Part shown: in pieces, positions 1-5,339 of the stretch
How the letters are laid out: every line of letters begins with the position of its first letter
Position numbering within the stretch: the first letter of the stretch is position 1
Virus record (IMG/VR): IMGVR_UViG_2548876867_000014
Length of the DNA stretch: 5,339 nt
DNA from: a virus
Taxonomy: Duplodnaviria; Heunggongvirae; Uroviricota; Caudoviricetes
Reading direction: 5' to 3' (one strand)
Notes under the pieces: model-generated
Seen by the model: the letters and a program-made list of their open reading frames with translations, nothing else
Told to the model about the DNA's origin: nothing
Database searches by the model: none
Made by a program: the position numbers and the translations under genes

Positions 1-270
<270 letters not shown>

Positions 271-293
271 TTACCGTTAAATCATTTTAAAAT

Positions 294-340
294 CAGTAAG
301 TTGTATCGAGTTTGTATGCTTTACTGTCATTAACTTACTG
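294..340. repeat. 9-bp perfect inverted repeat CAGTAAGTT (294-302) / AACTTACTG (332-340) with iterated TGTAT motifs in the yfhL-int intergenic region
   Basis: Read directly: the arms are exact reverse complements separated by 29 bp. TTGTAT/TGTATG recurs at 301-306, 312-318, 339-344 and 354-358. Function is unknown; possibilities are integrase arm/core sites or an operator. Confidence 0.4.
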
Positions 341-355
341 TATGTTGATCCAGTG
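336..355. promoter_or_regulatory. LexA (SOS) box-like sequence TACTGTATGTTGATCCAGTG
   Basis: CTGT-N8-cCAG, satisfying the CTG-N10-CAG core. The left half TACTGTAT is identical to the E. coli LexA consensus half-site (TACTGTATATATATACAGTA, from memory); the right half matches 6/8. It lies about 75 bp upstream of the yfhL ATG and about 120 bp upstream of the int ATG. Sequence-only call. Confidence 0.25.
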
Positions 356-475
356 TATTTAACCTTGATAAACTCAGTCCAGCAACACAAAACCGCAACA
401 CATTGCATTTTGTCCCGTAGAAAAGACTTGTATGTGTGAGCTTGTTTTCTGCGCCTACGCAGATAAGGATTGAGA

Positions 476-1873
476 ATGCCGCGCACTGTAACACATAATC
501 CGGATAGCCCCAATAATGACGATGTTTTAGCCGCTTCTGAAAAATGGGACGCCTGTAAACCCCCCTATACCAGCGCACACATGAAAATCTGTGTTGCTGC
601 CGCCAAAATCATCCTCGCTGCTTCCGGCGTGGCTCGCCGTTCCAAATACGAAAAAGAGAACTATCTCCGTATCGATTTCAGCAAAGCCGGTAAGGTTACA
701 TTTTACGCCGAGTTTCCAAAAAAGATGGGCCTCAAAGGTAAAAAGCTCGGCGAGTGGCCGGAGCTCGCTATCCAGCTGGCGCGCGAAAAAGCACTAGGTA
801 TGGCTGACGGTGGACTGCGGGCAGAGTCCGTACATGCAGCGCTGGAAATGTACCGGGATGACCTCAAAGCCAAAGTAGCCCGTCAGAAGCTGAGCCCGGA
901 CAGTTTCACAACCTACGGGGTGCGTATCGACCGGATTAAATCAACGTTCGGCGAGCGCGAGGTGTTCGGCGACGTAACATACAGTCGGCTGGTGGAAGTG
1001 CTGGACGAGTGGATCGCCACTCGCTCGAACAATAACGCCCTGGAGTTGTTTGCCGAGCTCCGTCGGTTCTGGAAGTTCTGCGCACCTACTCTTTGCAACG
1101 GCCGCAATGTTGCCGCCAGTCTGCCAGATGATTATGTTTCCTCCCGCGTACAGAAACCTACCCCCACACGGCTTTTTACCGATATTGAATCAATCGCCCG
1201 ACTCTGGCTCAATGTTGCTGCCTGCACCTCTGTACACCAGAAGAATGCTGTTCGCTTCATGATCATCACTGGTGTTCGTCCGATTAATGTCCATAACCTG
1301 CGCTGGGACTACGTTCACGAGGAGGCTGGTGAAATTGTTTATCCGGAAGGGGTTATCGGCATGCGAGGGGCTATGAAAACACAAAAGGCTTTCCGCCTGC
1401 CGATAACGCCTGAGATCCGGCGGATTATCGACGAGCAGAAAGCCTGGCGTGATTCAGTTCCTGAGTGCAACAGGGATTATGTATTTTTGCAGCCACGTGA
1501 TCCAATGCAGCCATTTTCAAAACGATCACTGGATAAGCTGGTGAAAACATACAGCCCGGACGGGGCTGTAAAAGGAATAAAACATGATGGGACTGTTAAA
1601 GGGAAAGACGGTGCATTTAATACGATGTGCCGTAAATTCCTTAAGAGCAATGTTATTGCCTTGATGAAGGAAAGAGGCTATTCCCGCTCAGACCGAAGGG
1701 AAATCAGCCTCCTTTGCCTTCACCACTCCAGCAAGTCAGATGACCCGATGGCAGAACATTACGACTTTTCTGATGAGATTTTACAGGAAGAGATTGCGTT
1801 GAAGCGCGAAGCTTTCGAGGCTCACGAGCGGAGCATACTTGCGCAGGTGGCATTGCTACGGCGGCGAGGTTAA
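476..1873 (+). CDS. int: Tyrosine recombinase / phage integrase, P4-like with N-terminal arm-binding domain
   Basis: Long ORF with ATG at 476 preceded by AAGGA (465-469) and a 6-nt spacer; the ORF track starts at an in-frame TTG at 470. The N-terminal stretch YLRIDFSKAGKVTFYAEF...LGEWPELAIQLAREKA resembles the DUF4102-type arm-binding domain of P4-family integrases. The C-terminal half has recombinase-like segments (ITGVRPINVHNLRW; HHSSKSDDPMAEHYDF with a candidate catalytic Tyr). TAA at 1871-1873. Confidence 0.82.
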   Translation: MPRTVTHNPDSPNNDDVLAASEKWDACKPPYTSAHMKICVAAAKIILAASGVARRSKYEKENYLRIDFSKAGKVTFYAEFPKKMGLKGKKLGEWPELAIQLAREKALGMADGGLRAESVHAALEMYRDDLKAKVARQKLSPDSFTTYGVRIDRIKSTFGEREVFGDVTYSRLVEVLDEWIATRSNNNALELFAELRRFWKFCAPTLCNGRNVAASLPDDYVSSRVQKPTPTRLFTDIESIARLWLNVAACTSVHQKNAVRFMIITGVRPINVHNLRWDYVHEEAGEIVYPEGVIGMRGAMKTQKAFRLPITPEIRRIIDEQKAWRDSVPECNRDYVFLQPRDPMQPFSKRSLDKLVKTYSPDGAVKGIKHDGTVKGKDGAFNTMCRKFLKSNVIALMKERGYSRSDRREISLLCLHHSSKSDDPMAEHYDFSDEILQEEIALKREAFEAHERSILAQVALLRRRG

Positions 1874-2070
1874 TACTGGCTGCGACATTTTTGAATAAAA
1901 GCGTCGACATTTCGGCGCTCATAACGAACTACTTTTGCACTGAAACGAATTGGTGCCAGGATAGCCCGATGACGATGCTTAATATTCAACTCACATAGCG
2001 TTTTCTGTGTAATACCTAACTTTTGGCATACTTCATCCGGGGTGAGTAAATCGTCGGGTTTCTCGCTCAT
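1870..2070 (-). CDS. AlpA/excisionase-family helix-turn-helix protein (putative Xis or small regulator)
   Basis: 66-codon ORF. LLTPDEVCQKLGITQKTL is the HTH typical of AlpA/Xis-type phage proteins. Its ATG (2070..2068) overlaps the helicase TGA (ATGA at 2067-2070), and its TAA (1872..1870) overlaps the integrase TAA (TTAA at 1870-1873). Confidence 0.72.
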   Translation of the reverse strand: MSEKPDDLLTPDEVCQKLGITQKTLCELNIKHRHRAILAPIRFSAKVVRYERRNVDAFIQKCRSQY

Positions 2071-3458
2071 GCTATACCTCTCTTTTTCATGGCATCGAGC
2101 AGGATGTCCTGCACTGTTCGTTTTGAGTTGCGCCGCTCCATCACCATTTCGTCCATAGTGTCGGCAGCAATAATGTGGTGAATAAATACCGGACGATTGT
2201 GTCCGGCCTGTATCTGTCTGGTTGGGCCGATACGTTCAATAATTTGCTGATATTGCTCCAGGTCCCACCAGTGTGAGAAAAATACCAGTATATTTCCGCC
2301 GTCCTGCATGTTCAGGCCGTGGCCCGCGCTGGCTGGGTGTGCAAAGAGAACAGGAATCTTTCCGGAATTCCAGTCGCGCAGTGTCTGTGGAGCCTGGTCG
2401 AGGTGACGACCGCGAGGGAATGCTTTAAGCAAGCGTTCAAGATCGTGTTTCCAGTGATAAGCAACCAGCACAGGTGCGCCAGCTGCTTCGGTCAGTATGC
2501 TGTCCAGCGCCTGTAGTTTGGTGTCATGCAGTTCTGACCAACTTCCGGTGTCATCTGTGTATACTGCGCCGCTGGCGATTTGCAGACACTTCAGTGTCTT
2601 TGCCGCGGCGTTCGGTGCTTCGATGCCTTCGCCATTCAGCTCGAGGAACATTTCCTTTTCCATTTCACGATACTGCTGACGGGCCTTCGGCGGCATATCC
2701 ACGCGGATTACGTTATGGATGGGGTCTTTGATATCGAACCAGTCGGCCGCATCCAGCGAGAGGGTCACATCGGCTAACGCTCGCTGTATTTCACCCTGTG
2801 AGTGAGCAAAAGGCTCCAGTTTGGTCCAGCTCTGCCCCGGAAACTGTATCGATTTGAACCAGCGTGAGGTAAACGCGCCGTAAGTGCGCCCGAGACGTTG
2901 CCCCTGGTCCACAAACCACGATTGTCCCCACAAATCTACCAGGCCGTTCGGTGCTGGCGTACCGGTGAGATTTATCCAGCGCCGGACATACTTGTGCGCC
3001 ACTTTGCCCAGCGCCGCCGCGCGCTTACCACCACCTCGCAGCCGGAAGGATTTTAGCCGGGTGCTTTCATCTGGAATGACAGTACCGAACGACCATCGTT
3101 CTCCCAATTCTTCAACCAGCCAGACAAGGTTATCGTAGTTGATTGTGAACACGCTCGCGTTGCTGTTCGCCAGCGCTGTAGAGCGCGCTTTGGCGTTACC
3201 GATGATCGGCTGTACCTCAATATTACGCAGATGCCCCCATTTAACAGCTTCATCAGGCCAAGTGCTTGCTGCAACGCGTAGCGGCGCGAGGACCAGCGCG
3301 GGGCGTGTTTCTGCTCCAGCCATGAAAAGATCTTCCAGCGTGGTGAGTGTCGCTACGGTTTTACCCATCCCCATCCCTGCCCAGATGTTGCCGCGCAGGG
3401 TCTCGATTTGATGATTGATGATGAGATCTTGGTAGGGACGTGGTTTAAAAGTTATCAT
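2067..3458 (-). CDS. SNF2/RAD54-family DNA helicase/ATPase (phage replication-recombination module)
   Basis: 463-codon ORF with ordered motifs: RPYQ (Q motif, residues 7-10), GMGKT (Walker A), DEST (motif II, DExx), LTGTPAPN (motif III), and a C-terminal lobe with QQIIERIGPTRQ (motif VI-like). Start ATG at 3458 is preceded by AGGGA about 8 nt upstream on the - strand. Confidence 0.85.
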   Translation of the reverse strand: MITFKPRPYQDLIINHQIETLRGNIWAGMGMGKTVATLTTLEDLFMAGAETRPALVLAPLRVAASTWPDEAVKWGHLRNIEVQPIIGNAKARSTALANSNASVFTINYDNLVWLVEELGERWSFGTVIPDESTRLKSFRLRGGGKRAAALGKVAHKYVRRWINLTGTPAPNGLVDLWGQSWFVDQGQRLGRTYGAFTSRWFKSIQFPGQSWTKLEPFAHSQGEIQRALADVTLSLDAADWFDIKDPIHNVIRVDMPPKARQQYREMEKEMFLELNGEGIEAPNAAAKTLKCLQIASGAVYTDDTGSWSELHDTKLQALDSILTEAAGAPVLVAYHWKHDLERLLKAFPRGRHLDQAPQTLRDWNSGKIPVLFAHPASAGHGLNMQDGGNILVFFSHWWDLEQYQQIIERIGPTRQIQAGHNRPVFIHHIIAADTMDEMVMERRNSKRTVQDILLDAMKKRGIA

Positions 3459-3481
3459 GAAGAAAATCCCTGATTAGAAAG

Positions 3482-4207
3482 GTGCTCTTGAACATCATGA
3501 ATGTAAAAGATTTATCAATTACAACGGTTCTCTTGGCCGCCCTTTATTTTATGGCTTTTTCTTTTTACAAAGGGTACAGCTCATTTTATGGATTCCCTGT
3601 AAGTTTTATTTCTATTGGGATTGAGGAAATAGTTAAATTTTCTGTTATTGCATTAGGACTTTTGTGCACCTTAGTCGCTTTGCTGCATATTGATACTGAA
3701 GAGAAGAATATTCCATGGTGGGTGTATTTATTTTTCTTCATTTTGGCCTCTTTGCTTTCATACTGGACAATGTATTTATATGGCGGTAGCTCATACCTTT
3801 ATGAAAAATCCATAAGGGATGTGGCTACCCAAGCAATACTGTTGGGATTTATTAGCCCTATCAGTGTCAGGGCAGTATCTGTTTTTATTAGGAATGAATT
3901 TAGAATAAAAAACAAAACTCATGGGGTTATGCTTTTTATATCCATAGCAATGCTTCCTTCAGTCCTTGGGTGGGCATGGGCATACTTATCAGATGAGCCT
4001 CTTTTTTATTCTAAAAAATATGATGCTTATATTATCGAAAGCTATAACGGAAAATTTGTCTTGGGGAACTGTAAAAAAAATAGCTCTGAATTTATGAGTG
4101 TCGAAGGAATTGAGGGGAAATTAATTCCTGTAAGCATAAAAGAAACACAACAACTAAAAGTATGTTTTTTAAAAGCTTCTAAGCTCAAGAAAAATCGCTC
4201 AGAATGA
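3482..4207 (+). CDS. Hypothetical multi-pass membrane protein, AT-rich moron; no recognisable catalytic motif
   Basis: ORF on the strand opposite to all flanking phage genes. Start is GTG 3482 or more likely ATG 3497 (MNVKDL...). Hand counts of sample 60-nt stretches give about one-third G+C (3541-3600), against about 65% in a helicase sample (3001-3060). About five hydrophobic segments: LSITTVLLAALYFMAFSFY, FSVIALGLLCTLVALLHI, IPWWVYLFFFILASLLSYWTMYLY, AILLGFISPISVRAVSVFI, GVMLFISIAMLPSVLGWAWAYL. These are followed by a roughly 70-aa hydrophilic, Lys-rich C-terminal region. Stop TGA at 4205-4207, 5 bp from the convergent VRR-NUC stop. Confidence 0.6.
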   Translation: MLLNIMNVKDLSITTVLLAALYFMAFSFYKGYSSFYGFPVSFISIGIEEIVKFSVIALGLLCTLVALLHIDTEEKNIPWWVYLFFFILASLLSYWTMYLYGGSSYLYEKSIRDVATQAILLGFISPISVRAVSVFIRNEFRIKNKTHGVMLFISIAMLPSVLGWAWAYLSDEPLFYSKKYDAYIIESYNGKFVLGNCKKNSSEFMSVEGIEGKLIPVSIKETQQLKVCFLKASKLKKNRSE

Positions 4208-4212
4208 TTGTC

Positions 4213-4482
4213 TCACAATATCCCCTCTAAATTTTTGCTATCCAGCACCACCACGGTAAAGCCCAGTTTTCGCAGACGTTCATGTTCGCGCAACTGGTCA
4301 GGCCGTGGTGGCTTGCCGGGAGATTTACATTCAACGAAAACGATACGACCGCCTGGTAGCAGGACAATGCGATCCGGTACCGAGCGGTGACCGGGAGATA
4401 CAAACTTAAAGGCCACTCCGCCAGCTTTTTTCACTTCAGCGACGAGGTGCTTTTCGATAAGGCTTTCACGTTCATAGGCCAT
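4213..4482 (-). CDS. VRR-NUC domain nuclease (PD-(D/E)xK superfamily)
   Basis: Signature SVPDRIVLL...IVFVECK (PD...E-x-K) followed by QLREHERLRKLGFTVVV, typical of VRR-NUC proteins. Start taken as ATG 4482 (MAYERE...), which overlaps the end of the upstream gene by 11 nt; an alternative in-frame ATG lies at 4509. Stop TGA at 4215..4213. Confidence 0.8.
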   Translation of the reverse strand: MAYERESLIEKHLVAEVKKAGGVAFKFVSPGHRSVPDRIVLLPGGRIVFVECKSPGKPPRPDQLREHERLRKLGFTVVVLDSKNLEGIL

Positions 4483-4771
4483 CTGAATCCCACTCTTCAA
4501 AAAGCACATTCAATTCCAGTTTCTCTGCCAACGCGTTTTCTGCACGTGCGCCAGCAGAGTACTCCCACTCTTTGAGCATATAAATCGTATCGGCACAGCG
4601 AAGCATTGCGAGGCAGATGTCCATGTACTGAGCCTGTGTCAAACCATTGGGTAAAGTTGCGGGGTTAAGCACAACATATCCCTTGTCCGTTAGCCTTTTT
4701 GCTGCGGAATGAAAGGCCGGGCGGTTAAATTGCTCGTAACCGCTCATCGGCCCGGCAACGTAAACGATCAT
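4472..4771 (-). CDS. DUF4406-like protein (nucleoside 2-deoxyribosyltransferase-like fold)
   Basis: 99-codon ORF. The N-terminus MIVYVAGPMSGYEQFNRPAF and overall size resemble DUF4406 proteins that I recall from phage genomes (memory-based, not searched). Its ATG overlaps the stop of the upstream ORF (ATGA at 4768-4771). Confidence 0.65.
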   Translation of the reverse strand: MIVYVAGPMSGYEQFNRPAFHSAAKRLTDKGYVVLNPATLPNGLTQAQYMDICLAMLRCADTIYMLKEWEYSAGARAENALAEKLELNVLFEEWDSDGL

Positions 4772-4983
4772 TCTTCGACCGCCTTACGCTTTTCACGCAT
4801 GTTCTGCATCAGGCAAAAATCAGATCTGCGTTCACTCCATTCCTGATTCAGTTCGTGATGTGATTCGCGGTTGGCTTTTGCCCAGACCTCCGCTGCCCGG
4901 TCATATTCGCCGGATTGTTCAAGTCGCAAAGCTTCCCTTGCAGCCCTGTAATAAAGTGGATTGTCCCGGTATTTAAATGACAT
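4768..4983 (-). CDS. Small hypothetical protein, tentatively ANR-family (AraC-negative-regulator, Aar-like)
   Basis: 71-codon ORF. The pattern A..EALRLEQSGEY..AAEVWAKA...N.EW..RR.DFC resembles small ANR-family proteins as I recall them. AAGGA lies 9 nt upstream of the ATG on the - strand. It is translationally coupled to the downstream gene. Family assignment is tentative. Confidence 0.5.
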   Translation of the reverse strand: MSFKYRDNPLYYRAAREALRLEQSGEYDRAAEVWAKANRESHHELNQEWSERRSDFCLMQNMREKRKAVEE

Positions 4984-4988
4984 AGGAG

Positions 4989-5339
4989 TTAATCCTTACG
5001 GTAGTGGTACGCCTCAAAACCGCCAGCGTTCAGTGGGATATCGGGCGCCCATTCGGGGTTAGTGGAGAGAAGTGCGGAAAGCGCTTTATCGTTGAAATCT
5101 TCTGTGTCAGGTGCTTCGGTGATCACCTCGTCGTGTACCGTCAGCACAATGCTGTAACCGGCATCTTCGATAAGCGGCATGTTTCCGGCCAGAATGTCGC
5201 GGGCGGCCGCCTGGGTGATGTTCTCCACCAGCTTTCCGCCGTAGGTTTTGAGTCGTTGCCATTTACGCGAATAAGAGTTAACCCCTAGACTGGCCCCCTG
5301 AATCTCCAGACAACCAGTATCACTTAAATAAGTGATAGT
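4989..5339 (-). CDS. Family-A DNA polymerase, C-terminal fragment (N-terminus lies beyond the window edge)
   Basis: The - strand frame is open from 5339 with no stop until TAA at 4991..4989, so the GTG at 5228 in the ORF track is probably internal. The C-terminus [11 protein letters not shown]...[15 protein letters not shown]...[17 protein letters not shown] aligns by eye with E. coli Pol I (recalled from memory: QGTAADIIK...MIMQVHDELVFE...DVPLLVEVGSGENWDQAH), including the motif C HDE. Confidence 0.62.

Follow-up and report, generated by a model that had tools for sequence, protein, structure and literature searches.

A 20-bp LexA-box-like imperfect palindrome, TACTGTATGTTGATCCAGTG, lies between the ferredoxin gene yfhL and the integrase gene int in the window, by which we mean the whole 5,339-nt stretch of DNA analyzed here, and we predict that it is a LexA operator whose main role is probably repression of the int promoter. 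Binding of the box by LexA, an element common to this reading and to two of the alternatives considered below, is predicted to be quite likely. LexA operators are well known in kind, as are mobile-element recombinases under SOS control; what is new is a predicted, and as a prediction well-supported, case in which the site lies, unusually, within an att arm. The features concerned are as follows, in order of their position in the window.

1 to 261, minus strand: yfhL (4Fe-4S ferredoxin), a host/phage chimera in the lysogen and the alternative regulated gene (open reading frame [ORF], annotation, and genome comparison)
214 to 231, no strand assigned: att core TTCACACATATCACAATT within yfhL, recurring at the far end of the prophage (exact copies at 512 to 529 and 41303 to 41320 of L101, the prophage of strain 97-3250)
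232 to 261, minus strand: phage-supplied substitute for the first 10 yfhL codons (aligned to the empty K-12-like site; DNA diverged, frame kept)
261 to 273, no strand assigned: second IHF-like candidate, one mismatch to WATCAANNNNTTR
291 to 303, plus strand: IHF-consensus-like site AATCAGTAAGTTG between core and box, one mismatch to WATCAANNNNTTR
336 to 355, no strand assigned: the LexA-box-like imperfect palindrome, read directly, the only CTG-N10-CAG in the window, with a heterology index (HI) of 8.98
345 to 350, plus strand: TTGATC, the -35 hexamer predicted for the int promoter, falling within the right half of the box (part of the top sigma-70-like site in 8 of 13 representatives)
366 to 374, plus strand: predicted TG-extended -10 (TGA TAAACT; hexamer at 369 to 374), from promoter scans and conserved columns in alignment A2
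382 to 389 and 395 to 402, plus strand: direct repeats GCAACACA, likely arm-type Int sites, invariant in A2
476 to 1873, plus strand: tyrosine integrase gene int, 465 aa, the proposed regulated gene (ORF; identical RefSeq region annotated as tyrosine-type recombinase/integrase; Pfam PF00589, E = 4e-7)
488 to 495, plus strand: third repeat GTAACACA
1870 to 2070, minus strand: excisionase-like HTH gene that converges on int and closes the leftward early operon (matches Pfam HTH_17 at E = 2.4e-5, a little under the gathering score)

Sequence and phage origin of the box

Direct reading of positions 336 to 355 bears out the sequence-only reading, which had described a CTG-N10-CAG core with a perfect left half-site between yfhL and int: CTG occupies 338 to 340 and CAG 351 to 353, bases 1 to 8 of the box are identical to the LexA consensus half-site TACTGTAT, and the box lies in the 214-bp spacer that separates yfhL (start at 261, minus strand) from int (ATG at 476, plus strand). 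The box thus has the 16-bp palindromic core CTG-N10-CAG within the 20-bp TACTG(TA)5CAGTA motif that defines E. coli-type LexA operators. A shuffle expectation of 1.12 for the single CTG-N10-CAG in the window agrees with the earlier estimate that the core alone is expected about once by chance. The same reading held that the half-site makes the match somewhat more specific; the site is in fact much more specific than was claimed, the full 20-mer being expected far less than once per window, as detailed next.

The box was scored with a Lewis-type HI matrix derived by linear fit from 140 published sequence/HI pairs in the supplement of the PSOSP paper, which lists potential E. coli K-12 SOS boxes with their HI values (PMC12527982, Table S1). 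The fit left zero residual on every value and gave a symmetric matrix consistent with 38 half-sites; a penalty of ln(38.5/0.5) = 4.34 was assumed for other bases at the six CTG/CAG positions, the table holding CTG/CAG sites only. Scoring with a LexA weight matrix, as had been proposed earlier, supports a LexA operator: the box has an HI of 8.98, and the runner-up 20-mer in the window has 16.28. Depending on base composition, the exact HI distribution gives a random 20-mer a probability of 4e-7 to 1.2e-6 of having an HI of 8.98 or less; the expected number of such sites is 0.002 to 0.007 per window, ~1e-4 to 2e-4 per 214-bp spacer, and ~2 to 6 per 4.6-Mb genome. The score falls between the published E. 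coli values of 8.80 and 9.19. We take the values of 8.80, 9.19, and 8.32 in the table to be those of uvrD, ruvAB, and lexA box 2, respectively. In the work of Lewis (1994) and Fernandez de Henestrosa (2000), LexA-binding sites reportedly lie at HI values below about 12.6 to 15. The box is also well within the low-HI cluster delimited by Mean-Shift in PSOSP (all values ≤13.60), which showed 100% concordance with 24 experimentally tested E. coli boxes (PMC12527982).

The prophage sits in the 5′ end of yfhL, and everything from position 232 onward is phage supplied. Compared with the empty site of prophage-free E. coli, the window is fully identical up to 231, continues as a diverged in-frame stretch, and then loses homology. 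The native yfhL start reads MALLITKKCI; the start codons differ in the lysogen, and the ferredoxin ORF is intact. The 18-bp core recurs at the far end of the ~41-kb prophage of strain 97-3250, beside the native yfhL 5′ remnant and yfhH. Bases 1 to 251 of the window were matched by all 5,426 complete E. coli genomes, and the match extended through to int in 160 of the 5,426 (int-proximal arm at ≥80% coverage), STEC O26/O111-type strains among them; the opposite prophage end is present in ETEC H10407. Serratia phage vB_SspS_OS31, whose Int is 76% identical, has the same layout, including the replacement yfhL start, and its authors reported integration in a ferredoxin gene and induction by mitomycin C. 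Since the prophage is inserted within the 5′ end of yfhL, so that positions 232 to 475 are the attL arm, the box is a feature of the phage and not of host DNA. A role as a host regulatory site of yfhL was rejected, because homology to prophage-free genomes stops inside yfhL and the empty site is without a LexA-like sequence (best HI, 17.1 in 3.25 kb, native yfhL upstream region included). Because the prophage cuts yfhL off from its native upstream DNA (the yfhH side), the yfhL promoter of the lysogen must itself be phage borne, within 262 to 475.

Conservation of the box in related elements

The related loci collected comprise 17 from species-representative genomes, 80 from IMG/VR, and 43 from metagenomes. 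Across ~130 related elements, of Escherichia, Kluyvera, Citrobacter, Sodalis, Pantoea, Providencia, Serratia, Erwinia, and metagenome origin, the 20-mer upstream of int that is most LexA-like is nearly always 139 to 142 nt from the int ATG. Among the loci of the representative and IMG/VR sets with a homologous upstream region, the best 20-mer in the 240 nt before int was located at -139 to -142 from the ATG in 97 of 97; these loci carry 14 box variants with HI values of 6.65 to 15.05, and their second-best 20-mers score 15.5 or higher. Most metagenome relatives, down to ~58 to 60% Int identity, have a LexA-like 20-mer at the same place, for example TTCTGTACTTATATACAGTA, with an HI of 6.32. The conservation check proposed earlier therefore found both position and LexA-likeness to be kept across many genera.

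The substitutions in these boxes are LexA compatible. Relative to the E. coli box, the orthologues have changed at 25 to 45% of positions, much as the flanks have (17 to 53%), yet the HI stays at 6.9 to 12.3 in most lineages. In the alignment of 13 diverged representatives (A2), the invariant box columns are TGT at 339 to 341, TT at 345 and 346, and CAGT at 351 to 354. The LexA consensus base was seen at every position among 20 variants, and box position 15 was only A or C, the two bases used by LexA sites. Under neutral drift simulated at the flank rate of each lineage, 0.05 to 2% of boxes were as LexA-like as the real orthologue, and the mean LexA cost over the 20 variants was 0.98 for observed bases versus 3.08 for unobserved bases; the P values of both comparisons are inexact because phylogeny was ignored, and several independent lineages behave alike.

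LexA control does not appear to be universal in the family, because several relatives depart from the pattern. In the clade of Serratia, Erwinia, and Pantoea B65, GTG replaces the critical CTG, as it does in OS31, and in Providencia-type relatives TTG does so. Two relatives (L138 and L141) were without a LexA-like site upstream of int. A metagenome contig (POVV01000437.1; L140) carries, ~145 nt before int, a perfect palindrome, ACTGTAT-TTT-ATACAGT, with CTG-N9-CAG spacing that is one base short, which may reflect a homopolymer sequencing error or a lineage with lost or changed binding specificity. Degraded or missing boxes accompany four of six clearly degraded int copies (L018, L143, L144, and L145, not L019 and L142), which is suggestive only of a tendency for degraded int and degraded box to go together. 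Clades with CTG, GTG, TTG, N9 spacing, and no box amount to a natural experiment within the comparative data.

The predicted int promoter and the att arm

Promoters were sought on both strands of the 13 diverged representatives with our own sigma-70 position weight matrix (PWM), for which we supplied the base frequencies. In 8 of the 13, either strand considered, the same plus-strand promoter-like site ranked highest, with a -35 of TTGATC in the window, TTGATA in Kluyvera, and TTGTAC in Pantoea stewartii and a TG-preceded -10 of TAAACT or TACACT at 369 to 374; the predicted spacing is 18 nt. A stricter consensus scan of the Kluyvera spacer returned TTGATA-18-TAAACT as the sole promoter-like site. 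The int promoter match of the window itself is 8/12, under the scan cutoff of 9/12, and since the stricter scan of the window gave sites only at or after the int start, the proposed promoter rests on the orthologues and on our own PWM. In A2, T366, A372, and C373 are invariant, and G367, A368, and A370 are kept in ≥90% of sequences; the invariant TT at 345 and 346 of the box supplies the first two bases of the predicted -35. From these positions we infer an int transcription start near 381, which would put the box at about -46 to -27. In the clade with GTG boxes, the best promoter (TTGAAA-17-CAGAAT) lies 20 nt further downstream, off the box, which is the pattern expected if operator and promoter have separated there.

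The box lies 121 to 140 nt before the int ATG and 75 nt from the yfhL ATG, and the sequence-only reading had left both genes as candidate targets. We assign it to int because the top promoter-like site reads toward int with its -35 in the box, whereas leftward candidates score lower and are unconserved and native yfhL is without a LexA-like site; of the two earlier candidates, int is thus the better supported and yfhL the less so. A GATC (Dam site) at 347 to 350 falls within both the box and the predicted -35 of the E. coli-type variant (TTGATCC), and the Kluyvera/Citrobacter variant reads GATA; an effect of methylation at this site on int expression is speculative.

If LexA occupies the box in an undamaged lysogen, it would cover the -35 and spacer of the sigma-70 promoter and keep int transcription low. 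DNA damage would then lead, through RecA-stimulated cleavage of LexA, to release of the int promoter. Simultaneously, the CI-like repressor with its S24 peptidase would be inactivated, and this would open the leftward early operon, whose last gene is the excisionase-like one; int, because it points the opposite way, is out of reach of that operon. Int and Xis would thus appear together, and the prophage could be excised from yfhL. An HI near 9 predicts moderate repression, under which an infecting phage may still have sufficient Int to integrate; the E. coli genes with SOS boxes of comparable HI are only moderately repressed. On the other side, the distance from the box to the int ATG exceeds that of most SOS boxes, and if LexA represses the int promoter, it has to be asked how Int would be supplied when the phage infects an undamaged cell.

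The box also has a fixed place in the architecture of the att arm, in which the core (214 to 231) is followed by the IHF-like site (291 to 303), the box, and the arm-type repeats (382 to 402). IHF-like matches in the window number 7 versus 5.3 expected, so the count alone is not significant; the invariant columns of A2 coincide with the consensus-specified IHF positions, AATCA....TT. AACACA is present in each arm of the strain 97-3250 prophage (L101 positions 680, 693, and 786 and positions 41199 [minus strand], 41245, and 41257), and the G(C/T)AACACA / AATAACACA repeats are probably arm-type Int binding sites. The conserved TGA..AAC block of the arm doubles as the predicted -10. The first G(C/T)AACACA repeat starts at the predicted int transcription start, an arrangement that could allow Int autoregulation. 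A role for the box as an arm-type Int site had been suggested by the 7-mer TTACTGT at 321 and 335, its sole related direct repeat, and by an inverted copy at 294 to 302; it was rejected, as the G(C/T)AACACA repeats occur in both arms and only the box copy is conserved, the copy at 321 being unconserved in A2. The box does not resemble an accessory site of the IHF or Xis type either, the IHF matches lying elsewhere and the box being a single inverted repeat and not a set of tandem direct repeats.

Nearer to int, the sequence ATGTGTGAGC at 432 to 441, 35 to 44 nt before the int ATG, is almost invariant (ATGTG.GAGC) in Int relatives down to 68% identity and had no Rfam match. A conserved upstream ORF beginning at the ATG at 432 was rejected, as the Providencia orthologue reads ATG-TGA.

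Alternative readings, known systems, and neighboring genes

A second LexA-like box, GACTGTAATTATGTACAGTT, with an HI of 9.00, was found outside the window on the attR side of the strain 97-3250 prophage (L101 positions 41108 to 41127), ~180 nt from the att core and 12 to 31 nt before an unannotated minus-strand ORF of 88 aa (L101 positions 40829 to 41095) without a Pfam match. It is kept as CTG-N10-CAG in ETEC H10407 and in strain S1-IND-01-A; an exact-match search for it in IMG/VR found none. At the corresponding genome end, OS31 has an annotated LexA site, with an HI of 5.33, before a dinI-like gene. This site and the second box together indicate that the phage family routinely uses host LexA. 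The publication on OS31 and its GenBank entry mention no LexA site other than that on the dinI side, and the int-proximal box is neither annotated nor discussed there; in a literature search on LexA control of phage integrases and on the yfhL prophage, neither a LexA box preceding this or any related phage integrase nor LexA binding was described.

LexA could bind the box and yet act on something other than the int promoter. One such possibility is that its chief target is the phage-supplied promoter that reads leftward into the chimeric yfhL, or that it controls both divergent promoters, so that the ferredoxin would be SOS inducible in lysogens. The phage-borne yfhL promoter has to lie in 262 to 475, the distance from the box to the yfhL ATG is shorter than that to int, the -10 of one minus-strand candidate (TGGACT-18-TACACT) falls at the right edge of the box, and LexA boxes common to divergent genes are known, as in uvrA/ssb. 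We nevertheless regard this as rather unlikely: the minus-strand candidates score lower and are unconserved over the 13 representatives, two IHF-like sites intervene between box and yfhL, and native yfhL is without a LexA-like site, so there is no evident reason for it to be under SOS control. It is also conceivable, but in our estimation quite improbable, that LexA gates recombination and not transcription, in that LexA bound at the box, with the IHF-like site on one side and the arm-type Int sites on the other, blocks the excisive (and integrative) intasome until SOS removes it. The host repressor would then be a recombination directionality or timing factor, independent of transcription, an idea to which we again give very low weight. 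The location of the box inside the functional arm of attL (and attP), between IHF-like and arm-type sites, fits such a gate, as does the presence of a LexA box of about HI 9 in each attP arm. However, the box in the opposite arm is placed like an ordinary operator, just before an ORF ATG, as is that of the OS31 dinI-like gene, and promoter overlap is sufficient to explain the box on the int side; moreover, we know of no precedent for LexA directly hindering intasome assembly.

The remaining readings dispense with LexA. In one of them, a different protein, for example the phage excisionase or an att accessory factor, binds the palindrome, and the likeness to a LexA box is incidental; we consider this unlikely, although it has some points in its favor: att arms are dense with accessory-protein sites, and the GTG clade keeps a near-perfect palindrome and L140 a perfect one with N9, both of which would weaken LexA binding. 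A phage-specific protein would be expected to coevolve with its site, whereas the box stays near the host LexA matrix despite the extent of base change among orthologues. Its conservation is also asymmetric in a LexA-like manner (CAG is kept and the adjacent A/C varies), it is unlike the CI operators of the prophage, and there is one site per arm in place of the direct repeats typical of Xis sites. A chance match without function would be compatible with the bare CTG-N10-CAG core, which is expected about once per window, but very unlikely given how rarely a full site of this HI is expected and given that position and score are conserved across genera; chance was rejected on the exact HI distribution and this conservation.

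Repression of int by LexA, the reading that we prefer, can be set beside several known systems. The chromosomal SOS boxes (uvrD, ruvAB, and lexA box 2, on our assignment of HI values of 8.80, 9.19, and 8.32) share with the box a CTG-N10-CAG core and comparable HI values; they belong to host repair genes with demonstrated LexA binding, whereas the prophage box is phage borne and its LexA occupancy is predicted. The dinI-side site of OS31, like those of the PhiKO2 and Gifsy dinI homologues, is a host-LexA operator by att and, in OS31, belongs to the same phage family, but unlike the int-proximal box it governs a small accessory gene and lies at the other end of the genome. The closest established parallel to our predicted case is offered by the integron integrase genes intI1 and Vibrio cholerae intIA, where the promoter of a mobile-element tyrosine recombinase contains a LexA box of the E. 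coli type, so that the SOS response turns recombination on. Integron boxes vary among homologues yet stay LexA-like, with control validated by EMSA and RT-PCR, and they overlap the -10 within -100 to +50 of the integrase start codon (PMC3108266). The prophage box, by contrast, is 121 to 140 nt upstream, on the predicted -35 and inside an att arm, and the prophage Int is a phage arm-binding Int working with Xis and not an integron integrase.

The gene layout is that of Stx phage Phi24B, in which, as in the yfhL prophage, int is opposite to xis and the early operon; according to the passages of the Phi24B report on which we draw, the inverted int has its own promoter, pInt, and escapes CI, xis is under CI, and the lysogen's expression of int and its capacity for multiple lysogeny are linked to this layout (PMC3064807). 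Phi24B pInt is reportedly expressed in the lysogen, and LexA control is not described in those passages (PMC3064807), whereas the predicted promoter in the yfhL prophage has a LexA-like operator. If LexA does act at the int promoter, such an operator would restore damage dependence, and a two-key arrangement, with LexA for Int and CI for Xis, would solve the problem of an inverted int beyond the reach of CI. Host LexA would then directly control the integrase of a widespread family of yfhL-inserting prophages, and the integron rule that SOS controls the recombinase would extend to a temperate phage integrase.

The PF00589 match of int exceeds the gathering score, as expected of a tyrosine recombinase, and the OS31 homologue of the excisionase-like gene is annotated as excisionase. 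Beyond that gene lie further minus-strand early genes (SNF2 helicase, VRR-NUC, DUF4406, and DNA polymerase). The CI-like repressor of the prophage is divergent from a cro-like gene, lies upstream of the leftward operon, and is, by Pfam, a Cro/C1-type HTH_3 plus Peptidase_S24 protein and not LexA; the lytic genes are governed by this cleavable repressor of the phage. The immunity-region palindrome of the strain 97-3250 prophage, TTAATGTG-N6-CACATTAA (L101 positions 12986 to 13007), is unlike the box, and the box as an operator of this repressor was rejected, as the immunity-region palindromes differ. Searches of the window found no tRNA and no Rfam match at E ≤ 1.

The right end of the window, 5286 to 5339, is the end of a multicopy insertion sequence, and matches to the final 56 bases occur in 4,364 plasmid records; we take this terminus to be that of IS2. 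Because related prophages run uninterrupted past 5285, the insertion sequence interrupts the phage DNA polymerase gene, and the prophage copy in the window is probably replication defective. A hydrophobic, AT-rich plus-strand ORF of 241 aa at 3482 to 4207, annotated in RefSeq as a shorter hypothetical protein, runs opposite to the surrounding early genes and looks like a moron-type insertion.

Follow-up and report, generated by a model that had tools for sequence, protein, structure and literature searches.

A tail-to-tail integrase and excisionase-like gene pair with shared stop codons at the left end of a yfhL prophage

The window analysed here, 5,339 nucleotides of tailed-phage DNA (IMG/VR record IMGVR_UViG_2548876867_000014), represents the left end of a prophage of ~41 kb that has integrated into E. 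coli yfhL, within the 5' part of its coding sequence. It matches EHEC O26 genomes at 99.2%, and the annotated context there is a complete phage. A hybrid yfhL gene encoding a 4Fe-4S ferredoxin occupies 1..261 on the minus strand (Pfam Fer4 families; RefSeq annotation), its codons 1-10 (232-261) being supplied by the phage; aligned with the window, the empty site of BL21 is identical up to position 231 and diverges beyond. This alignment together with an 18-bp direct repeat defines both attachment sites. The attL core TTCACACATATCACAATT, at 214..231, falls in the CxxCxxC-coding part of yfhL and is repeated exactly at attR (L122, 16303-16320), about 40.8 kb away and adjoining yfhH. The same yfhL site is also used by Stx2b prophages (PMC12029490). 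Three records, ON470579, ON470582 and ON470588, match the window only from the helicase gene onward, as if the integrase and excisionase-like genes had been swapped as a cassette; they are clipped prophage predictions that still contain host tadA, pgpC and yfhH, and the swap reading was dropped.

The integrase gene int encodes a tyrosine recombinase of 465 amino acids on the plus strand (476..1873). Its open reading frame spans 470/476..1873, and the start at 476 is backed by an N-terminus conserved in 22 homologues and is preceded by the Shine-Dalgarno sequence AAGGA at 465-469. The protein matches PF00589 with 30.4 bits (cut-off 27.1) and the phrog_1 integrase family with an E value of 2.2e-26, and yields no NCBIfam match. 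Across 22 sequences there is no variation at R268, K301, R386 and H417, and Y429 is kept in at least 90%; an invariant Thr383 stands in place of the His of the HxxR motif, which leaves five of the six canonical catalytic residues. Homologues, 92 in number, are spread across the Gammaproteobacteria. The gene points away from attL, and no gene upstream of it runs in the same direction, in line with the earlier note's statement that int is transcribed alone toward its convergent neighbour.

That neighbour, at 1870..2070 on the minus strand, encodes a protein of 66 amino acids (pI 9.45) that we predict, from fold, PHROG family and co-divergence, to be the partner excisionase or recombination directionality factor (RDF) of Int; we refer to the gene as xis. 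The earlier note had called it AlpA/Xis-like, and the two halves of that name fared differently. PF05930 (Phage_AlpA) gives no match at E <= 0.01, whereas the HTH_17/MerR-like fold is of the excisionase type. The score against HTH_17 (PF12728), 24.9 bits, is just under the cut-off of 27, and several homologues carry the precomputed PF12728 assignment. The PHROG matches are phrog_4745 and, weakly, phrog_66, 'excisionase and transcriptional regulator' (E 9e-5); NCBIfam gives none for this protein, and PADLOC gives none for it, for the low-GC ORF or for the PerC-like ORF. An AlphaFold model (pLDDT 80) predicts a small MerR-like winged-helix fold that matches BldC, Pukovnik Xis (4j2n), RdfS (8dgl) and the GIsul2 excisionase (8c3t), with a target TM score of 0.76 and an rmsd of 1.4 Å for 4j2n, which a sequence profile also matches at E 0.011. 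The identities of Xis and Int to their respective homologues correlate closely (rho 0.95, n=24), and in at least 22 species-level loci with different phage backbones the homologue beside int always lies on the opposite strand, downstream, adjacent or near.

The 66-residue protein could instead be a transcriptional regulator, an AlpA-like activator or a relative of BldC, or an inhibitor acting on some other function of phage or host, its pairing with int being positional only. BldC, a developmental regulator, is indeed among the best structural matches, the best PHROG family carries no label beyond 'DNA binding protein', the NCBI name is that of a helix-turn-helix regulator, and a small int-side gene of S. 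aureus phage 80alpha that had been annotated as xis proved to be not an excisionase but Ith (PMC11087260). A few homologues also occur with no int nearby (L123, L125-127), but these resemble decayed remnants, one truncated at its N-terminus and another with a scrambled middle segment. As the tight co-divergence with Int, the convergent placement kept in at least 22 loci of different phage backbones and the fold match to four solved structures of excisionase/RDF type all speak against a purely positional pairing, we consider a function other than excision very unlikely.

Upstream of xis, and on the same strand, lies a gene for a SNF2-family helicase (2067..3458; PF00176; phrog_62, E 9e-157), the penultimate gene of a leftward replication string. 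Direct reading of the sequence shows that the start codon of xis and the stop codon of the helicase gene share ATGA (2067..2070, minus strand), and GAGAGG stands 6 nt upstream of the xis ATG, an arrangement which suggests that translation of xis is coupled to that of the helicase. In the RefSeq context genes of the same strand continue back to the repressor region. The earlier note had placed xis as the last cistron of a leftward operon; the co-orientation and the ATGA overlap agree with this, but a single long leftward transcript is not certain, as a low-GC ORF on the plus strand (3482-4207) interrupts the string upstream.

The stretch between attL and int carries several conserved elements. 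In the int-proximal att arm a candidate LexA (SOS)-box-like palindrome, ACTGTATGTTGATCCAGT, lies at 337..354; its pattern, ACTGT-N9-CAGT, occurs only once in the window with 0.01 occurrences expected. Set against the LexA consensus (taken from PMC3108266), the box at 338-353 reads CTGT-N8-CCAG. Its position relative to the int ATG is kept in relatives, six of which have the perfect CTGT-N8-ACAG, and in about half of the lineages the first half-site is TTGT or GTGT, so that the critical C of CTG is lost. Further toward int, tandem GCAACACA repeats (382..404 on the plus strand; copies at 382-391 and 395-404) are nearly invariant among 20 aligned loci and recur as three further copies in the other arm, near attR; they are candidate arm-type sites of Int. 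They are followed, within 418..441 on the plus strand, by two conserved alignment blocks, a -10-like TAGAAA (418-423) and ATGTGTGAGC (432-441), the latter being an inverted copy of a core half-site: TATGTGTGA, when reverse-complemented, reads as the TCACACATA of the core. Repeats, hexamer and core-like inverted site are all conserved and stand 35-95 nt upstream of the int ATG, and we infer a promoter role for the elements at 418..441. A generic scan found no strong sigma-70 site between 262 and 470, and a sigma-70-like site at 470-499 was rejected as the int promoter, as it overlies the start codon and the Int N-terminus is conserved from 476. Together, the palindrome, the tandem repeats and the core-like site suggest that int is controlled independently.

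Where int and xis meet, positions 1870-1873 read T-T-A-A directly in the sequence, and this shared TTAA (1870..1873) contains the int stop codon TAA at 1871-1873 and the xis stop codon TAA as the complement of 1870-1872, just as the earlier note had described. The same 4-nt overlap is annotated by RefSeq in L001, a genome 99.2% identical, as the CDS pair 20476..21873 (+) and 21870..22070 (-). The further claim that there is no room for a terminator is literally so, as there is no intergenic DNA at all, and when the 70 nt around the junction were scanned on both strands, no hairpin resembling an intrinsic terminator turned up in the window or in the other overlapped loci. A 72-aa ORF spanning the junction on the minus strand (1704..1922) is present only in near-identical E. 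coli copies and was taken as spurious. The 3' end of xis is a conserved Tyr-stop, TAT/TAC-TAA, whose complement, TTA-(A/G)TA, provides a TAA or TAG stop in the reading frame of int. As the stop codon of int is thus the complement of the conserved Tyr-stop of xis, the overlap persists for as long as the frames are unchanged. In the alignments, the C-terminus of Xis is conserved and the last 3-4 residues of Int are variable.

Comparison of 26 species-level loci showed how far this geometry is kept. A 4-nt overlap (TTAA or TTAG) is present in 12 loci, down to 69% Int identity and including Serratia phage OS31; overlaps of 7 or 29 nt are found in two loci, abutting genes in two, spacers of 13-100 nt in five and insertions of 0.5-1.9 kb in the remaining five. 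Among the enterobacterial relatives overlap is the most frequent arrangement, and the 4-nt form stays modal across roughly 30% nucleotide divergence, which could reflect selection for the overlap. The spread of spacings (-29, -7, -4, 0, 13-100 and >500 nt) is better matched by stop codons drifting about an arrangement without spacer than by a fixed device. Convergent gene overlaps are in any case common, accounting for 3,035 of 42,055 overlaps in one survey (PMC2478687). All five of the short spacers, among them one of 27 nt in Oceanimonas (L039, 4925-4951), carry a strong intrinsic terminator for the leftward, xis-side transcript, and in two outgroups (L035 and L036) the terminator acts both ways. 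These terminator-bearing spacers and the 0.5-1.9 kb insertions indicate that in nature the module works without the overlap and is sometimes insulated.

The comparison bears most directly on the suggestion of the earlier note that leftward transcription, while making Xis, would run antisense into int and so bias recombination toward excision. In the overlapped lineages an induced leftward transcript would, on this reading, provide Xis and lower Int through collision or through degradation of an RNA duplex. It is compatible with a junction that has neither intergenic DNA nor a terminator-like hairpin within 70 nt, in the window as in the other overlapped loci, and with overlap being the commonest state among the enterobacterial relatives. 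There is also precedent, as antisense control of a gene near int within a noncontiguous operon has been demonstrated in 80alpha (PMC11087260), and efficient excision of KplE1 is reported to need a critical rather than a maximal level of integrase (PMC2951348). However, the terminator in all five spacer-bearing relatives blocks exactly such read-through and five other loci have 0.5-1.9 kb between the genes, so that antisense read-through into int cannot count as a conserved feature of this module and the comparison does not favour the suggestion. Lowering Int is moreover not obviously pro-excision, since excision requires Int as well as Xis, and the overlap itself has a trivial explanation in the sequence. 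Rho typically acts on untranslated RNA that has C>G stretches; such stretches occur in the minus-strand RNA just beyond the xis stop and are compatible with Rho loading, so Rho-dependent termination plausibly limits leftward read-through. Antisense interference is possible in the overlapped enterobacterial lineages, where no intrinsic terminator was found within 70 nt, and we regard the excision bias built on it as unlikely. If true, it would offer a new and simple means of adjusting the ratio of Int to Xis.

The interference might also run in the reverse direction, low constitutive transcription of int in a lysogen passing antisense through xis and the helicase gene, damping leaky early-left expression and stabilising the prophage. 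No terminator for the int transcript was found near the junction in the window, only weak terminator-like candidates inside the helicase gene (2099-2112), and 80alpha again offers a precedent in mutual exclusion by antisense promoters (PMC11087260). This argument is purely geometric, Rho would act here too and the terminators of L035 and L036 are bidirectional, which together make the reverse effect improbable in our view. One can also envisage both directions at once. In the enterobacterial branch int and early-left transcription would be obligately convergent, as the insulating terminator found in every spacer-bearing relative is absent, and the junction would act as a two-way, spacer-free counterpart of the lambda sib element in setting the Int:Xis ratio; upon induction the leftward RNA would pair as antisense with the 3'-terminal part of the int mRNA, or its synthesis would collide with that of int, and in the lysogen leaky expression of xis would be kept low by transcription of int. 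We hold this combined scheme to be quite doubtful. Two minus-strand hairpins inside int, a terminator-like one at 1570..1550 and a strong one at 1714..1671 (dG -20.6), may be embedded terminators or processing sites for the leftward transcript but do not enter our explanation. Some relatives have comparable hairpins in the corresponding position, yet over 27 sequences only 68.6% of cells pair, compared to 66% in shuffles, the outer helix lacks conservation and the relatives have no U-tract. An Rfam scan of the whole window gave no match at E <= 1.

The anatomy, the protein families, the att site and the comparative pattern are established here; what follows on promoters, on regulation, on RDF activity and on Rho is a model. 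Based on these data we propose, with a probability of roughly 0.6, that the locus is a tail-to-tail integrase/RDF recombination module whose two genes are under separate transcriptional control, the shared TTAA resulting from packing. int would be transcribed by itself from the att arm adjoining attL, from its own promoter flanked by the conserved Int-type repeats, the core-like site and the LexA-box-like palindrome, and it is probably autoregulated and/or SOS-responsive, by analogy with KplE1. The RDF gene, as the last of the leftward early/replication string and translationally coupled to the SNF2 helicase gene, would be switched on only once inactivation of the CI-like, LexA-family repressor lets early leftward transcription begin. 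Directionality would then most likely follow from the separate control of int and xis, and antisense effects of convergent transcription would be secondary at most, with Rho probably terminating the untranslated read-through RNA and so limiting them. The shared TTAA looks like a by-product of packing int and xis without a spacer, ordinary in a known kind of recombination module. As it stands, the compact layout of a standard integrase/excisionase pair is of little significance in itself. What is described is a widespread integrase-RDF cassette of Gammaproteobacteria whose target is the part of the yfhL ferredoxin gene that encodes the conserved Cys motif, and the junctions of this cassette, with spacer and terminator, abutting or overlapping, offer a natural comparison set for relating convergent read-through to directionality.

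In phage lambda, xis and int overlap, point the same way and are transcribed together from pL, and retroregulation by sib controls int from its 3' end through an RNase III hairpin beyond att. The present module shares with lambda a tyrosine integrase, a small winged-helix protein as predicted RDF and putative arm-type and core-type sites, and in lambda events at the int 3' end set the Int:Xis ratio; here, however, the genes lie on opposite strands and do not form a lambda-type xis-int operon. APSE-1, a phage with a related helicase, has the lambda-like co-oriented layout. A convergent pair resembling ours is known from the SXT/R391 integrative and conjugative elements, in which xis and int are two convergent genes rather than an operon (Poulin-Laprade et al. 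2015, PMC4344509). The element there is conjugative and under SetCD, not a phage, and the available text reports no stop-codon overlap (PMC4344509); in our searches the protein families are unrelated to the present ones at the sequence level. The noncontiguous ith/tha operon of 80alpha likewise includes, close to int, a small gene that runs opposite to its neighbours, and antisense transcription contributes there to the lysogenic/lytic switch with measured effects; ith lies inside the operon, has its own promoter and encodes an immunity inhibitor, not an RDF (PMC11087260).

A genuine homologue is the cassette of Serratia phage vB_SspS_OS31 (MT843276), with Int 76% and Xis 69% identical and the same 4-nt TTAA overlap (263..1660 + / 1657..1872 -), although its backbone is that of a lambdoid siphovirus and the gene before xis encodes an exoribonuclease, not a helicase. 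Its authors found in 2020 no viral homologues of the pair and did not comment on the overlap (PMC7556043). OS31 is inducible with mitomycin C (PMC7556043), so a live phage excises with this module. In regulatory layout the module resembles KplE1 (CPS-53)/HK620, the IntS/TorI system (Panis et al. 2010, PMC2951348), where, as here, int adjoins attL and is oriented into the prophage. The two systems differ in their integrase and RDF families and in their target, KplE1 integrating in the tRNA gene argW and the present element in the yfhL coding sequence; torI, moreover, is found at the opposite prophage end, whereas xis here is tail-to-tail with int. In neither is int co-transcribed with the RDF gene (core at 214-231, int on the plus and xis on the minus strand here), and since the RDF of KplE1 belongs to a different transcription unit, its int and RDF genes have no common induced promoter. 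The int promoter of KplE1 overlaps attL and autoregulation of intS has been demonstrated (PMC2951348), which for the present int we infer. KplE1 int thus has its own promoter region in the att arm, and here the repeats and the core-like site occupy the corresponding place.

The integrase gene (int) and the 66-aa excisionase-like gene (xis) share the tetranucleotide TTAA at 1870-1873, as read directly from the sequence: the + strand int ORF ends at 1873 with the stop TAA at 1871-1873, and the xis ORF (2070..1870, - strand) ends with a TAA that is the complement of 1870-1872. The RefSeq annotation of E. coli O26:H11 97-3250, which is 99.2% identical to the window, places the two CDS at 20476..21873 (+) and 21870..22070 (-) with the same 4-nt overlap, so that the statement of the earlier note that the two genes converge with overlapping stops was correct as written. 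Of 42,055 gene overlaps in 338 genomes, 3,035 are convergent, so that this kind of overlap is in the minority but ordinary (PMC2478687). When spacing was tallied over 26 species-level loci, 12 had a 4-nt overlap (TTAA or TTAG), one overlapped by 7 nt and one by 29 nt, two abutted (0 nt), five had a spacer of 13-100 nt and five carried 0.5-1.9 kb between int and xis. The C-terminus of Xis (..KCRSQY) is conserved and the final 3-4 residues of Int are variable. On the + strand the complement of the xis Tyr-stop (TAT/TAC-TAA) reads TTA(A/G)TA, which in the frame of int includes a TAA or a TAG, and therefore the alternation of the int stop between TAA and TAG is a synonymous TAT/TAC change in xis. 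As the int stop is the complement of a conserved Tyr-stop, persistence of the overlap would be explained without any function of the overlap itself, and the variants at -29, -7 and 0 look like ordinary stop-codon drift.

It had been proposed that leftward early transcription makes Xis and at the same time runs antisense into int, biasing the system toward excision. Read-through is physically possible in the overlapped lineages, and a search extending 70 nt from the junction detected no hairpin/T-run terminator, either in the window or in the further loci examined whose genes overlap or abut. All five short-spacer loci carry inside the spacer, on the strand of the xis transcript, a strong GC-rich hairpin with a T-run after it (Salinivibrio L024, 2704-2728; Shewanella L035, 5631-5650; Pseudoalteromonas L036, 5577-5600; Oceanimonas L039, 4928-4947, and L040, about 3795-3824), and the flanks of the Shewanella and Pseudoalteromonas hairpins fit action in both directions. 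These five relatives are all non-enterobacterial; in Salinivibrio the int stop codon lies within the terminator loop and the T-run arises from the terminal Lys codons of int, to which it is complementary. Since some relatives insulate int by a terminator and others keep the genes up to 1.9 kb apart, the int-xis module appears not to depend on read-through, and the comparison leaves antisense read-through unsupported as a mechanism biasing toward excision. In addition, excision requires Int too, so that lowering Int is not self-evidently pro-excision. Even though in the E. coli prophage KplE1 the optimum is reported to be a low, critical level of Int (PMC2951348) and S. aureus phage 80alpha does control a gene close to int by antisense transcription (PMC11087260), we consider it unlikely that read-through in the overlapped lineages has an effect on recombination, in either direction.

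The - strand RNA beyond the xis stop is untranslated and has stretches in which C exceeds G (C/G of 1.6-1.7 at 1869-1790 and of 2.0-2.8 at 1674-1560). Untranslated RNA of this kind is the type of substrate on which Rho acts, and we infer that the leftward read-through RNA is likely to be one. Two hairpins lie inside int on the - strand: one, at 1570..1550, resembles a terminator, and the other, at 1714..1671, is stable (dG -20.6 kcal/mol) and lies some 160-200 nt beyond the end of xis. Some relatives have the second hairpin at matching codons, with a few compensatory changes; as a family-wide structure it is unsupported, 68.6% of cells pairing vs 66% in shuffles.

Members of the integrase family occur in Enterobacterales, Vibrionales, Aeromonadales and Alteromonadales. 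In 36 genome loci and 80 viral contigs we located the end of int and the Xis homologue closest to it. Int and xis move as one unit, because the Xis homologue, wherever found, is encoded on the other strand, downstream of int, the identities of Int and Xis to their counterparts in the window correlate (Spearman 0.95, n=24), and the gene preceding xis varies between phages, being a helicase, a 190-244-aa ORF, a 107-aa ORF or, in Serratia phage vB_SspS_OS31 (OS31), an exoribonuclease. OS31 has the same 4-nt TTAA overlap (263..1660 / 1657..1872), and as it was obtained through mitomycin induction (PMC7556043), the module works in a live phage.

The integrase scores 30.4 bits against PF00589, above the Pfam threshold of 27.1. 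Residues R268, K301, R386, H417 and Y429 are kept across 22 homologues (33-79% identity), in which the His of HxxR is replaced by an invariant Thr. Conservation of the N-terminus, together with an AAGGA at 465-469, speaks for a start at 476. With a pI of 9.45 the 66-aa protein is basic; it matches HTH_17 at 24.9 bits, just below the Pfam cut-off of 27. Its model (mean pLDDT 80) superposes on BldC, the RdfS (8dgl) and GIsul2 (8c3t) excisionases and mycobacteriophage Pukovnik Xis (4j2n, rmsd 1.4 A), and a sequence profile picks up 4j2n and BldC as well, with E about 0.01. A Pfam search returned no match to AlpA (PF05930). Of the label "AlpA/Xis-like" the second half thus seems reasonable and the first is unsupported. 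It should be noted that, as the 80alpha study shows, a small gene annotated "xis" beside int need not encode an excisionase (PMC11087260). The xis ATG overlaps the helicase stop (ATGA, 2067-2070) with GAGAGG 6 nt upstream, suggesting that xis may be translationally coupled to the helicase gene.

The element is a ~41-kb prophage, as the window matches the empty BL21 site up to position 231 and differs beyond, and the 18-bp core TTCACACATATCACAATT (214-231) is exactly repeated ~40.8 kb away, adjoining yfhH. The host gene yfhL (ferredoxin; 1-261, -; Pfam and RefSeq annotation) is an already listed prophage integration site (PMC3603311), used by Stx2b prophages as well (PMC12029490). The core falls in the yfhL segment coding for the CxxCxxC cluster motif, and codons 1-10 are replaced by a phage-supplied version (232-261; compared with MALLITKKCIN). 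The ferredoxin ORF is restored and yet parted from its native promoter, and therefore a leftward promoter must lie within phage DNA.

According to Pfam and PHROG, the tyrosine integrase (465 aa; 476-1873, +) is followed by the 66-aa helix-turn-helix protein (1870-2070, -) and an SNF2 helicase (2067-3458, -); further on, Pfam identifies VRR-NUC, DUF4406 and PerC-like genes and the 3' part of a DNA polymerase gene (4213-5228, -). In 97-3250 genes on one strand form a string that extends from the pair of LexA-family (S24) repressor and cro-like gene to the 66-aa gene, and lysis, head and tail genes come after the immunity region. The convergent layout described earlier holds, but the leftward string is not unbroken, as upstream of xis a 241-aa ORF (3482-4207, +) lies on the strand opposite to its neighbours in an island of 33-35% GC. 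This ORF has no match in Pfam, PHROG or PADLOC, is annotated by RefSeq in 97-3250 in a shorter, 195-aa version, and looks like a moron that has entered the string of leftward replication genes. The last positions of the window (5286-5339) belong to the terminus of an IS3-family insertion sequence, a multicopy element; as this element interrupts the polymerase gene, this prophage copy is probably replication-defective. Three GenBank "complete phage genome" records (vB_EcoM-606R2, -689R2 and -611R5; ON470579.1 among them) carry host tadA, pgpC and yfhH at one end and stop at the helicase gene, without xis and int, at the other; they appear to be clipped prophage regions.

Upstream of int, several blocks are conserved in an alignment of 20 loci, each at a constant distance from the ATG: a palindrome ACTGTATGTTGATCCAGT (337-354), TTGATA (365-370), nearly invariant tandem GCAACACA repeats (382-391 and 395-404), a -10-like TAGAAA (418-423) and ATGTGTGAGC (432-441), which repeats the core half-site in inverted orientation, ATGTGTGA being the inverse of TCACACAT. 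Three more copies of GCAACACA lie in the other arm (about 16190-16260 of L122, a related record carrying the attR end). A generic promoter scan found nothing strong upstream of int. We hypothesize that these blocks are candidate arm-type and core-type Int sites laid over the int promoter. The palindrome, the only ACTGT-N9-CAGT in the window (0.01 expected), precedes the int start by about 125-140 nt, a position kept across the integrase family, and differs by one base from the LexA box CTGTatatatatACAG (PMC3108266). Six relatives have a perfect box (CTGT-N8-ACAG), but in about half of the lineages the first half-site reads TTGT or GTGT. A second LexA-box-like palindrome is present in the other att arm near attR (L122, 16110-16125). 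The palindromes suggest a possible SOS input to int expression or recombination.

The cassette is already annotated as integrase and excisionase in OS31, and in SXT/R391 elements, too, xis and int are known to converge (PMC4344509); what is new here is the stop-codon overlap, a detail of small consequence. Independent int promoters at attL are likewise a paradigm described for KplE1, where int and the recombination directionality factor (RDF) have no induced promoter in common (PMC2951348). The candidate Int sites over the putative int promoter resemble the arrangement at KplE1 intS, where the promoter was shown experimentally to overlap attL and to be repressed by the integrase IntS and the RDF TorI (PMC2951348).

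Follow-up and report, generated by a model that had tools for sequence, protein, structure and literature searches.

Gene content beside yfhL

The window, by which we mean the whole stretch of DNA analysed (5,339 nt), presents a compact series of leftward genes between a host gene and the end of an insertion sequence. The gene identities named in the first-pass annotation are borne out by matches to Pfam, PHROG and NCBIfam, and the features are as follows.

1..261, − strand: yfhL, a host gene for a 4Fe-4S ferredoxin (Pfam Fer4 families; annotated yfhL in relatives)
476..1873, + strand: tyrosine integrase, int (Phage_integrase, 30.4 bits; PHROG 1, E 2e-26; start as given by PGAP in relatives)
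1870..1873, no strand: TTAA common to the convergent int and xis stop codons (read from the sequence)
1870..2070, − strand: Xis-like HTH protein, 66 aa, adjoining int (HTH_17, 24.9 bits, just below the cut-off; PHROG 4745, E 2.5e-24; PHROG 66 excisionase, E 9e-5)
2067..3458, − strand: SNF2-family helicase, 463 aa (SNF2-rel_dom, 45 bits; PHROG 62 helicase, E 9e-157)
3459..3496, no strand: divergent spacer of 38 nt from the SNF2 start to the start of the opposite-strand gene (same 38-nt length in L092 and L093)
3497..4207, + strand: membrane-protein gene, 236 aa, AT-rich (34% GC), cargo of the VRR-NUC/SNF2 slot
4213..4482, − strand: VRR-NUC nuclease, 89 aa, a core gene (PHROG 93 endonuclease, E 1.5e-31; MAYERE N-terminus conserved)
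4472..4771, − strand: DUF4406 protein, 99 aa, nucleoside 2-deoxyribosyltransferase-like (Pfam DUF4406, 116.7 bits; PHROG 355)
4768..4983, − strand: ANR-family small regulator, 71 aa (NCBIfam NF033650, ANR_neg_reg, 70.1 bits against a cut-off of 32; weak PerC match)
4989..5285, − strand: 3' remnant of a family-A DNA polymerase gene, 98 codons (PHROG 7766, E 8e-48)
5286..5339, + strand: left terminus of IS2 (IS3 family), identical to the end that precedes an annotated IS2 transposase by 90 nt

On its left the inserted prophage is bounded by yfhL, a locus already known as a site of prophage insertion (PMC3603311, PMC12029490). The int gene is convergent with the leftward operon, whose last gene is xis; the 4-nt convergent overlap of their stop codons recurs in L092, a relative from Salmonella, where the int/AlpA pair is unrelated. 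In intact relatives the leftward operon is ~9.5 kb long: it begins just below a gene for a LexA-like repressor, takes in DUF2800, DUF2815, Nmad5 and DNA polymerase, and ends at xis. In relative 97-3250 (99.2% identical) the whole prophage shows the repressor and leftward operon together with a rightward arm of cro-like, VapE, Q, lysis and structural genes; in relative L091, 633 nt separate the first leftward gene from the repressor gene upstream of it. We consider it highly probable that positions 1870-5285 belong to the leftward early (replication/excision) operon of a temperate E. coli prophage beside yfhL and form the promoter-distal end of that operon.

Sequence comparison indicates that the conserved backbone of this operon end is polymerase, VRR-NUC nuclease, SNF2 helicase and xis, and that this backbone is the early "module 1" of phages BPP-1 (Bordetella), APSE (Hamiltonella) and YeP4 (Yersinia). 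Module 1 has been described as int, xis, a DEAD-box/SNF2 helicase, a nuclease and DNA polymerase I (PMC8579659). Synteny with homologous proteins was found against BPP-1, APSE-1, YeP4 and vB_EcoM-689R2, and the order and orientation of the BPP-1/APSE/YeP4/Xfas53/Bcep-type module (polymerase, small genes, VRR-NUC, a variable position, helicase, xis) are the same here. The SNF2 helicase, a core replication-module gene that 159 of the 5426 complete E. coli genomes carry, shares 65-74% amino-acid identity with BPP-1 Bbp47, APSE P41 and the YeP4 helicase; against the same phages the nuclease reaches 52-73% and the polymerase C-terminus 67-77%. The nuclease scores 19.5 bits against Pfam VRR_NUC, under the cut-off of 23.8, while a D...ExK motif (PDRIV...FVECK) is visible in its translation and its relatives are named VRR-NUC by PGAP. 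The locus also differs from these phages: int is co-oriented in BPP-1 and APSE but convergent here, the late genes of the module 1 phages are podovirus-like whereas the E. coli relative is myovirus-like (baseplate J/gp47), the cargo here is ANR, DUF4406 and the 236-aa membrane protein, and this copy has IS2 in its polymerase gene.

IS2 within the polymerase gene

The polymerase gene is intact in relatives (2064 nt, 687 aa), and homology to these intact relatives stops at 5286. The sequence at 5286-5339 is multicopy in E. coli, with chromosomal and plasmid copies that number as many as 41 in one genome. The IS2 transposase gene would point to the right on the + strand, in antisense orientation to the operon; the window stops inside IS2, and the transposase and the sequence past IS2 lie outside it. 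The opposite-strand gene had been described as the only break in the chain, a claim that has to be given up, as IS2 also interrupts the polymerase gene at 5286. The insertion would destroy the polymerase and would set the downstream genes at least one IS2 length from their normal promoter. With IS2 in the polymerase gene, the prophage is probably replication-defective, and any coupling at the polymerase/ANR junction is moot.

We give close to an even chance, though slightly less, to the possibility that the operon in this copy is a silent relic, cut from its promoter by the insertion that killed the polymerase, with junctions that are inherited anatomy without current function. The IS2 terminus inside the polymerase gene is consistent with this possibility, as is the absence of any − strand promoter-like site between 5285 and 4213, and the cargo gene of O26 97-3250 is already frameshifted, so that decay does occur in this prophage family. 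Every downstream ORF in the window is nevertheless undamaged and matches its counterpart in intact relatives at 94-100% identity, which suggests that the IS2 insertion may be recent, or that the genes are still expressed by transcription crossing or leaving IS2. Silencing of this copy is compatible with the early-operon explanation, which we prefer for the ancestral state.

The opposite-strand slot and the route to the helicase

The slot between VRR-NUC and SNF2 differs sharply from its surroundings in base composition, with 30-39% GC across 3401-4200 compared with 52-59% in the flanking genes. Its present cargo, the 236-aa membrane protein, has 18 homologues that are all unnamed or labelled "membrane protein"; it gave no Pfam, PHROG, NCBIfam or PADLOC match and matches no known defence or exclusion family. 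The AF2 model (pLDDT 83.7) predicts five long helices and a beta domain, and fold comparison of this model returned no informative match. Homologues at 67% and 48% identity hold the same slot in the same orientation in Salmonella (L092 and L093), with flanks that are 89-94% identical at the protein level. The presence of such diverged homologues in the same place argues that the membrane-protein gene is an old resident. The slot itself is hypervariable, with at least eight alternative contents, and this particular cargo is found in only 22 E. coli genomes compared with the 159 that carry the helicase.

Morons (Hendrix) and the hotspots of P2 and P4 are accessory-gene sites of temperate phages. 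The slot resembles them in being a fixed site between conserved genes that receives many alternative genes, often of low GC and often on the opposite strand, and the membrane-protein gene has both the distinct base composition and the presence or absence between conserved genes that are expected of a moron. It is unlike them in that no flanking promoter/terminator pair is demonstrable for this cargo gene. A promoter-like site on the + strand, TTGGTA-18-TATCAT (9/12 matches, 3429-3458), ends on the SNF2 start codon and lies within the SNF2 coding/start sequence; it is present also in L092, and L093 does not preserve its spacing. The sole + strand terminator-like hairpin is weak and lies inside VRR-NUC (4432-4449), 225 nt downstream of the moron, whose stop codon is 5 nt from that of VRR-NUC. 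The membrane-protein gene would most plausibly be expressed in the lysogen, while the leftward operon is repressed.

The leftward genes form one co-oriented, gap-free chain, and no intrinsic terminator is predicted between them. This geometry suggests that the chain genes would most likely be made from one leftward transcript. Transcription would most likely reach SNF2 and xis by reading through the antisense stretch of 754 nt. The helicase had been proposed to depend either on read-through across the insert or on a promoter inside it. We lean weakly to read-through, as the search of the slot found neither a conserved promoter nor a conserved terminator. The sole leftward promoter-like site in the moron (4104->4077, − strand, 9/12 matches) does not exceed what shuffled sequence gives and, by the same criteria, is missing from the diverged alleles L092 and L093. 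The whole window holds 6 promoter-like sites against 6.9 +/- 3.0 in shuffled sequence, and scanning for the sigma-70 consensus is weak evidence both for and against a promoter. Neither a − strand terminator nor a stable hairpin was detected in the slot or after VRR-NUC within the window.

An arrangement in two transcription units, with polymerase to VRR-NUC ending at the slot and SNF2-xis read from its own leftward promoter in or at the edge of the opposite-strand gene, seems unlikely to us. The operon-sense RNA across the slot has some properties of a possible Rho target, as its 754 nt are untranslated (longest sense ORF 51 aa), AT-rich and slightly richer in C than in G (19.4% vs 15.1%). Rho could terminate in the slot, in which case SNF2 and xis might depend on an antiterminator or on a promoter of their own. 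The − strand promoter-like site at 4104->4077 also speaks for this arrangement. Other cargo variants carry strong hairpins directly before SNF2 (689R2: -23 kcal/mol, z -4.9) or before ANR, indicating that the operon is punctuated in at least some relatives. These hairpin variants, however, leave only ~16-25 nt before the SNF2 ATG; there is no room for a promoter in between, which argues for terminator-resistant read-through instead.

A single leftward transcript would have a familiar counterpart in the lambda pL operon, a long leftward early transcript beside the repressor gene that carries recombination and accessory genes and ends in xis, near int and the attachment site. The prophage operon likewise runs leftwards from beside the repressor, carries recombination functions as well as accessory genes and ends in an xis that adjoins int and the attachment site, and both would depend on read-through of internal stop signals. 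The two differ in that no N or nut homologue was identified here and there is no sequence homology, and in that polymerase and helicase lie on the left arm here, with int on the opposite strand.

Junction packing and probable translational coupling

Reading of the sequence confirms all four junctions of the chain at the coordinates first reported for them, with distances of -4, -11, -4 and +5 nt along the chain.

2067..2070, − strand: ATGA overlap of the SNF2 stop TGA and the xis start ATG (+ strand reads TCAT)
4472..4482, − strand: 11-nt overlap ATGGCCTATGA, VRR-NUC start to DUF4406 stop, the latter inside VRR-NUC codons 3-4
4768..4771, − strand: ATGA overlap of the ANR stop and the DUF4406 start (+ strand reads TCAT)
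4984..4988, − strand: gap of 5 nt, CTCCT, that separates the polymerase stop TAA from the ANR start ATG (read from the sequence)

The SNF2/xis overlap is identical in all close relatives. The 11-nt overlap also holds, since the PGAP start of VRR-NUC in relatives corresponds to 4482 and this start is conserved (ATG-x-TAT-GAA-CGT-GAA) even when the upstream DNA is unrelated. A longer VRR-NUC ORF starting at 4509 was rejected, as the PGAP start and the conserved N-terminus both point to 4482. YeP4 has a similar layout: its polymerase/ANR gap is 4 nt in place of 5, its VRR-NUC start is likewise overlapped by 11 nt, and the corresponding slot holds a membrane-protein gene on the opposite strand, but there the gene that overlaps VRR-NUC is ANR and not DUF4406.

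The tightness of these junctions does not exceed the phage baseline. In an intact relative prophage, 20 of the 45 same-strand junctions overlap and 28 fall within -20..+6 nt; BPP-1 has 13 junctions out of 45 at exactly -4, with five consecutive -4 overlaps in the stretch that corresponds to ours. For unidirectional gene pairs on the E. coli chromosome, the share spaced within -8..+6 is 24% (PMC10666635). The stop/start overlaps exist as described but are ordinary, the normal early-operon packing of an E. coli prophage.

Coupling between neighbouring genes is a reasonable expectation for at least part of the chain. Experiments in E. coli have usually revealed termination-reinitiation coupling at -4 overlaps (PMC6728339, PMC10666635), and four of five tested -4 pairs were coupled (PMC6728339). 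The geometry of such pairs is found here at 4768-4771 and 2067-2070 (-4) and at 4984-4988 (+5), while the -11 overlap at 4472-4482 belongs to a less common class. Anti-Shine-Dalgarno duplexes located inside the upstream gene have energies of -5.9 (ANR), -8.3 (DUF4406), -5.1 (VRR-NUC) and -9.1 kcal/mol (xis), to be read against a background in which 20% of positions reach -4 or better. Compared with the coupled pairs of Huber et al. 2019, 2023, the ATGA overlaps with a Shine-Dalgarno inside the upstream gene are alike, and a gap of 5 nt is still short enough to permit re-initiation; the 11-nt overlap is rarer, and the products here are not known subunits of one complex. No structural sequestration is predicted for the start regions, and ribosomes may therefore also initiate at them independently. 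The downstream genes would probably be translated partly by re-initiating ribosomes and partly by fresh initiation at their own Shine-Dalgarno sequences.

The first-pass annotation had read the junctions as evidence of translational coupling and fixed stoichiometry. Co-transcription with some translational coupling stands as likely on geometry, given the gap-free chain, the Shine-Dalgarno matches and the lack of a terminator; fixed stoichiometry does not survive the comparison with relatives. ANR and DUF4406 are, as far as gene comparison indicates, swappable accessory cargo between polymerase and VRR-NUC: they are absent or replaced by unrelated genes in L002, L003, L005, L092 and L093-95, with junctions that are still tight, and DUF4406 is missing from L006 as well. 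Their adjacency, which subunits of a fixed-ratio complex should retain by co-inheritance, is not kept across relatives. DUF4406 homologues elsewhere adjoin many different neighbours, and in 49 of 50 other contexts they overlap whichever neighbour is present by 4 or 1 nt. That the overlaps enforce obligate coupling, with polymerase, ANR, DUF4406, VRR-NUC, SNF2 and Xis made in fixed ratios like the subunits of one machine, is very improbable despite the conservation of the overlaps among close relatives, given that the partners are themselves unconserved (as in YeP4 and the relatives above), that starts have their own Shine-Dalgarno sequences, with no sequestration predicted, and that the packing is equally tight phage-wide. 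The packing would instead reflect compact, cassette-wise genome building rather than a need for fixed subunit ratios.

Layout of the leftward chain and its place in the early-left operon

Prophage sequence starts at about position 262, beside yfhL, a documented locus of prophage insertion (PMC3603311, PMC12029490), and continues rightward. Gene families were assigned with Pfam, PHROGs and NCBIfam, and the assignments match the PGAP annotation of near-identical prophages. No Rfam match was found at E ≤ 1 across the whole window.

Genes of the window (position, strand, identity)
1-261, - strand: yfhL, E. coli ferredoxin gene, left end of the window
476-1873, + strand: tyrosine integrase (int)
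1870-2070, - strand: xis-like HTH protein, 66 aa
2067-3458, - strand: SNF2 helicase
3497-4207, + strand: AT-rich gene for a 236-aa membrane protein, opposite to the chain
4213-4482, - strand: VRR-NUC nuclease
4472-4771, - strand: DUF4406 protein
4768-4983, - strand: ANR-family small regulator
4989-5285, - strand: 3' end of a family-A DNA polymerase gene

Of the complete E. coli genomes, 77 share 80% or more of the window, and the closest match is the O26 strain 97-3250 (99.2% identity). In the intact relative prophage of this strain, the leftward genes begin 633 nt below a LexA-like repressor gene and end with xis, a span of ~9.5 kb that includes two opposite-strand genes. Their order is two small genes, a DUF2800 nuclease, a DUF2815 ssDNA-binding protein, Nmad5, polymerase, ANR, DUF4406, VRR-NUC, SNF2 and xis. 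The rightward arm carries a cro-like gene, the VapE primase/helicase, the Q antiterminator, and the lysis and structural genes. From this leftward layout, the chain in the window is the promoter-distal third of an early-left operon. Its backbone (polymerase, VRR-NUC, SNF2 and xis/int) is homologous and syntenic in Bordetella phage BPP-1 and Hamiltonella phage APSE, and likewise in Yersinia phages YeP4-6 and Escherichia phages vB_EcoM-689R2/611R5/606R2, a "module 1" synteny that has been described already (PMC8579659). As a phage early operon the feature is of an ordinary type that has been described before, and this copy is probably defective. It carries little weight as a discovery, as start/stop overlaps and gap-free chains are the default of phage early operons.

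The probable defect lies in the polymerase gene. The match to the intact 2064-nt gene of relatives ends at 5286, and the rest of the window is an exact match to the left terminus of IS2. This terminus is multicopy (up to 41 places per genome), and in another genome the identical sequence is followed, 90 nt further on and on the same strand, by an annotated IS2 transposase. With homology lost at 5286 and an IS2 terminus beyond, the "polymerase" is a remnant of the last 98 codons out of 687 aa, adjoining ANR. The first-pass annotation had taken the opposite-strand membrane-protein gene for the only break in the chain; IS2 interrupts it as well. The element cuts the leftward chain off from everything upstream, and its transposase is antisense to the operon. 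The polymerase/IS2 junction was found in none of the 5426 complete E. coli genomes. In annotation, the "polymerase" should be entered as a pseudogene disrupted by IS2 and the prophage marked as probably defective.

At the other end of the chain, int (+) and xis (-) are convergent, and their stop codons overlap in a common TTAA at 1870-1873. In a Salmonella relative (L092) an int/AlpA pair unrelated to this one has the same 4-nt convergent overlap. Some 300 nt beyond the TTAA, inside int at 1550-1570, lies a U-tract hairpin on the - strand (dG -13.4, z -3.1), so that leftward transcripts would run antisense to the 3' end of int. The prophage with the ANR-family (AraC negative regulator) gene at 4768-4983 occurs in the O26, O111 and O55:H7 lineages.

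Junction tightness, coupling and stoichiometry

The junctions from which translational coupling and fixed stoichiometry had been proposed are present: ATGA overlaps between the ANR stop and the DUF4406 start (4768-4771) and between the SNF2 stop and the xis start (2067-2070), the 11-nt overlap ATGGCCTATGA from the VRR-NUC start to the DUF4406 stop (4472-4482), and the 5-nt gap CTCCT at 4984-4988. The overlap onto VRR-NUC survives a check for a later annotated start, as the PGAP start is the equivalent of 4482. The N-terminus M-(A/S/I)-Y-E-R-E is kept in four related loci (L002, L003, L005 and L006) despite wholly different upstream DNA. On these comparisons we regard 4482 as the settled start of VRR-NUC. 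An ORF from 4509 was rejected, since its extra nine codons occur only where DUF4406 lies upstream, its SD is the weaker one (-3.3), and PGAP puts the start, with the conserved MAYERE, at 4482; it is a by-product of the DUF4406 reading frame.

On the E. coli chromosome the spacing is within -8..+6 nt in 24% of unidirectional pairs, with -4 the commonest class (PMC10666635), and compared with this the window junctions look mildly enriched in tightness. Against the phage baseline, which is the right one, there is no excess tightness: at a baseline of 62%, four tight junctions out of four are expected ~15% of the time. Within the homologous stretch of BPP-1, five -4 overlaps follow one another in a row.

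Same-strand junctions in the intact relative and in two phages
Intact relative prophage of 97-3250: 45 junctions; 20 overlapping; 5 exactly -4; 28 within -20..+6
BPP-1: 45 junctions; 19 overlapping; 13 exactly -4; 25 within -20..+6
YeP4: 30 junctions; 8 overlapping; 3 exactly -4; 16 within -20..+6

Every downstream start has an SD-like match inside the upstream gene, with energies of -5.1 to -9.1 kcal/mol; values of ≤ -4 are reached at 20% of background positions. In E. coli, translational coupling was seen in four of five native -4 pairs tested, and it falls off within a spacing of ~20 nt (PMC6728339, PMC10666635). By analogy with these pairs, and given the SD-like matches, some termination-reinitiation is likely at the window junctions. 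No mRNA structure hiding the downstream starts was predicted (unpaired probability of -15..+5, 0.34-0.60 vs a background of 0.47 ± 0.13), so independent initiation may also take place.

An operon with probable coupling is upheld; fixed stoichiometry is not, because ANR and DUF4406 are swapped for unrelated genes in relatives while the junctions stay tight. Strain A4 has an opposite-strand ATP-binding protein in their place, O55:H7 has YfbU and a hypothetical protein, 689R2 has a TIR-like protein and small ORFs, and relatives from Salmonella and metagenomes have other small genes; junctions of these variants are -1, -4, -8 or a few nt. In YeP4 an identical 11-nt overlap onto VRR-NUC is formed with ANR upstream, and the stop falls in VRR-NUC codons 3-4. 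Homologues of DUF4406 at 62-72% identity are present in 50 distinct phage contexts besides this one (L027-L088), with no other window gene nearby, downstream of ORFs of 66 to 818 codons. By an ORF-based heuristic, and over loci that are not all independent, the homologue shares 4 or 1 nt at its start with the upstream ORF in 49 of the 50 contexts, and 4 nt at its stop with the next ORF in 38. Tight overlaps with such changing partners argue that the tightness reflects the stitching of cassettes into phage operons, and not particular partnerships. ANR, DUF4406 and the membrane-protein gene are interchangeable cargo rather than parts of a replication machine.

The stretch between polymerase and VRR-NUC (4989-4483) is a second variable region by comparison with L002, L003, L005, L010, L012, L015, L092 and L093. 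Some variants have an extra 0.2-1.3 kb between polymerase and ANR, with a terminator-like hairpin at its end.

The VRR-NUC/SNF2 slot and helicase expression

The interval from the VRR-NUC stop to the SNF2 start (3459-4212) is a hypervariable slot, with at least eight different contents of 357 to 2055 nt among the relatives fetched (loci compared: L005, L006, L012, L017, L021, L023, L025 and L026). These comprise three unrelated opposite-strand membrane proteins (window type, L026 type and YeP4 type), antirepressor-like (Ant-like) genes, a TIR-like protein, a Dcm methyltransferase with an opposite-strand partner, and a two-gene opposite-strand cassette. Homology breaks within the last ~5 codons of VRR-NUC and the first ~4 codons of SNF2. 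The junction is a cargo hotspot that could be mined for lysogenic-conversion or defence genes.

Helicase expression had been suggested to depend either on read-through across the slot or on a promoter inside it. On the - strand, neither a terminator-like site in the slot nor a stable hairpin after VRR-NUC (z +0.47) was found. A conserved leftward promoter inside the membrane-protein gene was not found: the window has one 9/12 site (4104->4077), weak and within chance expectation, and L092 and L093 have none. In other cargo variants strong hairpins occur only ~16-25 nt before the SNF2 or ANR start; in vB_EcoM-689R2 (L005) the helicase start is preceded at ~16 nt by a 15-bp hairpin (-23 kcal/mol, z -4.9). 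A promoter would not fit into such short gaps, a sign that early-left transcription of the phage group passes through these signals; the 689R2 hairpin implies terminator-resistant early transcription or post-transcriptional processing in the group. Taken together, the lack of a slot terminator, the weak, unconserved promoter site and the hairpins close to starts make read-through to the helicase the better-supported option. A caveat to read-through is that the sense RNA across the slot is 754 nt, untranslated, with C slightly over G, and could invite Rho termination. In this genome IS2 overshadows the question of helicase expression.

The membrane-protein gene in the slot

The helicase is found in 159 complete E. 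coli genomes and the cargo gene in only 22. Homologues of the latter with 67% (Salmonella) and 48% (metagenomes) identity share its slot, its orientation and its 38-nt divergent spacer, in prophages with a different integrase and attachment site; the flanking SNF2 and VRR-NUC proteins are 89-94% identical. No repeats were found flanking the gene as a sign of transposition. Judged from these comparisons, it is a fast-evolving resident of the slot and not a fresh insertion.

The protein contains five long hydrophobic helices and a small beta domain, and two of its cysteines are invariant; the AF2 model (pLDDT 83.7) likewise has five TM helices and a beta domain. It gave no match to Pfam, PHROG, NCBIfam or PADLOC models and no informative fold match. 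Our tentative reading, which we hold to be rather unlikely, is that the 3497-4207 product represents an uncharacterised, fast-evolving prophage membrane-protein family, stable in one BPP-1/APSE-type cargo hotspot of Enterobacteria, and may be produced in the lysogen as a new superinfection-exclusion or defence factor. If so, antisense placement in an early operon would make cargo expression and lytic early transcription mutually exclusive.

A promoter-like site, TTGGTA-18-TATCAT (3429-3458, +), faces the gene, with the complement of the SNF2 start codon inside its -10 hexamer. The site is conserved in Salmonella L092 (4933-4962), and its spacing is lost in L093. In strain 97-3250 (L091, 3497-4084) a 1-nt insertion shortens the cargo protein to 195 aa.

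Follow-up and report, generated by a model that had tools for sequence, protein, structure and literature searches.

What is the role of an AT-rich gene for a putative membrane protein that lies on the opposite strand between the SNF2-family helicase and the VRR-NUC nuclease of a prophage early operon? The window considered here (the whole analysed stretch of 5,339 nucleotides) belongs to an APSE-like E. coli prophage integrated at yfhL, where the genes flanking the target have 50-54% G+C. The first-pass annotation regarded the target as a moron expressed by the lysogen, and as the sole plus-strand phage gene beside one translationally coupled minus-strand operon of 55-65% G+C. Coupling is compatible with the way in which neighbouring minus-strand genes overlap or adjoin (2067-2070, 4768-4771); the measured G+C of these genes is 43-55%, and the integrase is also encoded on the plus strand, so both of these details had to be corrected. 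Neither the Rfam nor the tRNA scan of the window gave a match. The polymerase gene of this prophage is interrupted by IS2, and the prophage is damaged. The features discussed are collected in Table 1.

Table 1. Positions of the target gene, its parts and its surroundings in the window
Feature	Position	Strand	Basis or remark
Integrase	470-1873	+	
SNF2-family helicase (APSE P41 homologue), left flank of the slot	2067..3458	-	Pfam SNF2-rel_dom E=9e-12; 74% identity to APSE P41
Candidate sigma-70-like promoter TTGGTA-18-TATCAT	3429..3458	+	Inside the first 10 SNF2 codons; -10 overlaps the SNF2 start codon
Divergent intergenic region, 38 bp, probable 5' UTR	3459..3496	+	Kept in Salmonella, BFo2 and Enterobacter orthologous loci
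Orphan membrane-protein CDS (target), 236 aa	3497..4207	+	ATG (RefSeq-type start); stop TGA 4205-4207; ORF list
Predicted five-helix TM region, residues ~6-164	3512..3988	+	Hydropathy, AlphaFold2 helices, positive-inside count, conservation by region
C-terminal domain, residues 165-236	3989..4204	+	Five-stranded small beta-barrel, then helix; predicted periplasmic
A8 homopolymer, directly after the Cys192 codon	4073..4080	+	Window sequence; A9 variant in other genomes
Gap between convergent stops of target and VRR-NUC, 5 bp	4208..4212	.	Right boundary of the cargo slot; VRR-NUC stop codon 4213-4215
VRR-NUC nuclease (APSE P44 homologue), right flank of the slot	4213..4509	-	Pfam VRR_NUC E=0.001, which falls short of the curated Pfam cutoff; RefSeq start 4213-4482

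To judge from the sequence data, the ORF is a real gene under purifying selection. Its dN/dS is 0.08-0.3 across genera (five orthologues), and the ORF list of the window contains no overlapping minus-strand ORF longer than 51 aa. An alternative in-frame GTG at 3482 would add five residues, giving 241 aa; the ATG at 3497 is supported by RefSeq, which annotates identical loci (WP_001101052.1 and WP_001101051.1), and the N-terminus of all homologues reads MNxKDL. The G+C content, earlier counted as about one-third, is 0.342 by measurement (GC3 0.316), compared with 0.542 for SNF2 and 0.505 for VRR-NUC. The sliding-window profile likewise bears out an AT-rich stretch, with values of 0.295-0.39 inside 3401-4200 and 0.48-0.59 outside. 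The spacing was also read correctly: the 5-bp gap to the VRR-NUC stop is present, and the distance to the helicase start codon (ending at 3458), put at about 25-40 bp in the first-pass annotation, measures 38 bp if counted from the ATG and 23 bp if counted from the GTG.

The product is predicted to be an inner-membrane protein. The suggested number of about five transmembrane segments agrees with the hydropathy profile (residues ~6-24, 45-64, 73-95, 110-131 and 143-164), and the five long helices of the AlphaFold2 model (pLDDT 83.9, pTM 0.83) match these five segments. The mean number of Lys and Arg residues is 5.8 on the N-terminus and loops 2 and 4 vs 1.75 on loops 1 and 3, and this positive-inside pattern is found in 40 of 40 relatives. 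A cytoplasmic N-terminus and a periplasmic C-terminal domain are thus predicted consistently across the family. The Lys-rich soluble tail of the first-pass annotation is correct as to composition, with 13 K/R in the C-terminal 72 residues; it is, however, modelled as a folded barrel and helix on the predicted periplasmic side, not as a cytoplasmic tail.

Conserved positions cluster in loop 1, at the end of TM5 and in the C-terminal domain, whereas conservation is lowest in TM2-TM4. The predicted periplasmic loop 1 carries the motif G-Y-S-x-F-Y-G-F/Y-P-x-x-F-I (residues 26-38), TM5 has the conserved G158-W159 at its outer end, and the only invariant residues among 40 family members are Cys192 (4070-4072) and Cys223 (4163-4165). 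The strongly conserved features are all predicted to face the periplasm, and a Cys192-Cys223 disulfide probably staples the helix to the small barrel. Sm/SH3-like small beta-barrels, including MazF/CcdB/Kid, are among the closest known systems. The C-terminal domain was considered as a toxin fold of the latter type; the combination of a significant structural match over the toxin core with a cytoplasmic location was not found.

The Cys192 codon is directly followed by the A8 tract. In the A9 variant the gene is frameshifted and yields a 195-aa product. This frameshift or other indels are found in at least 11 of the 22 complete E. coli genomes that carry the gene, on more than one SNP background, and the slot is 755 or 756 bp long in at least 11 of the 22; the copy in the window is intact. 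That about half of the E. coli copies are frameshifted suggests a function that is often dispensable.

We infer that the prophage transcribes the target from its own promoter, against the early operon. The candidate promoter has 9 of 12 matches and is the only promoter-like match, in a scan that gave fewer sites than shuffled sequence; both of its hexamers are conserved in loci L009, L010 and L007. A Shine-Dalgarno-like GAAAGG is located at 3477-3482, and the terminator scan found no intrinsic terminator after the ORF. A gene of 34% G+C could be silenced by H-NS.

The family is tiny, comprising 37 clusters among 1.84 billion representatives, and its architecture is full-length down to about 17% identity. 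The remark that the ORF has no recognisable motif is upheld by the searches. Pfam, PHROGs, PADLOC and NCBIfam gave no consistent match for the target and 40 members (scattered single weak matches in Pfam). No PHROG matches the target at E <0.1, and none of the families in PADLOC-DB v2.0.0 (including BstA, RexAB, PD-T4, PD-lambda and the PDC families) does so at E up to 1. The PDB sequence profile search gave only chance transmembrane matches (E >=0.19), and Foldseek against BFVD viral structures gave none at E <0.5. The tblastn search of 50,697 phage records and 72,556 plasmids produced no match, and a word-indexed search with the 40-sequence profile added no new names. DUF6338, found as membrane-protein cargo in this slot of Morganella and Trabulsiella, shows no profile homology to the target (hhalign probability 0.06%). 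No housekeeping protein, which would speak against the moron reading, is found among the homologues. We found no literature on the family; four of its RefSeq accessions, including the CB9615 protein 99.6% identical to that of the window, are absent from the searchable literature and from 12 DefensePredictor supplementary files.

The homologues, ranging from 23 to 98% identity, nearly always occupy the same slot and are all AT-rich. Those of 48-98% identity are found there in Salmonella, the BFo2 symbiont, metagenomes and IMG/VR contigs, with a spacing of 38 bp in most and 44 bp in three IMG/VR contigs; the 23%-identical relative has the same position in a degraded prophage. The G+C content of the orthologues is 0.34-0.38 vs 0.47-0.56 in the flanks in every case. 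Identities of the target and the helicase are not congruent: in L012 the SNF2 proteins are 94% identical and the target proteins 48%. Almost all family members with a readable context belong to a prophage early region, and one distant relative is found in a non-phage accessory island beside a YafO toxin-antitoxin pair. Of 5426 complete E. coli genomes, 22 (0.4%) carry the gene, and human EHEC/EPEC-type strains, e.g., O55:H7 and O111:H11, are among the carriers listed; none of the 36 loci from other species contains it. The neighbouring VRR-NUC-to-polymerase module is present in 159 genomes vs the 22 with the gene, hence conservation in all related phages, which would contradict the moron reading, is not observed.

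The length of the slot itself is 23-25 bp in the distant relatives, and in Enterobacterales it ranges from 0.18 to 3.2 kb. In more than 30 related loci it holds other cargo, or the helicase and VRR-NUC are adjacent, as was to be expected of a moron site. E. coli O103:H2 12009 and 96_1414B encode BstA in this slot, likewise on the opposite strand (PADLOC E=2.5e-110); it is an experimentally validated prophage abortive-infection protein (PMC8585504, where RexB is also mentioned). The slot of STEFF_1 holds the candidate defence gene PDC-S42 (E=6e-40). Further cargo includes a TIR-like protein (weak match), DUF6338 membrane proteins, Dcm methyltransferases and Rha/Arc regulators, and the TIR-domain PDC-S35 is found at another junction of the same module. 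The first few SNF2 codons vary with the cargo type in the boundary alignment. A relation to the APSE toxin cassette was rejected: in APSE-2 it is G, P43 and P42, all regulators, that fill the slot, and the toxin genes are assigned to a different module, module 3, in the paper on APSE genomics.

Comparison of these loci indicates that the SNF2/VRR-NUC junction is a fixed cargo hotspot, at which BstA, PDC-S42, TIR-like and unknown membrane proteins are swapped. The placement of the target as a moron in a defence hotspot is supported at this level by the occupancy of the same slot by homologues, their AT-richness and the alternative cargo including BstA and PDC-S42. Since regulators and methyltransferases are also found there, guilt by position is weak. 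Presence or absence at a fixed position and deviant composition, two traits of phage morons (Juhala/Hendrix; Cumby et al. 2012), are both observed, and the moron reading holds inasmuch as the gene is facultative, fixed in position and AT-rich in every host examined. What does not hold is a recent one-off acquisition; alleles 23-98% identical in the same place make the target an old resident of the slot. We found no description of the slot as a hotspot in the searched literature, and Hochhauser 2023 does not mention the site.

With respect to function, we tentatively favour, at somewhat less than even confidence, a single-gene moron in an early-module hotspot whose inner-membrane product excludes incoming phages at the envelope. 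The target would be transcribed by the prophage from a promoter of its own, running counter to the early operon, and the product would be a polytopic protein with five transmembrane helices and the N-terminus in the cytoplasm. Three elements would form its conserved face: the loop-1 motif GYSxFYG(F/Y)PxxFI, the GW pair at the outer TM5 end, and the disulfide-stapled barrel and helix. The protein would protect the lysogen against other phages at the envelope, most likely by hindering the incoming genome on its way through the periplasm and the inner membrane, i.e., by superinfection exclusion as with P22 SieA or T4 Imm. We presume the periplasmic disulfide, the expression in the lysogen, the anti-phage function and the entry block. 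The lack of a homology or fold link to any exclusion or defence protein (PHROGs, PADLOC, hhalign with SieA and SieB, BFVD, PDB) counts against this best explanation, as do the frameshifted E. coli copies, the promoter-like site at chance level, the missing terminator, the possible silencing by H-NS, the non-defence cargo of the slot and the myovirus-type virion of the CB9615 prophage. It is tempting to go further and propose that the target founds a new single-gene, periplasm-facing anti-phage family, that the junction in APSE-like prophages is an undescribed defence hotspot of Enterobacterales, shared by BstA, PDC-S42, the present family, DUF6338 and other unknown membrane proteins, and that the A8 tract is an on/off switch; we are slightly more doubtful about this wider proposal.

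The target could instead be a self-contained abortive-infection effector, with the periplasmic domain sensing envelope perturbation and the five-helix bundle depolarising or permeabilising the inner membrane, so that the cell dies before phage release. Polytopic membrane effectors are common in abortive-infection systems, e.g., RexB; BstA shares the slot in sister prophages, and frequent frameshifts are expected of a potentially toxic gene. We nevertheless consider this unlikely, as the known effectors mostly depend on a separate sensor (RexB on RexA) whereas the slot holds one gene, the low conservation of TM2-TM4 is unexpected for a pore, and the PADLOC effector models gave no match. Lysogenic conversion unrelated to phages seems improbable to a similar degree. 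Here the gene would provide orphan immunity (to a bacteriocin, CDI or type VI toxin) or modify the envelope (LPS, peptidoglycan or a transporter) for host fitness or colonisation, which would suit an AT-rich gene without a partner whose polytopic membrane product is conserved on its predicted periplasmic side, the distant relative beside YafO in a non-phage island and the human EHEC/EPEC-type carriers. Yet no similarity to known immunity families, Gtr/Oac proteins or acyl-/glycosyltransferases was found, no toxin gene is nearby, and nearly all readable contexts of the family are prophage early regions.

The frameshifts could also mean that the target is a passenger in decay or without function, its ORF family being real but kept by hotspot recombination with little current benefit in E. 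coli. The occurrence of the indels on several SNP backgrounds, the rarity of the gene and the IS2 damage to this prophage agree with such a view; the low dN/dS across genera, the full-length architecture of distant members, the two invariant cysteines and the intact copy in the window contradict it, and we believe it to be quite unlikely. A benefit to the phage itself in lytic growth or establishment (a membrane anchor, lysis timing or counter-defence), transcribed independently of the early operon, would explain the long association of divergent alleles with one phage module. However, most members of the phage family lack the gene and carry unrelated genes in its place, early transcription should interfere with a gene antisense to it, and the target is located outside the lysis module; we regard this explanation as very improbable.

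SieA of P22 acts at the periplasm and inner membrane and blocks DNA delivery (PMC10883804), and it is the functional model that we favour for the target. Both are single prophage genes with inner-membrane products (predicted for the target), facultative among related phages and present as highly divergent sequence types. They are unrelated in sequence (hhalign probability 0.1%, no PHROG match), and SieA is a protein of 164 aa encoded beside gene 16 in the P22 late region, whereas the target has 236 aa, predicted to form five transmembrane helices and a beta-barrel, and belongs to an early module. The CB9615 prophage has myovirus-type tail genes, hence the P22 ejection proteins are not directly transferable to its virion, and the analogy with self-exclusion through them was dropped. 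SieB (P22/lambda) is an opposite-strand gene with its own promoter within the early(-left) operon and is expressed by the prophage (P22 annotation). The layout of the target matches this, its own promoter being a candidate; however, there is no homology (hhalign probability 0.2%), and SieB is abortive after infection and needs the self-immunity product Esc, whereas no internal second product was detected in the target. In sister E. coli prophages, exactly this slot is taken on the same strand by BstA (aba self-immunity), a soluble protein of about 310 aa that binds DNA and shows no sequence similarity to the target. The P2/P4 defence hotspots (Rousset et al., bioRxiv 10.1101/2021.01.21.427644) represent the same concept, a fixed position in temperate phages at which unrelated, often AT-rich defence genes interchange; the present junction differs in the phage family and position, and its defence genes are mixed with regulators and methyltransferases.

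If the target has no anti-phage activity, it is an ordinary orphan moron. If it does exclude phages, it would be a structurally new single-gene envelope exclusion factor, of which few are characterised (SieA, Imm, Sie2009, Ltp), and its carriers would include E. coli lineages of clinical relevance such as O55:H7 and O111:H11. What the comparison shows is independent of the function of the target: the module that contains the junction is widespread among prophages (relatives of APSE, YeP4 and BPP-1), and the junction offers a concrete hotspot for discovering more systems.

The AT-rich + strand gene (hereafter, the target) is a single-gene cassette, and its slot, which runs from the VRR-NUC stop to the SNF2 helicase start, carries validated as well as candidate defence genes. 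The window itself includes E. coli chromosome and the left end of a prophage integrated beside yfhL, which is also a reported insertion site of Stx2b prophages (PMC12029490). The gene order (int, xis, helicase, nuclease, polymerase) matches "module 1" of the Hamiltonella phages known as APSE, and the helicase shares 74% identity with APSE P41 and 72% with that of Yersinia phage YeP4. The complete prophage of E. coli O55:H7 CB9615 (locus L071, CB9615 3150000-3190500), about 41 kb between yfhL and yfhH, is a mosaic, in which an APSE-like early module is joined to myovirus-type virion genes. In the window the polymerase gene is broken by the left end of IS2, whose 54 bp have matches at thousands of places in E. 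coli genomes; this prophage copy is therefore probably replication-defective.

Coordinates of the features in the window and of variable-position genes in the fetched comparison loci (handles beginning with L)
Feature	Coordinates	Strand
yfhL	1-261	-
Tyrosine integrase	470-1873	+
HTH/excisionase-like gene	1870-2070	-
SNF2 helicase	2067-3458	-
Promoter-like match TTGGTA-18-TATCAT	3429-3458	+
Target	3482 (GTG) or 3497 (ATG) to 4207	+
A8 run in the target	4073-4080	
VRR-NUC	4213-4509	-
DUF4406	4472-4771	-
PerC/ANR regulator	4768-4983	-
Family-A DNA polymerase, C-terminal part	4989 onward, broken at 5285/5286	-
IS2 (IS3 family), left end	5286-5339	
PDC-S42 and two small ORFs, STEFF_1	L003:2819-4492	opposite
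PDC-S35, phage vB_EcoM-611R5	L060:4518-5279	
PDC-S35	L057:8954-9715	
Third-position ORF	L001:16329-16958	opposite
Third-position ORF	L003:7398-8087	opposite
Third-position ORF	L004:7367-7966	opposite
Third-position ORF	L013:7045-7680	opposite

Read from the ATG, where RefSeq places the start in identical loci, the target encodes 236 aa; from the in-frame GTG it would encode 241 aa. The ORF list contains no overlapping - strand ORF longer than 51 aa across it. The first-pass annotation correctly described its strand, the convergent 5-bp gap between its stop and that of VRR-NUC, the narrow divergent gap to the helicase start (38 bp from the ATG, 23 bp from the GTG) and its five transmembrane segments; five hydrophobic segments were found. 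The low G+C also stands: 0.342 (GC3 0.316) vs 0.542 in SNF2 and 0.505 in VRR-NUC, with a sharp fall at both borders in sliding windows. Two statements had to be corrected: the target is not the sole + strand phage gene in the window, the integrase being on this strand too, and the - strand genes have 43-55% G+C rather than 55-65%.

We measured the slot from the VRR-NUC stop to the SNF2 start in 36 loci of other species (collected via the helicase) and six E. coli loci. The shortest slots, of 23-25 bp, belong to distant relatives (two MAGs, one of them a Dongia); Pantoea stewartii and Erwinia tracheiphila have about 180-210 bp, and the remaining loci 0.36-3.2 kb. Cargo on the operon strand includes Dcm-type methyltransferases, Rha/antirepressor modules (these loci also have an Arc-type repressor pair, with one Arc gene on the opposite strand) and, in APSE-2, the regulators G, P43 and P42. 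Opposite-strand cargo is usually AT-rich. It includes BstA in E. coli O103:H2 12009 and 96_1414B (PADLOC E=2.5e-110), an experimentally validated prophage abortive-infection protein (PMC8585504), and PDC-S42 in E. coli STEFF_1 (E=6e-40). DUF6338 membrane proteins (Pfam E=1e-30) lie in the slots of Morganella morganii (L021) and Trabulsiella guamensis (L033); their G+C is 0.32-0.37 and their first ~100 residues are hydrophobic. They show no relationship to the target in hhalign and constitute a second cargo family, likewise uncharacterised, whose N-terminal region is hydrophobic. Also on the opposite strand are ORFs of 163-170 aa with a hydrophobic N-terminal segment (Pluralibacter and Xenorhabdus) and a 106-aa soluble protein (E. 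coli E62 and Pectobacterium); Providencia gave a weak TIR-like match (E=2e-5). In STEFF_1, two small same-strand ORFs, of 82 aa (with a hydrophobic N-terminus) and 176-189 aa, follow PDC-S42; neither has a family match, and the three genes may form a unit.

The homology between prophages with differing cargo stops within the first three to five SNF2 codons, and the SNF2 N-terminus varies with the cargo (window 3440-3458; comparison loci L002-L006): it is MITFKPRPYQ beside the target and another sequence beside BstA, PDC-S42 or the remaining cargo. The cassette's recombination boundary is thus within the coding sequence of the helicase. We found no earlier description of the SNF2/VRR-NUC hotspot in the literature searched. 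The same module has a second defence-cargo position, the junction between the DNA polymerase and ANR/VRR-NUC genes, which carries a TIR-domain gene that matches PDC-S35, a PADLOC candidate system (E about 1e-108). A third position also varies. Its ORFs, flanked by the DNA polymerase and DUF2815/Enc34 ssDNA-binding genes, are on the opposite strand, unrelated and 170-230 aa long; they gave no match in a PADLOC scan and may be further unknown cargo.

Among 5426 complete E. coli genomes, 22 carry the target DNA, never below 99% identity, vs 159 with the neighbouring segment from VRR-NUC to the polymerase; the ORF is therefore not a conserved part of all related phages. It was absent from all 36 other-species loci fetched via the helicase. 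The traced homologues share the slot; their distance to the helicase start is mostly 38 bp, with 44 bp in three IMG/VR contigs. They come from Salmonella (67% identity; the integrase differs, as does the attachment site, beside proA), the thrips symbiont BFo2 (74%), metagenome contigs (48%) and six IMG/VR viral contigs (51-98%); Enterobacter cloacae has a degraded copy, and a 23%-identical relative lies in the slot of a degraded prophage in which PDC-S35 is also present. Presence and absence among relatives, a nearly constant slot and AT-rich alleles throughout (G+C 0.34-0.38) make the target a moron by the comparative definition. Judged from these alleles, the target is a long-standing resident of the slot. 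In L012, identity is 94% for the helicase and 48% for the target, and such incongruent divergence indicates allele exchange or fast evolution of the target.

Directly 3' of the Cys192 codon lies a run of eight A, which is A9 in E. coli 97-3250, A34 and the IMG/VR contig L063; there the frame ends after residue 195, with the loss of Cys223 and the C-terminal helix. By slot length, 97-3250 (755 bp) is joined by eight more complete genomes, which also match it in identity, and by O111:H11 strain 8D. Of the 22 E. coli copies, at least 11 depart from the 754-bp slot length, with 755 or 756 bp, and the A9 state is found against two or more SNP backgrounds. Its origin could be phase variation, recurrent inactivation or, in some assemblies, a sequencing error in the homopolymer. 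The window has an intact copy, and orthologues in other genera have no A tract.

A word-indexed search of 5.8 billion proteins gave 18 clusters, each named either hypothetical or "membrane protein", and an exhaustive profile search of 1.84 billion representatives gave only 37, most of about 228-265 aa with nearly full-length matches and a few fragments of 71-143 aa. The first-pass annotation recognised no motif; the target has no Pfam, PHROG or PADLOC match, 40 aligned members have no consistent Pfam match, and four scanned members have no NCBIfam match. No relatives were found in the PDB or in 50,697 phage and 72,556 plasmid records; fold searches gave no usable match, and BFVD nothing. Four RefSeq accessions of the family, including the CB9615 protein (99.6% identical to the window's), were not found in the searched literature.

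The AlphaFold2 model is confident (pLDDT 83.9, pTM 0.83; 14-sequence alignment) and has five long helices (8-31, 42-63, 74-95, 106-132, 140-164), then a beta unit of five strands (170-211) and, at the C-terminus, a further helix (214-235). Lys+Arg average 5.8 on the N-terminus and loops 2/4 vs 1.75 on loops 1/3, an inequality found in 40/40 members; by the positive-inside rule, a cytoplasmic N-terminus and a periplasmic C-terminal domain are predicted. In the 40-sequence alignment (identity to the window protein down to 16-25%), only Cys192 and Cys223 are invariant; in the model one belongs to a strand and one to the C-terminal helix, and the pair would form a disulfide. Y17, G26, G32, P34, I38 and G158 are near-invariant. 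Conservation peaks in the outer half of TM1 with loop 1 (GYSxFYG(F/Y)PxxFI), in GW at the outer end of TM5 and in the C-terminal domain; little is conserved in TM2-TM4 or in the loops on the cytoplasmic side. We infer that the functional surface faces the periplasm. The target is, by its sequence, a polytopic inner-membrane protein with a conserved predicted periplasmic face.

We tentatively favour an anti-phage function at the envelope: the prophage would express the target to exclude other phages. A block of entry specifically is more doubtful; the likeliest mechanism would be disturbance of the trans-periplasmic/inner-membrane DNA delivery of the incoming phage. T4 Imm acts on the DNA-delivery step. 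P22 SieA, the closest model for the mechanism, likewise disturbs it (PMC10883804). The myovirus-type tail of the CB9615 prophage makes the analogy with SieA and ejection proteins functional only, and no homology or fold link to known exclusion or defence proteins was found; in particular, the target falls outside the SieA, SieB and BstA sequence families. The regulators and methyltransferases among the cargo were counted against over-reading the slot as a defence site. BstA occupies the same slot, and the P2/P4 defence hotspots are alike in concept. That the target is a self-contained membrane abortive-infection effector seems unlikely to us. Distant relatives also occur elsewhere, one beside the integrase of a different prophage and one in an island beside a YafO toxin-antitoxin pair. 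A conversion function not directed at phages (for example modification of the envelope, or orphan immunity against a membrane-targeting toxin) is similarly improbable.

A decaying passenger, which the A9 frames might suggest, we consider very unlikely: pairwise dN/dS is 0.08-0.31 among five orthologues (E. coli, Salmonella, Enterobacter, BFo2, metagenome), and the target is a real gene. The least probable reading is an accessory function in the lytic cycle.

The target lies within the early operon, on the opposite strand, the architecture of P22 sieB, which is its closest model in this respect; the - strand operon must run antisense across the cassette to reach SNF2 and xis, so that lytic and cassette transcription should interfere with each other. 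The sole upstream + strand sigma-70-like match lies within the first ten helicase codons, its -10 element overlapping the helicase start codon, and both hexamers are retained in the Salmonella, BFo2 and Enterobacter loci; with its -35 in conserved coding sequence and fewer sites in the promoter scan than in shuffles, it counts only as a candidate, not as evidence. A GAAAGG element is found 14-19 nt before the ATG, and no intrinsic terminator was found after the ORF.

The target represents a new, uncharacterised protein family that fills a known ecological role. As a candidate for a putative anti-phage role it is well supported, and the experimental path is clear, but such orphan morons are numerous.

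What the first reader, a model, noticed from the sequence alone, without database searches (positions are those of the whole stretch)
4472..4771. DUF4406-like protein embedded in a phage replication operon
A small protein with a nucleoside 2-deoxyribosyltransferase-like fold is translationally coupled between a regulator-like protein and the VRR-NUC nuclease. Enzymes of this fold cleave or exchange N-glycosidic bonds of deoxynucleosides or deoxynucleotides. Inside a polymerase-nuclease-helicase module it could contribute to nucleotide-pool manipulation or DNA base modification. Its role in phages is, to my knowledge, not established.
Basis: inference. Interest (0 to 1): 0.5.

Follow-up and report, generated by a model that had tools for sequence, protein, structure and literature searches.

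The report
Accessory phage nucleotide N-glycosidase-like gene (DUF4406)
The 99-residue gene is a real, intact member of the large phage protein family DUF4406, a stripped-down relative of enzymes that cut the base off deoxynucleotides; it is an optional cargo gene in this E. coli prophage, its chemistry is predictable, and its biological role is still untested.

Summary

The link to the polymerase-nuclease-helicase module is not specific:
- In this prophage family the site between ANR and VRR-NUC alternatively holds DUF7446, a SAM methyltransferase, or nothing.
- All 72 sampled loci with 61-71% identical homologues lack the PolA module; the annotated neighbour clusters place many of them behind lambdoid-type replication genes.

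In 7 of 49 sampled lineages the gene is fused to, or followed by, a dNTP pyrophosphohydrolase. This parallels the characterised DutZ-DmtZ pair.

Best reading: an accessory dNMP N-glycosidase for nucleotide-pool curation, possibly counter-defence. It is an ordinary member of a known but uncharacterised family, already annotated in RefSeq. Here the prophage is defective, because an IS end truncates PolA.

The parts
4472..4771 (-). DUF4406 gene (99 aa). A minimal NDT-fold protein with the predicted active-site motif Y4, G7-P8-M9-S10-G11, N16, S72-A-G74-A75-R-A-E78.
4768..4983 (-). ANR-family small regulator (71 aa), immediately upstream. Its stop codon overlaps the DUF4406 start (ATGA).
   Evidence: NCBIfam NF033650 E 1e-19, 70.1 bits against a cut-off of 32. 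Pfam PerC hit is below threshold. Sequence.
4213..4482 (-). VRR-NUC / PD-(D/E)XK nuclease gene, immediately downstream. It overlaps the DUF4406 3' end by 11 nt; the longest ORF would start at 4509.
   Evidence: PHROG 93 endonuclease E 1.6e-32. Pfam VRR_NUC E 0.001, below the cut-off. RefSeq annotation in L001.
4989..5285 (-). C-terminal remnant of a family A DNA polymerase, the first gene of the operon. It is cut off at about 5285 by an insertion-sequence end.
   Evidence: PHROG 7766, 10285 and 17 DNA polymerase. The intact 2064-bp gene is seen in L001. Homology to related prophages stops at 5285.
5286..5339 (.). Terminal part of a multicopy insertion sequence. From memory of the sequence it is an IS2 end; that identification was not confirmed with a tool.
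   Evidence: Bases 5270-5339 match 18,436 places in 4,488 of 5,426 E. coli genomes, on chromosomes and plasmids. The prophage alignment ends at 5285.
2067..3458 (-). SNF2-family helicase of the same replication module, further downstream.
   Evidence: Pfam SNF2-rel_dom E 9e-12. PHROG 62 DNA helicase E 9e-157.

Best explanation
The gene encodes a catalytically competent, minimal (four-strand) member of the nucleoside 2-deoxyribosyltransferase superfamily. It most likely hydrolyses the N-glycosidic bond of a (deoxy)nucleoside 5'-monophosphate, giving free base plus (deoxy)ribose 5-phosphate.

Proposed mechanism, by analogy with NDT, DNPH1/Rcl and DmtZ (inferred). Glu78 attacks C1' to form a covalent sugar-phosphate-enzyme intermediate. 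Tyr4 positions the Glu. The loop after strand 1 (G7-P8-M9-S10-G11), together with Ser72-Ala73-Gly74, holds the 5'-phosphate. An acidic residue on helix 2 (Asp51 here) may assist departure of the base.

Biological role. It is an optional early-operon cargo gene. It would remove or convert one class of dNMP during lytic DNA replication, either as pool sanitation or pool skewing. In phages that also carry a dNTP pyrophosphohydrolase, it would act downstream of that enzyme.

Shown: family, fold, motif conservation, genomic variability, and fusions or adjacency. Inferred: activity, substrate and role.

For: 2. Sequence-level link to NDT. A DUF4406 profile hits the T. brucei NDT 2a0k with E 1.4e-4 over the whole domain, pairing S72-x-G-A-x-x-E78 with D-C-G-T-A-F-E. 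A Gordonia phage member also touches PF05014 (E 1.6e-4).

3. Same register against DNPH1 and DmtZ. Y4 pairs with Tyr13/Tyr6, S72 with Ser87/Thr97, and E78 with Glu93/Glu103. These hhalign scores are weak, but the register agrees with point 2.

4. Conservation. G7, N16, F20, P37, S72, G74, A75, E78 and A82 are invariant across actinophage, Pseudomonas, Vibrio and enteric members at 28-50% identity. S72 is present in 72 of 74 representatives at 39-59% identity, and E78 in 70 of 74.

5. Phosphate specificity. Ser, not Asp, sits at the 5'-OH/5'-phosphate position. This is the known discriminator between dNMP hydrolases and nucleoside transferases (established for Rcl versus NDT; restated in PMC12884076).

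6. Links to dNTP pyrophosphohydrolases. Mycobacterium phage Redno2 gp158 is a DUF4406 + MazG-like (PRA-PH) fusion followed by a PF18909 gene. In Gage the next gene is PF18909. In Pseudomonas MD8 the next gene is PF04447. Enteric loci L026 and L036 have PF04447 1-1.5 kb downstream. In all, 7 of 49 lineages show such a link.

7. Precedent. The phage DutZ (dNTP to dNMP) plus DmtZ (dAMP hydrolase/transferase) pair occurs as neighbours or as a fusion.

8. Neighbourhood. Neighbours in 38 other lineages are DNA-metabolism genes: helicases, DNA methylases, RNR, SSB and RusA.
Against: No activity has been measured for any DUF4406 protein.

The domain ends after strand 4. It lacks the C-terminal part that in NDT and Rcl supplies the second phosphate-binding Ser and residues from the partner subunit. 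The active site may therefore be built differently.

The third residue of the catalytic triad is not conserved. Position 53, the Asp69/Asn77 equivalent by hhalign, is Cys here. Asp51 is present in only 34 of 74 representatives.

The pyrophosphohydrolase link holds in a minority of lineages. It is absent from this prophage and did not appear among the top 25 families in the independent 38-lineage census.

The hhalign comparisons with single sequences are statistically weak (probability below 1%).

The variable-slot context fits a defence or counter-defence cargo gene equally well.
Confidence: 0.5

Rival explanations
1. Counter-defence enzyme. The same N-glycosidase chemistry is used, but the role is to destroy a nucleotide that host immunity needs. 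Examples are a dNMP precursor or danger signal (dAMP for Kongming dITP signalling, m6-dAMP for PUA-Cal-HAD) or an ADP-ribose-type messenger. The purpose would not be to curate the phage's own replication pool.
Against: There is no hit in PADLOC and no anti-defence report for the family. Homologues occur widely in lytic actinophages within DNA-metabolism clusters and next to dNTP pyrophosphohydrolases. That fits pool metabolism without invoking immunity. The protein is closer to NDT-type enzymes than to TIR.
Confidence: 0.2
2. A genuine nucleoside 2'-deoxyribosyltransferase. It would exchange bases between deoxynucleosides for salvage, as many database annotations state.
For: PHROG 355 and many GenBank records use this name. 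The fold and the catalytic Glu motif are shared with NDTs. An NDT (PF05014) from presumed dZ phages showed dA-preferring transfer activity.
Against: The window protein does not reach PF05014 at E 0.01 or better. The Asp that binds the 5'-OH in NDTs is an invariant Ser here. The C-terminal segment that completes the NDT base pocket across the dimer is absent: the domain is about 91 aa against 140-160. The database names are transferred by fold similarity, not from experiments.
Confidence: 0.1
3. A non-catalytic nucleotide binder: a sponge or sensor that sequesters a nucleotide or signalling molecule, or a regulatory partner of a replication protein.
For: The protein is very small (99 aa) and lacks the C-terminal half of the canonical enzymes. 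The superfamily contains non-catalytic sensor versions (PMC9503650). The third triad residue is not conserved.
Against: The residues conserved across the whole family are exactly the catalytic Glu and the phosphate-loop residues. The fusion to a MazG-like hydrolase suggests a two-step enzymatic pathway.
Confidence: 0.1
4. An enzyme that acts on DNA. It would be either a DNA glycosylase or a base-exchange enzyme that installs a modified base in phage DNA, working with the polymerase module and, in intact relatives, the Nmad5 gene.
For: The gene lies between the polymerase and a nuclease. Intact relatives carry an Nmad5 'putative nucleotide modification' gene. DNA methyltransferases are frequent neighbours or alternative occupants of the slot.
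Against: No characterised member of this fold acts on polymeric DNA. The PolA module and Nmad5 are absent from most loci that carry close homologues. No base-synthesis genes accompany it. The module exists without DUF4406.
Confidence: 0.05

Closest known systems
DNPH1 / Rcl (2'-deoxynucleoside 5'-phosphate N-hydrolase; PDB 2khz, 4fyi, 4p5e)
   Different: Sequence similarity is not significant on its own (hhalign E 0.08). DUF4406 is about 50 residues shorter and lacks strand 5, the C-terminal helices and the second phosphate-binding Ser. The Asp69 equivalent is Cys53 here. The substrate is unknown.
DmtZ of Z-genome actinophages (Gordonia phage Ghobes gp53; PMC12884076)
   Same: It is phage-encoded and belongs to the NDT superfamily. 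It acts on a dNMP (dAMP) and is paired or fused with a dNTP pyrophosphohydrolase (DutZ, DUF5664). Several DUF4406 genes show the same logic with MazG-like, PF18909 or PF04447 partners. The P-[DN]-G and x-G-x-x-x-E motifs align in the same register.
   Different: It is a different family: about 160 aa, five strands, no DUF4406 Pfam hit and only a weak PF05014 hit. hhalign against the DUF4406 profile is not significant. DmtZ works within a PurZ0 Z-base pathway, which this prophage lacks.
Nucleoside 2'-deoxyribosyltransferases (PF05014; e.g. 1f8x, 6evs, 2a0k)
   Different: The 5'-OH-binding Asp is replaced by Ser, and the C-terminal base-pocket elements are missing. The window protein does not score on PF05014.
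MilB / BlsM (CMP / hydroxymethyl-CMP N-glycosidases; 4ohr, 4jen)
   Different: They are ribonucleotide-specific enzymes of antibiotic biosynthesis, and they are larger. There is no genomic similarity.
PA1492 of Pseudomonas aeruginosa (PDB 1t1j; DUF1937)
   Different: It is itself uncharacterised, so it adds no functional information. Sequence similarity is marginal (E 0.13).
TIR domains, including the TIR-domain gene (PADLOC PDC-S35) of sister prophages
   Different: There is no detectable sequence relation (hhalign probability 0.2%). TIR proteins act on NAD+. DUF4406 groups with NDT-type enzymes.

Membership tests
Pfam DUF4406 (PF14359) | Score above the curated gathering threshold over the full model | tested here: met
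   116.7 bits against a cut-off of 22, E 6.3e-34, residues 1-90 on model positions 1-90 of 91.
Pfam DUF4406 (PF14359) | Family-wide conserved residues present (G7, N16, F20, P37, S72, G74, A75, E78, A82) | tested here: met
   All are present in the window protein. They are invariant in A3 (16 diverse members) and at 89% or more in A2 (N16 66/74; others at least 67/74).
Nucleoside 2-deoxyribosyltransferase superfamily (fold level) | Three-layer alpha/beta fold with a parallel sheet, superposable on NDT, Rcl and MilB | tested here: met
Nucleoside 2-deoxyribosyltransferase superfamily (fold level) | Catalytic Glu at the start of the helix after strand 3, within a [DS]-x-G-x-x-x-E motif | tested here: met
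   E78 aligns with the Glu of D-C-G-T-A-F-E in 2a0k (E 1.4e-4), with Glu of DNPH1 and with Glu103 of DmtZ. It is present in 70 of 74 and 16 of 16 family members.
Nucleoside 2-deoxyribosyltransferase superfamily (fold level) | Tyr on strand 1 that positions the Glu | tested here: met
   Y4 aligns with Tyr of Y-F-C-G in DNPH1. Y or F is present in 68 of 74 representatives.
Nucleoside 2-deoxyribosyltransferase superfamily (fold level) | Asp or Asn on helix 2 as the third member of the catalytic triad | tested here: inconclusive
   hhalign puts the Asp69/Asn77 equivalent at C53, whereas HMMER puts it at D51. D51 occurs in 34 of 74 representatives and D53 in 8 of 74.
Nucleoside 2'-deoxyribosyltransferase proper (PF05014, EC 2.4.2.6) | Pfam PF05014 score above threshold | tested here: not met
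   No PF05014 hit at E 0.01 or better for the window protein.
Nucleoside 2'-deoxyribosyltransferase proper (PF05014, EC 2.4.2.6) | Asp binding the free 5'-OH of the nucleoside (Asp92 in the L. leichmannii enzyme) | tested here: not met
   The aligned position is the invariant Ser72.
Nucleoside 2'-deoxyribosyltransferase proper (PF05014, EC 2.4.2.6) | Base-exchange activity on deoxynucleosides | not testable with these tools
   Requires an enzyme assay.
DNPH1/Rcl-type dNMP N-hydrolases | Small uncharged residue (Ser) instead of Asp at the 5' position, allowing a 5'-phosphate | tested here: met
   S72 aligns with Ser of P-S-L-G-V-G-Y-E. The Ser-to-Glu spacing of 6 is identical.
DNPH1/Rcl-type dNMP N-hydrolases | Second phosphate-binding Ser on the loop after strand 4, and a C-terminal dimer segment | tested here: not met
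   The DUF4406 domain ends after strand 4 (residues 88-91). Residues 96-99 are disordered in the model.
DNPH1/Rcl-type dNMP N-hydrolases | Hydrolysis of dNMP to base plus deoxyribose 5-phosphate | not testable with these tools
   Requires an enzyme assay, for example LC-MS or the DeoC-coupled assay used for DmtZ.
DmtZ family (phage dAMP hydrolase / dR5P transferase) | Sequence homology to Ghobes or Wayne DmtZ and co-occurrence with PurZ0 and DutZ | tested here: not met
   hhalign probability 0.5%. No PurZ or Dut genes are present in the window or in the annotated 35 kb of the intact relative L001.
Known anti-phage defence proteins (PADLOC) | Match to any PADLOC model | tested here: not met
   No hit at E 0.01 or better.

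The most novel reading that the evidence does not exclude
DUF4406 proteins could be a very large, unrecognised class of phage counter-defence or nucleotide-rewriting enzymes. One version: they are minimal dNMP N-glycosidases that erase dNMP-type danger signals or precursors, such as dAMP feeding Kongming dITP signalling or m6-dAMP sensed by PUA-Cal-HAD. Another version: like DmtZ, they transfer deoxyribose 5-phosphate onto a non-canonical base. The exchangeable slot in this prophage would then be an anti-defence cargo site.
Probability: 0.12. Interest if true: 0.75.

Novelty: new member of a known kind. Interest (0 to 1): 0.3.

Why it matters
DUF4406 is one of the larger uncharacterised phage enzyme families. 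It has about 18,000 clusters at 50% identity and occurs in 696 of 50,697 sequenced phage records. This work gives it a concrete, cheap-to-test hypothesis: a Glu78-dependent dNMP N-glycosidase that in some phages acts after a dNTP pyrophosphohydrolase. Confirmation would extend the newly found DutZ-DmtZ logic well beyond Z-genome phages. It would also correct the widespread 'nucleoside 2-deoxyribosyltransferase' label, and 'deoxycytidylate deaminase' where that has been applied. The particular copy in this window adds little. It is a typical family member, already annotated in RefSeq, sitting in a defective prophage.

Tried and rejected
- Sequence search of the PDB with the single protein and with a close-homologue profile gave nothing meaningful. 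Only the broader profile reached an NDT.
- NCBIfam and PADLOC gave no hit for the DUF4406 protein.
- Long N- or C-terminal extensions in ten DUF4406 fusion representatives have no Pfam domain, so they gave no functional clue.
- The TIR-like protein that occupies the neighbouring slot in phage vB_EcoM-689R2 is not detectably related to DUF4406. I rejected the idea that the two are divergent alleles.
- The Pfam census of two genes either side in 38 further lineages found no universal partner gene, only a general DNA-metabolism context. I therefore do not claim an obligate two-gene system.
- The first attempt to fetch distant loci with a very diverse alignment failed for lack of conserved stretches. 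A single-protein query for the Gage homologue returned one locus.
- The Iyer et al. 2013 paper that defines Nmad5 is not held. The Nmad5 link rests on RefSeq naming and on PMC11846954.
- GC content gives no sign that the DUF4406 gene is compositionally foreign: about 50%, like its neighbours.
- The promoter and terminator consensus scan found no minus-strand site between the PolA remnant and VRR-NUC; overall site counts did not exceed the shuffled controls.

Full report
**What is there**

The window is the left end of an E. coli-type prophage integrated next to yfhL. In order it holds:
- the ferredoxin gene yfhL (1-261, -);
- a tyrosine integrase (470-1873, +);
- a small HTH protein (1870-2070, -);
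- an SNF2 helicase (2067-3458, -);
- an AT-rich ORF on the opposite strand (3482-4207, +);
- a VRR-NUC nuclease, the DUF4406 ORF (4472-4771, -) and an ANR-family small regulator (4768-4983, -);
- the last ~100 codons of a family A DNA polymerase.

Homology to intact prophages stops at 5285. The remaining 54 bases belong to a multicopy element found in 4,488 of 5,426 E. coli genomes. From memory it is an IS2 end. In this genome the polymerase gene, and with it the head of the operon, is therefore disrupted. The intact version is in E. coli 97-3250 (L001). There a 2,064-bp PolA is followed upstream by Nmad5, DUF2815, DUF2800, a LexA-like repressor and a VapE primase.

**Checking the observation**

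The 99-aa ORF matches Pfam DUF4406 end to end (E 6.3e-34) and PHROG 355 (E 3.8e-44). Its ATG overlaps the TGA of the ANR gene (ATGA), and an AAGGCGG stretch lies 7-10 nt upstream. Its last 11 nt overlap the VRR-NUC start used by RefSeq. The consensus scan found no promoter- or terminator-like site on the minus strand between the PolA remnant and VRR-NUC. GC content is about 50%, like the neighbours. Translational coupling is plausible but inferred.

**Fold and active site**

An AlphaFold2 model built on 48 homologues is confident (pLDDT 91.5, pTM 0.84). Its topology is b1(2-6)-a1-b2(33-35)-a2(46-58)-b3(62-65)-a3(73-84)-b4(88-91).

A profile of 74 family representatives hits the T. brucei NDT 2a0k at E 1.4e-4. 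That alignment places S72-A-G-A-R-A-E78 on D-C-G-T-A-F-E, the motif carrying the nucleophilic Glu. Weak hhalign comparisons with human DNPH1 and with phage DmtZ give the same register. Y4 pairs with Tyr13/Tyr6, S72 with Ser87/Thr97, and E78 with Glu93/Glu103. The DNPH1 sequence was first verified against PDB entries.

Across members from actinophages, Pseudomonas, Vibrio and enteric phages (28-50% identity), G7, N16, F20, P37, L66, S72, G74, A75, E78 and A82 are invariant. Among the 74 representatives, S72 is present in 72 and E78 in 70. A Ser in place of the 5'-OH-binding Asp marks the dNMP hydrolases rather than the nucleoside transferases. This is established for Rcl versus NDT and is restated in PMC12884076.

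Two features depart from the canonical enzymes:
- The domain stops after strand 4, so the C-terminal elements that complete the NDT/Rcl pocket are missing.
- The third triad residue is not conserved. Position 53 is Cys here, and Asp51 is present in only 34 of 74 representatives.

**How common it is**

The family is very large:
- 18,177 clusters at 50% identity reach E 1e-3 or better, and 6,611 reach 1e-10.
- tblastn finds it in 696 of 50,697 phage records, chiefly Mycobacterium, Vibrio, Gordonia, Arthrobacter and Pseudomonas phages.
- Depositors call it by several names: nucleoside deoxyribosyltransferase, hydrolase, deoxycytidylate deaminase or hypothetical protein.
- Only three held papers mention DUF4406, two of the three read, both only in passing.

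**Is it part of the polymerase-nuclease-helicase module? No.**

Of 80 IMG/VR loci encoding close homologues, only the eight that are 97-100% identical carry PolA, SNF2, VRR-NUC, DUF2800 and DUF2815. The 72 loci at 61-71% identity lack all of these. The largest neighbour clusters show the gene downstream of lambdoid-type replication genes (an O-like protein, a DnaC/IstB-like ATPase or DnaB). DUF1627 and DUF977 come next, and nin-region-type genes such as DUF968 follow.

Within the prophage family of the window itself, 159 E. coli genomes match the region but only 68 carry the DUF4406 arrangement. The position between ANR and VRR-NUC holds different things in different genomes:
- DUF7446 in strain 2011C-4315;
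- a class I SAM methyltransferase in RIVM_C029670;
- nothing in ECONIH2.

A TIR-domain gene (PADLOC candidate PDC-S35, E 1e-108) appears between PolA and ANR in some genomes and in phage vB_EcoM-689R2. The gene is therefore an exchangeable accessory in a variable stretch of the early operon.

**Functional links elsewhere**

- Mycobacterium phage Redno2 gp158 is a fusion of DUF4406 with a MazG-like (PRA-PH) NTP pyrophosphohydrolase domain.
- The gene after it, and the gene after the DUF4406 gene of phage Gage, are PF18909 dATP/dGTP diphosphohydrolases (E 1e-23 and 2e-27).
- In Pseudomonas phage MD8 and its relatives the next gene is PF04447, a dATP/dGTP pyrophosphohydrolase.
- Enteric loci L026 and L036 carry PF04447 (E 1e-42) 1-1.5 kb downstream.

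In all, 7 of 49 sampled DUF4406 lineages show such a partner within 1.5 kb downstream on the same strand.

This is a minority. In an independent census of 150 neighbour genes from 38 other lineages, the commonest families were helicases, DNA methylases, metallophosphoesterases, class II RNR, SSB and RusA, with no single dominant partner. The prophage of the window has no such pyrophosphohydrolase.

**Relation to current knowledge**

A 2026 study characterised DmtZ, a phage NDT-superfamily enzyme. It hydrolyses dAMP and transfers deoxyribose 5-phosphate to 2-aminoadenine. It is encoded beside, or fused to, the dNTP pyrophosphohydrolase DutZ, and DUF5664 (PF18909) is a dATP/dGTP/dUTP pyrophosphohydrolase in the same phages (PMC12884076). 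DmtZ is a different family: it has no DUF4406 hit, only a weak PF05014 hit, and is not significant by hhalign. The two-step logic, dNTP to dNMP to free base, is nonetheless the same as in the DUF4406 fusions.

Two other reports bear on a possible counter-defence role:
- T5 Dmp shows that removing dAMP defeats the Kongming system.
- m6-dAMP has been reported as an immune trigger.

Such a role for a dNMP glycosidase is therefore conceivable, and it would fit the variable-slot context. Nothing tested here supports it directly.

**Verdict**

The gene is a genuine, intact, typical member of DUF4406. Its most likely mechanism is Glu78-dependent N-glycosidic cleavage of a nucleoside 5'-monophosphate (confidence about 0.5). 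Its most likely role is optional curation of the nucleotide pool during lytic replication. Counter-defence is the main rival for the biological role.

The finding is not novel as a sequence feature, because RefSeq already names it. It is not specifically tied to the replication module, and it sits in a prophage whose polymerase gene is broken. Its value lies in the family-level, testable hypothesis.

Noticed in passing
window 5286-5339 (junction at about 5285): The end of a multicopy insertion sequence interrupts the DNA polymerase gene and leaves only its C-terminal ~100 codons. From memory it is an IS2 end. It occurs at 18,436 places in 4,488 E. coli genomes. The prophage in this genome is therefore defective, and the operon containing DUF4406 has lost its upstream part.
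   Followed up: partly
window 3482-4207 (+): A 241-aa ORF lies on the opposite strand, between the helicase and VRR-NUC. It is AT-rich (33-36% GC against about 50-56% around it) and appears to encode a multi-pass membrane protein. It has a promoter-like site at 3429-3458 and no hit in Pfam, PHROGs, NCBIfam or PADLOC. In relatives the same gap holds a shorter version, a DUF6338 gene or a Dcm methyltransferase, so it looks like a moron insertion site.
   Followed up: partly
window 4768-4983 (-): The 'regulator-like' neighbour is an ANR-family protein, the AraC-negative-regulator type (NCBIfam E 1e-19). Its PerC hit is below threshold. It is retained in nearly all variants of this prophage family while the genes on either side change. 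A prophage-borne ANR in pathogenic E. coli lineages might affect host virulence regulation.
   Followed up: partly
L002 3105-3866; L225 1726-2487: In sister prophages and phages a TIR-domain gene sits between PolA and ANR. It matches the PADLOC candidate defence family PDC-S35 (E 1e-108) and weakly matches CBASS Cap12 TIR models. Finding a candidate defence gene inside an early replication operon is unusual.
   Followed up: partly
window protein residues 49-53 (Y-M-D-I-C): In the enteric clade a Cys (C53, 46 of 48 sequences) occupies the position that hhalign equates with the catalytic Asp/Asn of Rcl and DmtZ, and an Asp sits two residues earlier (D51). Actinophage members instead have Asp at position 53. 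It is unexplained whether this reflects a register shift or a change in chemistry.
   Followed up: no
proteins P0145, P0148, P0153, P0154, P0166, P0187, P0197: Many DUF4406 representatives carry one to three copies of an N-terminal module of about 60-90 aa with a recurring '...WP...AP..GW.W' pattern. It has no Pfam match in those scanned, P0145 and P0166. It may be an uncharacterised domain that targets or regulates the enzyme.
   Followed up: no
L086 3318-3797; L083 4223-4708: Mycobacteriophage proteins whose best PHROG match, phrog_2252 (for Gage gp114), and, for Redno2 gp159, GenBank label 'endolysin; inhibits RNA polymerase', match Pfam PF18909 (dATP/dGTP diphosphohydrolase N-terminal domain, E 1e-23 to 2e-27). 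That label is probably wrong. Likewise, Arthrobacter phage Kuleana gp54 is annotated 'deoxycytidylate deaminase' but contains only a DUF4406 domain.
   Followed up: partly
L001 22798-23439: Intact relatives of this prophage encode an Nmad5 'putative nucleotide modification' protein next to PolA. A point mutation in Nmad5 of Dhillonvirus phages lets them escape the Tmn defence system (PMC11846954). Whether Nmad5 and DUF4406 cooperate was not tested. Most loci with DUF4406 lack Nmad5.
   Followed up: partly

Follow-up and report, generated by a model that had tools for sequence, protein, structure and literature searches.

An ANR family gene in the DNA polymerase operon of a temperate phage lineage

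What kind of protein is encoded by the short open reading frame (ORF) at 4768..4983, and what would such a protein do among the replication genes of a phage? The question was raised by a preliminary description of the 5,339-nt stretch of viral DNA analysed here, called the window throughout, which placed at this position a 71-residue protein resembling the ANR family and carried inside a phage early operon. The ORF listing confirmed the ORF on the minus strand, with an ATG start and a product of 71 residues (MSFKYRDNPLYYRAAREALRLEQSGEYDRAAEVWAKANRESHHELNQEWSERRSDFCLMQNMREKRKAVEE). The following features of the window are relevant to it:

2067..3458, minus strand: SNF2-type helicase gene (phrog_62, E=9e-157; PF00176), in the same leftward array, further downstream
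4213..4509, minus strand: VRR-NUC nuclease gene (phrog_93, E=1.6e-32; weak match to PF08774)
4472..4771, minus strand: DUF4406 gene, nucleoside 2-deoxyribosyltransferase-like (PF14359, E=6.3e-34; phrog_355)
4768..4983, minus strand: ANR-family gene, 71 aa, 8.71 kDa (8711 Da), ATG start
4989..5285, minus strand: 3' remnant of a phage family-A DNA polymerase gene (phrog_7766, E=1.1e-35), directly upstream of the ANR gene
4992..4996, minus strand: Shine-Dalgarno-like AAGGA, 9 nt 5' of the ANR ATG and within the last polymerase codons, by reading of the sequence
5286..5339, plus strand: left end of IS2 (54 nt), inside the polymerase gene, with the transposase reading away from the ANR gene

The ORF at 4768..4983 is not a product of chance, since it has 101 close homologues in a set of 5.8 billion proteins, most of them named 'ANR family transcriptional regulator' by their source, since an exhaustive profile search with the family of the 71-aa protein gave 163 cluster representatives, and since its median dN/dS was 0.073 (Nei-Gojobori, window gene against 58 distinct phage copies with dS>0.1). 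The gene is under strong purifying selection. Two plus-strand ORFs, at 4709-4846 and 4860-4976, were taken to be by-products of the minus-strand gene, given that the purifying selection acts on the minus-strand codon frame.

A count over 5426 complete E. coli genomes gave 146 carriers, each with the gene on the chromosome. Carriers of the ANR subfamily of the window include ETEC H10407, O55:H7 and many STEC, among them O26/O111-type strains. The identical protein is found in RefSeq as WP_001419980.1, under the name "ANR family transcriptional regulator". The same accession, encoded by DNA 100% identical to the gene of the window, was found in an uninterrupted prophage of the O55:H7 strain DEC5E, which the 2014 ANR paper placed in the SF1 group. 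Two E. coli homologues (P0003 and P0005) had in-frame tandem duplications of AAKVW (15 nt) in helix 2, giving proteins of 76 and 81 residues.

The preliminary description had assigned the protein to the ANR (AraC negative regulator) family and proposed a profile search as a check, and this search bore the assignment out. The NCBIfam model NF033650 (ANR_neg_reg, curated cutoff 32 bits) matched the window protein with 70.1 bits (E=1e-19) over profile positions 2-54 of 54 (53 positions), which is higher than the scores of the tested members Aar (65.7 bits) and Rnr (56.9 bits). The sequence of Aar was taken from plasmid pAA of EAEC 042 (NC_017627.1) and that of Rnr from EPEC E2348/69, with the coordinates given in PMC10148876. 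The cores of the three proteins aligned without gaps, and nine residues were invariant (A18, E22, A30, W34, A37, W49, R53, F56 and C57, in the numbering of the window protein). The published ANR signature, consisting of A10, E14, A22, W26, A29, W43, R47 and a conserved Cys (PMC4983702), is complete in the window protein, as A18, E22, A30, W34, A37, W49, R53 and C57. The activity of Aar is abolished by altering A14, E18, A26 or W45 (PMC4983702); the counterparts of these residues in the three-way ungapped alignment are A18, E22, A30 and W49. A wider alignment of 128 diverse small proteins taken from the exhaustive search showed A18, E22, A30, W34 and R53 to be invariant and A37, N46, W49 and C57 to be at least 90% conserved, and all 128 relatives were matched by NF033650.

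Size and divergence are in line with this assignment. ANR proteins are described as smaller than 10 kDa and 39-80 aa long (PMC4038620, PMC10148876), a range that includes the window protein with its 71 aa and 8711 Da. The mass also lies inside the 8.5-9.05 kDa range of the Rnr-type 'Clade-2' ANRs. The window protein is 35% identical to Rnr in an alignment of 46 residues and 26% identical to Aar in one of 47; Rnr and Aar share 25% identity (PMC10148876), and the window protein appears about as distant from the two as they are from each other. Judged by its sequence, the product of 4768..4983 is a genuine member of the ANR family.

Could the protein be an activator instead? PerC-family proteins are small, often borne on phages or satellites, and activate the LEE1/ler promoter in attaching-effacing E. 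coli. Pfam is without an ANR model, and the nearest family there is PerC (PF06069), which matched the window protein with 20.8 bits (E=4.6e-4) and thus below its gathering threshold of 22.6. A BLASTP comparison of the window protein with EPEC PerC gave E=2e-5 over 53 residues, hhalign a probability of 68%, and six residues were common to both (A18, E22, A30, W34, F56 and C57, which make up the A..E..A..W and FC core motifs). Three PHROG families labelled 'transcriptional activator' matched as well (E=2e-6 to 1e-3), and many of the host strains are LEE-positive STEC. All this would suit a transcriptional activator of the PerC/Pch type and not a negative regulator, but we consider such an identity very unlikely. 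PerC is longer (89 aa), is without the signature residues A37 and W49, and reaches 18.2 bits on NF033650, short of the cutoff of 32 bits, compared to 70.1 bits for the window protein. A match to the PerC model, and a weak one, was seen in only 19 of the 128 ANR relatives, against 128 of 128 for the ANR model. ANR and PerC look like distant relatives, both being small helical regulators often found on phages or satellites, although PerC activates LEE1 rather than repressing it. By these scores and residues, the window protein falls clearly on the ANR side of the ANR/PerC split.

A family name does not fix the sign of the effect. EcCIMP1_025, a satellite gene annotated as PerC, represses LEE1, and its authors suspect it to be an ANR (PMC11773190). 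Because this effect is opposite to that of PerC, the direction of regulation in the superfamily is unreadable from sequence or name. By its description, EcCIMP1_025 resembles the window gene in being a small ANR/PerC-superfamily gene on a phage-related mobile element, but its carrier is an E. coli phage-inducible chromosomal island (a satellite) and not a phage.

The fold of the window protein was predicted by AlphaFold2 from a 36-sequence alignment, giving helices at residues 9-24, 27-40 and 44-70 with a mean pLDDT of 81. This predicted architecture, three helices and no beta strands, agrees with the description of the ANR family. The Pfam search showed no helix-turn-helix or other DNA-binding domain in the window protein. 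In a Foldseek search against the PDB the best hit had E=0.25, with none below, and the closest shapes were TPR/MIT three-helix protein-binding modules; a sequence search against the PDB gave nothing meaningful (best E=1, TPR-like repeats). For TPR, the window protein had no Pfam match at E<=0.1, and the matches of Rnr were sub-threshold only. The TPR likeness of the window protein is a resemblance only. Six long proteins (P0122, P0145, P0149, P0165, P0202 and P0211; 339-1534 aa) matched the ANR profile in 4-6 separate stretches each, consistent with an ANR helix 1-helix 2 unit that resembles a TPR-like repeat. Known anti-repressor domains (Ant, KilAC or Bro-type) were absent from the Pfam, NCBIfam and PHROGs results, and the genomic context gave no support for such a role either; the anti-repressor-like function put forward in the preliminary description was therefore abandoned.

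The surroundings of the gene were reconstructed from E. coli chromosomes, which matched positions 1-5285 of the window with 98-99% identity. In strain 97-3250, the matching region is a prophage adjoining yfhL. Its genes come in the order LexA-like repressor, two hypothetical genes, DUF2800, DUF2815, Nmad5, DNA polymerase, ANR, DUF4406, VRR-NUC, SNF2 helicase and HTH protein, followed by the integrase on the other strand; the primase, the Q antiterminator, the lysis genes and the head genes are found further on. The intact polymerase gene encodes 687 aa (L001, L011). The integration next to yfhL was noted at window positions 262-475, with no tRNA or tmRNA gene at the junction by ARAGORN, and neither Rfam nor ARAGORN found RNA genes anywhere in the window. 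We infer the 'early' status of the operon from its gene content and arrangement, and to this extent the phage early operon of the preliminary description holds, in a prophage with repressor, polymerase, helicase and integrase genes. AraC-family genes were absent both from the window and from the 45 kb surrounding the intact prophage.

The junctions of the ANR gene are tight. As read from the sequence, only 5 nt separate the ANR ATG from the upstream polymerase stop codon, and the end of the ANR gene overlaps with the beginning of DUF4406 in the sequence ATGA. For VRR-NUC, RefSeq uses a later start (the equivalent of window 4214-4483). The flanks of the ANR gene leave no intergenic gap big enough for a promoter of its own, and between 5339 and 4213 no promoter- or terminator-like sites were found on the minus strand by consensus promoter scans, which are insensitive. 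Co-transcription of ANR and polymerase fits this lack of sites between 5339 and 4213, with such scans being weak evidence.

The operon is broken in the window. A BLAST search with the last 54 nt (5286-5339) gave 18441 sites, spread over 4491 genomes of E. coli, and in one of the loci (L171) they lie 38 nt upstream of a CDS annotated as 'IS3-like element IS2 family transposase'. Intact prophages align up to 5285 only. Positions 5286-5339 are IS2 and not phage DNA. Because the 54 nt recur genome-wide and precede the IS2 transposase, it was IS2 that cut the polymerase gene, and the interruption leaves the prophage in the window defective for its own polymerase.

IS2 is positioned between the ANR gene and the upstream promoter of the operon, and it probably lowers or abolishes ANR expression from this promoter in the window copy. 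The gene might then be silent, its ORF intact but left behind in a prophage that is decaying. The truncation of the polymerase at 5286, the separation of ANR from the operon promoter and the lack of a promoter-like site upstream of the gene on the minus strand, in scans of low sensitivity, all point in this direction, and we regard the idea as plausible but less likely than not. The ORF is intact, and its identity at every nucleotide to the uninterrupted DEC5E copy means that any silencing would be recent. Moreover, the silencing would concern expression in one strain and not the identity of the protein.

To what extent the gene belongs to the phage lineage was seen from two sets of loci. The first set was selected on ANR itself and consisted of 88 loci (80 viral contigs, five genomes and three phage records). 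A scan of species-representative genomes gave five loci; its back-translated patterns were subfamily-specific, and C. rodentium was missed. Every one of the 88 ANR-selected loci had VRR-NUC and the SNF2 helicase downstream of ANR on its strand, and 86 had the polymerase upstream, the remaining two being cut by contig ends. Because these loci had been selected on ANR, a second set was drawn on the helicase alone, with 76 loci having a complete polymerase-to-VRR-NUC interval. ANR was present between polymerase and VRR-NUC in 74 of the 76, intact in ~64 and split by a frameshift in ~10. The split copies form two overlapping ORFs (L103, L105, L106, L116-L118, L121, L125, L127 and L132). Frameshifted ANR genes were also found in the E. 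coli phages vB_EcoM-689R2 (L002 2675-3040), 606R2 and 611R5, and most ANR copies of APSE were annotated as decayed or pseudogenised by the APSE annotators.

The interval between polymerase and VRR-NUC ranged from 219 to 2331 bp in the helicase-selected loci, and DUF4406 was accessory cargo, with only 18 carriers among the 88 ANR-selected loci. With an interval this variable and DUF4406 this sparse, ANR is the fixed part of a slot whose other cargo changes. The sequenced E. coli phages have a TIR-like domain protein in place of DUF4406 (vB_EcoM-689R2, L002 3105-3866). The same gene order was present in Yersinia phage YeP5 and Hamiltonella phage APSE-7. One temperate-phage lineage, comprising the E. 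coli yfhL prophages, Yersinia YeP4-6 and Hamiltonella APSE, has ANR as a near-core gene. The frameshifted and decayed copies indicate that, in some hosts at least, the phage can propagate without ANR, and that the gene is helpful rather than essential.

The genomic homes of other ANR genes were then considered. The EPEC Rnr gene belongs to the early genes of a Mu-like (transposable) prophage, in the order repressor, Ner-like protein, transposase A, MuB-like ATPase, DUF3164 and ANR, with Mor further on. A 'phage-encoded region' was given as the location of the C. rodentium Rnr homologue in the 2014 ANR paper. In Mu-like prophages (L177-L180) the ANR gene is fixed after DUF3164 and before GemA and Mor, the same place as that of Rnr (L009 15410-15643).

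Twelve distant representatives of the exhaustive search were looked at for context, a small, hand-picked and non-random sample in which ten were informative. Four of these ten were in Mu-like early regions, at the same spot as Rnr (P0130, P0147, P0160, P0185), and two in other temperate-phage early regions, either after a Dam methylase (P0124) or beside a weak PerC match, arranged in tandem, in a lambdoid nin-like region (P0152). Plasmid, conjugative or fimbrial settings accounted for three (P0142, P0171, P0200), and P0112 was in an island of unclear type; the contigs of P0215 and P0225 were too short to judge. This suggests that ANR genes often reside in phage early regions.

One may go further and suppose that the ANR family is, at its root, a family of temperate-phage early genes whose original role was to neutralise nucleoid silencers of the host, H-NS above all, or its AraC-type regulators at the moment a phage or prophage becomes active, with the plasmid-borne Aar-like 'antivirulence' regulators as domesticated offshoots. 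The proposal builds on the near-core status of ANR (74 of 76 loci), on Rnr together with the Mu-like (4/10) and other phage (2/10) settings, and on the plasmid or fimbrial settings being only 3/10. We put it forward tentatively, as a possibility that may well turn out wrong.

As to what the protein would do, the experimentally tested relatives give the best guide. The tested ANRs act without binding DNA. Aar attaches to AggR at its central linker, which keeps AggR from dimerising and from binding DNA, and other AraC-family proteins are bound by Aar as well (PMC4983702). H-NS is a further partner of Aar, which modulates silencing by H-NS (PMC5570504). The proteins bound by Rnr are H-NS and Ler, and the expression of >500 host genes was changed by it (PMC10148876). 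The role that the preliminary description had given for the family, antagonism of AraC-family activators and interaction with nucleoid proteins, agrees with these reports (PMC4983702, PMC5570504). EPEC Rnr is a precedent for a prophage-borne ANR altering host transcription.

The reading we favour, and consider fairly probable, is that the window gene encodes a true ANR, made from the phage replication operon and most likely binding host AraC/XylS-type activators and/or H-NS-family proteins. The protein would be translated from the leftward replication operon, right after the DNA polymerase gene, and made mainly once infection or induction has lifted the repression of the operon, with low-level expression in the lysogen being possible. 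It would contact host AraC/XylS-type activators and/or H-NS-family nucleoid proteins by protein-protein interaction, without binding DNA itself. The bound proteins would oligomerise less and bind less DNA, and host transcription, possibly also that of the phage, would be shifted. We infer partners, transcriptional effect and timing, with the tested ANRs Aar, Cnr and Rnr as the guide. ANR-like action is the best-supported reading because all conserved family residues are kept, including those needed by Aar. Counting against it are the low identity to Rnr and Aar, the missing AraC-family neighbour, the frameshifts in ~10 of 76 copies, the decay of most APSE copies, the PerC-opposed effect of EcCIMP1_025 and the cut by IS2.

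A different partner has to be weighed here, namely a phage protein. The gene has a fixed place relative to polymerase and VRR-NUC (86-88 of 88 loci), occurs in 74 of the 76 loci selected on the helicase, keeps its position across E. coli, Yersinia and Hamiltonella phages and has tight junctions with its neighbours, as could be expected of a small TPR-like adaptor for the replication or recombination machinery that resembles ANR by common fold only. We think this unlikely, as other ANRs are found after DUF3164 in Mu-like phages, after Dam, in a lambdoid nin-like region and on plasmids, contexts so varied that adjacency to the polymerase appears specific to the lineage of the window. Different phage types thus place ANR in different early modules, which points to a partner from the host and away from the adjacent polymerase. 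The residues required for the host-directed activity of Aar are all conserved, and the persistence of frameshifted copies in sequenced phages argues against an essential replication role.

Host-directed ANR action, the favoured reading, can be set against known systems. The closest is Rnr (RegA-negative regulator; E2348C_2635 in EPEC, ROD_02851 in C. rodentium), which belongs to the same NCBIfam family and has the same signature. It is 77 aa long compared to 71 aa, and both are encoded in temperate-prophage early regions, but Rnr follows DUF3164 in a Mu-like prophage, whereas the window gene follows the polymerase in an APSE/YeP-like prophage. Rnr has been tested experimentally and represses LEE. 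Aar (AggR-activated regulator of EAEC 042), the founding ANR, is similar to the window protein in its ungapped core, its three predicted helices and the lack of a DNA-binding domain. It differs in its location near aggR, on the virulence plasmid pAA, and in being activated by AggR, whereas the window gene is in a phage replication operon. Aar and Cnr adjoin their cognate AraC-family activator, and the window gene has no AraC-family neighbour. A locus of the Aar/Cnr type, divergent from the cognate activator, is absent for both the window gene and Rnr; since Rnr also does without it, the arrangement is not family-defining. A functional analogy, and that alone, exists with phage antagonists of H-NS such as T7 gp5.5, a small early phage protein that binds the H-NS oligomerisation region (cited in PMC5570504). 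The window protein could have a gp5.5-like role if H-NS were its main target.

The feature itself is already known: the protein is named in RefSeq, and the family has been described, with prophage-borne members that were tested. The new part is descriptive only, and consists of the near-core status of ANR in the APSE/YeP-like polymerase operon and of the frequent location of ANRs in phage early regions. In enteric pathogens, the ANRs that have been tested dampen both virulence and gene expression at the global level, which makes the family of interest. According to a 2025 paper, the distribution of ANRs on mobile elements and their benefit to these elements are still open (PMC11773190). Our data suggest that many ANRs are conserved temperate-phage early genes, either of the APSE/YeP-like polymerase operon or of the Mu-like early region. 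If true, this would give a phage-centred reason for the existence of the family, and prophage induction could couple to shifts in host regulation (H-NS, acid resistance, LEE). The subfamily of the window would be a convenient test case, because it is present in STEC O26/O111-type strains, O55:H7 and ETEC H10407.

Two minor observations were made along the way. Between VRR-NUC and helicase, on the opposite strand (window 3482-4207, plus), is a hydrophobic ORF of 241 aa with a GC content of 0.344, compared to 0.485 for the window, and with no match in Pfam, NCBIfam, PHROGs or PADLOC; the PADLOC models likewise did not match the ANR protein, DUF4406 or VRR-NUC. The slot holds other cargo in DEC5E (a hypothetical gene and a Dcm methylase) and in vB_EcoM-689R2, and the 241-aa ORF looks like a moron of unknown function. 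In a lambdoid prophage (L182 5756-6195), an 82-aa ORF with a weak PerC match and a 64-aa ANR ORF stand in tandem, with overlapping stop and start; this PerC-like/ANR pair could help to clarify how the two families relate.
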